Below are positions 1-64,000 of a stretch of 64,000 bases of DNA, piece after piece. Source of the DNA: an uncultured delta proteobacterium (GTDB lineage Bacteria; Desulfobacterota; Desulfobacteria; Desulfobacterales; JAFDCJ01); NCBI GenBank assembly GCA_963769935.1, contig CAVYNY010000011.1, forward strand, positions 416,001 through 480,000, read 5' to 3'. Both the position numbers and the translations under genes were made by a program. The notes beneath the pieces are model-generated. The model saw only the letters and a program-made list of their open reading frames with translations. It was not told where the DNA came from and did no database searches. The first letter of the stretch is position 1, and every line of letters begins with the position of its first letter.

Positions 1-399
1 CTGCCAGGCGGCCTTGAGTTTTTGATATTCCAGGCCGCGCAACTTAAATTCGCCGCCTGATATTTCACCGTAGAGATCGATTCCGCTTAAGGTAATTTTT
101 TCTATTTTTTGTTGATATAGACTGCGGGGAGAATAATCAATCTGCATGGATTGAACGACCAACGCTGGATTTTCTTGCGGTCCGATTCGCAAGTTTCCCA
201 GATCGGCATCAAAAAAACCGACGTTGCGGATGTTGACGGCAAAATCCGAAATGCCTGCCTCAGCAGCAAGTTGAGGAATGAGGTTTGATTCTACATAGTG
301 GGGGATATAAAGATAGACGGCTGCAAGCAGGCTGACCAGCAGCAGGACGAAGAAAAGGAGCCCTCCCCCGGTAAAGGCTATTTTGCGTTTTAAGGACAT
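1..399 (-). CDS. 5' part of a membrane-anchored YdbH/AsmA-like protein, runs off the window edge
   Basis: Manual translation from ATG at 399: MSLKRKIAFTGGGLLFFVLLLVSLLAAVYLYIPHYVES..., an N-terminal TM helix followed by an open frame to position 1. Confidence 0.55.
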   Translation of the reverse strand, partial: MSLKRKIAFTGGGLLFFVLLLVSLLAAVYLYIPHYVESNLIPQLAAEAGISDFAVNIRNVGFFDADLGNLRIGPQENPALVVQSMQIDYSPRSLYQQKIEKITLSGIDLYGEISGGEFKLRGLEYQKLKAAWQ

Positions 400-506
400 G
401 CGTCGTAAGATATAGGTTGAGGCGTTCTGGGTTTCCCGCCCCGGCGGGATTCAGGGTTGAATAACTCCCAGACAGCCAATTTAAAAGGGATCTTGATGCT
501 TTAGGG

Positions 507-2039
507 CTAAACCCGCTGCAGAAATGAGCTTCGCGTCATGCCGGCGCCTACGGAATCATTCAAAATGAGCCGGGCCTCTCTCAGCCGTTCGAGGTTTCTA
601 TTTATCTTGAAGCCCTGGATCGTGTCCGCCGCCAGGGCACCCCGCTTCAGATCATAGGGCAGGCGTTGCATACAGACCACCGAACAGTTGCCGCGTTCGT
701 GAACATTGGTGATCATTTTGTTGGCGATGAATTCCGCCACCGCTTCTTTTACATCCTGCGGATCGTGATCCAAAAGCTGGGCCAGAGTCAATGGAATCAT
801 GGCAAAATTGGCCTGATGCTCGATCAGCAGATCGAAATCTTCCAATTTGACGCCGATGGGCCGGAACAGTTCACTCAAATGCGTTTTGGCGCCGCGCGTG
901 GCGTACAGAAAGACGCCTTTGCCATCCATATCGCCGAAGATTTCACCATCATCGGCAACTGCCTGGATATAGCCGGCAAAACAGCCATGGGTTCTGGTCA
1001 GCGTATCGATAATTCCGGTTTGCGGCCGCTCAAACCGGAAATTTGCGCCCTCATGAATGGTGACAACCCCCCTTGAATCCGGCGACAGATACACCGAAAC
1101 AACATTTTTGTATTTGCCGGATTCCACGTAAGCGCGGGCGATTTTTGCCACTGTTGCCGGATCGGCATCGAGCGTCATGATGTCATACGCAAACGATCCT
1201 ATGTTTTGGTCATAAAATTCCAGGGCCTCTTTGAAACGGGTGAATATGCCGGCCGCAGCCTGGGCCGGATACATCAACTCAGCCAGCGCATGCTGGACCC
1301 GCGCCGCTGTGGCCGGAACCCGGTAAATAAGACTGCCCATCTGATTGTCGAGGATGATGCCGTCAAGTTTTTTGTTGCCGTTCAATTTGTGGATGGTGCG
1401 GGCAATCTGGGATATCGGATCTTTTGCAAGGCTGAATTCGCTTCTGTTATGATTCGCGTACTGTCCGGAGGGTTTTGCAGCCCTGCCGGTTGCCAAGGCG
1501 GTTGCCAGGGCATCATCTCCGAAAATGATGTTGGCGGTATCTTCGGGTTTGAAGGACTGGGCGCGGTGGATGTTTTCGGCACCAATGACAATGGATATGT
1601 CGCCGGTTTCAAGAAAACCGGTAAGGGACAGCATGAAAACCAGCTCAACCGCAACATTAAAGCCGGGGCATCCGGCATAAAGATCGAATACATGGGCCTG
1701 CGGGCATTGATCCCGGATGATCTCGTAGGGATGTCGGATCAACGGTCCGGGATCATATTTGTCATCGCCGACATTTGTGGCGCCGATAACCAGTTTGACC
1801 CGGGAAAGGTCGAGACCGGACGTGGCCAGCAGGTCCTGCAAAGCGGTTACACCGATGCGTTCATTCGTGCCGGCGACCTTTCTGGTACGTACCCCGATTC
1901 TTTCCTCGATGGTTTGGCTGTCGACCGGTATGCCGCCTTTAAAAAACAGCTGCCTTTTTTCGTAAATTGAATTGTCTACCAGGGTGCCGCCGTTCCAGGC
2001 TCCGTAGGCAGCAATTTCGAGAACCGATTCATTTGACAT
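507..2039 (-). CDS. FabH/3-oxoacyl-ACP synthase III-like protein with a large internal insertion (510 aa)
   Basis: ERIGVRTR N-terminal motif, DLYAGCPGF (catalytic Cys), IFGD, EHQAN (His), GNCS (Asn), VGAGMT. Confidence 0.75.
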   Translation of the reverse strand: MSNESVLEIAAYGAWNGGTLVDNSIYEKRQLFFKGGIPVDSQTIEERIGVRTRKVAGTNERIGVTALQDLLATSGLDLSRVKLVIGATNVGDDKYDPGPLIRHPYEIIRDQCPQAHVFDLYAGCPGFNVAVELVFMLSLTGFLETGDISIVIGAENIHRAQSFKPEDTANIIFGDDALATALATGRAAKPSGQYANHNRSEFSLAKDPISQIARTIHKLNGNKKLDGIILDNQMGSLIYRVPATAARVQHALAELMYPAQAAAGIFTRFKEALEFYDQNIGSFAYDIMTLDADPATVAKIARAYVESGKYKNVVSVYLSPDSRGVVTIHEGANFRFERPQTGIIDTLTRTHGCFAGYIQAVADDGEIFGDMDGKGVFLYATRGAKTHLSELFRPIGVKLEDFDLLIEHQANFAMIPLTLAQLLDHDPQDVKEAVAEFIANKMITNVHERGNCSVVCMQRLPYDLKRGALAADTIQGFKINRNLERLREARLILNDSVGAGMTRSSFLQRV

Positions 2040-2402
2040 TCATATCTCCCTTGAGCGCAGTGATCAATATCATATAGGGACTTGGCAAGTTTTGTCAACT
2101 TGATTGGACGGGTTATACTGGATGCTGGATGCTGGGTACGGGTTGCGGGTTTTTCGATTGCGGATTGATAAAATTGGATAGGCAAAATCGGGGGTGCTGA
2201 ATGCATGTTGCGGGTTACGAGTTGCGCGTTGCGGGTTTTTCGATTGCGGGTTTGGGATTTTGAATTTCGGAATGTTAAGGCATAGGTCTATGTGAAAATA
2301 GATGGCACTGGCACTTTTAATCTTATACCATAATATACCACACATTATATCCTATGCTTATTTCATTTTCTGACACCCGAAACCTGACACCTGAAACCTT
2401 TT

Positions 2403-3437
2403 TCATACATTAAACCTGAAGTTGATGATATCACCATCCTTTACTTCATAGGTTTTGCCTTCCAGCCTGACGGTTCCTTTTTTGCGGGCTTCCGCATAGG
2501 ATCCGGCCTCCATCAGATCATTGTAGGCCAGAATCTCCGCCCGGATAAATCCTTTCTTCATATCCGAATGCACGGCTTCGGCGGCGTCCACCGCCTGGGT
2601 GGCCTTTTTGATGGTCCAGGCTCTGACTTCATCCTTGCCGACCGTGAAAAAGGAAATCAGGCCTAGAATTTCGTAGGATTTTTGAATGACCCTGTCCGTG
2701 GCGGATTCACTGATGTTGAATTCGCTCAGAAATGCAGCGGCGTCTTCGGGGGGCATCTGGGCAAGCTCATGTTCAAGTTTTCCTCGGATCACGAGGCAGT
2801 CTTCGGTTTCGGTAAGATGACTGATTTGCGGCAGGTGCTCGTCTTCTTCATCATTGTTGAACAAAACCAGCATCGGTTTGGCGGATAACAGGGCATATCC
2901 TCTCAACTGGCGGGCTGCGGCCAGATCCGCCATGCGCCGCAAGGGGATTTCATTTTCAAGATTCCGGCGGCAATCGATTAAAAGGGCCTGCTCTTCAGAA
3001 TCCATCTTCTTGCCGCGCTTCTGATCGATCTCAAGGCGTTCCAGACGCTTTTCCACCACAACCAAATCCGACAGTATCAATTCCTGATCCAGGTGTCTGA
3101 ACCTATCGTAAGGCGATTTATCCTCAAATCCTGCAGCGTCATAATTTCGGATGACATGGATCAAGGCGTCACAATCCCTGGTCGCCGTCCAGATACTTTG
3201 ATCTGCGGTTTGATCTTTTTTGGCCTTGGCGGTGCCCGGCAAAAAATACTCCACCTGCGCATAGGTGGTTTTTTGCGGTTCATACATCGCGCTTAATTTA
3301 TCGATGCGGCCGTCCGGCACCCGGATGGTGCCGATGCGATCTTCACCTTTGTGGGCCGATTCGGAAATGTTCTTGGTCAGGGCTTCAAAAACCGTTGTTT
3401 TACCGGACTGCGGCAGCCCGATGATGCCAAGTTTCAT
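2403..3437 (-). CDS. ychF: YchF/Obg-family ATPase
   Basis: GIIGLPQSGKTT P-loop; C-terminal TGS domain FFTVGKDEVRAW...HSDMKKGFIRAE...DGDIINFRFNV. Confidence 0.9.
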   Translation of the reverse strand: MKLGIIGLPQSGKTTVFEALTKNISESAHKGEDRIGTIRVPDGRIDKLSAMYEPQKTTYAQVEYFLPGTAKAKKDQTADQSIWTATRDCDALIHVIRNYDAAGFEDKSPYDRFRHLDQELILSDLVVVEKRLERLEIDQKRGKKMDSEEQALLIDCRRNLENEIPLRRMADLAAARQLRGYALLSAKPMLVLFNNDEEDEHLPQISHLTETEDCLVIRGKLEHELAQMPPEDAAAFLSEFNISESATDRVIQKSYEILGLISFFTVGKDEVRAWTIKKATQAVDAAEAVHSDMKKGFIRAEILAYNDLMEAGSYAEARKKGTVRLEGKTYEVKDGDIINFRFNV

Positions 3438-3521
3438 GTGCTAATCCCGTTTAGATGGTTTAATTGGTTTAGATGGTTTGGATCGTTGAGATCGTTGAGA
3501 TCGTTGAGTTCGTTAGGATCG

Positions 3522-3730
3522 TTCATGGTTGATAGGTAAACGGATAAAGGCCAAAGGTAAATGGTAATACTTTACGCTATGCGCTTTGCTCTATGCCCTA
3601 TGCTCCTTCCACATTGCTCGATTTTGCCTACCTTCTTACCCTCTTACCCTCTCACCTGCTGATTTTCTGATCTTCTTATCTTCTGATCTTCTTTCTTTTG
3701 CCCTCTGCCCTCTAACCTCAGTCCTCCGAC
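3522..3730. repeat. Dispersed modular (7-8-mer) intergenic repeat, family 1; inverted copy at ~19655-19806
   Basis: Shares ACGCTATGCGCTTTGCTCTATGCCCTATGCTCCTT and ATCTTCTGATCTTCTTTCTTTTG with the reverse complement of the second locus. Confidence 0.75.
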
Positions 3731-3734
3731 CGTT

Positions 3735-4942
3735 TTATCCCCACACTATTTTACGGTACATTTCCGGATCCGTATCCCCTTCCGTGGAAAAGAGAAGGAT
3801 ACGGGAGTCCGACTGAATATTCAAGGCCTGCTTTAAGGGTGCAAGTTCCGGTTGCTGGAGGATGCTGAACCACCAATCCCAGGGTGACGGCGCCGGATTC
3901 ACCCGAAATCACCCGATCGTCGCCTTTAAGAGGATTTCCCAGCACCCGCATGCCCCGGATTGTGACCCCATCCGGACAGGCGACAAACCCGTCGGCAAAA
4001 TCCCGTATGATATTCCAGGAAATTTTATTCGGTTCGCCGCAGGCCAGGCCGGCCATGATGGTATCCAGATCACCCTCCACCTTGCGAGGCTGGCCGTCCC
4101 CGGCGATTATCGACTGATAATAGCAGGCTGCCTTGGTGGGTTCCACGATGGTTAGCAGCGGTCTTTGAGGGCCGAATTTTTCCACCAGATAAGCCTGCAA
4201 TGATCCTGCCAGAGAACCCACACCGCACTGAATGAACACATGGGACGGCATGACGCCGCCCATTTGTTCGAAGGCCTCTTCGAACAGGGTGAGATATCCC
4301 TGCATGATCCGGATGGGAATATCTTCATAATCCGGACCTGCGGTATCCTGCAGCAGCAGCCAGCCGTTTTCCCGGGCCCGGTCGGCAGCCAATCTGACGG
4401 CATCATCATAATTGCCGTCGATGATCTCCGCCTCAGCCCCCAAACTCCTGATGCTTTCCAGCCGGACGCCGGCGGATCCCTTCGGCATGTAGACAACGGC
4501 CCGGCATCCCAGTTGTCGGGCGGCCCAGGCCACGGCCCGGCCGTGGTTGCCGTCGGTGGCGGTAATGCAGGTAAGATCCTGGATGAGGGTCTCTAAATTC
4601 ATCTGATTTAAGCAGATTAAAGGTCACTTTTTCAGGATCAAGGGCGAGCTTTGGCACCAAACAGCTGGAGAGGGCAAAAGAGGCTCCCAGAACTTTAAAG
4701 GCATTCAGCCCGCAGCGGAAGGACTCGTCTTTGACCCGGATGGCAGCCACCCCCAGATAGCGAGCCAGGTTATCGAGTCCGGCCAACGGCGTCGGTTCAA
4801 AGTTCGGCAGGGTTTGGTGAAATTTTTTAACCCGCCGCATGACCGCCGCTGAAAAATCAGCGGTAGCGGTTCTTGGAGATGCCGTTTTTCTGGCATTTGG
4901 ATTCATATACCAATGGATGTGATCGGGTAATGCGCCTGCCAT
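3735..4942 (-). pseudogene. dpaL: Diaminopropionate ammonia-lyase, split by frameshifts near 4600 and 3850 (possibly sequencing indels)
   Basis: VKDESFRCGLNAFKVLGAS (PLP Lys), ATDGNHGR, TIMAGLACGEP, SGESGA; the C-terminus STEGDTDPEMYRKIVWG* lies in a third frame ending at 3735. Confidence 0.8.
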
Positions 4943-4993
4943 TCCATCCTTCCCGGCGACATATGAGAACCTGCAGGCATCGCTCCGGAGCCT

Positions 4994-5485
4994 TTACGGC
5001 TGCAATGCCTTTGAATCGGTAAGCGTTACCCGGCCCTCGCTGTCAAACGGCAGGCTGGAGGAGATCGCATGCTCGCCGGAGAGCCAGAGTTTGCCTTTTA
5101 AACGGTAGGTCAACTGTTCGGCGTTTTGTAATCCCTGGATACTTCGAAAAATACCGATGACCGATGAATATACCGTAACCGGAACCAGCTCGGATTCGAA
5201 GGCCGGAATTTTTGTCTCGGCCCTGGATACACCGGTTGCAAACGAATTGCCGTTGATTTCAAGATCGGCTTCAATACCTTTTATATCTAGATCCATATCA
5301 TTGGTATTAAATACCCTGAGCTGAACTCGAAACACCGTTTCAAGACCGGTAAACTCCTGGGGCTGTATGCCGGCCAGTGTAATGCGCGGGGGCTCCAGAT
5401 GGTTTCCCATTCCGACACAGCCGGCCAGCAGCTGAATTGAGACATACGTTATCAGAGTTAAAGCAGCTCGGTTTGAAACTATCAT
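4994..5485 (-). CDS. LEA type 2 / WHy-domain lipoprotein
   Basis: LAGC lipobox; LRVFNTNDMDL motif. Confidence 0.75.
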   Translation of the reverse strand: MIVSNRAALTLITYVSIQLLAGCVGMGNHLEPPRITLAGIQPQEFTGLETVFRVQLRVFNTNDMDLDIKGIEADLEINGNSFATGVSRAETKIPAFESELVPVTVYSSVIGIFRSIQGLQNAEQLTYRLKGKLWLSGEHAISSSLPFDSEGRVTLTDSKALQP

Positions 5486-5792
5486 CGCGATCTATTGCGG
5501 GCAGTGTTATTAAACGTTTCGGAATTTCTATAACAGGTTGAGTTCAATATGTATTTTTTGAGGTATGCGTATTTGCCTCTATCCTGGAATAGTGAAATAG
5601 TGGGTTTCTGAAGCATTTTATCTGTTCTGATTTTTAAGTCAAGACGAATGTAGTCTTGTACCCAATATCGCAGTACTCCAATACCCATTTTTTTTGCCCC
5701 GTGAAATCTTTTTTCACATTTCACCGGGGCCAATATTCCAATGGGGGCGAAGCCCCTAACTTGCAACCAGCAACGAATAACCCTTTTCCCAA

Positions 5793-7790
5793 CTATTGTC
5801 CCAGCAATCCCTTGAGTGCCCCTTTGACGCTTTTTTCAAACGGTTTGACCTTCTCATTTTCAAGCAGTTTTTTGGCCCCTTTGGATTCTAAAACCTGCTT
5901 TTCGATATTTTCTTTGGCCGCTGCGCTCAGGTCCGGCCGAAACTTGGGTGATGCGAAGGTGCCGGATACCAGCACCGGTACCATAATACCCGAAAGCTGC
6001 GACGTGCCTCCCTGTCCTTCTATACTGGCAACCGCCTTTGGCTCTACCCGAAAATTCAAGGTTTCATTTACCAGATCAGCGGTCCCGGAGGCGACAATGC
6101 GGATGAAGGGCGATTTGAGGCTGGTCTCAGGGGTGTTGGCAACTCCGTCCTTGATGGTAAAGGGCATTGACAGTTCAGTGAAATCCGTTCGCGGCGGTTT
6201 TTCAGTTTTTTGGGCCAGGCCAAAAGCCGATCCGACATTGCGGATCATTGACGCCAGGTCGATGCCCACGATAGCACCGTCCTTGAACTGCAGGTCGCCC
6301 TTGCCGTTTAAGGTTTTTTTGATTTGATCCGGTTGGTCTCCGACCATGGACAACTGGATGTCGGCATTGGTGTTGCCCTCCAAAAAGTCTTTGGCCAGTA
6401 CATCTTTGAGCAGGGGGTTCGCCTGAATACCACTAATTTTAAGATTCAGATCACTTTTGGGCGCATTGCCGGCAACATTCAGTAATACGTTACCGTCGGC
6501 GGTGCCCTGGTACATTTTTAGCTGCATGGGATCCAGTTTGATGATGCCGTCTTTGGCCGTTATCTGCAGCAATACATCCTGAATCCGGGCCTTGCTGATC
6601 GTGAGGTTTCCTATTTTTGCCTTACCGTCCAGAATCATGCGGCGCAAAGGGGTGTAATCGATTTTCTGTCCGGCGGGTTTTTCCGCACCGGCGGATTTTC
6701 CAGGCGGTGGCTGCGCGCTTGGCGGCGGCAGGTAGCGATCCAGATCGATCTGATCCAGGGCGAGGTCAAACTTCAGGTTCGGGCGGGAAAATTCTGCGGC
6801 GGTGGCCGAAAAATTAAGGTTGGATTGATCCAGTTTCATCGTCCCATTTGATATTGACACCTTCGCGGCATCGCCCTTGACATGGGTTTTTAGCGCAACG
6901 CTGCTCAAGGCTTTGGGGTCGGATGTTTTTACCGGAAATTCCTGTCCCAATTCGGCCACCAGTTCACGGGGAGAAAATTCTGCTATTTCGATGTCCATAT
7001 CGACTCCGGGATTGGTGAGCGGATTTAGCAGCGAGCCCTTGAGCCGCAGGGCCAGCTGTTTGAGGGCATTCAGCTGTAAATCCACGGGAATGCTCGGGGC
7101 CTTAAAAGCCTGTCCTAGTGGTCCGATGGTACCTTCCATTGATATGGGCTTTTGGTCCATCAGGGCCGAAAAGGTCATCTTGACGGGTCGCTCCATCGAC
7201 ACATCCGCCAGGGTTAAATTGATATCCGTGATTTCTTTGCGGGTGTCGCTGGTGTGATCAATCCAGATTAACGATCCATTATTTACGGCGAGATTGCCGA
7301 CGGTGAGGGCCTTGATGGGGATATTCAGACCGCCGGCAGCGCCGGCCGGGGCTTTTTCCTCTTTTTCTGCCGGGCTCTCTTTGGACGGCTGCTGGGGCTG
7401 TACCCAATTCTCCCGACCGTTCTTATTTTTGACCAATACGATGTGGGGTGCGTTCAGCACGAAGCGTTTGATTTGAATATCTTTGCTGAGAAGCGGCAGC
7501 AGCTTGATGCGGACTTCAAAGGACTTGACGGTGACAAAATCCTCTTCCGAGAATCCGGCCGGGTTGCCCAAACGCAGGTCCGAAAAGGAAACCCCGGCCC
7601 AGGGAAACAGGGACAGGTGAAGATCATTGCCCACTGAAAAAGGCCGGCCGGTCGCCTCGGAAACTTTGCTTTCAAGCAGCGGTTTGTACTTTTGCACATT
7701 GACAAACCTGGGAATCAGCAAAAGGGCGGCAATGATGACCACCACCAGACACCCGACAATGATTGCTCCCCATTTAATAAAGCTTTTCAT
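5793..7790 (-). CDS. asmA: AsmA family protein
   Basis: N-terminal TM, ATGRPFSVGNDLHLSLFP, LLPLLSKDIQI, C-terminal GAIVGIDL...TDF...VSGTFASP. Confidence 0.8.
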   Translation of the reverse strand: MKSFIKWGAIIVGCLVVVIIAALLLIPRFVNVQKYKPLLESKVSEATGRPFSVGNDLHLSLFPWAGVSFSDLRLGNPAGFSEEDFVTVKSFEVRIKLLPLLSKDIQIKRFVLNAPHIVLVKNKNGRENWVQPQQPSKESPAEKEEKAPAGAAGGLNIPIKALTVGNLAVNNGSLIWIDHTSDTRKEITDINLTLADVSMERPVKMTFSALMDQKPISMEGTIGPLGQAFKAPSIPVDLQLNALKQLALRLKGSLLNPLTNPGVDMDIEIAEFSPRELVAELGQEFPVKTSDPKALSSVALKTHVKGDAAKVSISNGTMKLDQSNLNFSATAAEFSRPNLKFDLALDQIDLDRYLPPPSAQPPPGKSAGAEKPAGQKIDYTPLRRMILDGKAKIGNLTISKARIQDVLLQITAKDGIIKLDPMQLKMYQGTADGNVLLNVAGNAPKSDLNLKISGIQANPLLKDVLAKDFLEGNTNADIQLSMVGDQPDQIKKTLNGKGDLQFKDGAIVGIDLASMIRNVGSAFGLAQKTEKPPRTDFTELSMPFTIKDGVANTPETSLKSPFIRIVASGTADLVNETLNFRVEPKAVASIEGQGGTSQLSGIMVPVLVSGTFASPKFRPDLSAAAKENIEKQVLESKGAKKLLENEKVKPFEKSVKGALKGLLGQ

Positions 7791-8103
7791 GATGTTTTTC
7801 CTTTCGAGGAGTCCCCCCTTAAGAAACTGTTACGTTCATGCTTAAAAAAAAATTCTCCCCCCAAGTCTGCGGAAAAAGCGAAGAGTTTCGGCGGATGCAA
7901 GCTCGCCATGCCCGGCTTTGGTTTCAATAAACTAGGCACCACGGAAGTGGGTGTCAAGCAAGGAGAAGAACTTTAGGCGCACGTTTTTCAGGATAGAGTA
8001 ATTAGTCATTGATCTGCAGTCAACTGTCGGCCGTGGAATGTAAATTTTACAACAGACCACCGACAACTGACATGCAGCGTCCTGGCTCAATCATATTCGG
8101 GGA

Positions 8104-8781
8104 CTACTTGATTGCTTCCCGGTGTTTGTTTATCGCAGTCACCACATATGGATAAATATGGTCGACAACTTTGCGGTATCCCGCGGCGGTCGGGTGAATT
8201 CCGTCGGGCTGGTTGAGCCCGGGGTCTGCGGCCACCCCGTCCAGGAAAAATGGAATAAAAATGACATCTTCCGACTCGGCCACCTGCGGATAGACGGCTG
8301 CAAAGGCGTTGGTGTACTCCTGGCCCAGGTTCTGGACAATTTTCATGCCTCCCAGCACAACGACTACGTTTTGGTCTTTCAGCGTCTGGATTATCCGGCG
8401 GATGTTGCTTTTGATTAAAGCAGGATCGATGCCGCGAAAACCGTCATTGGCGCCGATAACCAGGATGACGATATCGGGTTTCAAGGTCAGCACCCACTTT
8501 ATGCGCGAAAGCGTTCCGCTGGAAGTTTCGCCGCTGATTCCGGCATTAATGACCCGGTACCGATACCCCTGGTCCTGCAATTTTTTCTCAAGTACAGCCG
8601 GATAGGCAAACTCTTCCTCCACTCCCAGTCCTTCAGTCAGACTGTCGCCGACCGCCACAATGGTGCCCTCATATTTTTCTTTCGAAGGCGCCTGGGGAGG
8701 TGTGCTGCTTTCCTCTCCGCAGCCTTGCGCGATCAGAGTGATTAGCAGGGTGAAGAAAAATATTTTTTTAACAGCGTACAT
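8104..8781 (-). CDS. tesA: SGNH arylesterase / acyl-CoA thioesterase I (lipoprotein)
   Basis: GDSLT, NAGISGETS, GAND, DGIHP; adjacent to the ybbAP-like ABC genes. Confidence 0.85.
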   Translation of the reverse strand: MYAVKKIFFFTLLITLIAQGCGEESSTPPQAPSKEKYEGTIVAVGDSLTEGLGVEEEFAYPAVLEKKLQDQGYRYRVINAGISGETSSGTLSRIKWVLTLKPDIVILVIGANDGFRGIDPALIKSNIRRIIQTLKDQNVVVVLGGMKIVQNLGQEYTNAFAAVYPQVAESEDVIFIPFFLDGVAADPGLNQPDGIHPTAAGYRKVVDHIYPYVVTAINKHREAIK

Positions 8782-8853
8782 CGCTTTTATTACTTATTAC
8801 GTTTGAGGTTGATTCTAAATTCCGCATTCCGCATTCTGAAATCCGCATTCGAT

Positions 8854-11361
8854 TCACTCCTGGGTCTGCTCCCGTAAAAACACAACCGGTTTTTTGCGCA
8901 GAATGGAAATCGAAGGCACCAAGCCGACACCTACTACCAGCAGAACGGTTGCGGCCATCAGCAGAATACTATCAAAGATAAACGGCTGATACGAAATATG
9001 CAGCACCCGTATGCATATCAGCCAGCTGCCTGCCTGCGATATCAGCAACGCGAGGGCCGCACTTACCAGGCCCAGCACAATATTTTCAAGCGTGAATACG
9101 CCGGCCACAAATGTGCCTCTGGCTCCCAGGATTTTATAATAGACGGCCTCCTGGATCCGGGCGTAACGGGTGGCCAATATCGAGCTGAGAATAATCAGGA
9201 TGCCGGCCGCCATGCTGAAGGCGGCAAAAAAGCGGATAATCAGCGACAGCTTGTTGACAACCGCGGTAAAAACCGTGAGCAATTCAGTCGTATCAATCAC
9301 GCTTACGTTCGGAAACCTTTCGACTATTTTTGTTTGCAGGGCCGATATCTGCTGTTTGGCGACCCTGACGGCGGTAAAAATGGTTTGGGGCGCATCGTGC
9401 AGGGTGTTTTCCGGGAATACAAAATAGAAAAACGGGCTGATCGACTCATGAGTGCGGGAGCGAATGCTTGAGATCCGGGCCTGCAGCGGCACGCCCTGGA
9501 TCTTGAAGGTGATGCGATCCCCGATATTCATCCGCCGGATGTCGGCTACCGTATCCATGACGGAGACCTGGAGATCGTCCCAGTCTTTCCGGAACAGGTT
9601 CTTTCCTTTTACAATGACTTCATCCGCCAGCAGGTGGTTGCGATAGGTGAGATTAAACGTGCGGGCCAGATTGTCACCGCGCCGCCGCCGTTCCTGCCGA
9701 CGGCTTATTTTATCGCCGTTGACGGACAAAATTTTCGCCCGGATAATCGGATAGTACTCCGCTCTGATCCCCAGTGTTTTTTTAAATTCAGCCAGCTGGG
9801 ACGGTTGAATGTCCAGAAAGAAAACATTCGGGGCGTCTTCAGGATAGGACCGGATAAAGTTTTCATCCAGGTTTTGCTCGATTAAATAGATGGCAAAAAT
9901 TACGCCCAGCGAGGCCGTCAGGGTAATAATGATCGGGTGGGTGGCGTTTTTGGGCCGAAACAAGCCCTTGATCGCCTGGCGGATCAACAGGGAGCGGACC
10001 CGGGTGCGTTTGAGCACAGACAAAACCGCTGCGGTCAAAAGTGCGGCGGTGACGATCAGCACGATAACTCCCAGTACAAAATTCAGTGCGGTTTTGAGTT
10101 CTTTGACCTGCCAGAATACCAGCAGCAGAGAAAAGCCGAAGATTAAAAAAGCGCTCAGATAAATGGGCAATCCCGTTTTTGAGCGAATGCGCTCCTTGCG
10201 GAAAATGATGACCGGCTTGATGTCTTTTAACCGATGCAGGGGTATAAAAGAGAATAGTCCGACCACCAGCACCCCCAGGCAAAGTCCTTCCAAAACGGCC
10301 TGCCAGGAAACAATCAGGGATACATTGGCAGGTAAAAGGCCTTTGAAAAGAACAGTCAACGCGTACTGGAGAAAAAGTCCGGCGAGCAGCCCGATAAGCG
10401 TTCCCGCCAGACCGAGAATCGAGAGGATAAAAATGTAGTGGCGGGTAATGAAACTGCTCCTGGCACCCACGGTCTTCATGACGGCAATGGTTTTTTCTTT
10501 TTCCTTTAAAAAGGCCGTCAGCGCACTCTGGATGCCGATACCGGCTAAGAGAAGCGTAAAGATGCTGATCAGACTCAGGAAAAAAAAGAGGTTGTCAAAA
10601 AAACGTTTGATGCGGGAACTCGCCGTGCGGTATGTTTCGACGCGTTCCTGATCCGGATCGGCGGCAGCCTTCAATCGATCTGCAATCTGCTGTATTCTGG
10701 CTTCATCCAGGACTTTGATCAGGCAGCGGAATTCAACCCGGCTTCCTTTTTTGACCAGATCCAACGCCGCGAGATCGTCGGCCGCAATAAAAATACGGGG
10801 GCCCAGCAGGAAAAGATTGACCGGCTGGTCCGGTTCCTGAAGGACAACATCCTTAATTATCAGAGTTGTACTGCCGATGTGCAATGCGTCTCCCACCTGC
10901 AAATGGAGGCGGTCGAGCAGGCTCTGGGCCACGATAATATTGCCCGGGGTGAGAACGCTTACGAAATCACGCCCTGACTTCAGCACCACTTTGCCGTAAT
11001 ACGGATATCCCGGCTGCACAACTTTGAGCTTTGCCAGCAATGAATTCCGGCTTTTTTGACTGCGCACGACGGAATAAAACTCCCAGACCCGGCTGCTGCG
11101 AATCAGGTTTTGATCCTCAAGCCGCGCAACCAGATTGATCACAGACGATGTCAGGTCAAAATAGGATTCGATGATGATATCGGACGCATGCAGGGTCTTG
11201 GCATCATTGAGCATGGAAGAGTTAACACTGGCGGAAAACCCGTTCAGGGAGATGAGGGTAACGATGGACAGGGCCACACACAGCACAAATACCATCGCCT
11301 GGCGGCGGGAGTGTGCGATCTGGCGGACAATGAAATGTCGATGTAGATATCCGTTGGGCAT
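8854..11361 (-). CDS. YbbP-like FtsX-family ABC permease
   Basis: 835 aa with two TM bundles; YPYYG and APNVFFLDIQPSQ motifs. Confidence 0.85.
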   Translation of the reverse strand: MPNGYLHRHFIVRQIAHSRRQAMVFVLCVALSIVTLISLNGFSASVNSSMLNDAKTLHASDIIIESYFDLTSSVINLVARLEDQNLIRSSRVWEFYSVVRSQKSRNSLLAKLKVVQPGYPYYGKVVLKSGRDFVSVLTPGNIIVAQSLLDRLHLQVGDALHIGSTTLIIKDVVLQEPDQPVNLFLLGPRIFIAADDLAALDLVKKGSRVEFRCLIKVLDEARIQQIADRLKAAADPDQERVETYRTASSRIKRFFDNLFFFLSLISIFTLLLAGIGIQSALTAFLKEKEKTIAVMKTVGARSSFITRHYIFILSILGLAGTLIGLLAGLFLQYALTVLFKGLLPANVSLIVSWQAVLEGLCLGVLVVGLFSFIPLHRLKDIKPVIIFRKERIRSKTGLPIYLSAFLIFGFSLLLVFWQVKELKTALNFVLGVIVLIVTAALLTAAVLSVLKRTRVRSLLIRQAIKGLFRPKNATHPIIITLTASLGVIFAIYLIEQNLDENFIRSYPEDAPNVFFLDIQPSQLAEFKKTLGIRAEYYPIIRAKILSVNGDKISRRQERRRRGDNLARTFNLTYRNHLLADEVIVKGKNLFRKDWDDLQVSVMDTVADIRRMNIGDRITFKIQGVPLQARISSIRSRTHESISPFFYFVFPENTLHDAPQTIFTAVRVAKQQISALQTKIVERFPNVSVIDTTELLTVFTAVVNKLSLIIRFFAAFSMAAGILIILSSILATRYARIQEAVYYKILGARGTFVAGVFTLENIVLGLVSAALALLISQAGSWLICIRVLHISYQPFIFDSILLMAATVLLVVGVGLVPSISILRKKPVVFLREQTQE

Positions 11362-11508
11362 ATTGGTGTCTTCAGGTGTCGGGCCTTGTTTTAGCTCGCA
11401 GGGTAATGAAAAGTTAAGTTGACAATATAAATATCCGATCGGAGTTTCAAGTGTCAGCCTTGCACAGCCGGCAAAGTTTTAATTAAAAATTCAAATGTAA
11501 ATAGGGAT

Positions 11509-11757
11509 AAATCTCAAGTTCCAAGCACCAAATCCCAAATAAATCCTAAATCACAATAATTAATGACCGAAACAGACTAAACCAGGAAAATGTCGCGGTT
11601 CTATTTTTCGTTTCTTGGCGCTGTTGTAATTGCGAGTTAAATAGATCTTGTATGTATTGAATGTAATCGCCAAAAACCGCTGCATGCCTCTGGTTGGAAT
11701 TTTGAATTTTGGTCATTGGAATTTGTTTGAGATCTGTTATTTGGAATTTGTAATTTT
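11509..11757. repeat. Heptamer-based inverted-repeat element, family 2; related copy at ~27876-28206
   Basis: CAAGCACCAAATYCCAAAYAAAT...AATGACC left arm and GGTCATTGGA...TTATTTGGAATTTGT right arm at both loci. Confidence 0.7.
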
Positions 11758-11814
11758 TAGTGCTCTCGGCCACCAAAATTCCTATATGAATATGCCAGCC
11801 TGAACCACCCCATC

Positions 11815-12486
11815 TCATGTGTTTGGAACGAGTTGCCCGTCTTTGAGTATTATCATGCGGTCTGCAATTCTGGCGATATCGATGCTGTGAGTCACCAGAA
11901 CCAGCGTGGTCCGGCGTTCCCTTTGAAATTCAAGCAGTAAATCCAGCACCGCTTTGCCGTTTTCAGTATCCAGGTTGCCGGTGGGTTCATCGGCAAAAAT
12001 AATTTTAGGATCGTTGATAACCGCCCGGCACATGGCTACGCGCTGCATTTCACCCCCGGAGAGCTGGTGCGGATAGTTGTCGCCGCGTTGCTGCAGGCCG
12101 ACGCGATGCAGCAGGTCGGCAGCTTTACCATAAGCCCGTGGATCATGCTTGAGTTCGGCCGGGAACATAACATTTTCCAGGGCTGTCAGGGATGGCACCA
12201 GATGAAAGGATTGGAAGACAAAACCGATGAATTCATTTCTCAACGGAGCGAGGTCATCTTCGCTGATATCGGTGATATCCCTGTCTGCAAGCAATACGCG
12301 GCCGGACGAGGGCTTGTCAAGGCCCGAGAGCAGGCTCAGCAGGGTTGTCTTGCCGCTGCCGCTGCTGCCTTCCACCACTAAAAATTCACCTCCGGCTACG
12401 GCAAGCGAGACATTGTCCAGGACCCTAATTTCACGGTCACCGATGGTGTAGGTTTTGGTAATATTTTTAGCCTCGACAACAGCCAT
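11815..12486 (-). CDS. YbbA-like ABC ATP-binding protein
   Basis: [23 protein letters not shown]; probable start ATG at 12486 (MAVVEAK). Confidence 0.9.
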
Positions 12487-12800
12487 CGTGTCAATCCTCA
12501 AAAGAAAAGCAGAGTGCAGCAGACTCTGCCCCATTGCTCTTCCGTAATACTCTCGACTCAACAAATCGGGTTTTGGGACGAACCGCCGGACCCTGAATCC
12601 GAGAATTGATCAAAAGTAAGCACGCATCTTAAACCGATCAACCCCGCCAGAGAACCGGAATTTTTCATCGATATGATTGGAGCTAGGGCGGACGGCTTGA
12701 CAATGCCGCCCTGAGATCTATCCTAATCTATAAATGTACTTTTTGTATTAATTGTAAAGAAATCGCGGCTAAGACTAACAGGATTTAAGGGAGCAAATCG

Positions 12801-13325
12801 ATGAAGCACAAAATCTTATTGTTATTTTTTTGCCTCTTGCTGGCGGTTGGCTCAGCGTATGCCGAAGAAGCAGTGGTGCAGATGCACCTGACCGGCACTG
12901 CGGGTGCGGGCGATAATATTGGTACGATCAGGGCGTCGGACAGCCCTTATGGAACGTTATTCACACCCGACCTCAAGGGCCTGGCCCCCGGCTTGCACGG
13001 ATTTCATGTTCATCAAAATCCAAGCTGTGATCCCCAGGAGAAAGACGGCCGGATGGTGCCGGGGCTGGCGGCCGGTGGACACTATGACCCCGCAGGAACG
13101 GGCAAACACGAAGGCCCGTACGGAGACGGGCATTTAGGTGATTTGCCCGCCTTATACGTCGACGCCGCGGGCCAAGCCGTCCATCCGGTGCTGGCGCCGC
13201 GCATCAAGGTATCCGATCTCAAGGGTCGTTCGCTGATGATCCATGCCGGCGGAGACAATTACTCCGATCAACCGGCACCGCTGGGCGGCGGCGGCGCCAG
13301 GATTGCGTGCGGCGTGGTTAAATAG
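12801..13325 (+). CDS. sodC: Periplasmic Cu/Zn superoxide dismutase
   Basis: Signal peptide; [38 protein letters not shown]. Confidence 0.95.
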
Positions 13326-13344
13326 GCCTCGGCCCGGATCGCCG

Positions 13345-14808
13345 TCAGTCATCGTTTTTGCGGTTAATTGCCTGCGACAGCTTTTCACCGAGGGATCCTA
13401 TAGAGGATCTCTCGTCACCGGTAAATTTCTGCCAGTTGCGTTCGTCTTCTGTGTTGCCGGGTGCCAGAGTTATTTTACGGTTAGCGGTATCGATGACCTC
13501 TATGATCACCGGGATTGAGCCGCCTTCCTTTAACTTTTCGAACTCCGAGGATTTTTGCCCGCGGCTGATTTTCGATTTTGGCAGCAGCCCGGTGATGCCG
13601 GGCGCCAGGGTGATAAAAAAACCGAATTTTTCCTTTTTTTCAAGCACGCCTTCCAGGGATTGGCCGACAGCAAATTTTTCCTCAACGTCTATCCAGGGAT
13701 CGCCGGCAGCATCCCGAAGGCTTAAAGACAGGCGTCTTTTTGCCATATCAATTTCTTTGATGATGACCGAGACGGTCTCGCCGGCGCTGACAATGTCCTC
13801 AGGTTTCAGGACCCGTTTGGTATAACTCATCTCACTGATATGGACCAGTCCCTCAATGCCGGGGGCAACTTCCACGAAAGCGCCGAAATTGGCGCAGCGC
13901 GTGACTTTTCCCAGGATTTTGTCCCCTTCGTTAAATTGCCGGTCGGCCGTGTCCCAGGGATCAGCGGTGAGCTTTTTCATCGACAGGCTGATTTTCAGCA
14001 TACCGGGTTTTTTATCCGGCTCGATGCCGATAACTTTGACCCGCACAACATCGCCAATTTTGACGACGTCTTCCGGCTTGGCGACTTTTGACCAGCCGAG
14101 TTCGGATACATGCACCATGCCTTCCACCCCGTCCGACAGCTTCACAAAAACACCGTAGGGCATTGTTCGGGTAACCCGGCCTTCCATGACCCTGTCCACC
14201 TTCAATTTTTTATAAAATTCCTGGCGGGACTTTTCCTGTTGCCTGGCCAGCAGTGCACGCCTAGAAACAACAATATTTTTCCCCCTTTCTTCCAGGGTTA
14301 TAATTAAAAACTCCAGGGTCTGGCCGACGAAATCGGATGGCTCCTTGACAAAATTGATGTCCACTTGACTGATCGGACAAAATGCTCTTCGTTGCAGGAT
14401 TTCGACATGAAAACCACCTTTGCACGTGGCGGTGATTTTACCTTCCACCGGTGCCGCCTTGGCATAGGCCTCCTTTAACATCTCAATGCCGCCGATCCCC
14501 GACAAGGCTTTTGACAGCCGGATCTCCTCATCGGTTACCGCCACAACATACAGGTCCAGCATGTCGCCTTCTTCAACGGTCAGCTGCTGATTCTCATCTA
14601 ATAATTCGGCCTTGTCCACCACGCCGTCTATCTTGGTGCCGGTGTCGACAAAGACAGAATCCTTGCCGATGGAAATAATCTTGCCGTGAATTTTGTCGCC
14701 GATACTAATATCAGCGTCCATGCCGGGGCTATAAGCATCCAACAGCGCGGCAAAACTTTCTTCTTTTTCTTCCGCATTGTCATCATTATTATTTATATTT
14801 TCCGTCAT
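13345..14808 (-). CDS. rpsA: 30S ribosomal protein S1-like protein (multiple S1 domains)
   Basis: Repeated S1 motifs FGAFVEVAPGIEGLVHISEM and YGVFVKLSDGVEGMVHVSEL; may be a paralog. Confidence 0.8.
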   Translation of the reverse strand: MTENINNNDDNAEEKEESFAALLDAYSPGMDADISIGDKIHGKIISIGKDSVFVDTGTKIDGVVDKAELLDENQQLTVEEGDMLDLYVVAVTDEEIRLSKALSGIGGIEMLKEAYAKAAPVEGKITATCKGGFHVEILQRRAFCPISQVDINFVKEPSDFVGQTLEFLIITLEERGKNIVVSRRALLARQQEKSRQEFYKKLKVDRVMEGRVTRTMPYGVFVKLSDGVEGMVHVSELGWSKVAKPEDVVKIGDVVRVKVIGIEPDKKPGMLKISLSMKKLTADPWDTADRQFNEGDKILGKVTRCANFGAFVEVAPGIEGLVHISEMSYTKRVLKPEDIVSAGETVSVIIKEIDMAKRRLSLSLRDAAGDPWIDVEEKFAVGQSLEGVLEKKEKFGFFITLAPGITGLLPKSKISRGQKSSEFEKLKEGGSIPVIIEVIDTANRKITLAPGNTEDERNWQKFTGDERSSIGSLGEKLSQAINRKNDD

Positions 14809-15101
14809 TCTTCAGGCTCCTTTTTGGATTCAATAGATCGATACTGCTTGGAACTAGGCAGGGGGATTTATTCTTTTCAAGAAGATATTACAACAATTAT
14901 TTTTGATTGGAATATTTATGTTCATCGTGGATATAGGATTGACAAAATGTCGATCCTATTATAAATATCATTATAAATCGAACAGTTATCATCCGCCCTT
15001 TTGTTGCCGTACAAAACCCGGTCCCTGGGGCGAAGATGGGAAATATTGGCAAATTCAGGAATCGATTTTTCCGACTACTATCCGTATTACCAGGAGTCAG
15101 G

Positions 15102-15908
15102 ATGAAACGCGACGATGGTTATTTGATGGAAGGTGACGACGAGGCTTTGCGTCTGGATATCAAGACCGATGCCGGGCTGGTTGAAGAGCAGGCTTTATGG
15201 GCCGGCATCAAACCCGGCATGCGGATTGCCGATCTGGGATGCGGGGCCGGCAAGACCACTTTTCATTTGAACCGTTTGGTGCAACCAGACGGACATACCG
15301 TCGGTGTCGATATCGGCAAACAGCGGATTGAATATGCCCGAAAACATTACAGTGATGAAGGAATCGAGTATGTGGTCCGTGACATTCGCCAACCGCTCGA
15401 TCGGCTGGGCTCCTTTGATTTTATCTGGGTCCGCTTTGTGCTCGAATACTATTCGAAAGAAAGCGCTGAAATCGTAAAAAACATCTCCCAAAACCTCAAA
15501 CCAGGTGGAATCCTGTGTCTGATTGATCTGGATTGCAACTGCCTGCGCAATTTCGGACTCTCACAGCGGCTGGAAAACGCCATGGTCCAAATTATGAAAA
15601 ACCTGGAAACCAATTTTAATTTTGACCCTTATGTCGGCCTAAAGTTTTATTCTTATGTTTTCGATCTGGGCTTTGAAGAAATTGATGTCAAAGTCACCCC
15701 TCATAACCTTATTTACGGGGATTTAAGGGAAAAAGACGCTTTCAACTGGACCAAAAAGGTGGAAATTGCCGCCCGGCACTCAGGATTTCATTTTGATGAA
15801 TATGACGGCGGTTATGAGGAATTTTTTGAGGAGTTTAAACAATATTTTTCCAGTCCGCGCCGGTTCACTTACACCCCGATGATCTGGTGTCGGGCGCGGC
15901 GGCCTTAG
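15102..15908 (+). CDS. Class I SAM-dependent methyltransferase
   Basis: IADLGCGAG, FDFIWVRFVLEY, LKPGG; AGGAG RBS before ATG at 15102. Confidence 0.85.
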   Translation: MKRDDGYLMEGDDEALRLDIKTDAGLVEEQALWAGIKPGMRIADLGCGAGKTTFHLNRLVQPDGHTVGVDIGKQRIEYARKHYSDEGIEYVVRDIRQPLDRLGSFDFIWVRFVLEYYSKESAEIVKNISQNLKPGGILCLIDLDCNCLRNFGLSQRLENAMVQIMKNLETNFNFDPYVGLKFYSYVFDLGFEEIDVKVTPHNLIYGDLREKDAFNWTKKVEIAARHSGFHFDEYDGGYEEFFEEFKQYFSSPRRFTYTPMIWCRARRP

Positions 15909-15935
15909 GATCCAGACCTGCGGTTGAATACGGTT

Positions 15936-18089
15936 TTAAACAAACCGCAGCAGGCGCTTCAAATATCTGAAGTACTCATCTGAATACTGCAGACTGCAGA
16001 CCCACAGGTTATATATCTTCTCGTAAGCGATTTCATTTTCATCGGCAAAGGCGGCCGGAAATAGCAGCGCCGGAAAATCATTCTTTCCGGTAATCCGGGC
16101 TACGGAGCCGATCGCTGTCTGCAATAGGTCGGCAGTTAACCCTCCTGAATCCGTTACGAAGACTTTGACACAATTTGTGATATCAGACAGGTTCAAGCCG
16201 ACGTCGGATGTGTTCGCCATGAAGATCGCCTTCAGGTTGCCGTTTTGCTTCAGCGAGTAGAGCTGGCGCACTCTGGTCAAGCCCGCCTGCCTGTAATTTT
16301 GACTGAGATCGTCGCAATCTAATTTGTCCGGCGTTAAGTCGATTGCATCCAGCATCAGCCCACCGGAAGTATGTTCATAAAAGTCGGCCAGTTCCAGAAG
16401 GTCGTCCGCGTTTGTTTCAGTTATCCGCCAGTCGGGGGGCAAATCCGACGATGAACCGGTTGAGGGGCGGAAGTGAAAATAGGCGAACCCGTCCAGGGAA
16501 CAGCCCTTGGGGTCTTTTATGCTATTGGCGGCGCCGCCGAAAACCCGGCTGGGAAATTTGTTGTCCGGCCGATAATAGCAGATCATATAATCCATATGCA
16601 GCGAATAGAGGCGATGGGAGTCATTGATCATGCGTCCGATCTGGTCCAGAACGATCAGCCCGGCCTTATTTAAAGACGATTTTCTGGCGGCATGATGATG
16701 AATCATCCAGGCGCTTTCATAAAAGCGCAACATGGCCATGTGGCCGAATATGGTTCCCTTGTCCTGGTAGATGAAATGCCGGGCAATTTGGGGGTTGCGG
16801 GTGTAGATCTTGGCATAGGTTTCTTTTATCTGCTTTTTATTTTTCTGAATCGCGACATATTTATCGGGATAGATAAATCCGGTCTCAAAAAAGAAATCCC
16901 ACAGCGCATCGAGATCGACATCGTTGCAGATATACGAATTTTTGTTTTTGGTCTGATGAAGCAAGGAGATGAGCTTCAGATGATCCTGAATATCCATATC
17001 CAACAGGGCCAGGCCGCATTTGACCCACTTTTGCCCGCTGGAGGCTATCATGGCTTTACGAAAAACTACCTGGGTGCTGCACTTGATTTTGTAGCTGTCG
17101 GCAAAACTCAGTTCCAGCTCCGGCAAGATCATGCCCGGCAGCAACGCCGTGTTGCTTTCATCTTCTTCTACCGAAAATCCGGACCCGGACAAATCCACAA
17201 CCTTAAGATCGATTCTCGCTTTGGTGAATGGATGTTGAAATACGATGTTGGGCGAAGGCGTTATTTCATAGCGCTCGCTGCGGAACTCCTTGTGTTTGAA
17301 ACGATGAATTTCCTTCTTGAGAGGCTCGAGAATGTAGTTGCGGATGCTGTTGCCGCGGGTATACCGGATAACTTTACATTCACCGGAGTAATAGGTGACG
17401 GTCCGGTCCGACAGGATGATGTTGACCGGATGTTCCGAGTTCATCCAATCAAATGTCTGGGGCGGAACGGCATTAATTTTAACCCGAAACGAAAAGCCGT
17501 TGAAATCCATCAGAGAGCCGTTGAAGACGGTACTGTTCTGCATTAGTTGTACATTGATGCCTTCACAGGCATGGCGTGTGACTCGGCGGGAAGTGTTCTC
17601 ATAGCACGCTTCCGGCAACAGAAGGCTGATGCTTTCACTGTCAATTCTGACCAATTCAGCCTCGACCTTCAGCAGCTTGCGGCCGTTGGTAATCAGCAGA
17701 TTGCTGAAGGCGTAAGACTGAATAATCTGAGTTATATTTTTGTCTTCGGACCACAGGCAGTCGACCAGATCTCCCGCGCAGGGCTGGGGCGTGGCTTTGA
17801 GGGTAATGGTTTTATCGTATTTGAGGTGGCTGAAGCTAATCAGAACGGTGTCGTCCTGGAAATTAATGTAATTCAGCTTGTTGATGAGCTGGGCTTTGCT
17901 GACCTTTTTCCCTCTGTTATCCGGTCTCTCCTTCCCGGGCAGCTGATGGATGACGGCAGGCGACCCTGCTATGTCCTGGCTGCGCGCGGTTAGGGCGGCA
18001 AGAGCTGAAATCGGTGTGCGTACGGTTTCCCGGCGGCTAACATCGGTGTGCAATTCGATAACGTGGGGGGTTTTCTTTGCGCTCTCCAT
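15936..18089 (-). CDS. PilZ-like domain protein with a putative C-terminal acyltransferase-like region
   Basis: RRVTR...DFNGFS and RSERY...DLSGSG resemble PilZ RxxxR / DxSxxG motifs; the C-terminal fold call is inference. Confidence 0.6.
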   Translation of the reverse strand: MESAKKTPHVIELHTDVSRRETVRTPISALAALTARSQDIAGSPAVIHQLPGKERPDNRGKKVSKAQLINKLNYINFQDDTVLISFSHLKYDKTITLKATPQPCAGDLVDCLWSEDKNITQIIQSYAFSNLLITNGRKLLKVEAELVRIDSESISLLLPEACYENTSRRVTRHACEGINVQLMQNSTVFNGSLMDFNGFSFRVKINAVPPQTFDWMNSEHPVNIILSDRTVTYYSGECKVIRYTRGNSIRNYILEPLKKEIHRFKHKEFRSERYEITPSPNIVFQHPFTKARIDLKVVDLSGSGFSVEEDESNTALLPGMILPELELSFADSYKIKCSTQVVFRKAMIASSGQKWVKCGLALLDMDIQDHLKLISLLHQTKNKNSYICNDVDLDALWDFFFETGFIYPDKYVAIQKNKKQIKETYAKIYTRNPQIARHFIYQDKGTIFGHMAMLRFYESAWMIHHHAARKSSLNKAGLIVLDQIGRMINDSHRLYSLHMDYMICYYRPDNKFPSRVFGGAANSIKDPKGCSLDGFAYFHFRPSTGSSSDLPPDWRITETNADDLLELADFYEHTSGGLMLDAIDLTPDKLDCDDLSQNYRQAGLTRVRQLYSLKQNGNLKAIFMANTSDVGLNLSDITNCVKVFVTDSGGLTADLLQTAIGSVARITGKNDFPALLFPAAFADENEIAYEKIYNLWVCSLQYSDEYFRYLKRLLRFV

Positions 18090-18647
18090 GTCTTAACCTC
18101 ACGGGCTTGGGGTTAACTGCAGCGGATGGCGAATTTGGGTTTCCGAATGTCAGCGTCTGCGATCAGGAAAAATTGCTTGTCAATACCGTTCAGATACAGG
18201 ATTAGAATTACGTTTTATGCCAATTCCGAGGTCTACATTGCTATTTAAGTTCACGCTTGCATTTAAAATATAACAAAAGGCATGTCAATAGAAATATGCT
18301 AAAAACCTGAAATTATATACTAAATTATATTTAGTAACTGATTTCAGCCGGGAGGCAAGAAAACTTTATAAAATGAATATTATTTAGCGACTGAAGCGAA
18401 TATTTCGCTCCAGCGTGCAAGCCGATAAGTCTTTGCTGTTATTCAGATGACTCAAATTCAGTTACTGAAATTGATGCCGAAGACAGCGCATGCTGAAATA
18501 GCCACTCCGGAAATCCGGGTTGGTTGCCTTTTTGCAGATCGGATTTATATTTTACCTAAAAAGGAAACTGCAATACAAATGAATAAGGCCGCTGGTTGAG
18601 GGAGCCGGCCGCCTTCATTTCATACCGAATCGAAAGGAAATTGATGG

Positions 18648-19580
18648 ATGGGAAATCAAATCAGAACGACAATTTTGCTGGCAGTCCTGACTGCGCTTAT
18701 CCTCTGGGTTGGTCAGGTTTTGGGTGGGCGTCAGGGCATGATTATCGCCCTGATTTTTGCCGCCGGTATGAATTTTTTCAGCTACTGGTATTCCGACAAG
18801 CTGGTGCTGAAAATGTATCATGCCAGTGAAGTCACCTCCCGGCAAGCCCCGGAGTTGTATGAGATAGTTCAGCGCCTTACGCAGCAAGCCGGGCTTCCCA
18901 TGCCGAAGATATATGTTATTCCCCAGGAAGCCCCGAATGCCTTTGCCACCGGCAGAAATCCGGAGCATGCCGTTGTGGCGGTCACGGAAGGACTGCGCAA
19001 GATTATGAATCGCGACGAAATAGCGGGTGTTTTGGCTCACGAACTGGCCCACGTAAAAAATCGGGATATCCTCATCGGAAGCATCGCGGCGACCATGGCC
19101 GGCGCCATCATGATGCTGGCGACGATGGCCCGCTGGTCGGCGATATTCGGCGGCTTCGGCGGCAATAACGACGAAGGCGGCCGATCCGGTTTTATCGGCC
19201 TGATCGCGATGTCCATTATCGGTCCGCTGGCAGCCATGATTATCCAGATGGCCATATCCCGCTCACGGGAATATCAGGCGGATGCGACCGGCGCCGAGTT
19301 TGCCGGACATGCGGAGGGGCTTGCCAGTGCCCTGGAAAAGCTGGGAGCCTACTCCAAACGGTTGCCGATGAAGGCCAGCCCGGCCACGGCCCATATGTTT
19401 ATCGTCAATCCCTTGTCCGGCAAGAGCATGCTGAACCTGTTTTCAACACACCCGCCGCTCGAGGAAAGGATTGCGCGGCTGAGGGGCGTTCGGCCGCCGT
19501 CTGCCGGAAGAAAAGCGGAATCCGGCCTGGACACGCAAGCGGCGAGAGCAAAGGCGGAGTGGGATCGGCTTGCGAGCTAA
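18648..19580 (+). CDS. htpX: Zinc metalloprotease HtpX
   Basis: PNAFATG, HELAH, SRSREYQAD, FSTHPP. Confidence 0.95.
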   Translation: MGNQIRTTILLAVLTALILWVGQVLGGRQGMIIALIFAAGMNFFSYWYSDKLVLKMYHASEVTSRQAPELYEIVQRLTQQAGLPMPKIYVIPQEAPNAFATGRNPEHAVVAVTEGLRKIMNRDEIAGVLAHELAHVKNRDILIGSIAATMAGAIMMLATMARWSAIFGGFGGNNDEGGRSGFIGLIAMSIIGPLAAMIIQMAISRSREYQADATGAEFAGHAEGLASALEKLGAYSKRLPMKASPATAHMFIVNPLSGKSMLNLFSTHPPLEERIARLRGVRPPSAGRKAESGLDTQAARAKAEWDRLAS

Positions 19581-19851
19581 GACAAAGAAAAGAAGGTGAG
19601 AAAGAAAAAAAGCTCATGGCTGATAGCTCACAGCAAAGGCGATAGATGAAAAAGACAGAAGTCAGACGACAAAAGAAAGAAGATCAGAAGATGAGAAGTT
19701 AAGAAAATAAGAAGGTGAGAGGGTAAGGAGCATAGGGCATAGAGCAAAGCGCATAGCGTGAAGTAATATCATTTGCCTTTATCCTTTTACCTATCAACTA
19801 TGAACTATCAACTCTATCCAGTATCGAGCAACCAGCATCAAGTATCCAAGC

Positions 19852-20142
19852 TTAACAGCAATCCCCCCCGCCGCAGGCGGCCGCCTCCTTGCCTTTGATC
19901 CAGGTTTTGATGATATAGGCCGCGCAGCCGACTCCCGGCGTAACGTGGATGGCCTTGCTCGGACAGTTCAGGGCACAGGCCCCGCACTCCATGCAGCCGT
20001 CCCGATCACGGATGGCAGCTTTGTGGCCTTTCATCTGAAAAACTCCGTGGGGACAGACAATCTCACACATACCGCAGCCGACACACGCCTCGGTTTCAAG
20101 CTGCAGCGTCGTCACACCCGACAGGTATCTGAAGTCGTTCAT
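19852..20142 (-). CDS. hgcB: Mercury methylation ferredoxin HgcB
   Basis: Two CxxCxxCxxxCP motifs, PGVGCA, C-terminal CC; directly downstream of hgcA. Confidence 0.93.
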   Translation of the reverse strand: MNDFRYLSGVTTLQLETEACVGCGMCEIVCPHGVFQMKGHKAAIRDRDGCMECGACALNCPSKAIHVTPGVGCAAYIIKTWIKGKEAAACGGGDCC

Positions 20143-20146
20143 TTTT

Positions 20147-21352
20147 TTATCCTGCAAACGCCGCGGTCACCCAGGCGGCCGCCGCTATCAGAGCTGCAGC
20201 CGCTTGCAGCGGGATGGCCCGGCGCATTTCTTTTTCGACACCCGAGGGAGAAGTAAAGGGCGTCGAGCCGGTAAAATTCATGGTCAGGTAGGAACTGATT
20301 ACCATGGTGATCAAAAACAGCGCACCGCCCTCCAGCCAGATCAGGTCGCTTCTGAACACGGCAACGACGGCCAGACCGGCGACGCCTCCGGTCAGCACGC
20401 CTTTCAGAGCAAAAGCGCGTCCCGGTAACCAGGGCAGCAAAACAGGTGCGGCTACGGCGCCGGCCAGGATGCCGGCGATGTACGCCGTCAGGAGCATCAA
20501 GCCCCGACTCCAGGCAGCATGGAAGGAAAAAAAGTTTGTTCCAATACCCGACAGCAAAAAGGCCGTCAGCAGCACCCAGATCGTGGGTTTCGGCAGATGG
20601 GATAGTTCTACCGGCACCAGCACCACGCGCTCCGGCAACGTAAAAGTTACCCGGCGCATTGATTTATCGGCCTTACAACCGTCGGCGATAAACCGTTGAA
20701 TGTCTCCGGCCTTGATCGGGCCCCATAGAACCTTGAACCCAATTTCTTTTTTAAGACGAAATGCTGATATACCCGTGGCAGCCAGCTGCGGCAAGATAAG
20801 CCGGTCATGTCTTACCAGTTCTTTTAAGCGGGCTTGTTGGACGCGGTGTGCGACTTCGCGCGTGGAGAAGAGCGCTTTACCGGCCGCGCACCAGACGTTG
20901 ATGCCGCGGGTGTCGATTACCAGGATCCAGGCATTCAAGGAAGTTAACTCCCGGCGCAGTGCATCGAAGCTGAGCTTATAGTTGGCGGTAACCAAAACCG
21001 GTGAATCCTGATCCGGAGTCCCCACACAGTAGAGGCCGGGGGCGATTTTATATTGATCTCTTTTTATCCCAAGACGGGCAGTCAGGGTGCCCACCCGGTC
21101 AGATCGTTCGAGTCGGGTTTTGACCCGGGGAACCGGGCCGATCGGTGTGTCGATAAACGTATCGACAAAGTCCAGCAGCCGGTAGCCCGGTTTCTCATGC
21201 GGGCTGCTCTGCGGCCCCGGCGGCAAGCCGCAGCACACTTCGCCGACGGCCTGTGGCATGACCAATGGGTGCAGTGCGGAGGGGGACTCCGTCAAACTGG
21301 AACCTGCCTCACATGGGCAACAGGCGTTTTTTTGCCGGGTCAAATCATTCAT
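20147..21352 (-). CDS. hgcA: Mercury methylation corrinoid protein HgcA
   Basis: Cap-helix motif NVWCAAGK, VTANYKLSFD, C-terminal TM helices, NFTGSTPFTSPSGVEKEM. Confidence 0.95.
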   Translation of the reverse strand: MNDLTRQKNACCPCEAGSSLTESPSALHPLVMPQAVGEVCCGLPPGPQSSPHEKPGYRLLDFVDTFIDTPIGPVPRVKTRLERSDRVGTLTARLGIKRDQYKIAPGLYCVGTPDQDSPVLVTANYKLSFDALRRELTSLNAWILVIDTRGINVWCAAGKALFSTREVAHRVQQARLKELVRHDRLILPQLAATGISAFRLKKEIGFKVLWGPIKAGDIQRFIADGCKADKSMRRVTFTLPERVVLVPVELSHLPKPTIWVLLTAFLLSGIGTNFFSFHAAWSRGLMLLTAYIAGILAGAVAAPVLLPWLPGRAFALKGVLTGGVAGLAVVAVFRSDLIWLEGGALFLITMVISSYLTMNFTGSTPFTSPSGVEKEMRRAIPLQAAAALIAAAAWVTAAFAG

Positions 21353-21452
21353 GTCTTCAATCTTCAGGTCTAAGGGGATTCAATATTTATTCTAACCTTG
21401 AAAACCTGGTCCTGTGGGCCAGGATTCTTTACTTATTCGGCCCCATTTTATA

Positions 21453-21668
21453 TCAAATTACCGTCGCATTCAACCGGAGGCATTTTTTTAAGCCAGGGCC
21501 GTGACGGCGACAGGTTCGCTGATTGCGGCAGACCCGGCAGCGGTCGTCACTGCAGCTCTGACAGGCGAAACAGTCTTTACAGGGGTGCTTTTTGACGCAC
21601 CCTTCCGGCGGCCGCGGCACATACACTTTGCCCTTCAATCCGGGAACTGTTGCAAAAGGCACGTGCAC
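21453..21668 (-). CDS. Small Cys-rich hypothetical protein (9 Cys)
   Basis: GGGGAGAG RBS-like sequence before GTG; HPCKDCFACQSCSDDRCRVC. Confidence 0.6.
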   Translation of the reverse strand: MHVPFATVPGLKGKVYVPRPPEGCVKKHPCKDCFACQSCSDDRCRVCRNQRTCRRHGPGLKKCLRLNATVI

Positions 21669-21847
21669 TCTCCCCTAGTTAGAGTTTATTAAAGATTCCG
21701 GTCTAGTGCCTATCCGGCAATTCAGACCGCTGTAACGTTTATACATGACTACCTGAGGATCCATTACCACACAGTAACATAGCAAGAAAAATATTCATAT
21801 TTAATTGCCTGGTTTCTGTCAAGGGCAAATCCGGGGAGGCTAAGTTT

Positions 21848-23023
21848 TTAGCGGTCATCGCTCCGAGGTCTTTGCCAATCCCTGTTGAACAACTGACCCA
21901 GCATATCGCCGATCACCACGCATTCCAGGCCGAAGGGAAGATACCCGGCATAGCCCAGCAGCGGCATTTCAAAAATCTGAAAGCGTTGAACAAAAGGGAT
22001 GCTGTATTCCCACCGGGCCAGGCTGAAGTAGTTCCACATTTCCCAGAAACCGCCGCAAATCAAGGCGGCCAAAACCGCTGCAACGGCGCCACTCCAGTTT
22101 CCGGCGGAAATCTGCGAGAAAATGTGCGGTTCCTGCATCACTGTTTGCAGTCCGACGATGATCAGAAGGGGCGAAACCCAGAGAAGGGGAAATAAATAAT
22201 CCGGCCAAACCCCAATTGCAACCAGCCCGGCCGCATCGAGCAGCAGAACGGCTACGGCTGCCGCGGTGGGATGCCCCAGCGCAATGGGCCGCATACGGGA
22301 ATAGCTTCGGCGGATCCAGCCGGTTCCGAGCAGGTATTGCCGGGTGCTTAACACCGCCGGCAGCACCGTGGCAAAGGACAGAGTCGCATACCAGAAATAG
22401 GCCCAGGGACCAAACTGCACGCCCGGATAATACCAGTTTTGAACAAAGCGATTCAGGTATTCGAAAAACCACCAGAAGGCGGCGCTGGCCGGGAAAAGCA
22501 GCAGAAAATATGCGGGGCGATCCGTCATGAGGCTGTGACCGCGGCGCCGCCAACAAAGCGCATTGACGACCAGGATGTATGAAAACCACAGCGGGCTGAA
22601 GGTATGGGGTTGAAATTTCGCAAACCAGGCCATCCGGGTCCAAGCCAGAATCCAGGCCAGCACGCCGGTGGCGCCGCCGACCCAGCCCCACCAGGGAAAG
22701 GGCCTTGAGGCTGAAGCGGCAGCGGGTCGGGGACTTTTACGATATGATTGAACACCGGCGACAATCAGCGGGCAAACGGATGCTAAAATCAGCAGGGCAA
22801 TTATCAAAAAAGCCGGCCATGAAAAAGGGGCGTGTGGGACATAGCGGGTTCGGGGGGGAAATTCAAGATAGCGCTGCAGCGGAAAACCGGCGATCCGCAC
22901 CCCTGCCAGCGGCAACCCCAGCAACATAACCGCCAGCAGGATAAATTTCAGCAAAAAACGTTGAGGATAGGACATAGAATTAAGAATGGCGAATGATGAA
23001 CGACGATTGACGATTTGCGGCAT
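21848..23023 (-). CDS. Multi-pass membrane hypothetical protein (Trp-rich)
   Basis: Many TM segments; WWFFEYLN, GFWEMWNY, FEMPLLGYAGYLPFGLE; start codon uncertain. Confidence 0.7.
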   Translation of the reverse strand: MPQIVNRRSSFAILNSMSYPQRFLLKFILLAVMLLGLPLAGVRIAGFPLQRYLEFPPRTRYVPHAPFSWPAFLIIALLILASVCPLIVAGVQSYRKSPRPAAASASRPFPWWGWVGGATGVLAWILAWTRMAWFAKFQPHTFSPLWFSYILVVNALCWRRRGHSLMTDRPAYFLLLFPASAAFWWFFEYLNRFVQNWYYPGVQFGPWAYFWYATLSFATVLPAVLSTRQYLLGTGWIRRSYSRMRPIALGHPTAAAVAVLLLDAAGLVAIGVWPDYLFPLLWVSPLLIIVGLQTVMQEPHIFSQISAGNWSGAVAAVLAALICGGFWEMWNYFSLARWEYSIPFVQRFQIFEMPLLGYAGYLPFGLECVVIGDMLGQLFNRDWQRPRSDDR

Positions 23024-23125
23024 TTTATCCGTTTTAAAATTTGGCGTTTGTTGACCCTTTGTCCATTCAATTAACCAATTTCAATACAGCTTCCACCCAT
23101 TTCGACATTCGTCAATCGTCATTTC

Positions 23126-24109
23126 TTACTGCGACGCCACATCCTGCAGGAATTCAGGCAATTCACATACCTCGGATGCTTTGCGGGTTTCAACATAGTG
23201 GGCGGCCGCCAAGGCGGCGGTGCAGCCGTCGGCGGCAGACAGCACTATTTGCCGGGCGTATTTTTCCCGCAGATCCCCGATGACATAAAGCCCGGGGCAA
23301 TTGGTTTCGCATTTATCGCCGGTAACCACATAGCCGTCGGCATTCATTTTGGTGCCGGCCGGCACCAGTTGATTGTTGGGGTTAAAACCGATGAAAATAA
23401 AAACTCCGTCGGCAGCCAGCTCGCGCTGGTCTCCGGTGCGGGTATCTTTCAAGTCCACCGCCGTAACGCCGTCCTCATCCGCCTTGATGGCGGTGACCAC
23501 CGAATTCCAGATAACCTCGATTTTGCATTCGGCTTTCACGCGCTGTTGCAGCAGGGCGCCGGCTCGGAGGGCATCTCGTCGGTGGATAATATAAACCTGC
23601 TTGGCCAGTTTTGCCAGGTACAGGGATTCTTCAGCCGCCGTGTCGCCCCCGCCGATGACCACCACGGTTTTGTTGCGGAAGAAAAAACCGTCACATACCG
23701 CACAATAGGAAACGCCTCTGCCGTACAATTCTGCTTCACCGGGAATATTGAGCTTGCGAGGGTTTCCGCCGGTTGCCAGAATAACTGCATGGGTTTGCAG
23801 GATGCTGCCGTCGGCGAGTTTGACCGAGTGAAATTCCAGCCCCGGTTCCAACTCCTGGACTTCGGCCGAGCGAATTTCCAGACCATAGGATTGGGCGTGC
23901 AAAGCAAATTTCATTGCCAGCCCGGCACCGCTGATGTGCTCATCGCCGGGCCAATTTTCAACCGAATCGGAGTTGTTCACCTGGCCGCCGGGTGCCGCCA
24001 TTTCAATCAGAACTGTTTTTAGTGCTGCCCGCATGGCATAAATACCGGCGGTCAGTCCACCCGGACCGCCCCCGATGATGGTTAAGTCATAAATTTCTGA
24101 TTCGGACAT
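23126..24109 (-). CDS. trxB: Thioredoxin-disulfide reductase
   Basis: GGGPGG, CAVCDG, GGGDTA, HRRD; start MSESEIYD after a GGAGG RBS. Confidence 0.93.
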   Translation of the reverse strand: MSESEIYDLTIIGGGPGGLTAGIYAMRAALKTVLIEMAAPGGQVNNSDSVENWPGDEHISGAGLAMKFALHAQSYGLEIRSAEVQELEPGLEFHSVKLADGSILQTHAVILATGGNPRKLNIPGEAELYGRGVSYCAVCDGFFFRNKTVVVIGGGDTAAEESLYLAKLAKQVYIIHRRDALRAGALLQQRVKAECKIEVIWNSVVTAIKADEDGVTAVDLKDTRTGDQRELAADGVFIFIGFNPNNQLVPAGTKMNADGYVVTGDKCETNCPGLYVIGDLREKYARQIVLSAADGCTAALAAAHYVETRKASEVCELPEFLQDVASQ

Positions 24110-24232
24110 GCTTGCCTCCCCTCTGGATTGCCTTAATTTAAATATGCTAATATAATGACCGAAATATACGGACACGAGCTTACTATTTAAAACAAAATGA
24201 ATGGATCTTCAACTTAAATTTGAGGTGGGCCG

Positions 24233-24889
24233 ATGTTCTCACTGGATTCCTTCTACAAACAGTACGAAACCGACACGACCGAACTGGTCATAAATGGTCG
24301 TAAATTTAAAATATTGCTGCCCAAAGATCTAACCGGATTCATCGATCCCAATGATGTCTTTCACGATTTTCCGTTGTGGACCAAGATCTGGCGGGCATCC
24401 TGGGTGTTGGCCGGCTTTCTGGCCGAGATGCCGCCGGCGGCGGAGAAAAACTTTTTAGAAATCGGCGCCGGTGCAGGACTGGTAAGCATCGTGGCGGCAT
24501 CCTTCGGGCATCGCATTACCCTGACCGAATTCAATCCCGAGGCCCTCCAGTTTGCACAGGCCAATGCGGTTATCAACGGCTGCCCGCAGTTACCCATCCG
24601 GGAGCTGGACTGGAATCGACCGCAGCCGGCCGAGACCTTCGATTATATTGTGGCATCCGAGGTGACCTATCAAAAAGAGCATGTGACGATCCTGTTAAAG
24701 CTATTTAAATCTTATTTGAAACCTGGGGGTGCAGTGTACCTGGCCGGTGAGATGCGAAGGGTCAGCCGGGATTTCTATCAACAAATGGAAACCGCTTTTG
24801 ACATCCGGGTCCAGAAAAAAATCCTGCGATTCGCCGGCGAGGAAACAGCTGTTTTTTTGTTTCGAATGACCGGAAAAACGGAGAGCTGA
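24233..24889 (+). CDS. METTL21/Nnt1-like (putative protein-lysine) methyltransferase
   Basis: FPLWTKIW, LEIGAGAG, LDW, FDYIVASEVTY. Confidence 0.75.
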   Translation: MFSLDSFYKQYETDTTELVINGRKFKILLPKDLTGFIDPNDVFHDFPLWTKIWRASWVLAGFLAEMPPAAEKNFLEIGAGAGLVSIVAASFGHRITLTEFNPEALQFAQANAVINGCPQLPIRELDWNRPQPAETFDYIVASEVTYQKEHVTILLKLFKSYLKPGGAVYLAGEMRRVSRDFYQQMETAFDIRVQKKILRFAGEETAVFLFRMTGKTES

Positions 24890-25054
24890 GCGCTCAGCGG
24901 CGAAACCTTATGCAAAGTACGGCGCCTTCCCGATGCCTTTTCAAAACTTCCGAAGCCTCCCTAAAGTTTCTGCAAAAAGTGTCGATACCAGCTTCATCAT
25001 AAAAGCTTAAGGTTGCACTCAATCTATTACCCCAAATTATAAGGTTGCTGTTAA

Positions 25055-26959
25055 ATGAATCCCCTAGATTCGCTTCCCAATGACAGCCCGTTGCCGGAGG
25101 CCGCCGCCGGCAAGAATCAGATCGTGGAGCTTTTGGTGCGGGAAAAAATTTTGACCGCCAAGCAGGTTGAATATGCATCGCGCGTGCTCGGCAAGATCGA
25201 AACCTCCCGGTCGATGCTGGATGTGCTGAAGCAACTCAACTTCGTCGACGATGATCAAATTAAAGATACGGTTCGCAGAAGCCGCGTCCCCATGTGTATC
25301 GGCAACCTGCTGGTCGAGTTGGGATACATTGCCTACGAAGATGCCCAACGGGCCCTGAAAATTAAGAGCGCCTACCAGAATCACAAAAAACTCGGTGAGA
25401 TCCTGCTGGATCAGCGCCTGATCGATGAGCGTTCATTGATCGATGCGCTGTCCCAGCAGATGGGATTTCCCCACATTGAACCCGAATTCAGTGAAATCGA
25501 TCAAAAACTGTTCGGCAGTGTGAACCCCAAGTGGTATGAGAAGCATGAAGTGATTCCCATCCGCAAGGAAGAGGGCGGCGTGCTGGTGGCATTTGCCGAT
25601 CCGCTGGATCGCATGGACCTCGAGGCCGTCAAACTGGCGTTTGGGGATAAGTTTATTCCGGCCATAGCGCGCAAAAGCGCCATCAAACAAGCCGTCCGAA
25701 GATGCCTGACCGGTGCTGGTCGGCAAAAGATATCCCCGTCGGATGAAAATTCCATCATCAAACTGGTCGATGACATCCTGCTGGCTGCCATCGAACAGGA
25801 CGCCAGCGACATTCACATCGAACCGTTAAAGGAAAGCATGCGGGTTCGTTTTCGCCGGGACGGCGTGCTCATCAATTTCCAGGAGTTTCAGGTAGACATC
25901 CTGCCGGCCCTCACCAACCGGATCAAGGTGATGTGTGATGTGGATATCACCGAAAAGCGGCGTCACCAGGGAGGGCGATTCAATTTTGACTACCCGGGGG
26001 GACAGGTTGACCTGCGGGTCTCCTTTTATGTGACCGTACATGGTGAAAAGATCGTCCTGCGGCTGTTGAACCGCAAAGGTGTGCTGATCAATATCGATGA
26101 CATCGGTTTATCGCCGCGGATGCTGGCGCGATTCAAGGATGATGCACTGTATCTGCCCAGCGGCGTCATCCTGATCACGGGTCCCACCGGCTCGGGCAAA
26201 ACGACTACGGTATACAGCTGCATCAACCACATCAACACTCCGGAAACCAGCATCATCACGGCGGAAGAACCGGTGGAATACGTCATTGATGGGATTGCGC
26301 AATGCTCCATAAATCCCAAAATCAACCTGACCTATGAGGAAACCCTGCGGCACATTGTGCGTCAGGACCCGGACGTTATCGTGATCGGAGAAATCCGGGA
26401 CAGATTTTCGGCCGAAGTCGCCGTGCAGGCCGCGTTGACGGGACACAAGGTGCTGACCACTTTCCATACCGAGGACAGCATCGGCGGCCTCGTGCGGCTG
26501 CTGAACATGAACATTGAAGCCTTTTTGATCTCTTCGACCGTGGTCAGTGTGATGGCCCAGCGGCTTCTGCGCAAGATTTGTCCAAAATGTGCCGCCGCTT
26601 ATAGGCCGAAACCGGCCGACCTGCAGCGCCTCGGTTATATGCCCGGCGATATCAAAGGTGCCGAATTCCGCAAAGGACACGGCTGCTCCCAGTGTCAGTA
26701 CACCGGGTATCGAGGCCGGGTCGGTGTATTTGAGCTGCTCATCCTGAACGAAGAAGTCCGCAGTGCCATTATTGAGCAGAAAACCAGCCAGGAAATTCGA
26801 ACTATCAGTATTGAGTCCACCGGCCTTGTGACGCTGCTGGAGGATGGGATCATCAAGGCCGCCGCCGGATTGACGACCATCGATGAGCTGCTGCGCAGTT
26901 TGCCGCGCTTGCAGAAACCAAGATCCCTGGCGGAGCTGCGCCGTCTTCTGGAAGGATAA
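25055..26959 (+). CDS. GspE/PilB-family ATPase with MshEN-like N-terminus
   Basis: IGNLLVELG and KLGEILL motifs, ASDIHIEP, GPTGSGKT, RQDPDVIVIGEIRD, CxxC Zn motifs. Confidence 0.9.
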   Translation: MNPLDSLPNDSPLPEAAAGKNQIVELLVREKILTAKQVEYASRVLGKIETSRSMLDVLKQLNFVDDDQIKDTVRRSRVPMCIGNLLVELGYIAYEDAQRALKIKSAYQNHKKLGEILLDQRLIDERSLIDALSQQMGFPHIEPEFSEIDQKLFGSVNPKWYEKHEVIPIRKEEGGVLVAFADPLDRMDLEAVKLAFGDKFIPAIARKSAIKQAVRRCLTGAGRQKISPSDENSIIKLVDDILLAAIEQDASDIHIEPLKESMRVRFRRDGVLINFQEFQVDILPALTNRIKVMCDVDITEKRRHQGGRFNFDYPGGQVDLRVSFYVTVHGEKIVLRLLNRKGVLINIDDIGLSPRMLARFKDDALYLPSGVILITGPTGSGKTTTVYSCINHINTPETSIITAEEPVEYVIDGIAQCSINPKINLTYEETLRHIVRQDPDVIVIGEIRDRFSAEVAVQAALTGHKVLTTFHTEDSIGGLVRLLNMNIEAFLISSTVVSVMAQRLLRKICPKCAAAYRPKPADLQRLGYMPGDIKGAEFRKGHGCSQCQYTGYRGRVGVFELLILNEEVRSAIIEQKTSQEIRTISIESTGLVTLLEDGIIKAAAGLTTIDELLRSLPRLQKPRSLAELRRLLEG

Positions 26960-26961
26960 TT

Positions 26962-27810
26962 ATGCCGCAACAGGAGTCCTTTATCGAAATTATCGATAAA
27001 CAGTTAAAATCCAGCAAAGCCCGGCTGCCGGTATTTAACACAACGGCGCTGCGAGTGCAGCAGGAAATCGCCAAATCAGAACCCGATATCCGCCTGATTG
27101 AAAAGTTGATTGTCAGTGATCAGGCTTTAACGGCTAAGGTGTTGAGCGTTTCCAACTCCTCGTTCTACAAGGGACTGACCCAGGTTGACACCGTGCGCAA
27201 TGCGATTGTGCGTCTGGGTATCAATGAGGTTTCCAGCATCGTTATGCTGGTGACCCACGAGAACAATTTCCGTTCCAAAGATCCGTTTATGAACGCCATT
27301 ATGCGCAAACTCTGGCGACATTCGGTCGGCTGCGGCATGGGAGCCAACTGGCTGGCTAAAAAATGCGGTCTGCGCGGCCTGGCGCATGAAGCCTTCTTTG
27401 CCGGGCTGCTGCATGATGTCGGCAAACTTTTTATTTTAACCGTAATTGATGATTTCAAAAATTCCGATGGTTTTGATATTCAGCCTTCCGATTCCCTGCT
27501 GGTTGAAGCCATGAACAGTCTGCACACCAGCCATGGATACGCTCTAATGGTTCACTGGAACCTGCCGGAAAAGTACTGTCATGTCGTGCGGGATCACCAT
27601 CAGGAGCCCTTCGATTCAAAAGACGTGCTGCAAGCCCTGGTGCGGCTGGCAGACAAAGCCTGTCTGAAACTGGGCATGGGCCTGCCCGCGGATCCGGCGT
27701 TGGCGCTGGCCGCGACACCGGAAGCCGATGCATTGCGCCTGTCCGAAGTTGACCTGGCCCAGCTGGAGATCATGCTGGAAGACTCGCAGGTCTTTGAAGC
27801 AGGAGGGTAG
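26962..27810 (+). CDS. HDOD domain protein
   Basis: LP...DQALTAKVL..NSSFY, LWRHS, GLLHDVGK, HWNLP..HH. Confidence 0.9.
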   Translation: MPQQESFIEIIDKQLKSSKARLPVFNTTALRVQQEIAKSEPDIRLIEKLIVSDQALTAKVLSVSNSSFYKGLTQVDTVRNAIVRLGINEVSSIVMLVTHENNFRSKDPFMNAIMRKLWRHSVGCGMGANWLAKKCGLRGLAHEAFFAGLLHDVGKLFILTVIDDFKNSDGFDIQPSDSLLVEAMNSLHTSHGYALMVHWNLPEKYCHVVRDHHQEPFDSKDVLQALVRLADKACLKLGMGLPADPALALAATPEADALRLSEVDLAQLEIMLEDSQVFEAGG

Positions 27811-28269
27811 GAATCTCGATTTATCGGAAAGGTAGTTTCTATGCCCACACATTCTTTTTGTCTGCATCTTTTGATAAAATCCAAATCACAAGCACCAAAT
27901 TCCAAACAAATTCAAAATCCGAAATCTCAATGACCAAAATCTATCCCGAACAAGCCGGTTGCGTGAAACGGAAATCCGGATTTCTCAGGGAACCAAAAAG
28001 AGCAAATTCATCACGAAAGCACGAAAGGATGAAAACACGAAAGGTTGAGAAGATAAATTTCCTGTTTTCAAGTTGTTGTGGTGAAAATATTTTCTTATGA
28101 CCTGCAAAGAAATCACAATTAAGTGACTAATTCACAGCGCGTTTTGGATTTGAACTTTTGGTCATTGGATTTTATTTGTTATTTGGAATTTGTGATTTGA
28201 TATTTCCGGTTTTGCGCCGCTTTTGATCAGGCTGGAAAAACCTGGATAGGCAGATCGGTGGCACTGCAC

Positions 28270-29178
28270 CTACTCCTTGGCACCGGCCTCCATCAATATC
28301 TTGAACAGGATCAGATCGCGCTTCTTCAAGGCATATGCCAGAGCCGTCATTTCCGTCTTATCTTTCGCATTGACATCGGCACCCTTTTCGATTAAAAGTT
28401 CGACGACGGCGGTGCGATCCTCCGGAGCACTGGCAGCATAGATCAGCGCGGTCTGTCCGTCCCTGGTGCGGGTGTTCACCCTGGCCCCCTGCGAGATCAG
28501 CATGGCGGCGATATCCGTTTTGCCTTTCATGGCCGCCACCATCAAAGGCGTCTCGTCCGCCGATACGCCTTTTACATCTCCGGCATTGACGTCCGCACCG
28601 CTTGAAATCAGAAGCCTGACGACCGGCTCCTGCCCTTCGATAATGGCCTCCATCAGGGCCGTATTACCGGCATTGTTGACCCTTTTTAGATCGGCACCCG
28701 CGTTTAGCAGGGTCTGGACCGTGTCGGCATGCCCGTTCATACTGGCCTCGTGCAAGGCGGTTGATTTCCACTGGGAGGCGGCATTGACATCGGCGCCCTT
28801 TTCCAGCAAAAGTTTAACAATTGCCGTATGGCCGTTTTGGGCGGCATTCATCAAGGCCGTTCGTTGAGCCAGGTCGGCGGAATTGACGTCGGCATTTTTG
28901 GAGAGCAGCAGTTTGACCATATCAAGATTACCCTGTTCAGCAGCCAGCACTAACCCGGATTCACCGAATTCGTTTCTGGCGTCGACATCCATGCCGATTG
29001 CCAGAAACCAGCCGACCACCTCGATATTTCCGCTCTCGATGTGACCGATCATTGCTTCAGTCGTGTAAGGGATGTTTTCCTGGGCCAGTTCGGTGCGTGC
29101 GGCTTGCGGAGTGATGGCAAAGCCCGGTAAACTGGTCAGAATCAGAAAAAAAACAATCAGGCATACCATTTGTTTCAT
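28270..29178 (-). CDS. Secreted ankyrin-repeat protein
   Basis: Signal peptide; repeated TALMxAA..G...V.LLL.KGADVN. Confidence 0.9.
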   Translation of the reverse strand: MKQMVCLIVFFLILTSLPGFAITPQAARTELAQENIPYTTEAMIGHIESGNIEVVGWFLAIGMDVDARNEFGESGLVLAAEQGNLDMVKLLLSKNADVNSADLAQRTALMNAAQNGHTAIVKLLLEKGADVNAASQWKSTALHEASMNGHADTVQTLLNAGADLKRVNNAGNTALMEAIIEGQEPVVRLLISSGADVNAGDVKGVSADETPLMVAAMKGKTDIAAMLISQGARVNTRTRDGQTALIYAASAPEDRTAVVELLIEKGADVNAKDKTEMTALAYALKKRDLILFKILMEAGAKE

Positions 29179-29520
29179 CGCAGGACCTCGCTGTTTACCT
29201 TAAATCGGCTGGAGGATAAAATAATGCATCACCGTCATATCCAGGCGTTGGATTGCCGCCGGAATATTCCGTTTTTACGACGGACTTCGACACGGGTTCC
29301 CCGGATTGAGGCTAAACCCCCGGCCGGATTCATTATTGTCTTAACAAATTACTATCATACCTTGAGCTGCTTTTTCAATTTTATTTTACCTGGAGGTTTT
29401 CTGACAAATCCTGCCTGTTTCTTTGATCAAGAATATCTCAAAATTACCGATATACAGTGTACCGGGTCATGGGGCATTAAAACCATACGTTCATTGTACA
29501 TCTGACAAAAAGGAAAATCG

Positions 29521-30717
29521 GTGTTGCCAACCAGCAGTAATTTAAATTTATCTCATAATAACAGTGGAATATGGATTATTTCGGAGGACCGTTTTTCAGA
29601 TATCGACCTGGGCCGGGTGGTGGACGACAATTTGGACGGGCCCCACAAGGAATACAAGATATCGGATTTCGGCCGCTATCTGCTCAATCCGCGCTCGATT
29701 GAGGTCAAAAAGAAAATGATCGGCGGTGAAATCCACTACAAACAGGGGGCCTTTAAGAAAATTCGGCGGGCTTTGCGTAAAATCCTGCCCGCCCGCTCCA
29801 AAGACGGTAAAATAAATGCAGGACTCGCACCGGAAGTGATCGTTTCGCGCTTTAAACTGCGCATTCCGGCCATGCAGGATCCCGCTTTAGAGTCCTATTT
29901 GAACAAAATTTACGACCAGTTGAAAACCTACGATTCTTTTGCCAAACGATTGGCCCAGTTGGATTTGCGCCGTGTTGTGCAAGTCGTCGGAATCTGTGAG
30001 GATGTCGGCGGCAACTATTCCTACCTTAAGTTGCAGGGCAGCATCGACGAAAAAATCAAGTACCTGGGCAACTTCATTACCAAAGATGTGGGCGTCATTC
30101 TCAACAAGGCCTATATTGCCGAGGGGTTGTTCGAATTGCGAGGCTATGATTTCAAATCTTTTACCCCCGCGAAATCTTACCGTCTTTTGGCCTACAAAAG
30201 CGGCGGAGAGCCAAAGGCTTGCGTGCTGACGGGACGCAATCAGGTTGAATTTTACCTCAGCGATTATCATCTCATCAAATATCTGCATCTGCTCGAGCAG
30301 TCCCTGAGAGCCGACTCCGGTTTATGCGGGGCTTTTGGTCAGTGCCTGGCAGGCCAGGCCCAGCCGATCAAGCTGTTTTTCAATAAAAAGCTGGAAATCG
30401 ACTATGCCAAGTCCCCGCTGCCAGCCTTTTACCAGGATGTTTTTCGAACGCTCAACGTGTCGCTAAAGCAAAGGAATTTGATTAAACCGATGCTGAATTA
30501 TTTGCAGATCGGTGTATCGCTGAATTATATGTTTAATGACGACAACCGTGATGATCGAATGTTTACCCACATTTCGATTCTGCATGATTGCCGGGCACTG
30601 GAACCGCTGCGCAAGAATTTGCCGGAAGTGTTTGCCACGGTGTCGAAACTTGGATGTGCGTCGGAAGCCGGCCGGTATTACCTGCTGGACGCCATCAACG
30701 GATTTAACAATGCCTAA
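29521..30717 (+). CDS. Hypothetical protein (398 aa), overlaps the start of the Lon gene
   Basis: Long ORF with AAGGA RBS; its stop overlaps the ATG at 30710. Confidence 0.7.
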   Translation: MLPTSSNLNLSHNNSGIWIISEDRFSDIDLGRVVDDNLDGPHKEYKISDFGRYLLNPRSIEVKKKMIGGEIHYKQGAFKKIRRALRKILPARSKDGKINAGLAPEVIVSRFKLRIPAMQDPALESYLNKIYDQLKTYDSFAKRLAQLDLRRVVQVVGICEDVGGNYSYLKLQGSIDEKIKYLGNFITKDVGVILNKAYIAEGLFELRGYDFKSFTPAKSYRLLAYKSGGEPKACVLTGRNQVEFYLSDYHLIKYLHLLEQSLRADSGLCGAFGQCLAGQAQPIKLFFNKKLEIDYAKSPLPAFYQDVFRTLNVSLKQRNLIKPMLNYLQIGVSLNYMFNDDNRDDRMFTHISILHDCRALEPLRKNLPEVFATVSKLGCASEAGRYYLLDAINGFNNA

Positions 30718-32971
30718 CACTGACTACAAAGATAATGACTATCTGTGGATCAAAGAGCTGCTGGACTACCCGGCCAATCTGGATATACATTTGGGCAGTT
30801 TTACGGATACGTCTCAAATAAAACTGCCGCAGGATCCCATTGACGGTGTCATCTTCCAGCAGCGTGCCAAAAGCGCCATTCGAAAAATTGCCCAGAACAA
30901 AGGGCACATTCTCATGGTGGGACGGCCGGGAACCGGAAAATCCATGCTGGCCAACATGTTCAAGGAGGTGCTGGAAAAATCCCTCGGCGATTACCTGAAG
31001 CCCAAAGACGCCATCGTGGGGTATCCGGGCAAGGATCGCAACCACATTCGTTTTGCCTATGAAAATCCCGCCAGAGTGGATAAAGTGCTGGCGGATATTG
31101 AGTCGGCCATCGAAGTCGCCCGCAACAGCCTGGATGAATTCAGCCTGGCCGATCAGATTCATTCCACCCGAAAAGTTAAAATCGCGCTGATCTGCGCTAC
31201 GGCCCTGGGAATTGCCGCCGGGATTATGTTTCCGCCTGCGTTTATTGCGGCCGGGCTTACCGGCATGGGGTCCATTTTCCTGTACATGCAGGAAAACAAC
31301 CACCGCGCCCAGGAGAAAATCCAGCGGGAAGCCACCGGCGGATCGCATAACGATGTCAAATACCTGCAGGATATGGTCCCGGAGGTGTTATACGATCCGC
31401 GCCAGGACCCGGACCTGATGTCCAGAGTGTCCGAGCCCAGCGCCCGCAACATGAAAGGGGGGTTCCGGCATGACCCCTACCAGTCCGGCAATCTCCAGAC
31501 GCCCTGCCACAAGCGGGCCTATCTGGGCGCCCATGCCAAATCCCCGATCATTTATATCGACGAATTGAAAACAATGGTCAAAGTCGGCTACATGGCGGAT
31601 TTGCTGGAGATCATGCAAAACAAGAAATACATTCTCGAAGGCGGGCGCAGCACCGGAAGCGGAGCGGCGGATCGATCGGAGAACCACCTGAAGGCCGACA
31701 ACATTATCGTGGCCTGCTGCAACCATGACACCCTGCAATTTCTGCAGGATGAAGGCGACGGTGCTTTCTTGAGCCGGATCGAAGATAAGGGTGAAATCAT
31801 CCACATGGACAACGCCGTGCCGGAGACCCCGGAAAACGTCAAACAGATCGCCCAGTACGTCAAACAGGAAATCATCAACCTGGCCGCCGAATTCAAGCAA
31901 GCCTGGGGAGAGGTTATTGAAAAAGAAGGTTATGAAAGCGTCCGGAAAAGAAGCGAGCACATTTACGGCCGGGCTCTGCCGGAGGATTTCAGGTTGACTG
32001 TGCGGGAATTTTCCAAGGCCGCCGTTCTGGAAATTGCCAAGGAGCTGCGTTGTCGCGCCTCGGACGGCAAGTTCAGCAGTATCCTGCGGCCGATCAACGG
32101 CATCATAAAATCAGCCGAGTTTGAGGCCGTGCTAGACAGCTCAGCGCGGGTCGAACCCCCGCATGTACGCCGGGCGCTGCAGGAACACCTGAGCCTGGAA
32201 GGGGGGCTGTCCAAAGAAATCAGCGAACACAAAAAATATCTTAAAAAATATATCAGCTCGATGACCGATTCCATCGGCTACGTCGTCGGCCTGGCCGTGA
32301 TCCATGCCAAATCAAGCGGGCAGATGTACGGCCAACCCCTGCCGATTCACTGCCAGATCAACGTCGGCACTGCCGATCTGGTGGTCGCACCCGGCAAAAT
32401 CGGTGATATTGCCAAAGCCGCGGCCCAAAACGTCCGGGCCTCCATCAAAAAAGTGCTGACCAACATCGGCGCGCCCTATGTCGGGTATGAAATGTATGTG
32501 GAATACATTCAGGCTCATGGCGGCGTGGAGGGAGACAGCGCCTCGGTGGCCATGGACATTGCCCTGGTTTCGGATTACATCAAACAGCCGGTGAATCAAC
32601 GGTACGGGATAACCGGCTCGCTGACCGGGGACATTATTCTGGCGGTGGGCGGGGTGACGGAAAAGGTTCGATCCATTATGGATCCATTCCTGGGCATGGA
32701 AGGCGCCTGCATACCGTGGCTGAATAAGTACGATGTCGAGCCGCTGCTGATCAACACGGTCAATGAATATATTCAAAAAGATGAAATCCCCGGTCTTCGC
32801 ATCTACCGGGACGGCGACAAGCAAAACCCGTTTGATATTTACTTTTGCAAGACCAAATACAATGCTTATAAGATCCTGATGGGATTGGACAAAGCGGAAG
32901 TGGAGACCCGTATGGCGCAAAGAAGCAAGCACGATCTGGCTTTTATGCAGAATTTAAGAGGTGCGTCCTGA
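30710..32971 (+). CDS. LonB-type (archaeal-like, membrane-anchored) ATP-dependent protease
   Basis: DPIDGVIFQ, GRPGTGKS, hydrophobic hairpin inside the AAA domain, IIYIDE, GVEGDSAS (Ser) and VGGVTEK (Lys). Confidence 0.8.
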   Translation: MPNTDYKDNDYLWIKELLDYPANLDIHLGSFTDTSQIKLPQDPIDGVIFQQRAKSAIRKIAQNKGHILMVGRPGTGKSMLANMFKEVLEKSLGDYLKPKDAIVGYPGKDRNHIRFAYENPARVDKVLADIESAIEVARNSLDEFSLADQIHSTRKVKIALICATALGIAAGIMFPPAFIAAGLTGMGSIFLYMQENNHRAQEKIQREATGGSHNDVKYLQDMVPEVLYDPRQDPDLMSRVSEPSARNMKGGFRHDPYQSGNLQTPCHKRAYLGAHAKSPIIYIDELKTMVKVGYMADLLEIMQNKKYILEGGRSTGSGAADRSENHLKADNIIVACCNHDTLQFLQDEGDGAFLSRIEDKGEIIHMDNAVPETPENVKQIAQYVKQEIINLAAEFKQAWGEVIEKEGYESVRKRSEHIYGRALPEDFRLTVREFSKAAVLEIAKELRCRASDGKFSSILRPINGIIKSAEFEAVLDSSARVEPPHVRRALQEHLSLEGGLSKEISEHKKYLKKYISSMTDSIGYVVGLAVIHAKSSGQMYGQPLPIHCQINVGTADLVVAPGKIGDIAKAAAQNVRASIKKVLTNIGAPYVGYEMYVEYIQAHGGVEGDSASVAMDIALVSDYIKQPVNQRYGITGSLTGDIILAVGGVTEKVRSIMDPFLGMEGACIPWLNKYDVEPLLINTVNEYIQKDEIPGLRIYRDGDKQNPFDIYFCKTKYNAYKILMGLDKAEVETRMAQRSKHDLAFMQNLRGAS

Positions 32972-32989
32972 CGCGGATTGCAACCGATT

Positions 32990-33487
32990 CTAATACTGCT
33001 GGAGCTCTTCATAGCGGTAATCAAGTTCGACGCCGGCGGCTTCCAACATTTTCTCCGATTCCCGGCCGGCATGATATTTGCGCTCTGAGACAACCCTTTT
33101 GATTCCGCAATTTATAATCAGCATGGCACAAGTCCGGCAGGGGGTCATTCGGGTATAGATAGTCGCCCCGTTGATTGAAATGCCCAATTTGGCGGCCTGG
33201 CAGATTGCATTCTGTTCCGCATGGATCGTGCGCATACAATGCTCGGTGACGGTTCCGTCCTCGTGCGTCACTTTTTTCATCTGGTGGCCGACTTCGTCGC
33301 AATGGGGAAACCCCATCGGGGAGCCCACATACCCGGACACCAGAAGCTGTTTGTCCCGCACGATGACGCAGCCGCTTTTGCCGCGGTCGCAGGTTGCCCT
33401 CTTCGAGACCGCATCGGCCATCTCGATAAAGTATTCATCCCAGGTCGGCCGCTCATCGCCTTGCCCTTGGTTGCGGTCAAACGCCAT
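32990..33487 (-). CDS. dCMP deaminase (ComEB-like)
   Basis: RPTWDEYF, HAEQNA, PCRTC. Confidence 0.9.
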   Translation of the reverse strand: MAFDRNQGQGDERPTWDEYFIEMADAVSKRATCDRGKSGCVIVRDKQLLVSGYVGSPMGFPHCDEVGHQMKKVTHEDGTVTEHCMRTIHAEQNAICQAAKLGISINGATIYTRMTPCRTCAMLIINCGIKRVVSERKYHAGRESEKMLEAAGVELDYRYEELQQY

Positions 33488-33625
33488 GCTGATCTCCCTC
33501 TAATCTGATCTGTTGCAAGAATATTAAGTTGAATTGAATACATAAACCCAATTTTCCGGCAGGTCAAGCCATGAAATTCCGGGTGCCGGCAGGTGCCGGT
33601 GAATGGGAGCCGGCCGCTGGACTGA

Positions 33626-34123
33626 CTATCCGACGATATAAGCACCTGTGCCGACGGCAATCAGCACATCATCATCGTTTTTGAGTTCCATGCGGGTGAC
33701 GGCCACCTTTTTGCCCGTGCGCATAACTGTTCCGGAGGAGCAAAACCGGGCACCCCGGCCGGGCCTGAGATAATCCACGCGCATGTCGATGGTTCCGATC
33801 CGGGCAATTCGATTGGAAATTTCGTCAAAGGAAAGCCCGCGCATCCTTTCGGCGGCAGAGGCGGTTGCCGTCATACCGCCGGTCGCATCCAGTACGGCCG
33901 AAATTACACCGCCGTGCAGAATGCCGTGGACCGCATTGCCGATCAGCTCATTTTTCATCTGAAAACCGAATCCGGCTGTATCGAGCCTGATAAAGGCGAC
34001 CTTCAGGCCTAAAAGACGGTTAAAGGGTAAATTTTCATAAACCGTTCGAATGATTTCAAGCAAGGACGTCATCTCTTTTTTCGAGTCGGGCATCGAAGCA
34101 TTCCACTTTTCATAATGGGGCAT
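33626..34123 (-). CDS. PaaI/hotdog-fold thioesterase
   Basis: LHGGVISAVLD, TIDMRVDYLRPG. Confidence 0.85.
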   Translation of the reverse strand: MPHYEKWNASMPDSKKEMTSLLEIIRTVYENLPFNRLLGLKVAFIRLDTAGFGFQMKNELIGNAVHGILHGGVISAVLDATGGMTATASAAERMRGLSFDEISNRIARIGTIDMRVDYLRPGRGARFCSSGTVMRTGKKVAVTRMELKNDDDVLIAVGTGAYIVG

Positions 34124-34272
34124 TTCCTGTGTCTAATACTTCAGCCAGCTTTTCCAATGCATCCCAGGCCGCCGCAAAACCGGCGTAGGCGGCAACCTGA
34201 AAGATCGCTTCAAAACAGAGGCTGGAAACGGACACCCGGCCGAAATTTCATGCAACCGGGGGTGACAGCGTC

Positions 34273-34569
34273 TCATTGACCGCAGCATTTTTTATATTTC
34301 TTTCCGCTGCCGCATGGGCAGGGGTCATTGCGGCCGACTTTTTTTTCGGCAACTATCGTTTTGGGCGGATTCAATAATAGGTCCAGATCGGCAACATCTT
34401 CCGGTTCATCCGGTTCCAATCCAATTGTATATTTCCAACCGTTTTTTTCAAATACCGACGCCACCTCTTTCATTCTCTCTTCGGTCTGTACCCGGACAAC
34501 AGCAGGATTCTTTTCCGTCCCCAATTTACCATTCTTTTTACCGTCAAAAATTTTTTCCATTTTTATCAC
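34273..34569 (-). CDS. SEC-C motif protein
   Basis: C-terminal [18 protein letters not shown]. Confidence 0.85.
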
Positions 34570-35177
34570 CCTGTTTTTCTTACCTCTGAAGCATACAACT
34601 TAATCTCGGAAGCATCTGCGGGCCACCTTGCCATGCGTTCGAATCTTAAGCCGAGCTTATCCAGTAATTTAATTGAGCGCTCATTGTCGGAAGAGACAAT
34701 GGCTGCAATTCGGTTCAACCCCAAAGCATCTCTACCATAGGCCATCACGGCAGCGGCCGCCTCGAAGGCATACCCCTGCGACCAGAATTGGGGAAGGAAG
34801 GCGAAGCCGATGTCCACATCGGGCAAACTGTCGCGTTTTAACAGGCCGCAGATCCCGAGGGGGGCTTCGGAATCCTTCAACTCGGCCAAATACAGCCCAA
34901 AGCCGAATTGCTCATAGCTGGCAATGGGTCCTTTCAAAATATAGTCGCGCGCATCGTCGATTGTCCTGACCCCCTTGTCGCCAATAAAGTGCACATATGA
35001 AGGTTCGTTGAGAAGCCCCAGGATGAAGCCCGCATCTTCAGTCGTGAGTCTGCGAAGTTGAAGGCGATTTGTTTCCAGAACCTTCACTGGATGCGTTTTC
35101 CTTTTCGGATGCCGATCTTTACCATGACACCATAGGATAGCCATCGGTTTTATTGGAGAGGCGCTAAATCTTGTCAT
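34566..35177 (-). CDS. RimJ/RimL-type GNAT N-acetyltransferase (true start probably the GTG of VKVLET)
   Basis: [41 protein letters not shown]. Confidence 0.8.
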
Positions 35178-35415
35178 ATTCCCCCATCAGGTGTGGCCTG
35201 ATATATAACCGAAGCTCAATCGCCGGGAACCATGAGTGCCCTTCCAACTTTACCATGAATTCTATCATATGCATTCAGGCAGGCAAGATCAATGACCTTA
35301 AGGCCGGTGATTCTCATCTTTTGTCGTTCGATCGCAGCGGGACCGACAAACCGGCGCACGCCGGACCCGACTACAGCCGCTCCGGCGAGGATTGCAAAAA
35401 GCTTGGTTGCGAGTG

Positions 35416-35760
35416 TCAGAGGGTTACTACCAAACCGCCGGCCTTTTCAATCTTATGCATCCACATTTCGCAGAGGATACGCAGCTCCTCCACAGGATCG
35501 GCCTTAGAGTTTTCGTCATGATCCAGTTCGTCGAGGATCTCGAATTCAAAGCACGATTTGCCAAGCGACTTCCACTCACCAAGCAGCTCTGTGTTTCTAT
35601 GACTGCCAAACTTCAGTTCCGTTTTTTGCCTATTTACCCTGGCTTGTAAATCGGTACTGAAACCGACGTATGATTTGCCGTTTCGCGTGTTCAGGATTCT
35701 ATAAACACCCATCGGCCGCTTGGCCTGCTTGTAATCTTTCTTTGCTTTTGATCTGTCCAT
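35416..35760 (-). CDS. GIY-YIG family (LuxR_C-like) protein
   Basis: MGVYRILNTRNGKSYVG; AAGGA RBS before ATG at 35760. Confidence 0.75.
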   Translation of the reverse strand: MDRSKAKKDYKQAKRPMGVYRILNTRNGKSYVGFSTDLQARVNRQKTELKFGSHRNTELLGEWKSLGKSCFEFEILDELDHDENSKADPVEELRILCEMWMHKIEKAGGLVVTL

Positions 35761-35779
35761 ATCGATTTCCTTATAAATG

Positions 35780-36298
35780 TCAGATGCCGATTGCTGAGTG
35801 TGTCCAGTGCCAGGGTTCATAGATGAAGCCGAATTGGTTGCTCCGAAGATACGCCATAGAGAATCGGAAGGTATGGGCATTTAAGCCTAGCCAGCGAAAC
35901 GCTTCCGTGTGCTCGAACTTTTCAGTCAGCAATTCGCACCCGGGCGTGCCGACATCGACAGCGTGCCCGGTATGGTGTTGGCTGAATCCAGGAGCGGCGT
36001 TGACCGCCAGAATGGCATCTATAGGCAGACCAGCGGCCAGCTTTCTCTCAAAAATCCCGCATTGATATTCGATGCTTCGAAATCCTGACACCAGCAGGAT
36101 CTGAACGTTGTCCGAGCGTGCCGCCTCGACCATTGCGGCCCAGGCTTGCGCCGTATCCGGGGCGAGCATCTGTACCCTGCCCAGATCATCCATGCCGACC
36201 TCAACCAGGTGTTCCGCTTCCAGGAACTGCGGTCGAAACGGACGCCGTCCGTAATCCGGTGGAATCCCGAGCGCCCTATGGATTTCTGCAACAATCAT
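35780..36298 (-). CDS. M15/VanY-like D-Ala-D-Ala carboxypeptidase
   Basis: SGFRSIEYQ, SQHHTGHAVD, YEPWHW. Confidence 0.88.
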   Translation of the reverse strand: MIVAEIHRALGIPPDYGRRPFRPQFLEAEHLVEVGMDDLGRVQMLAPDTAQAWAAMVEAARSDNVQILLVSGFRSIEYQCGIFERKLAAGLPIDAILAVNAAPGFSQHHTGHAVDVGTPGCELLTEKFEHTEAFRWLGLNAHTFRFSMAYLRSNQFGFIYEPWHWTHSAIGI

Positions 36299-36390
36299 GA
36301 GGCAGATACCTTCTTCATACCATTATTGGGCTTGAAATTTTATCTTGACCCACACTTGCACCATTATTAATTATGCCCACCTTCTTCGGC

Positions 36391-36462
36391 ACCCAACGGT
36401 TGAGCTCACTGGTTTTCACGAAGCGCAGCGGAGTGAAAATCCAGTGAAGCGATTTGTTGGGC
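36391..36462 (-). other. attC site
   Basis: Minus strand GCCCAAC-AAATCGCTTCACTGGATTTTCAC...GTGAAAACCAGTGAGCTCAACC-GTTGGGT: RYYYAAC/GTTRRRY ends around an imperfect palindrome. Confidence 0.85.
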
Positions 36463-36511
36463 GGTTGTTACGGATTGAATCCGTATTCGATAGCACAACC
36501 TTCCTTCGACA

Positions 36512-37357
36512 TTACTCTGCCTCAATCGGAACCGCAGTACCCCTTACCACAATTCCTCCTGTAGCAGGTATTTCGACTATCAGTCGACTCGGACGGCCCA
36601 TCGCTTCCCCTTGACGGATGAAAATGGTGGCGGGCACGCCAATGAGTTCAGCTTCTCGGAGATACCCCCCAAGCGCTGCTGCCGCCGCGCCCGTGGCTGG
36701 ATCTTCCACAACCCCACCTACTGGAAATGGGTTGCGAGAGTGAAATACATTCGTACTCTCTCGCCACACCAATTGTAGCGTAGTAAAACCTTCTCGAAGC
36801 ATAAGAGCCTTCAGTCTCTCAAAGTCATAATTTAACTTGGCCAGTCTATGCGGATCATTGATGGCCAATACCAAATGCCATGCCCCGGCGTAAGCTCTGG
36901 CTGGAGGAATTGAGCCATCTACATCACCGGATTGCCAGCCAAGCGCGGAGAGCACTTCGTTGACAAGTACATCGGAAGCACCTGTGTACTTTGGCTCCAC
37001 TGAAGTCAACGAGGCTTCACGTACACCACCTTTGGAAAAAACGGTGACAGGAATCTCCCCAACGGCAGCTGCTAACCTATATGTGCCATCCCCTTCGGTC
37101 TCGCCAAGTACCACCCCCGTTGCAATGGTAGCGTGACCACAAAACGGCACTTCCATCTCAGGACTGTAGTATCGAATCGTTCGAGTCTTTCCGATAGTTG
37201 GAGCCACAAAGGCAGTTTCAGAGTAACCAATTTCGGATGCAATTCGCTGCATAACGTCGACAGGTGGCAATGTCTCACCAACCCAAACTCCGGCGGGATT
37301 ACCGCCCCTGGGGTTGTCCGTAAAAGCTGATCTACGATAGAGTGTTCCCAAGTTCAT
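36512..37357 (-). CDS. PhzF family isomerase (cassette gene)
   Basis: AFTDNPRGGNPAGV, SETAF, EVPFCGHAT, EDPATG. Confidence 0.9.
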   Translation of the reverse strand: MNLGTLYRRSAFTDNPRGGNPAGVWVGETLPPVDVMQRIASEIGYSETAFVAPTIGKTRTIRYYSPEMEVPFCGHATIATGVVLGETEGDGTYRLAAAVGEIPVTVFSKGGVREASLTSVEPKYTGASDVLVNEVLSALGWQSGDVDGSIPPARAYAGAWHLVLAINDPHRLAKLNYDFERLKALMLREGFTTLQLVWRESTNVFHSRNPFPVGGVVEDPATGAAAAALGGYLREAELIGVPATIFIRQGEAMGRPSRLIVEIPATGGIVVRGTAVPIEAE

Positions 37358-37504
37358 TATGCCCTCCTTATTGAGTCACCCAAGGCCGTGTTTTACCCGC
37401 TGCCGAGCCAGCAAGACTAACCCCAATAAGAAATAGGGTTGTTACCGTGTTTCCTCTGGTTTGCAGCTTGGCATTAGGATTAAAAAGACGTATTGACGGT
37501 AGAT

Positions 37505-37891
37505 CTAAGCGTTTGGCTTGTACCCAACCGCATCAATCTCGACCGCAGCTCCACGTGCTAATTCGGCTCCACCAACCGTGATGCGTGCGGGGGGATCACC
37601 GCCCATCAGTTCAAGATAGGCCTGATTCATTTCTGGAAAAGTCTTTATGTCTGCCAGAAAAACACTGACTTTAACAAGATCTGACAGGGAGGCTCCGCAT
37701 TCCTTTAAAATGAGGCCAATATTCTGAAGGGCCTGAGCGGTTTCCGCCCCGGTTCCACCCTCTACAAGCTCCATTGAGTCTGATTTTGTTCCCAATGTAC
37801 CTGAAACATAAATAAAATCCCCCGCAATCACTGCATGGCAAAAGGCAGGGAGACGACCAAGACCAGACACGTTTACTTTTTTTGCCTTCAT
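37505..37891 (-). CDS. RidA/YjgF family protein (cassette gene)
   Basis: IYVSGTLG, PPARITV, VEIDAV. Confidence 0.88.
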   Translation of the reverse strand: MKAKKVNVSGLGRLPAFCHAVIAGDFIYVSGTLGTKSDSMELVEGGTGAETAQALQNIGLILKECGASLSDLVKVSVFLADIKTFPEMNQAYLELMGGDPPARITVGGAELARGAAVEIDAVGYKPNA

Positions 37892-37952
37892 TTTGATCTC
37901 CTGAGATGATGCTCACGCACCTGTTATCATTGATTACCATCAACTAAGATGA

Positions 37953-38055
37953 GCCCAACCTTTGAAGTGAGCAACGGCCCAAATTCAGACCAAATCTGCA
38001 CGGCTTTTACGATAAACCGCGGTCTTCACGCCGTCTACTCCACTGTTGGTTATCT
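37953..38055 (-). other. attC site (103 bp, paralog of 44864-44966)
   Basis: Minus strand AGATAAC...GACGGCGTG...GGCCGTTGCTCACTTCAAAG-GTTGGGC. Confidence 0.7.
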
Positions 38056-38063
38056 TGGGATTT

Positions 38064-38432
38064 TTATCTTTTGATACTGTAAGACAGATCTAAACTGTAT
38101 GCCGCATGCTGCAATTTTTTATCGGTAGTCCACAATGGCACCCCGGCCAGTTTCGCTGATGCTAATAAATGTACATCGACAAAACCTATTCCTGTTCCAT
38201 ATAATTGGTTCCGCTCAACAAAATACAGATATTCGTCCAAATTGATGGCTGGAGCTAAAGGAAGGGATCGGAGCAAATTTAGGATCTCGGCGCGGTTACC
38301 AATATTACCGCAAGCAAGCTCCCCAATTATAAAAGAGTGGCAAGCAACCTCCGCATCCATAAGAAGCTTCGCGAGGTGATTCTCTCCACGCCGAAAATGA
38401 TTGACCCAGACTGATGTATCAACGAGCACCAT
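38064..38432 (-). CDS. vapC: VapC PIN-domain toxin
   Basis: LVDTSVW, GELACG, DVHLLASA, LWTTD. Confidence 0.88.
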   Translation of the reverse strand: MVLVDTSVWVNHFRRGENHLAKLLMDAEVACHSFIIGELACGNIGNRAEILNLLRSLPLAPAINLDEYLYFVERNQLYGTGIGFVDVHLLASAKLAGVPLWTTDKKLQHAAYSLDLSYSIKR

Positions 38433-38434
38433 GG

Positions 38435-38632
38435 TTATGATGCCTTTGGTCGTCGGCGCGGAATTGGGCGCAAATTCCTTTCCGAGCTGCCTAATTGGGC
38501 TAACCGCTTGCTGCTTTCCCGTGCAATCAGAGCTTCTAGACCAAGTCGAACAAGGGCCGTCTTTTCATTGATCCCCGTCAATTGGGATGCTTTTTCCAGT
38601 ATTTGGTCATCTATGTTTAATGTCGTTCTCAT
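38435..38632 (-). CDS. vapB: VapB antitoxin
   Basis: MRTTLNIDD ribbon-helix-helix start; directly upstream of vapC. Confidence 0.85.
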   Translation of the reverse strand: MRTTLNIDDQILEKASQLTGINEKTALVRLGLEALIARESSKRLAQLGSSERNLRPIPRRRPKAS

Positions 38633-38639
38633 GTGCATC

Positions 38640-38668
38640 AATATGCATCATTCATGCATATATGTCAA
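38640..38668 (-). promoter_or_regulatory. vapBC promoter with palindromic operator
   Basis: TTGACA-N17-CATATT, overlapped by the inverted repeat ATATGCAT-N5-ATGCATAT. Confidence 0.6.
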
Positions 38669-38692
38669 GGATATTGTTTCCACCAAGATAAC

Positions 38693-39125
38693 GAGTGTGT
38701 AGAATAAGTAATGGCTAAAAACTTCAACCGGCTGATATCTAAAATCAACTATGGAATCGGCAATTTTTTATGATAAAGCCCTTGTATTCATTTCCTATCA
38801 GCACTGTAAAAGATCGATCTGTGCGTTATAATCGCATCTGCCCCTTACCGAAGCCTCATTTATGTATATCCTGTTCCAAATCGGTGAATCTTTAGCAGGT
38901 TGTGAACAATACTAAACAGTTTCCACTGAATGTTCACTTTCTGGTCTCCTCTTAAATTGAAGCGATTCAGTCAGATTGCGTGCCTCAAGTTGGCAAAGAC
39001 CGGCTCTATGGTTCCAATCCGTTTACTATAAATCAGCCTGCCACGTTCCGAGTCGATTTTCTGTTTCATTTTCTGGGTGTAGCTTTGCTGCTTCTTGTCG
39101 GAGCGACCCAATATCAAATGAAGAA
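38693..39125 (-). pseudogene. IS1182-family remnant (transposase C-terminus plus right end)
   Basis: Manual translation GRSDKKQQSYTQKMKQKIDSERGRLIYSKRIGTIEPVFANL...RFNLRG..KVNIQWKLFSIVHNLLK with an internal stop; end TTATTCTACACACTC. Confidence 0.7.
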
Positions 39126-39204
39126 AATATAGGGTCACCCATTAAAGGGCTTGTCAAGAGAAAAAACACCCCCTTGATCAAAAAAAATCAGTTTTTGATT
39201 GACA

Positions 39205-39315
39205 TTGATGGATTCCTAAAAAGCCCGTGCTCCTGGGTTAGCTTTTGAACGCAGGCGATGGTTTGTGCTGCTGATGGTCTTAAGATAAAGATCAGGCTTT
39301 TTAGGAATCCATCAA
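39205..39315. mobile_element. MITE-like element with perfect 21-bp terminal inverted repeats, inside the IS110 right end
   Basis: TTGATGGATTCCTAAAAAGCC (39205-39225) and GGCTTTTTAGGAATCCATCAA (39295-39315). Confidence 0.75.
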
Positions 39316-39399
39316 GTTTATAGCGCTCCTCAGCCCAGTGTCGCCTTTTCTCCTTTTCGCGCCCGCTATTTCTTTCTTATTGGCTTACGGTTAGTATTT

Positions 39400-39865
39400 T
39401 CTGATCCGCATCAGTCACCCATCAGGCTCAAGGCATTTGTGTTTTAAGCTCAAGGCTTGAAAACACCGCCCCTGGTCCGCTTGGGACCCCAGAAATTCTT
39501 CGGTTCCATACCGTGTTCAATTGGATGTGTTACAAATCTTGTGGTTATTAGCCAACCCCTTATGGACTCACGGCATAGGCGAATCGAGATCTAAAGCGAT
39601 CGCTGTCTGGTTATTATTGGCGAGTGCAGCAGCTGCCAATCACATCTAATGGTTTAGTGCCAACCCCTATACCGGCTCACTGCCGCACTCCAACTCTTAT
39701 CGCATACGCACCTGCCTTTTTAGTCGCTCAAATATTGGTGTCTTTTAAGGCCGATCGATGTATCATCGGCAATCAACTTTGATCGATTAGCTGGGTGCGG
39801 CAGCTGCCAATCAAAGCTGGTGGTTGAATACCAACCCCTTATCCGGTTGACTGCCGCACCCAAAC
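39400..39865 (-). ncRNA. Putative bridge/seek RNA with three target-loop-like hairpins and one donor-matching segment
   Basis: Three hairpins share AGGGGTTGG-N5-AACCA-N10; ATGGGTGAC at 39414-39422 is identical to the IS right junction at 39134-39142. Confidence 0.7.
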
Positions 39866-39868
39866 CGA

Positions 39869-40885
39869 TTAACTAAATAGCTTGTCCTCATCGAAGGCAA
39901 CCTGATCGCGCATGATGTAGTAAGAGGCCCGAGACAGCTTGTTGCTCAATGCCTTGATTGCTACCACATTCTTGCTTCTCGCCTTTTTGCTCTGATAAAA
40001 ACTGTGTGCCTTGGGACAATATCTTTTGGCAAAGTTGGCCGCCTCCACATAGGCCCAGGCCAGGTACTTGTTGCCATTTTTCTTGTTGTTCTCACCTTTT
40101 TTCTTGCCATTGGATATTCTCTTACTTTGCACACATCGACAGTAGGAAGAATAGTCACCAACTGTAGCAAAACGTCCAATATCCCCGACTTCCAGCATGA
40201 TGGTCAGCGCTAAAATCTTGCCTATCCCCGGAATCGTAAGCAACTTTGCAAATTCCTTGCGCAGCTTGGCCTGTGACATGACACGCTTTTCAATGCCTCT
40301 AATAATGTGCTTCAAAAATTCAATCGTCGCCCAACTGTTGGTGGCCATCAATACTAAATCCGGACAATCGAACAGATCTGCAACATCTATGGCGCTCAGT
40401 TTCTTGATTTCATTGTTGGATATCTTAAAACCCAGATTTCTGCTGACCATACTCTGCAGACTCAAGATCTGCGCCGTTCGCTGTCGCACAAATAAAAGCC
40501 TGCGGCGTAACAAATCCCTTACCGCTCGATTCTCCTTGGGGTAGATGTATCCTTCAGCCAGCAGGTTCAAGCGGTACATGTGCGCCAACCAAAATGCATC
40601 CCAGGGATCATCGGTATGCTTCAGTCCCTCGTATTGTTTGATTGCCGAGGGATTAGCCAAATGAACCTCGTAGCCATTGTCCTGCAGGCCGTCGACCATC
40701 CAATACCAATTGAACGTGGATTCGATTACCACCGCCTTAAGGTTTTCCTTAAACGGTTCCAGCGCCTTCAAGACTTCCTCCAGCCGGTTGCAATGCCGCT
40801 TGCCATAAAGCCTCTTATCGTTGCCGTCGATGATTCCAATAAAATTATTACTTGAATGCAAATCAATTCCAGCGTATGTTTCCAT
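39869..40885 (-). CDS. IS110-family DEDD recombinase/transposase
   Basis: YAGIDLH, VVIES, KHTDDPWDA, TIPGIG, ISNGKKKG (catalytic Ser region), KYLAWAYVEAA. Confidence 0.93.
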   Translation of the reverse strand: METYAGIDLHSSNNFIGIIDGNDKRLYGKRHCNRLEEVLKALEPFKENLKAVVIESTFNWYWMVDGLQDNGYEVHLANPSAIKQYEGLKHTDDPWDAFWLAHMYRLNLLAEGYIYPKENRAVRDLLRRRLLFVRQRTAQILSLQSMVSRNLGFKISNNEIKKLSAIDVADLFDCPDLVLMATNSWATIEFLKHIIRGIEKRVMSQAKLRKEFAKLLTIPGIGKILALTIMLEVGDIGRFATVGDYSSYCRCVQSKRISNGKKKGENNKKNGNKYLAWAYVEAANFAKRYCPKAHSFYQSKKARSKNVVAIKALSNKLSRASYYIMRDQVAFDEDKLFS

Positions 40886-41113
40886 GGGACACCTCCTAAA
40901 TCCTATAAAATTAATGTTAGACCCTTGTCTACTGGTTCCATAGCATATTTTGCTATGGATAGGGAGGTGTCCTTTCTCAAGCTCGGCAGGCTGTAGTGAG
41001 ATTTATCGCCAGCGGTCCGTAAGAAAATCTCACGCTTGACGAGCAATAACAGCTGAATGCAGGAAAAAAAGCAGTATCTATGATTTCCTGCCCTGTTGCT
41101 CTTTATATGTATA

Positions 41114-41176
41114 TCAAAGCTTGAATTGTGAATAATAATCAAAATTGTTCTACTATAATTCACTATTCAAGCCCCT
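41114..41176. repeat. REPIN-like inverted repeat, one arm of which is the IS110 target
   Basis: GCTTGAATTGTGAAT ... ATTCACTATTCAAGCCCC. Confidence 0.55.
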
Positions 41177-41206
41177 TATTTTTCTCATTGGTTTTTATTG
41201 GCGGAC

Positions 41207-41887
41207 CTATTCTATTCTCTGCGGAGAATGGTCATAACCGGGTTTAAATGTAATAAAAGGTATCTTTATTTCCCCTCCAGACTCTTCAAGACCATGAATA
41301 ACCAAGTAAAAAACATCGTCTTCTGACGGGGGAGGGGTATCAAAAAATAGATCAACGCATTTGCTAAACTTGCCTCCTGGATAAGAATCGTCAATTGAAA
41401 TAGTATCGGGTAAAGGTGCTGCAATTGATCTATAGTATTCAGCAAAATTGAAATGATCTAGACTGAAGTCTTTTGTTTTCTTAACATATTTAATTTTTTG
41501 TAAATATTCGTGGAGTTCTACAGAACCACATTTCATAGGTTTAGCAAGAAATCTGCTTCCATCAGGAAATTCCACGTAAATCTTTGATGGCGAGATGGTT
41601 AAAAAATTTGATTCTGAGGTTACAAAAACCAATAATATAATGAATGCGCCTTTTGCCCCTTCCCCGTTGTCGACTTCAATTCGTATCTTAACATCTGGAC
41701 CTTTAATAATATCTACTAACGGATAACATCCTTCATAGCCACATTCTTCTGTTAATTTCCATATGGCACTTTCGGAAATACTCGGTTTGCTGAATATTAT
41801 AGGTGTATTCGTAAACGAGCATCCAGCAAAAATAATCACGGAAAGAGATAAATTTAGATATACGTAGTAATTGGTCCTGTTATTCAT
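41207..41887 (-). CDS. AT-rich hypothetical lipoprotein (cassette gene)
   Basis: IIFAGC lipobox; low GC; follows an attC site. Confidence 0.65.
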   Translation of the reverse strand: MNNRTNYYVYLNLSLSVIIFAGCSFTNTPIIFSKPSISESAIWKLTEECGYEGCYPLVDIIKGPDVKIRIEVDNGEGAKGAFIILLVFVTSESNFLTISPSKIYVEFPDGSRFLAKPMKCGSVELHEYLQKIKYVKKTKDFSLDHFNFAEYYRSIAAPLPDTISIDDSYPGGKFSKCVDLFFDTPPPSEDDVFYLVIHGLEESGGEIKIPFITFKPGYDHSPQRIE

Positions 41888-41900
41888 TCCTTTGCACTTA

Positions 41901-42056
41901 GGGTTCACGAAAAAATTAGTTCACAGTTTTAGGCGTTGAGGCGCCCGTCCGGCAAGGCGCGAAAACGCAGGAATATCTGGATATTCTGAGCTTTCGCAAC
42001 GCAGTCGGGCGGGATGCAGCGGCGTATAAAATGTGAAGTTATTTTTGAGTGAGCCC
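41901..42056 (+). mobile_element. 156-bp MITE, copy 1, with TTA target duplication
   Basis: TIRs GGGTTCACGAAAAAATTAGTTCACA / TGTGAAGTTATTTTTGAGTGAGCCC; inverted copy at 51400-51555. Confidence 0.85.
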
Positions 42057-42063
42057 TTAATCA

Positions 42064-42124
42064 ATACAACGGGCTCTTCAGCGGGCGCGGTTTTCTGCGC
42101 TCCGCTGCAGGAGCGGTGTTAAGG
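42064..42124 (-). other. attC site (61 bp)
   Basis: CCTTAAC-ACCGCTCCTGCAGCGG...CCGCTGAAGAGCCC-GTTGTAT; the upstream gene's TAA lies in the R'' box. Confidence 0.85.
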
Positions 42125-42775
42125 CCTCTTTGTTACTATTGGCTTCTTCGCAAATACGTATGCCCTTCGGCTTTGATACTCCACCTCAGGGTATGGCTCT
42201 CTTTCGATTATCTCTATGCTTTCAAACCGAGCATCTTTTATCAAAACAGAAATGAAGTCCGTTTTAAAGAACATGAAATCTATGTCCACATCTTTGCCAA
42301 GAAACGCATCCAGGTGAATTTCCCCATCACCGATGTGGTAGGTGAACAGGAATACGCCGCCAGGTTGCAATACGCGGAATATTTCACTGAACGCCTTTGC
42401 GACCTGCTCATGTGAAAAATGTACGATAGCGTAAAAAGCAACAATGCCGGCTATCAACTCGTTTTCAAATTCGAGGTCAAGAATATTGCCCTTGCGGAAG
42501 GTTATACCCGGGTGAATCACTTTAGCTTGCTCTATGAGCTTTTCAGAGATATCGAGCCCAGAAATCTCAACACCAAGGTTTCTTAGATATTCAGTAGTTT
42601 GTCCGGGACCGCAGCCAAAATCCCAGACCGGCTTTTTTCCCACAACCTCTTGAGAGAATCTGTAAAGAATTTCACGATCCTGCGGCTTTTTCTCGTGCTC
42701 ACTACAGAATTCCTCTGCATATTCCTTGGCTACTGTATCGTACGCTTCTGCTACTTTATTTGAGTTTTGTCCCAT
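42119..42775 (-). CDS. Class I SAM methyltransferase (cassette gene)
   Basis: WDFGCGPG, GLDIS, VLQPGG; ATG immediately after an attC site. Confidence 0.85.
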   Translation of the reverse strand: MGQNSNKVAEAYDTVAKEYAEEFCSEHEKKPQDREILYRFSQEVVGKKPVWDFGCGPGQTTEYLRNLGVEISGLDISEKLIEQAKVIHPGITFRKGNILDLEFENELIAGIVAFYAIVHFSHEQVAKAFSEIFRVLQPGGVFLFTYHIGDGEIHLDAFLGKDVDIDFMFFKTDFISVLIKDARFESIEIIEREPYPEVEYQSRRAYVFAKKPIVTKRP

Positions 42776-42777
42776 AG

Positions 42778-42838
42778 CCTTAACGTTGCTAAGCAGCCGC
42801 GCGGTTTTTAGTGTCGGCTGAATTAGCATAGGTTATTG
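42778..42838 (-). other. attC site (61 bp)
   Basis: CAATAAC-CTATGCTAATTCAGCCG...CGGCTGCTTAGCAAC-GTTAAGG. Confidence 0.8.
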
Positions 42839-42891
42839 ATTCGATTATTTTACATGCAACTTCATACAGTTTATTGTTTTAAAGCGCCATT

Positions 42892-43590
42892 CTACCACCT
42901 AACAGGCTTACCAAAACGATCTAGATATCGAAGGCCAATTTTTCCTTCTTGACCCACAATAGTATCAACAATATCGCCGATCACTTCTTCAACGGAAAAT
43001 TTCGCTTCTTGGCCGCCCAAGTCTGTTTTAATCCAGCCAGGGGCCAAGAGTAGAAGTGCGCGATCTTTTCCATTTCGAACCGCAAAACTTCTCATAATCA
43101 TGTTTAGTGCTGCTTTACTTGCTCGATAAACGTCGTTACCACCATTTTCGTTATTAGCAATGCTTCCTTGTCCCGACGACATAACGCCAATAATTCCACC
43201 TTGACGAACATTCTCGGTGAGTTGTTCAAGCACTCGCATTGGGGAAAGCGTATTCGTCACCATCACTCGAACGAACTCTTCAGTTGAAATCTCACCGATG
43301 GTTTCTTTCATACCCTTGTCGTTGGCGACACCCGCACTAACAAAAAGAAGGTCTAATGATTCTCCAATAAAATTAGATTTAAGGCGTTCAATTTGAGCTG
43401 GGATTGTCATATCGAGATATTGTATCTGAAGTTTACCTTTCCATTTTTCAGACAGATCATGGAGCTTGGTTCTCTTACCCTCTCGTACAGTTCCAATTAC
43501 ATTCCAATTACGCTTTAATAACTCTTCTGCAATAGCTAACCCAAGTCCTCTTGAAGACCCAACTATGAGAGCGGTCTTAATTTTCGACAT
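42892..43590 (-). CDS. SDR family oxidoreductase (cassette gene)
   Basis: GSSRGLG, SAGV, YRASK, PGWIKT. Confidence 0.9.
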   Translation of the reverse strand: MSKIKTALIVGSSRGLGLAIAEELLKRNWNVIGTVREGKRTKLHDLSEKWKGKLQIQYLDMTIPAQIERLKSNFIGESLDLLFVSAGVANDKGMKETIGEISTEEFVRVMVTNTLSPMRVLEQLTENVRQGGIIGVMSSGQGSIANNENGGNDVYRASKAALNMIMRSFAVRNGKDRALLLLAPGWIKTDLGGQEAKFSVEEVIGDIVDTIVGQEGKIGLRYLDRFGKPVRW

Positions 43591-43629
43591 ATTTTCTCCT
43601 TCTTTTATCTTTTCGACGAATTTTAATCG

Positions 43630-43734
43630 CTACAACGAATTTTATTTTCCATATTCAACGCTTTAGCGCGCAGCGTTAACCTAACCAACCGGAGCCTCGC
43701 AGTTTGCGGCTTCCGGTGGAATAACTGGTTATGC
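43630..43734 (-). other. Degenerate or hybrid attC site
   Basis: GCATAAC-CAGTTATTCCACCGGAAGCCGCAAACTGCGAGGCTCCGG... ending in GTTGTAG; the two halves pair poorly. Confidence 0.5.
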
Positions 43735-43755
43735 TCAGCGTCGGTGGATGCAGCG

Positions 43756-44826
43756 CTACTGTGTGGTCCTGAATACATCAGTGATAAGGTAGTCGTCGTT
43801 GACACCGCCTCCTGCGGCGTTTGGCTGTTGGGCCCCTGCTTTGGCCAATCCATACATGGCCTCAAGTGTACGAAGGATGTTGACGTGCGTAATGCCTTTA
43901 CCTTCAGGGTAATTACCGCGTTTGATGTGGGCTCCCGCAAAGATGGTAACTATACGATTCTTAAGGTCCATACAGTACTCCTTATCTCGACCATTGCCAA
44001 CGCAGGATTGCACGTCGACCAAGGGATTTGTTAGTCCCTGGTAGCGCCGTTTGTCATTGTTTTCATCGAATGTGAGAATGAGAAGGCTGTTGTGACCATT
44101 TGCCCATTGATAATAGGAATCGATGTTCTCCTGCAGCCAAAGGTCACCTGCCGGAATGCTTTTGGTGATGGGACCATTGTGCATGTCGTTATCCAAATTG
44201 GGAATTACAAAGGCAATGGTTGGCAATGTGTGGTACTGGGTTGAATCTGACGGAAAGTCCTCAAACCTGAGATTCGACGATTCGGCGACTGTTGTGCCGT
44301 TGGGTACGTTGGCAAAACTTATCCAGGGGACATGTTTTCGCGCATAAAGGCCTGTCGAATCCTTCTCGCCCCTGAAGCCGATATAAGGCAGGCCCTCTGA
44401 GTAGCTTTTGAAGGAAAGTCCTTTATTAATCAGTTGCTTACTCAGATTCGCCTTCTTGAATGGATAGTTGAAATGATTCTCCTCAGATGGTACTTGGTCG
44501 ATAAATCCGACCGTCTGATTGTCTCCTGAGAACATCCAGAAGTAGTTGCCCTGGCTGAAGTGTTCCTCACCATACATCTGGGTGAAATTGGCTCCTTATT
44601 TCTTGAGCACCTTGTTGATGTAAGGCGCGCTAACGTTACCGATGCTCTCTTCGTAATCCTTGTTTTCCTCTACGACAATTACCACGTGATCATAGACGGG
44701 CAGACCGGCAGGCCAGGCGAGACGAGGGGTCTCTGGAGCCGGTTTTCTCACAGAATCCAGATGGACACTAGTCGTGCAGGAAACGAGCGCAAAAAGAAGG
44801 GCTAAAATCGACGCGAGTCTTATCAT
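43756..44826 (-). pseudogene. Acid phosphatase/phosphoesterase lipoprotein, frameshifted near 44590
   Basis: DHVVIVVEENK in ORF 44596-44826; HFSQGNY, YARKHVPW, NDMH, TFDE in ORF 43756-44577. Confidence 0.8.
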
Positions 44827-44863
44827 GAAACATGCTCCTTCTCGTGATGTTATTTGTTCTCTG

Positions 44864-44966
44864 GCAGAACGAGAAAGTGAGCAGCGGCCGATTTCAGTGT
44901 CAAGATAGCACGGTCTTTACGAAAAACCGCTATCTACACGCCGTCTGCTCAACTGGTTGGTTGGCC
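44864..44966 (-). other. attC site (103 bp)
   Basis: GGCCAAC-CAACCAGTTGAGCAGACGGC...GCCGCTGCTCACTTTCTC-GTTCTGC. Confidence 0.75.
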
Positions 44967-45308
44967 TTTTTCTATTGCTTCAAGCAGAGTTTGAAGTTTC
45001 ATGCGAAGGTCTGAAAGTTTGGTTGTTGCAACATCCCAGACTATTGTGTAATCAACTCCAAAATAATCATGGATAAGCCTATCTCGCATTCCAGTGATTT
45101 TTCGCCACTCGATGTCCGGTTGCATCACCCTAACATCCTCCGGCAGTTTTTGGGAGGCTTCACCGATGATCTCGAGACTTCGAACGAAGGCCCTCTTAAC
45201 AGTTGGATTCCTGACAAATGACTCATAATCCATATCAGATATCTGATTTAAGATGAAGTCGATCTCGTCAAGGATATGATGGATATATTCAAGCGGCGAT
45301 AGGGACAC
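44949..45308 (-). CDS. HepT/DUF86 HEPN toxin
   Basis: LEIIGEA; RDRLIHDY (Rx4HxY). Confidence 0.9.
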   Translation of the reverse strand: MSLSPLEYIHHILDEIDFILNQISDMDYESFVRNPTVKRAFVRSLEIIGEASQKLPEDVRVMQPDIEWRKITGMRDRLIHDYFGVDYTIVWDVATTKLSDLRMKLQTLLEAIEKGQPTS

Positions 45309-45606
45309 GCTCTACCTCCCTTAAAATATGTGGTCCGATGTGTGGACTGAGAGCCTCTGGCGTAATCAACTCGACTTTGCGTCCCAGAATTTCTTCCAAC
45401 AGAAATGCAACTTCCATAAAATTGTCGAAAGTGTGCTTTTCAGGCGTGAATTCCGCGAGGATATCTATGTCGCTCAAAGGTGTCTGGTCACCTCGGACAA
45501 AAGAGCCGAATAGTCCAATATTTTTGACGCCATAGAATGCAAGTTGTTTTTTTTCGGCTAAAATGCGCTTAAATATTAACTCTTTAGCGTTAGTCTTTTC
45601 ATTCAT
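45289..45606 (-). CDS. MNT minimal nucleotidyltransferase antitoxin
   Basis: GLFGSFVRG...SDIDIL. Confidence 0.9.
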   Translation of the reverse strand: MNEKTNAKELIFKRILAEKKQLAFYGVKNIGLFGSFVRGDQTPLSDIDILAEFTPEKHTFDNFMEVAFLLEEILGRKVELITPEALSPHIGPHILREVERVPIAA

Positions 45607-45655
45607 GGGGTATCCTCCTAAATGCCTTTAACCAAACCAGAATACATTAAAATTT

Positions 45656-45710
45656 AGGGGGACATGGGGGTCGCATCTCAAAAAGGGGGACATGGGGGTC
45701 GCATCTCAAA
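45656..45710. repeat. Tandem duplication (28-bp period) of the RAYT element end
   Basis: AGGGGGACATGGGGGTCGCATCTCAAA occurs twice. Confidence 0.9.
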
Positions 45711-46678
45711 TATTAAGTATTTTCCTTCTGATTCGATCCTCCCGCCCCTTAAGCTTGCGATCCGTCTCAAGTTTTTTCGCGATCCGGTCATGCCGAGCCG
45801 CGATTCCAGCTCCGGAGATGTCGAACCGCCTGCCCAGGACGACACTGGTTTCTCCCGTCATTTCCCTGCAAAGATAAATCGCCACATCCCGGGCTAAATT
45901 CCTCTTTTTCCCTTTTTGTAGGATGCTTTCTATCCCGCAACCGAATTCGTCGGAAACCGCTTGAATAAGATCATCGGGCGTTGGGCGGGGTTTCAGGATT
46001 TTCAGTTGGGGGATCTCCTGGCTGTTCGATTCCTTGCTTAAAAATGTCTTCTTCACCCAGTTTACGAAATCGACTCGCCCCAAAACAACACCGCCTACGA
46101 CGTCATCGGACGGATTCTCAATCTTTATGTTTTCGACCGACTCGACAAATTCACGGTATCTTTTTTTCGCGATGTCTCCTGTCCTCTCCGAACAGCGACA
46201 ATAACCAGTCCGTCTCCAGCCATTCCGGAGACTCAACATAGCCGCTTAAAGCCCGGTAGCTGCTCCATGGATAGTCTCTGCAATGTTCAACCATCCCCGC
46301 CCGCACCGGATTCAGATGGATATATCGCGACAGGTGCTTTAAATATTCATCCGCGTCCACCAGCACGGCTTTGAAGCGCCCTTGGAACAGATGACCGAAG
46401 CGTCTTCGTTTGCGATTGAAATACACCGAATAACCGACGTTGATCCATTTGATCGCCTGACTCAGGTTCGCATGGGGAGTTTCTATCAAAAAGTGATAAT
46501 GCGTGCTCATCAGGCAAAAGGTATGCACCTTGATTCCGTATCGTTTCACCGCCTCGCCGACATATTCCAAGAACTTTTCCCGGTCCCGCTCGCTCCTATA
46601 TATATTCATTCCCGTGTTTCCGCGATTCATCACGTGATAGAAAGCACCCGGGAATTCTATTCTTAACGGCCGCGCCAT
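45706..46678 (-). pseudogene. RAYT-like Y1 (HUH) transposase with C-terminal DnaA_C-like HTH, frameshifted near 46178
   Basis: MARPLR, YHVMNRG, THYH, GHLFQGRFK, YIHLNP, YPWSS; C-terminal ARDVAIYLCRE. Confidence 0.85.
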
Positions 46679-46763
46679 TCAAAAATACCTTTTTGTTTCG
46701 CTAAAAAGCATCTTCTTTTGTTTTTCGCACGCTATCTTAACGGCATGGCCTTGTCAATACTTT

Positions 46764-49022
46764 GTAGAGTAGAACATCGGTGCAGTGGCTGCAGGCGTCG
46801 GCGGCATCTCTGCCGATTTCCCGGCAGACCTCAGTCCGACTACCATACCTTCCTTCCCTTAGTCCCCTCGTCGAACCGGACGTCGGGTTTTCCCCGGTAC
46901 GGCTCACCGACGACCTTCCCCATGTGTTTATCAGTAACCGTTGCCGTTGAATTACAGTGACTAACCGAACTGGTATAATCCCAGTCGAACAACTAAATTG
47001 TTGTGGACTCTCCAAGTGCCCCTCGATCGATCACTGTACTTCCGCTTCAGGAATATTCGCAGCCGTTCGCGGACAAAGGCATTGAGCTTGCGAAGCCGTT
47101 TGAGCACCGGTCTTGTCGCTTTGTGATAATTGTTCCAACCCCGTATTACCGGTGTCAGCTCTTTTATCAACTCCTCCAGCGATAGACTATAGCGTCGCCC
47201 AATGACTTCCTTCACTCGTTGCCTGATGCGGCCCATCGAACGCTCTGAAGGCCATATTGCGCAGAACTGCTTTGATTTCGAGTTCTTCTTGCGCACCGGA
47301 CACAGACGCAAATGCACGCCGAGAAAATCAAACCCGTCTTTCGCTTTAACCATACGCGTTTTATCCGGGTGCAGCTTCAAGCCAAGACGTCCCAGCATCT
47401 GCTCCACCTGCTTTTTAACCTGCTTTCCGTTACGCCACAGCAAGATAACAAAATCATCCGCATATCTTACCAGTGTTCCTGGAATTCCCGACATCTGGAA
47501 CATTTTGTCAAACGAGTGTAGATAGATATTGCTCAGCAACGGTGAAATTACACCACCTTGCGGAGTTCCCAGCCCGTTCGTTTCGATATATTTGCCCTCT
47601 TCCATGACCCCGGCTTCCAACCACATGCGAATTAACTTTAAAACACGCGCATCAGCGATGCGGCGTTCAACCAGTTCCAGTAGAATATCCTGGCGAATAT
47701 TGTCGAAAAATCCCGTTATATCGGCGTCAAAAACGATGCGCTGACCTTTGAAGGTAATCCTGCGTTCTATTATACGGATCGCGTCATGGGCGCTTCGCCC
47801 CGGACGAAATCCGTGAGAACAATCCAAAAAATTGGCCTCAAATATCGGCTCGATTACCAGTTTGGTCGCCATCTGGCAAACGCGGTCAAAAATAACCGGA
47901 ACCCCAAGCGGCCTTTTCTCAGGTTTGCCCGGTTTGTCGATATAGCACCGCAGCACTGGCTGCGGCCGGTACCGCTTGCTTTTTAATTGCTCGCGGACTT
48001 CCGCCAGAAATTGATCCACACCAATTACATCCTCGATGTATTCAAAATCCTGCCGATCGACTCCAGGTGCACCCTTGTTGGCCTTGACGCGCTTCCAGGC
48101 CTCCAAAACAACATCTTCACGATAGATCTTATCGTAAAGAGCCCCGAATCTCCTATCCAGCGACTGCTTCGCTGCATGGGACAGTTTAGACTGCAAGTCA
48201 GAAACTTTGTTCCGCACGTTCATAGCTCCTTGAGCACTCATGCCTTCTTACTGTTAACAGATAGAAATGCAACTGGTGTTTAAACCGATGATGATTCGGG
48301 ACAGTTCGAGTTCTTGGCCCGGTGGTCGCACCGTTCCCCAACGACTGCCGGTTGGGTTTTGTTAAAGCGGGGTCCCCGTAAACCCGCACCTTATCCTCAC
48401 CCTCAAATCTATCCACTGTTCCGCATTTCAACTCACACCCTAAACGCGGTCGAAGTATGGCCCCACGCTCAGGACAGGTTATGTTGTCCTGCCCGTCGTC
48501 ACTTCCAGGCCACTCCGACTTCCCTACGCCCATCACCTCCATCTTGCCGGTTTCACCCGACTTGATACAGGCTTACCGCAGGCGGAGACCTGCGGAGACG
48601 CTGGGATCTCAGGTCTTTCCTCCATTATCTGTCACCGCATGCCGTTGGCCTTACCCCGGGTCCCTACCAGGTGCGCATACCCTTTGCTTCCCTGGTAGCT
48701 CTGGCCTTCTCCCAAATTATAGAGGATCGGCGGGTATCCCTGCGATGCAGGGTTTATCCCTCAATCGGACTCTCCCAGCTATAGCCGTCCGATCACATCT
48801 TACGAGGCTGCACCATTCGCGTCATGCTACGGCCTGCGGTTTTGGCCGGCACCCCTGACTGGGTAAAACCCGCATATCCTGCGAGCCGTCTCGGTACCGT
48901 GTCGGGGCAAGTTCAGCCCGCGTGTTACCACGCGAACCCGCCCTCTGCCTTCATATCCATAAGGGCAACTGATATGATAACCTCCTTTCAGGTTACTAGA
49001 TAATGGTCTCGCGACCTCGTAC
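46764..49022 (-). mobile_element. Group II intron (EBS1/EBS2 type, RT without endonuclease domain)
   Basis: 5' end GTACG at 49022; domain V GAGCCGTACCGGGGAAAACCCGACGTCCGGTTC (46905-46873); 3' end CTACTCTAC at 46764. Confidence 0.88.
46961..48241 (-). CDS. ltrA: Group II intron reverse transcriptase/maturase
   Basis: NKGAPGVD, RPLGVP, SHGFRPGRS, GTPQGGVISPLL, RYADD, GFDFLG, domain X IRGWNNY. Confidence 0.93.
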   Translation of the reverse strand: MSAQGAMNVRNKVSDLQSKLSHAAKQSLDRRFGALYDKIYREDVVLEAWKRVKANKGAPGVDRQDFEYIEDVIGVDQFLAEVREQLKSKRYRPQPVLRCYIDKPGKPEKRPLGVPVIFDRVCQMATKLVIEPIFEANFLDCSHGFRPGRSAHDAIRIIERRITFKGQRIVFDADITGFFDNIRQDILLELVERRIADARVLKLIRMWLEAGVMEEGKYIETNGLGTPQGGVISPLLSNIYLHSFDKMFQMSGIPGTLVRYADDFVILLWRNGKQVKKQVEQMLGRLGLKLHPDKTRMVKAKDGFDFLGVHLRLCPVRKKNSKSKQFCAIWPSERSMGRIRQRVKEVIGRRYSLSLEELIKELTPVIRGWNNYHKATRPVLKRLRKLNAFVRERLRIFLKRKYSDRSRGTWRVHNNLVVRLGLYQFG

Positions 49023-49451
49023 ATAATTTAGATGCGACCCTGGAGACCTTCATCAAGCAGGATATTCAATATCGCCGGCAGGCCGGCAATCATTGAACCC
49101 GGCGCTTGCCGGACCGGGACGTTTATCATTCGGCCGGTTTCATTTTTTTCCGATTTTAAGAGTGGTTGACCGTCAATCGCTCCAATAGGCGATTTTCAAT
49201 CGACGCCGGCGAGTGTTTCAATCCCCAGAAACCCGAACTCCCTGTTTTGCCCGGGCGCCTTTCCCCAACCATTTGCTGTCAATTAACCGTGCCCCACATT
49301 TCAACCTTGCCCAAAAAAAATCAATCTGGTTATCGGAAATGACCAAGTCAGAGGGGTGACGTCCATTTTCTCCCCCGCCCTCGGTTCCTCCCGCCAGGCA
49401 AGGGAAGCAATATTACCCCGCGCTTGGGCTTTGCAGATAACCGGGAAGATA

Positions 49452-49489
49452 AATGTTGACAATAAAACCCGCTTTCGTTATCCGGATAG
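49452..49489 (+). repeat. 38-bp direct repeat, copy 1
   Basis: AATGTTGACAATAAAACCCGCTTTCGTTATCCGGATAG; 37/38 identical to 51171-51208. Confidence 0.9.
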
Positions 49490-49719
49490 TTATGCCGCCT
49501 GTAGTTTCCTAGCATGCAGGATTTCTTTATCTTGCATTATACGAACATCTTCAGATTTTAGGTTACGACAGCAAGAGTGCCGCCACGTCCAGTTATAAAT
49601 TCTGTTTCAAAAGCTTTGTTGTCTTTGTAAGAATGTACAACAGCACCAATATCTCCTTCTTTGAGACCGTACTCAGGCAGATCCTTGGTCAAAACAACTG
49701 TGTCCAGTTCTTTTATTAT
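49490..49719 (-). pseudogene. DUF4926-like gene (ATA start, frameshift near 49560); absent from the ORF track
   Basis: Manual translation IKELDTVVLTKDLPEYGLKEGDIGAVVH...FETEF...GGTLAVVT / LKSEDVR...EILHAR. Confidence 0.7.
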
Positions 49720-49746
49720 TTCTCTCTCCTTTCAAACACCAACTTT

Positions 49747-49938
49747 TCAAATAGGATATGCCGTCACAAATCGCGGACAGGCATCTTGAGGATCAATTAC
49801 CCAAACGGTACGCAACTGTACAGATGTTCCCTTAGGTGTAACAAGTTCTCCATCTATAACATACTTTGTCCCGAAATCGGCGGCGATTTCTTGGAAAACG
49901 GCGTCAGATCGGGCAATCATTACCAACGAATCTGCCAA
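49747..49938 (-). pseudogene. DUF6883-like 3' fragment
   Basis: FGTKYVIDGELVTPKG...RTVWVID...PRFVTAYP; typical partner of DUF4926. Confidence 0.6.
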
Positions 49939-49977
49939 GCCATCAGTATTTTCTGCTTTATAACCAATAGTTCTGCC

Positions 49978-50298
49978 TTAAAGCGCGAGTTGGGTGGCAA
50001 TTGCTTTGCCGATACCTTCCATCTCGGTGGAAGATATCGAGCCTGCCGAATTGATAAGCCGTTTTTTGCTTACCGTGGTGAGCTGATCTGCCATCGCCTT
50101 AGCCTTTTTACCACGAAACGTCACATAGGCTTCACTTGGGAAAAGTTTATCAACACTGCTTGTTAAGGGCACAACTTGAACTCTGTTCAAATAATGATTG
50201 GCAGCATCATTGCTTACGATGACGGCTGGTCTCTGTTTGCGGATCTCACCTCCGATGGAAGGATCGAAATTAACCCACCATACTTCACCTCTCTTCAT
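49978..50298 (-). CDS. mazF: MazF/PemK toxin
   Basis: MKRGEVWWVNFDPSIGGEIRKQRPAVIVSND, VVPLTS. Confidence 0.92.
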   Translation of the reverse strand: MKRGEVWWVNFDPSIGGEIRKQRPAVIVSNDAANHYLNRVQVVPLTSSVDKLFPSEAYVTFRGKKAKAMADQLTTVSKKRLINSAGSISSTEMEGIGKAIATQLAL

Positions 50299-50515
50299 CG
50301 CCAAAATCTCCAGTCGTACCTTCGGCCCACTCAAGGGCTTCAGACTCTCTTATTTGATCAGCAGCCATCTCTTCATACGCAGCATACATATCTTTTTTTA
50401 CAACATGCGGGCGTACTAAGTCCTCAATAAAGCGGCTGATTTTTCGTGGTCCGATGACGGTTCGCAAACCTTCATAAACCTCTTCGTCGATGGTTACTGT
50501 AAGTTTCTTTTGCAT
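50285..50515 (-). CDS. Cognate antitoxin (ribbon-helix-helix type)
   Basis: MQKKLTVTIDEEVYEGL; overlaps the mazF start; GGAGG RBS. Confidence 0.8.
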   Translation of the reverse strand: MQKKLTVTIDEEVYEGLRTVIGPRKISRFIEDLVRPHVVKKDMYAAYEEMAADQIRESEALEWAEGTTGDFGDEER

Positions 50516-51170
50516 TACGAGCACCTCCTTAAATATTACACGTATAATAACACGTGCAATTTGCGGGGTCAAGAGGTCAGAAATATCCTTACGATGCAGA
50601 ATCGCTGCGGATCAGCAGCAATCCCGCAGGCAAGCTTGCTTGCCGGTGGGATTGACTGCTGAATCCGCTGGTTGTGAGGCGCAGCGCGCCGAGCAGCCTG
50701 CGGATGATCATCCGCAGCGATTGTCGAGGACGCGCAGCGTCCTCGACAACCAGTGATTGAGTAGTTTCCGTTTATCATCCAGCAACAAAATAAACCCATT
50801 GTTTAAGCGCTAAAAAAGTGACAAAAATGCTATTTTTTAACAGGTTTCCAACTGTTTAACATGCATTAGGTCATAATATGCGGAGGCCGGTTAAATACAC
50901 ATCAAAGCCTGTCTGCTGATTTAGCTCTGAGTTTCAAAGTTTTATTGGTTCCCAAAGATATACCAAAAGGAAATCAACCTCATTATTGAACCGGACGGCT
51001 TTTAAATTCTCCACAAAAAATCCCGCTATCTTTTTGAGAAGCGGGATTTTTGATTGCGCTGCATCATTTATTCTCCTATGTCGGGCTAAAGAATGAATGC
51101 AGAAGCCGGATGAAGAGCTCCGAGCTCCGGAAGCGATGACGCCATCGTATCGAAAAAAATCAAAAAAATC

Positions 51171-51208
51171 AATGTTGACAATAAAACCCCCTTTCGTTAT
51201 CCGGATAG
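51171..51208 (+). repeat. 38-bp direct repeat, copy 2
   Basis: AATGTTGACAATAAAACCCCCTTTCGTTATCCGGATAG. Confidence 0.9.
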
Positions 51209-51399
51209 AAATAGTGATTTGGCTCGTATAATTCGCGCTTCTAAATGTCGGGCTGCCTTGTCCCGGCGTAGCTCGACCTGTCGGGTCGTAGCTGAAAGCG
51301 AAGCCCAAAGAGCGAAGTCGGAAGCTGAAGCCGGTGCATAATTATCAAGGTAAGCACCGGAAAGGCAATTTTTTGTCGTGTAGCTTTAACCTGAACTAA

Positions 51400-51555
51400 G
51401 GGCTCACTCAAAAATAACTTCACATTTTATACGCCGCTGCATCCCGCCTGGCTGCGTGGCGAAAGCTCGGCATATCCAGATATTCCTGCGTTTTCGCGCC
51501 TTGCCAGCCGGGCGCCGCAACGACTAAAATTGTGAACTTATTTTTTCGTGAACCC
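51400..51555 (-). mobile_element. 156-bp MITE, copy 2, with TAA target duplication
   Basis: Diverged reverse complement of 41901-42056. Confidence 0.85.
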
Positions 51556-51828
51556 TAAGCGATTTCCAAGTACTTGCACGCTGTCCGGACGGGTGTAAAG
51601 CCCGCCCCTACGATACGTTGCTTAACCTGCCAGGCAGGGGCGAGGTTTATCCGCCTCAGGAGGATTTATCCTCACCTTCACAAAACCAGGCCATCGTTCT
51701 AATCTTGGCGTTGTTAGGTTTATGATTGATCGGGAACCAAATGGCAAAGCATAAATCGGTTACCATCCGGCGCAGTCTGCTGAAATCTGAACGCCCGGGA
51801 GCAGGCCTGCCGGGTCTATGGAGCGAAC

Positions 51829-52047
51829 ATGCCGCCTTTGGGCGCATTTGAAGACGTGACGATCATTCTGCCCGAACCGATTGCGATGACACCCGGCGAT
51901 ATTTTCGCCGCCCTATCAGACGGTCTGATCGAGGCGGTCGATCCGGCCGGCAACCTATTCGGCAAGGAGCGTATCATGGGGGTTCTCAAGGCCTGCCGCA
52001 TGGCTGCGGCCGAAGACATTCTGCCGGACCGGGTGTGGCCCGGTTAA
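51829..52047 (+). pseudogene. SpoIIE/PP2C phosphatase C-terminal fragment
   Basis: PPLG...PGDIFAALSDGLIEA...GNLFGKERI. Confidence 0.6.
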
Positions 52048-52307
52048 TCGCCATCCGGCACCTGCTCGCTGGCGGGTATTTTTTCACCCGGCGCCCAAGT
52101 GTCAAAAGAGCTGGGCCTTATAGTTTCGCCTTTGCGGACCAGGTTTTTCACCCATACGACCCGGGTGCGGCATTCCCAGACTCTTCTGCCCAACCGTTTT
52201 TGCCTTTCCTTCAGGGCTTTCTCGGCGGTCTTTCTGCTCTTGTGAACCGAGATAACCTCTTTTTCACGAATTGACGGATCGAATTCGTCATAAATTAAGG
52301 CATACAT
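52044..52307 (-). CDS. Hypothetical protein (87 aa)
   Basis: GGAGG RBS; coupled to the upstream kinase gene. Confidence 0.6.
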   Translation of the reverse strand: MYALIYDEFDPSIREKEVISVHKSRKTAEKALKERQKRLGRRVWECRTRVVWVKNLVRKGETIRPSSFDTWAPGEKIPASEQVPDGD

Positions 52308-53466
52308 GACGATACCTCCTTTTCTTTCGTCATTTTGGCGGATTCGGGCAGCTTCCTGGGTATTTTTACACTGAACAAAGAGCCCTGACCCAGGGTGGAC
52401 TTGACCTCGATCCTTCCGCCGTGCTGCTCGACAATTTTATTGGCAATAAAAAGCCCCAGCCCCGTTCCCTTGTTCCCTTTTGAGGAAAAAAGCGGCGTAA
52501 ACAGTTTGGCCAGCGTCTGATCATCCATGCCGATGCCGGTATCGTGCACATCGAAGCGGATATAATCTTTGTGATACCGGATCGTAAATGCAATTTTGTG
52601 GGACGCCTTTGAGGGGTCCCGCAGGCAGGCATCGATCGCATTTTCAAAAATGTTGATCAGGGCCGCATGGACATAGCTCGTATCGATCTCGAACTGTCCC
52701 GCTTTGGCGTCGAAATCCGTGACAAATTCTATGTCGTGCGCTTTTATTTTGTGTTCAACTACCCGGGCGACTTCGTCTGCAAAACTCAGGGCATCGATGC
52801 GTTCCCAATTTAAATCTCTTTCCTTGGCGTAAAAAAGAATGTCGGTCACCATCTTGCGAATGCGTTCCACCATCGATTTGGTGACTTCCCAGCCTTCGTC
52901 GATCCGCTGCCGATCATTTTTGGCAAAGCCGGAGTCCAGCAGATACATGCCGGCATCCAGGCCGGTCAGCAGCCCCTTGATACCGTGGGATATGGATCCG
53001 ATCATCAATCCCAACGTCGACAGGTGGCTTTGCAGTTCGGTCTTTTCTTTGATCAGAGTTTCAAGGCTTTCGGTATATTCTCTTAATTTTTGGCGGGTCA
53101 GAATGCGCTCTTTCAGCCCGCTGCAGCGCAATTTCCATCACATCTACGTTGATGGGTTTGACAATGAAATCCGTTGCTGCATACTTTAAGCTGCGGATGG
53201 CCAGGTCCATGTCGCCATGACCGGTAATCATGATGACCTCGGTTTCCGGATTTTCGTGTTTTACTTTTTGCAACAGCGCGATACCGTCCATGACGGGCAT
53301 CTTTATGTCGGTCATCACGATCCAGGGCTGCACATCCCTGAAGATGCGCAAGGCCTGGTCGCCATTTTCGGCCTCATAGACGTGATACCCCATGTCGCCA
53401 AGCGACAAGCTGAGAACCTCCCGAATATCGGGTTCATCATCGACGAGCAGTACTGATTATTTCCAT
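52295..53466 (-). CDS. Hybrid receiver + histidine kinase (frameshifts near 53455 and 53110)
   Basis: VLLVDDE...TDIKMP...ITGHG...KP receiver; SISHGIKG, ENAIDA, DTGIG, GTGLGL. Confidence 0.8.
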
Positions 53467-55755
53467 TGTTCTTTTCCCGACACCGGAAAGGTTATAATAA
53501 AACATGCACCCTCGGGCTTATGGGGGGCAACCCGAATCGCTCCGCCGCAGTCTTTGACGATTCCATAGCTGATGGAAAGGCCCAGGCCCGTGCCCTTGCC
53601 GACTTCTTTGGTCGTAAAAAAAGGTTCAAAAATTTTGTTGACCAGCGCCGGGGGGACCCCCGTGCCGGTATCACAGACTTCACAGACAATAAAGGAGCCC
53701 TCGCGTCTGGTTTTAAGGATAATTTTTTTATCCGCATCGGCGGTTTCCTGCGGACCCCAATGTTCTTCAATCGCATCCCTGGCATTGATCAGAAGGTTGA
53801 TAAAAACCTGTTCCAATCGGGCGGGATCCGCATTAATTTTTGGCAGGCTTTTTTCTATTTCCCAAACCACACGGATGCCTCTTAATTTCAGTTGTTGACT
53901 GAAAATTTCAAAGGCTTTTTCCAGCACTTCGTTAACCTGAACCTTCTCGAAATCCATTTCGGACTTCCGTGCAAATTGCCGCATATGATTAATTATTTTG
54001 CTGGCCCGATCTACATTGCTGTCAATTTTGCGGACCATTTTACTAAGGATCTCATCTTCGAGCGGCTCCTCTTTGTCCATTTTTTTAATAAAGAAGCTGC
54101 TGGCGGTTTTAATCACCGAAAGGGGCTGGTTGAGCTCGTGGGCGATGCCGGTGGCCATCTCTCCTAAGGTCGCCATTTTGCTGGCCTGGATTAACTGCTG
54201 CTCGGCTTCTAGTCGTTTGGTTATATCGCTGGTGGTGACCAGAAGTACTTTTCTGCCCGGGTACTCGGCCGGCGAAATTCGTATGTTCACAAAAAGAAGC
54301 AACCCCTTATGATTTAATTGCTTTGCCTGGGTAATCTCCGTCGACTGTCTTCATCATGTCCGCATAATGCTTGCGCTCCTCTTCCGGAAACAAATCCATA
54401 AATGAGGTGTTGATGATATTGTGTTTGGTAAAACCGTAAACGACTTCGACACTATCGTTGCAGTCGATAATATCAAACGTATCCATATCCAGGACAAACA
54501 CCGGGTTCGGAATGTTATTGAAGATTTCATGGTATTTTTTCTCGGATTTCTCCAACTGGTCTTCAAGCTGTTTGCGCTGCGTGATATCCAAGCTCATCTC
54601 AATGGCCGCTACGATATCCCCCTTGGCATTTTTTATCGGAGACGTTCTCAGCATCCAGTGGACCGGGGTTCCATCCCTGTTCACCCCCGTCTCCTCACCA
54701 TAATGGGTATGGCCATCTTCAAAGGTGCGTTCAACCGGGCAGTTGGGACATTTGTCTGTGAGTCCCTTATAGGCATGATAGCAATAATCACCGGGCCGGG
54801 GATCAAACCGTTTGGCGAATTCGTAGTTATAGCGCAATAAATTAAAGTTCCTGTCCTGAACGGTAATCAGGCAAGGGGCCCGTTCGAACAGGGTTTGATA
54901 CTCATCCCGCTGTTCATTCAACTCTGCCTGTTTTTCGGCAATTTTTTCACTCATCTGGTTGATGGCAGCCGCAAGTTCTCCCATTTCATCGACCTGGTCA
55001 ATATCCACCCTGCTGGGATACACTCCCTTGGCGATGCTGCGGGTTCCATCGATTAGTTTCCGGATCGGTTGATTGACAAACCGCAATTGGAAAAGAAAAA
55101 TGATGGCGGATGTCACCAGGAATATTGCACCGGCCAGACCAACCGCTGCTTTTTCAGTCAAAAAGATCTCCTTATCCGGTTCTTCCAGCGAGACCACGAC
55201 ATCAAGTGCGCCCAGAATTTTCTTGCCTGCCGGATGAATATGACAGGCATCGGTGGCACACCCCGGCTCATTGCAGATCGGACTGATAATTCCAAGCAAC
55301 CGGTATCCTTTGGGGGAGTTAAATATCCGAGTTCTTTCCCCCAGGCTGAGGGTCGACAGCGGTGGTTCCGACCGGTGACAGATATAGCAGGCTTCAGCTT
55401 TTATATTGGTGGTGGTATCAATTTCCGTCGACCGGTTGGAATATTTGATTTCTCCCTCTTTATTATAGATGCGGATGCTTGCGATCTCTTTCTGTCTGCC
55501 GATATTATTGATGATCTGGTTGATGTCATCCCGGGAGTTCAACATCATGGCATAATGAGTGCCGAGTTTGATGGTGTTGGTCAGCCGGTCGGTTCCCACT
55601 ACGATATTTTCCAACAGCTTTTTTTCTTGATAATTGATGTTAAAGTAAGCCCAGGTGGAAATGGTAACCAGCAAGGTCAGGCCGACGGCTAAAATGATCT
55701 TGGAAACCAAACTGCGGCGAATATTTTGAATTGGTTTGAATGCCATTGTCTTCAC
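53457..55755 (-). CDS. Membrane HAMP-PAS-PAS histidine kinase with a periplasmic CxxCH-type motif (frameshift near 54310-54345)
   Basis: CYICH and CATDACH between two TMs, HAMP DEMGELA, PAS domains, [19 protein letters not shown]. Confidence 0.8.
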
Positions 55756-55857
55756 ACGAATGAATATCTATAAAGCAATTTATAGGTGCCCCGCTAACCC
55801 GGGATTTCCAACGCGTGCCGTCCCGCTTGTCCAGATCAGGTCAATTTATGCTGTAAA

Positions 55858-56733
55858 TTACAATTTAGCGGCAAGCTTCTCGCGAAAGCTATCGGTAATG
55901 GACAGGTTCAAATCAAACCGCAGATCCTTCTCGGACAATCCCAGGGCAAGTCCGATAAGCTGGGGAAGATAAAGAACCGTCATGCGCAGATCTTCGTTCT
56001 GCATGCAGCTGATCTTATGCTGGTAGGCCTCCAGGTTCATCTGGCACATGGGGCAAACGGTGACGATCGCGTCAGCCCCTTTAGCCCCTTGCAAGATGGC
56101 AGCCACGAGCTCCCGGCCCACAGCCATCTCCGTATTCATGTGGGAAGCTCCACAACACTTTCCGCCCATGTTCCAGGGATGCACTTCGGCACCGGCAGTT
56201 TCGATCAAGGGTTCCATTGAGCGCGGGTCTTCAGGATCATCAAAAACCACATAAGGCCGCAGGCACTGACAGCCATAATACGGTGCAATCCGAAAGCCCG
56301 TCAGCGCTCTTTTTAGATTATTGCGAATGGTTTCCGGACCCACATCGTTGACGATGACATCAAGAAGATGCCGCACGTGAAGCCGGCCGCTGATTTGTAA
56401 CTGATCTTCATTTAAAATGGAGTTTAGTTTTTTTAAAATTGCAGGTTCACTTCTTATCTTTGCCTCTACTCTTTTTAAATTTAGATAACAGGCACTGCAC
56501 GGGACCAGTATGTCCCTCACTTCATCCGTTTTTTCCGCAATGGCTATATTTCGTGCCGGAAGCGCCAGGGATAAAAGATCGCTAATAGAATCGGCCGCAC
56601 TGGCCCCGCAACACGTCCAGTCTTCGATTTCCAGTAATTCCACGCCCAACGACGCCATCAGCGCCCGGGTGGATTGGTTGTATTCCAGTGCCGTTCCCTC
56701 CAGTGAGCAGCCGGGATAGTACTGATATTTCAT
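55858..56733 (-). CDS. hdrB: Heterodisulfide reductase subunit B-like
   Basis: YYPGC, WTCCGA, YYGC, CCG, CPMCQMNL. Confidence 0.9.
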   Translation of the reverse strand: MKYQYYPGCSLEGTALEYNQSTRALMASLGVELLEIEDWTCCGASAADSISDLLSLALPARNIAIAEKTDEVRDILVPCSACYLNLKRVEAKIRSEPAILKKLNSILNEDQLQISGRLHVRHLLDVIVNDVGPETIRNNLKRALTGFRIAPYYGCQCLRPYVVFDDPEDPRSMEPLIETAGAEVHPWNMGGKCCGASHMNTEMAVGRELVAAILQGAKGADAIVTVCPMCQMNLEAYQHKISCMQNEDLRMTVLYLPQLIGLALGLSEKDLRFDLNLSITDSFREKLAAKL

Positions 56734-57302
56734 AACCTTTCCTCCAGTTCCGCGACTTTACGGAAAATCGATTCCAGAGGACGCTCCCGCCTTATAGACG
56801 GCAGCATTGAAACCTTGCCTTTAAGCATAAGCTTGATCCCCAACGGGGCAAATCGCAGGGGAATCAAGGGATTTTTCAAAGCAGCAAAATACATTGCCAT
56901 AAACTCGGTCTCATTAACCCGCCCGTGCTGCCGCACGCTTCGGATAAAACTTTTGTAAAACTGAACACTGTGCTTGTATCGGGGAAGATTATGTCTAGCC
57001 GCGATTTGTTTGAGGGCCTCCATGGCCCCGGTAAGAGGCAGCCCCCTGGGACACCGCAGCGTGCAACAATAGCAGGCCGAACACAGCGCAAATGTTTTAC
57101 TCTGAAAGATCTCTGCAGTTTGATCCATCAATACCATGCGCCACAAATGCCGCGGTGTATAGTCCATGGCGAATTCATTGGGGCAGGAGCCGGTGCAGGT
57201 GCCGCATTGGATGCAGGCCCGGACCATTTCCTGAACAGGAGCCAAATTAACGGAAGCTTGAACTGTTTCGTTACTTCTTTTGAAATTTATTGCTATATTC
57301 AT
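56730..57302 (-). CDS. hdrC: Heterodisulfide reductase subunit C-like
   Basis: CIQCGTCTGSCP; CSACYCCTLRCP. Confidence 0.88.
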   Translation of the reverse strand: MNIAINFKRSNETVQASVNLAPVQEMVRACIQCGTCTGSCPNEFAMDYTPRHLWRMVLMDQTAEIFQSKTFALCSACYCCTLRCPRGLPLTGAMEALKQIAARHNLPRYKHSVQFYKSFIRSVRQHGRVNETEFMAMYFAALKNPLIPLRFAPLGIKLMLKGKVSMLPSIRRERPLESIFRKVAELEERL

Positions 57303-57321
57303 AGAAAAGTCCTTTAAGCAA

Positions 57322-60300
57322 TTAACGCATAGCCCAACCTATGGCGGCATCAATCATTTCAAACATCTGCTGTTCTTGAAAACCATCCAGGATTGAAGCG
57401 CTATTGGGGCATACCGCGGAACAGGAACCGCACCCCTGGCACATAACCGGATTAACCAGCACCTTTTCATGGTCGTAATCAATGGAGCGGGCCTCATAAG
57501 GGCATGCATCGATACATCTTTCACACAAACTACAAAGGCTATGGCGAACTTTTGCCACCACCTTTCCCGCCGGCAAGCGTTCACGAGAAAGAATTCTCAA
57601 AGCCCTCTGTGCTGCAGCTTCTGCAGTAGTAATCGATTCAGCAATATTTCGAGGAGAATGAGCCAACCCGCATGCAAAAACACCCTCTTTTAGCGAGTCA
57701 ACCGGCCGCCACTTGGATTCAGCCTCCTGGAAAAAACCGTCGCGGTCAAGTGTCGCACCAAAGGCTTCGGCCAGGTCCTGCGGCAGAATGGGAACCACGC
57801 CCGTGGCTAAAACCACAAGATCCGCCTGAATCTGGAGCTGTTGGCCGATGATCGGCTCCAAAACCGTCACGCTCAGGCCTGCTGGGTCAATTCGGACCCG
57901 AGGTTTTTCGTCAACTGAATACTGGATAAAGATTACACCGGCTTTGCGGGCCCGTGTGTAATAGGCTTCGGTAAACCCATAAGCCATCATGTCCCGATAG
58001 AGAATATATACGGCAAGCTCGGGATTTTTTTCCTTGAAATCCAGGGCATGTTTTAGGGAATTGGCGCAACACAGCCGGCTGCAATAATTGCGCGGTTCCT
58101 CGCGGGAGTCCACACATTGGATCATCACCACCGACGCCAATGCCGCCGGATCGATTTTATCGTCAACCAGCTTTTGTTCTAATTCTTTCTGGGTGATGAT
58201 GGATGGATTGGTACCATATCCATAAGAAGAGGTTACCGCCTCCGTCCCGCCCGTGGCCAAAATAGTCACACCATGCGCCAAGGTTTGTGCCGAATGTTGC
58301 GGGCCCTCCAAGGTGGTCAAAAAATTTCCTACCTGACCGATAGAACTGATAACCTGTGACTGGACATGAACATCAATCCTGGGATGCCTCTCAACCAGGA
58401 GACAAGTGTCCTCCATTAGTTTCGGGATTGAATGCCCTTCCAGGGTGCGCTTTAGCCAATTAAGATTTCCGCCCAACTGCTCTGCCTTTTCTACCAGATC
58501 CACCTCAAAGCCGTGATCGGCGATGGCCAGCGCTGCCGTCATGCCGGCTATCCCTCCACCGATAACCAACGCTTTTTGATTGATTGCAATGGTGGGAGCA
58601 GGCTCCGGTTCAACCCACTTCAGTTTGGCAACACCCATTTGCAGGGCCGACAGAAGATCAGCGGTTTTCGAATCCGTGCTTTTAAATTCCGCATTCCCTC
58701 CGGGGCGCAGGCCTATACGGGCCGGAGGCCGCATTCCCTCCGGGGCGTCGGCCCCTACTAAGGGCCGGAGGCCGCATTGCACATTCGTATCCACCACTTC
58801 CATCAGCGCCGGATCCAATCCCGCCTGTTGGGCCAGTTCATGAAGTTTGCGTTTATAAGCATAGGGCAGGCACGCGCCAATCAGGAGCCGGTTCGGCTTG
58901 TTTGTTTGCACCAGTTCCACCAGCTGCTCCCACCCGGCGGCCGTACAGGTTTGTTCCAGAAATTCAACCTGCTTTACCAGAGGGTTGGTTTTAAGGCGTC
59001 GCACAATTTCTGTCGGGTCATCAAATCCTGAAAGTTTGCCCCCGCAGGTACATATGACAGCCAGAATCCTGGGAATTTCACGCACCGCACCGGATATGGG
59101 TGGAGCCGGTTGCGGCTCCAACGCCAGACTGCCGCCGTTGGCATGAATCACCCGGGAGGCCGATAAGGCCGCAGCCGAGGCCTGGGTCACCGAGTCACTG
59201 ATGTCTTTAAGACCCGCGAATGAACCACCCAGCAAAATCCCGCTGCGGCTGGTTCGAGTCAGGGAAAGGGGAATGGTGTTCCCAAATCCCCATGGATTCA
59301 GCTCCAGACCCAACATTTCGGCCAACTCAGAAGTACCCTTGGCCGGACGCTGTCCGACGGCAAGCACCGCCATGTCGAAGTGTGACTCAATGGATTTTCC
59401 GGCAATGTCCACGCTGCGGATGATCATATCGCCGCTGGCAACATCTTGTACTATGGAGTGAACCCGAGCCCTTTCGAACCGCACATCATGAACGGTTTCG
59501 GCTTGTTCGCGGTAGCGTTGAAAGGCTTTGCCGTATGTTCGCATATCCATATAAAATATGGTCGTTGCCAGATCCGGGCTGATTTTTTCTTTCGCCAGGA
59601 CCGCTTCTTTGATGGACGCCATACAGCAGATGTTTGAGCAAAAATCGGCATTCGTCTGCAAATCCCGCGAGCCCACACATTGGATCCAGGCGATCCTGCG
59701 AAGCGGCTTTCCATCCAACGGCCGCACCGGCCTTCCCTGCAAGGGCCCGGTGCCGCTTAATAGGCGCTCAAACTCCAGGCTGGTGACAACATTGGGATAC
59801 CAGCCATAGCCGAATGGGTTCTTCGCGCCGGCCGGATCGTAAAAGGCCACGCCGCCGCAGAGCACCACAGCTCCGACGTCTATCTCACGACCTTCAGGCG
59901 CCACCAGATCCTGGTAAATTCGCAGGATCATGGGAATCAGGGTTGCGGGATCAAACGGCTTTACCAGATAATCCAGGGCACCGATTTTCATGGCTTCAAC
60001 CGCGGTTTCAACGGTTGCATAAGCGGTCATCATAATCACATTGATATCCGCAAATTGCTCCCTGGCCTTTTGCAGGACTTCTACCCCGTCCATGCCCGGC
60101 ATCTTTATATCCAGCAGCATCAATTGATATGCCTGCTTGGCCAGTTGATCCAAGGCCTCCGCACCGGAGCCGGCCATGTCTACGGCAAAACCTTCCTCTT
60201 CCAACCACTCCTTGAGGGAATCGCGCACGATGAGTTCGTCATCGACAACCAGAATGCGAAAGCCCTCTTTTTTCTTATCAGGCAGGCGAACGGCACTGCG

Positions 60301-60829
60301 TGGACAAGCCTCCATACAGGCCCTGCAGTGGGTACAGGCTGACCGAATCTATCATGTAGGGATTGGGAATGGCATGCGGCACCGGAAGGTAGATGGCTTT
60401 GCGCTTTGCCAGGCCGGCATTGAATTCGTCGGGGACCTCCACGGGGCAAACATGGGTGCACGCGCCGCAGCCGGTGCACAGATCGGGATTGACCCAATTC
60501 GGATGCTCCTTCAACCGGACCTGGAAACGGCCGGGCTCGCCGTCGATTGAAACCAGCTCGGTGCCAAGCAGTATGTCGATATTTTCATGGAATAGTCCCT
60601 TGCGCAGGCAAAATTGCGAGCCTGCATCCCGATCGACTAAAGGCAGCATTTTACACATACCGCAGCGGTCGGTGGGAAACTGATAGTCGAGCTGACTCAA
60701 GATACCGCCGATATGGGGGGACCGGTCTATCAGGGTGACGCCATACCCATATTCAGCCAGATCCAGCGCCGCCCGAATGCCGCTGATGCCTGCTCCCACG
60801 ACCAGCGCTTTGCCAATTTTGCGGTTCAT
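57322..60829 (-). CDS. hdrA: HdrA-like flavo-FeS protein with an embedded response-regulator receiver domain (frameshift near 60342)
   Basis: GAGISG, QCVGSR..CSNICC, GGGIAG, QCVDSR..CSRLCC, ferredoxin motifs; REC ILVVDD...LLDIKMP...MTAY...KP. Confidence 0.85.
58689..58778. repeat. Two tandem GC-rich repeat units in-frame within hdrA
   Basis: CCGCATTCCCTCCGGGGCG...GGGCCGGAGG occurs twice. Confidence 0.85.
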
Positions 60830-61068
60830 GAATGCCTCCGGATTTCCATGTTTCTTATTTAACCGTGCTTGAAAGAAATGAAATTGGTTTTGGCTATAAA
60901 TCCTAAAATTTCTAAAATTAAGATGTTAATTATCTTATGCTTTCCAATACGCAATCAATTCATTCCGAATTCCAATACTTCCCCTCTCACAATCCGAATT
61001 CTGTCCTCTATCTTCTGTCCTCTGTCCTCTGTCTTCTGTCCTCTCACTTCCCCATTCCGCCTTCCACT

Positions 61069-62209
61069 TCAATCGATTCCCACCACCTCGGAATTCGTCC
61101 TCACGAAACATGGACAGCGGCGGTTGTTGATCAAGGCTTTTGCCGGCTTCGTAGTCAAAGGCCTGCTGAGTTGCCTGTGCGATGGTTCGAAACAACTCCA
61201 TAACCGGAATATCATTCGGACAGGCATTGGAACATTGGCCGCAGCCCACACAGGCCGTACTCATATGGGCCAGACGGGTAAGATGGTAAAAAAGCGTATC
61301 CGTCGGCATTTTAATGATGCCTTTGCGGTTGGCCCACCGCAGATACTGGGACGGATCGTGGTTGAACACATCCGTCACAAAAACACACTCCTTACAGTAG
61401 CATACCGGACAAGCCACCCGACAGTTGTAGCAGTTGACGCAGGTGGCAAAGTACGTGGATAGCTTTTCCAAATTTTCGGTGGCCGCCCGTGTCGTGGCAA
61501 ACATGTCATCCCGGCACTTGGTACGTTGGGCAATCAAGGCATTAACGGCATCCTGACGGGCGCGGGGCTCATCGGCAGCCGCCAGATGCATCAGCTGCAG
61601 GATTTGATCGCCGGCTTCGGTTTGAGACTTAACCAGCAGAGATTGGTCGATATCCATACCGTATAAGCCGATCTGAATATCGGCATTTTCAGCCACGGGA
61701 TATTCACAGGCCCGGCAGGCCGGCGCCGGCTCAAGGCCTCCCTCCTGCGGGCTTTTGCCGCGCAGCACGCTTTGATAGAATGCGACCGTCGATTCGGCGC
61801 TGTTCTCGGCCACCAGCTTAAAATAGTCTTTGTTTTGGAAGGCGCCCAGGCAGTCCACCCCAATCAAAATCACTTCGTCCGTGCGGGCCTGCTTAAGCTT
61901 CACGAGCTCGACAAAGGCCCGCATCTCGCAGGGCCGCAATACCGCCGCGACCTTGGCGCCCATCGGTTTGCGGGTGAGTCGTGAAACAATCCGGGCGGCG
62001 TTCAGCGGAAAGGCCGGTGCCAGCGGATCAACCCCATCCAGATGATTCGGGTCCGTCACCAGGGTCGGCATGACCATATTTTTCATCGGAAGATGCTGGG
62101 GCACCAGAATGGCTTTGATTTCCTCAATTTCAAGAATGTTCTTAAAAAATCCCTGCAAAGCGCCCAGAACGTTTTTTTCCTGCACCTCAATTTTAGCCGT
62201 AATCGCCAT
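61069..62209 (-). CDS. FdhB/FrhB-like 4Fe-4S subunit (frameshift near 61090; probable true end EVVGID*)
   Basis: RPCEMRAFVELVK, IGVDC, CVNCYNCRVACPVCYCKEC, CVGCGQCSNACP. Confidence 0.8.
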
Positions 62210-62685
62210 GAGTGCCTCCGGCAGTGGTTTTCGGTTATTAGTTATTCGTTATTGGTTGTTGGTTGTTGGTTATTTGGCATCGCGGTCAGTTCAACTCCCG
62301 ATCTTGCTTTGAAACTTTATTAATCTCAATAAAGAGAAAAATGCCTAAATTGCCTAAAATGCACTAAAATGCCTAAAATTGGATACTGATCATTTTAAAA
62401 TTTCCAATTCGCAATCCCTGGCCCAGACCAAATTTACAGCTTCGTTTATTCTACAGACTTGTGACATATCTGGCCTACATTTTAACCAATACGGTCGCAC
62501 CAGGGGCCGAAATCGAACATCCCACGCATCCAAAACCTTTCTAAACTTAACGCTATGCCCTATGTTCAATACCCCATACCTTTCTTTCATCGCCGTGCGC
62601 CGTTTGCCGTGCGCCGTTTGCCCTTGCATTTTTGCTTCATTCTATCAACTATCAGCTATGAGCTATGAGCTGCGCGCAGCGCCCC

Positions 62686-63108
62686 TCAAATCACCATCTT
62701 CAACTTGGCCTGACTGGGTCCCAGCGCTTTGATCTGGGCCACCATATCGCGCATGATCTCGGCAAACTGGATGCCGTCGCTGGCCCCGATCCAGGTTAGC
62801 CGGAGCCGCTGCTGATCGAAACCGAATTGCGGCAGAATCTCCTTGAGCAGCTTTATCCGCCGGCGGGCCTTAAAGTTCCCGTTGATATAATGGCAGTCAC
62901 CCGGATGGCAGCCGCTGACCAAAACGCCGTCGGCGCCTTCCAAAAAAGCCTTGATGATATACTGGGGATCCACCATGCCGGTGCACATTACCCGGATTAA
63001 GCGTACATTTTTGGGATAGGCTAATCGCGAGGTTCCGGCCAGATCCGCGGCTGTATAGGTACACCAGTTACAGACAAAGGCGATGATCGTCGGTTCAAAG
63101 TCTTCCAT
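62686..63108 (-). CDS. mvhD: MvhD/FlpD [2Fe-2S] subunit
   Basis: FVCNWCTY, RVMCTG, GCHPGDCHY. Confidence 0.93.
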   Translation of the reverse strand: MEDFEPTIIAFVCNWCTYTAADLAGTSRLAYPKNVRLIRVMCTGMVDPQYIIKAFLEGADGVLVSGCHPGDCHYINGNFKARRRIKLLKEILPQFGFDQQRLRLTWIGASDGIQFAEIMRDMVAQIKALGPSQAKLKMVI

Positions 63109-63167
63109 GCAATCCTCCGCAAAGTTCTATGCTTCTTTAATTCCGCATTGTACATTCCAAATTCTTT

Positions 63168-64000
63168 TCACATTCCCACAGCTGACAACGCGTCTATAAT
63201 CCCTTCAAACTCGGCAAATATCTGTTTTTGGTTAAAATGTCTAACCTGAGCGGCCCCGCTGGGACAAAACCCGGCACAACTGCCGCATCCCTTGCATAGC
63301 GCTTCATTAACTACCGATACAGCACGGCGTTCATCAAACTCAATGGCGCTGTATGGACAAAGTCCGATGCAGGTCTGACAACCGGCACAAATATCCGGAT
63401 CAATCCAGGAAATGGTTGAAGGCACCTCTACTCTGCCGCGAGTGACCAGGGATAGGGCCTTAGCTGCCGCCCCGGAGGCCTGGGCAACCGTATCCGGAAT
63501 ATCCTTGGGCGACTGGCAGGTTCCGGCCAGAAAGACACCGTCGGTGGCCGTATTCAGTGGTCCCAGTTTGGGATGCTCCTCCAGGAAAAACCCGTCGGCC
63601 CCCAAATTGACACCAAAAATTCTGCCGACCTCAACGGCATTCTGACGAGCCTCCATTGCGACGCACAAGATTACCATATCCACCGGCAGGCGCAATTTCA
63701 CGCCTAAAAGCGTATCCTCCGCAATGGCGATAAGTTTACCGGCCTCTTTAGGATCGTTGGCTTGATCCGTAATTTCAGCCACTTTGCCTCTGATAAAGTT
63801 GGTGCCCTCCTCCTGGCAGCGACGATAAAACTCTTCGTAGCCCTTGCCGAAGCAGCGCTGGTCAATATAGAAGTCGTATATTTTTGTATCGTGCCCCACC
63901 TTTTCTTTGATTAGATGCGTGTACTTCAAGGCATACATGCAGCAGACGCGCGAGCAGTATTCGTGATAGTTTACATCCCGGCTGCCGACGCAGTGGAGGA
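63168..64000 (-). CDS. hdrA: HdrA, 3' part (5' end outside the window)
   Basis: HCVGSRD..YCSRVCCMY, EEHPKL, PKDIPDTV, two C-terminal ferredoxin motifs. Confidence 0.9.
   Translation of the reverse strand, partial: LHCVGSRDVNYHEYCSRVCCMYALKYTHLIKEKVGHDTKIYDFYIDQRCFGKGYEEFYRRCQEEGTNFIRGKVAEITDQANDPKEAGKLIAIAEDTLLGVKLRLPVDMVILCVAMEARQNAVEVGRIFGVNLGADGFFLEEHPKLGPLNTATDGVFLAGTCQSPKDIPDTVAQASGAAAKALSLVTRGRVEVPSTISWIDPDICAGCQTCIGLCPYSAIEFDERRAVSVVNEALCKGCGSCAGFCPSGAAQVRHFNQKQIFAEFEGIIDALSAVGM

Follow-up and report, generated by a model that had tools for sequence, protein, structure and literature searches.

When several hairpins resembling the target-binding loop of a bridge RNA follow an IS110-family recombinase gene, are they equivalent guides for several targets, and does the element use more than one of them? 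The question is raised by a gene in the window (the whole 64,000-nt stretch of DNA analysed), whose stop codon is followed directly, on the minus strand, by three hairpins, here called A, B and C, that share a constant scaffold and differ in a 10-nt segment. A first-pass annotation had described them accurately and had read them as a multiplexed guide array aimed at several REP variants. That reading survives in part: there are two target loops, of which A is clearly dominant and B is likely used, and at most two in any of the complete right ends compared, and the targets are terminal inverted repeats of TIRtrons, not REPs proper.

An IS1111-type element with defined ends

The element spans 1,982 bp, from TGA at 41116-41114 to TGA at 39137-39135, and the genome holds three full copies, on contigs C11, C39 and C15, as well as remnants on C10 and C13. 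The three copies diverge just outside 41116 on the left and at TGA 39135-39137, the true right end; the full copies each depart from that in the window at a single base, not counting CGA in place of TGA at the right core of the C15 copy. An assembly artefact was ruled out by the three copies, identical but for these bases, and by dozens of relatives.

The 338-aa ORF carries the PF01548 and PF02371 domains, and its residues E55, D93, D96 and S258 align in register with IS621 and ISCro4, D8 being read off the sequence. The roles of E55, D93, D96 and S258 (DEDD and catalytic serine) are assigned after the corresponding IS621 residues. The protein combines a DEDD RuvC-like domain with a Tnp20 domain bearing the catalytic serine, as expected of the IS110 superfamily. 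The features of the element and its junctions, apart from the loops, are as follows.

41117-41123, minus strand: left target half CAAGCTT, lying beyond the element at the end of a TIRtron-type terminal repeat of class A; that repeat is empty at four other sites in the genome
40886-41116, minus strand: left end, made up of the TGA core (41116-41114), the right-donor half and the left sub-terminal repeat, followed by the leader; the motif is kept in relatives
39869-40885, minus strand: IS110/IS1111 DEDD recombinase
39205-39315, no strand assigned: pair of perfect 21-bp inverted repeats, a MITE-like passenger in the right end, variable among relatives
39135-39158, minus strand: right terminus, with a -35-like TTGACA, right sub-terminal repeat, left-donor half ATGGG and core TGA (39137-39135)
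39129-39134, minus strand: right target half CCCTAT, outside the element

The right end, 3' of the gene, measures 734 nt (39135-39868; about 730 nt) and the left end 231 nt. Sub-terminal inverted repeats, about 11-13 bp (range 7-17) in IS1111 elements, are imperfect here (TAAAGAGC versus TAAAGGGC, extended by CAT with one indel) and a perfect 8 bp in many relatives. In A, B and C alike, the complement of the top strand lies 5' of the match to the bottom strand, a GGGGT guide preceding the guide identical to the flank. Judged from sequence, this guide order, the short left end, the long right end and the imperfect sub-terminal repeats are traits of the IS1111 group as it has been described (PMC11187229; PMC11208160).

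The passenger repeats enclose 69 nt; similar pairs occur in L007, L061, L063 and L066 and are absent from other relatives. On contig C10 of the same genome (G000, about 14335-14700), the remnant of a relative is cut inside a B-type loop and joined to unrelated sequence. The latter may resemble an integron cassette end.

Three target-like loops of two types, and a donor loop

Over 71 nt, A and B share 79% identity, and a 31-nt core present three times is common to A, B and C. The 481-nt loop region folds better than its shuffled versions (z -2.99; 1 of 100 shuffles as good). Rfam held no family match for the region, and four weak miRNA matches, which scored far below the gathering score, were dismissed as chance hairpins; terminator or REP hairpins were ruled out because the internal guides track the flanks. 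The loops are arranged as follows.

39792-39862, minus strand: target loop A, with right-target guide 39842-39834 and left-target guide plus core 39820-39811 (CCAGCTT-TGA); it matches the C11 and C39 flanks and is the dominant guide among relatives
39622-39690, minus strand: target loop B, a duplicate of A, with right-target guide 39671-39663 and left-target guide plus core 39649-39640 (TTAGATG-TGA); it matches the C15 flank and a flank in metagenome run X1, and its stems covary
39506-39577, minus strand: loop C, conserved and target-like, of a second type, whose nearly invariant guide, CAAGATT-TGT (39541-39532), mismatches each target class at one position
39406-39501, minus strand: donor-binding multi-branch loop D, with left-donor guide ATGGG-TGA (39422-39415) and a candidate right-donor guide near 39500-39492, an assignment that is inferred

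As the first-pass annotation had observed, the 10-nt segment of A matches the left flank of the element at 9 of 10 positions and that of B matches the repeat at 49028-49037 at 9 of 10. It had also noted, correctly, that a fourth segment, 39422-39414, is identical to the right-junction sequence. The segment itself is internal, some 280 nt before the true right end, because the three copies share sequence on to TGA 39137-39135; it repeats the last bases and core of the right end and reads as the left-donor guide, in line with the donor role that had been suggested. Left-donor guide and core match the joined ends and covary, and the candidate right-donor guide matches with one to two mismatches. 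The window element has two target loops (type T), C and D, and not one target loop and one donor loop.

To set this arrangement among its relatives, we gathered 76 genome and 80 metagenome loci and added more from genome searches, 289 locus records in all. Loop types were told apart by profile searches, and the census covers 89 distinct complete right ends at 58% protein identity or more, degenerate partial T matches not being counted. The layout is fixed: a programmable target loop T, the conserved target-like loop C and the donor loop D. T and C occur together in 50 ends and two T loops with C in 35; three lack both and one lacks C, and no end (0/89) has three T loops. Type T, to which A and B belong, ends in the core plus TTGG inside a long stem, and type C has another stem and usually TGT. 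On this census A and B are true paralogous guides and C is a different, nearly invariant loop, which adjoins D in 85 of the 89 ends.

A quick tree built from 99 proteins places the two-T ends in three subclades, which have SH-aLRT support of 96, 100 and 99 and within which one-T members are nested. Duplication of T takes 13 changes on this tree, at least five of them forced, which is compatible with a single or a repeated origin; guides swap between first and second position, and B has been lost or broken in some relatives (L085, L125). No relatives were found on viral contigs, and a phylum-wide pattern search gave matches in 12 of 401 genomes and no further two-T loci. Extra left ends in G503 and G508 proved to be broken or rearranged copies without linked T loops, and an apparent A/B split in G508 was not counted.

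A distant clade (50-56% identity; L178-L185, L196-L205) keeps the same T, C and D layout with core TGC and a right junction of TGC-CAA or similar (a GCCAA-type right half). There, the 5' guide of T and the core of D (TGA to TGC) change together with the right junction, which fixes the roles of right-target guide and donor core; the earlier proposal that the shared GGGGT stretch pairs with the right target half is borne out by the same change. Within the main clade no position showed significant right-target covariation, and this half is nearly constant.

Two groups of relatives depart from the layout. In Scalindua (L039-L044, L072-L074), a degenerate first hairpin with an intact outer stem and A/T-rich guides precedes a working T loop; it is either a decayed T or a T aimed at some A/T-rich site. 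In a single MAG (G301), four copies (L003, L004, L005, L067) share a deletion that removes T and C and keeps D, have a stop in the gene and lie at different right flanks; the left flank of L004 equals loop B of L017, another element of the same genome, at 7 of 7 positions. These copies suggest that target loops may act in trans.

The targets are terminal repeats of TIRtrons

Read outward, target sites carry GGGGTC[AG] in 52 of 71 cases and the strict GGGGWSAS in 15 of 71. Left flanks contain a Y1 transposase gene in 9 of 63 cases and right flanks in none of 56; of 74 left flanks, 14 have an inverted partner arm. By these features the targets are terminal repeats of Y1-transposase TIRtrons (PMC3733652; 10.1101/279083) and of their miniatures. 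The insertion sequence enters a few bases inside the TIRtron terminus, facing inward. One neighbouring TIRtron in the window carries two empty targets.

49028-49041, plus strand: right terminal repeat of the TIRtron, an empty target of class B; on contig C15 this element occupies the corresponding repeat
45694-45720, minus strand: left terminal repeat of that TIRtron, likewise an empty target of class B (Y1 gene 46151-46678, Bac_DnaA_C ORF 45706-46239)

In this TIRtron (45656-49041) the Y1 gene is split into the overlapping ORFs 46151-46678 and 45706-46239, a group II intron RT (46961-48241) sits between the gene and the right repeat, and the left repeat is tandemly duplicated near 45656-45712. 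The A-type site occupied in the window is one arm of a miniature inverted-repeat element of about 55-70 bp (41119-41172), whose far arm misses part of the terminus.

The same element occupies A-type and B-type sites

The C11 and C39 copies have the A-type left flank CAAGCTT, of which A spells 6 of 7 bases. The C15 copy follows the B-type flank TAAGATG, of which B spells 6 of 7 and which has two mismatches to A and one non-wobble mismatch to C. The 1,210 nt to its left are 98% identical to window positions 47825-49034, so that this copy occupies a second copy of the repeat at 49028-49037. Run X1, from another sample, adds a second B-type site occupied by this element: one of its contigs, equivalent to 39532-41116 with a single difference over 1,585 nt, spans A, B and the gene and then enters a TAAGATG flank other than the one on C15. 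In run X3 a contig extends along the A-type flank for 17 nt past the left end and stops short of the loops. The first-pass prediction that flanks fall into classes matching A, B and C is thus upheld in this genome for A and B, and none of its three full copies lies at an AGATT (C-type) site.

Runs X1 and X2 also contain an element-free allele that joins at the right core (window 39137/41124) without the 7-nt left target. It was rejected as a clean empty site because the left target half is missing, and represents either imprecise loss or a target-less allele.

Loop A tracks the insertion site, and B probably accounts for part of the remainder

Which loop matches the occupied site was asked of 92 non-redundant records, 40 two-T and 52 one-T, having a left end, a loop C and readable guides; the rest of the 289 were duplicate, truncated or too diverged. 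An exact match refers to the last five flank bases, and expected values come from shuffled flanks. In one-T loci T was exact in 25 of 48 (7.1 shuffled) and guide positions -5 to -1 each tracked the target above shuffles; C was exact in 6 of 48 (4.05 shuffled, not significant). In two-T loci A was exact in 21 of 40 (5.2 shuffled), and these comparisons establish A as the predicted site guide.

The case for B is conditional on A. Taken alone, B was exact in 7 of 40 two-T loci (4.23 shuffled, p 0.10, not significant), and A or B in 28 of 40 (9.39 shuffled, p 1e-4). Where A was not exact, B was in 7 of 19 (2.56 shuffled, p 0.003), or 6 of 16 after dereplication (1.99 shuffled, p 0.005). The core-adjacent base points the same way: A cannot pair there in 9 of 40 two-T loci, and in 7 of these B carries the flank base (3.0 shuffled, p 0.009). 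Such failures number 4 of 52 in one-T loci; within the AG clade they are 9 of 39 two-T versus 3 of 40 one-T (p 0.052, borderline). The pair AGACT/AGATG occurs in both orders, each seen with both flank classes. A pooled class test gave 7/30 versus 5/239, with rows reused across classes, and its p-value was not relied on. Bearing in mind that all p-values overstate significance because the loci are related, we consider independent use of B as a guide likely and its statistical support modest; we infer that A is used about three times as often as B.

The main rival to this interpretation is relaxed or half-match insertion: only A would choose sites, B would be a folded auxiliary, and non-A insertions would arise from mismatch tolerance, from loop C, or from a half-match via the GACCCC half common to all classes. 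The exact matches of A and the p of 0.10 for B alone are compatible with it. When G-T/U wobble was allowed in the 40 two-T loci, A was the only compatible loop in 15, B in just 3 (C15, L077, L210; 4.35 shuffled), B or C fitted in 6 and no loop in 4. Unexplained insertions also occur without any B, since T meets a hard mismatch in 11 of the 52 one-T flanks, of which two are AGATG. Among host candidate repeats the AGATG class is the commonest (11 of 33 candidate sites), so relaxed insertion would often land there anyway, and half-match insertion has been reported for IS621 (10.64898/2026.08.31.748434). However, the conditional tests favour B, and C, the other loop to which such insertions might be owed, is never the sole compatible loop (0 of 40 two-T loci; 3.7 shuffled).

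What weighs further against an auxiliary B is its conservation. Across the three stems of 45 distinct B modules, pairing is kept in 94.8% of cells, and 11 of 18 pairs have changed on both sides, a covariation reached in none of 500 shuffles, with slid controls at 25-53%; two-sided changes are absent from the 3-bp stem at the apex, part of which may be guide. B retains AG, the core and the GGGGT guide, and guides are drawn from about ten related words. As the first reading of the locus had proposed, the target loop has been duplicated and reprogrammed, and the covariation in B that it had called for exists: of 46 distinct guide sets, 44 have unlike guides in A and B (2 have the same, versus 5.6 shuffled, p 0.053), which argues against simple dosage. 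That B keeps its structure, core and real target words while being unlike A requires selection on a guide, and we therefore regard site choice by A alone as unlikely.

Are the three loops, then, equivalent guides for three repeat classes, as first supposed? C shares the guide grammar and order of A and B, tracks the target at some positions across the clade, and, in 2 of 40 two-T loci and 3 of 52 one-T loci, is the one loop that matches exactly. These points are outweighed by its different stem and core word (TGT), its fixed place beside D, its near-invariance (AGATT in 63 of 85, with T at position -2 in all 45 one-T loci), its lack of enrichment in one-T loci and the want of any copy here at an AGATT site. 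We consider equivalence improbable and abandon the view of C as a third programmable guide of the same kind.

A last alternative holds B to be a spare for evolving specificities or the memory of an earlier target, with B-matching flanks that predate a guide swap or came via loops in trans. The positional swaps on the tree lend it some colour, as do the loop-less copies of G301, which lie at several sites and suggest supply in trans. Against it, the full copies differ so little from the window copy outside the junction core that A- and B-type insertions must be recent and owed to one shared guide set, and no second complete loop set with AGATG turned up in a search of the whole genome, only the remnant cut inside its loop. 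This is the least probable of the readings considered.

Taken together, and as far as sequence can tell, the arrangement is real: a bridge/seek RNA system of the IS1111 kind, whose target loop has been duplicated and reprogrammed and which carries a conserved loop C apart from it. The reading that we prefer, with a probability of about 0.65, is that of a natural two-guide bridge RNA by which the element would land at either of two target classes, A being the major and B the minor guide.

A model for two guides sharing one donor loop

Under the two-guide reading, excision to a circle would join the element's ends, and the junction would place TTGACA 17 nt before TATACA (4 of 6), a candidate promoter; on this strand of the linear element, a scan for promoters gave no hit. 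A transcript from the circle junction would run through the gene and the loops, and T hairpins of 70-90 nt (A and B) would be cut from it, like seekRNAs. A or B could each be loaded on the recombinase and paired with D, because target and donor loops bind separate recombinase dimers and function when split (10.1101/2025.05.14.653916; PMC13626964); the circle would then insert at either of two TIRtron terminal-repeat classes. Split target and donor loops of IS622 work, and work better (10.1101/2025.05.14.653916), and target-loop-only RNA is the main bound species for CazIS110-1 (10.1101/2025.10.25.684509) and for IS1111 seekRNAs (PMC11187229). RNA runs X16-X19 gave few contigs over B, C and D (depth 2-27, mostly from relatives) and are uninformative on strand, ends and level.

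Loop C likely serves another step. As RNA, its guide can reach AGAYY by wobble pairing, is a single mismatch away from AGCTT as well as from AGATG, and could thus hold the flanks of the element at any occupied site. Since guides that favour insertion disfavour excision (PMC13626964), we hypothesize that C, beside D, serves excision or second-strand transfer. The full scheme, in which one transcript would yield two target RNAs, programmed independently and served by a single donor loop, with which the element would chase diversifying TIRtron ends, with a degenerate third loop for a separate step at the occupied site and T loops as free modules steering loop-less copies in trans, is a tentative one, and we give it slightly less than even odds.

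Relation to known systems

The closest described relatives are the IS1111 seekRNA elements ISEc11, ISKpn4, ISPst6 and ISPa11 (Siddiquee et al. 2024, PMC11187229), which share with the present element a DEDD recombinase of about 340 aa, a 3' non-coding region, sub-terminal repeats, a top-strand complement 5' of the bottom-strand match, a hairpin unit of 70-100 nt and natural reprogramming. They differ in having one target-matching unit in a 145-170-nt long RNA, whereas about 460 nt here hold two reprogrammed T loops, C and a donor loop. The bridge RNA recombinases IS621 and ISCro4 (IS622) are likewise described (PMC11208160, PMC13626964, 10.1101/2025.05.14.653916) as having target and donor loops that read both strands round a short core and can act as separate RNAs, with a -35-like hexamer in the right end; by contrast, they carry one target and one donor loop, 5' of the gene and in opposite guide order. 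A donor guide in a multi-branch loop, as here, is noted for IS1111 orthologues (PMC11208160). Split or multiple target loops, natural here, were engineered for IS621/ISCro4.

A natural element with two target loops was not found in the literature covered, including PMC11208160 (text and supplements), PMC13604230 and PMC12288879; the coverage was of text, and figures, notably Extended Data Fig. 10c of PMC11208160 with its three IS1111 structures, preprint supplements and subscription papers may bear on the point. Nor was one found in the available parts of 10.64898/2026.10.21.760802, 10.1101/2025.10.25.684509 and 10.64898/2026.08.14.744561. Bridge and seek RNAs being described as one target and one donor loop, two differently programmed T loops show how a target may be gained without losing the old one. 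The two-T element would be a ready scaffold for multiplexed insertion, a future goal in a 2026 review (PMC13604230). With loop C, two questions become accessible to test: how guides that favour insertion are reconciled with excision in IS1111 elements, and what purpose the long seekRNA has.

TIGR-Tas systems and CRISPR guide arrays also place a constant scaffold with variable guides in tandem beside an effector gene. Here, however, the programmable units number at most two and arose by duplication and point change, and the effector is a recombinase; there is no sign of guide acquisition, and with three T loops in 0 of 89 ends the array is not open-ended in the CRISPR or TIGR manner. The IS1111-family elements IS4321 and IS5075, reportedly described by Partridge and Hall in 2003, are said to lie in Tn21 terminal inverted repeats at a fixed position and orientation. 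They too parasitise the terminal repeat of another mobile element; in our case, TIRtron ends are identified as a niche for an IS1111 clade, and the target is a diversified repeat family (GGGGWSAS type; PMC3733652 and 10.1101/279083), a diversity that gives reason to carry two guides.

Another form of spread is hinted at by three relatives, L093-L095, which have the same right flank and near-identical left flanks, L094 and L095 lying 5.9 kb apart on one metagenome contig. This arrangement suggests amplification of a segment bounded by the element.
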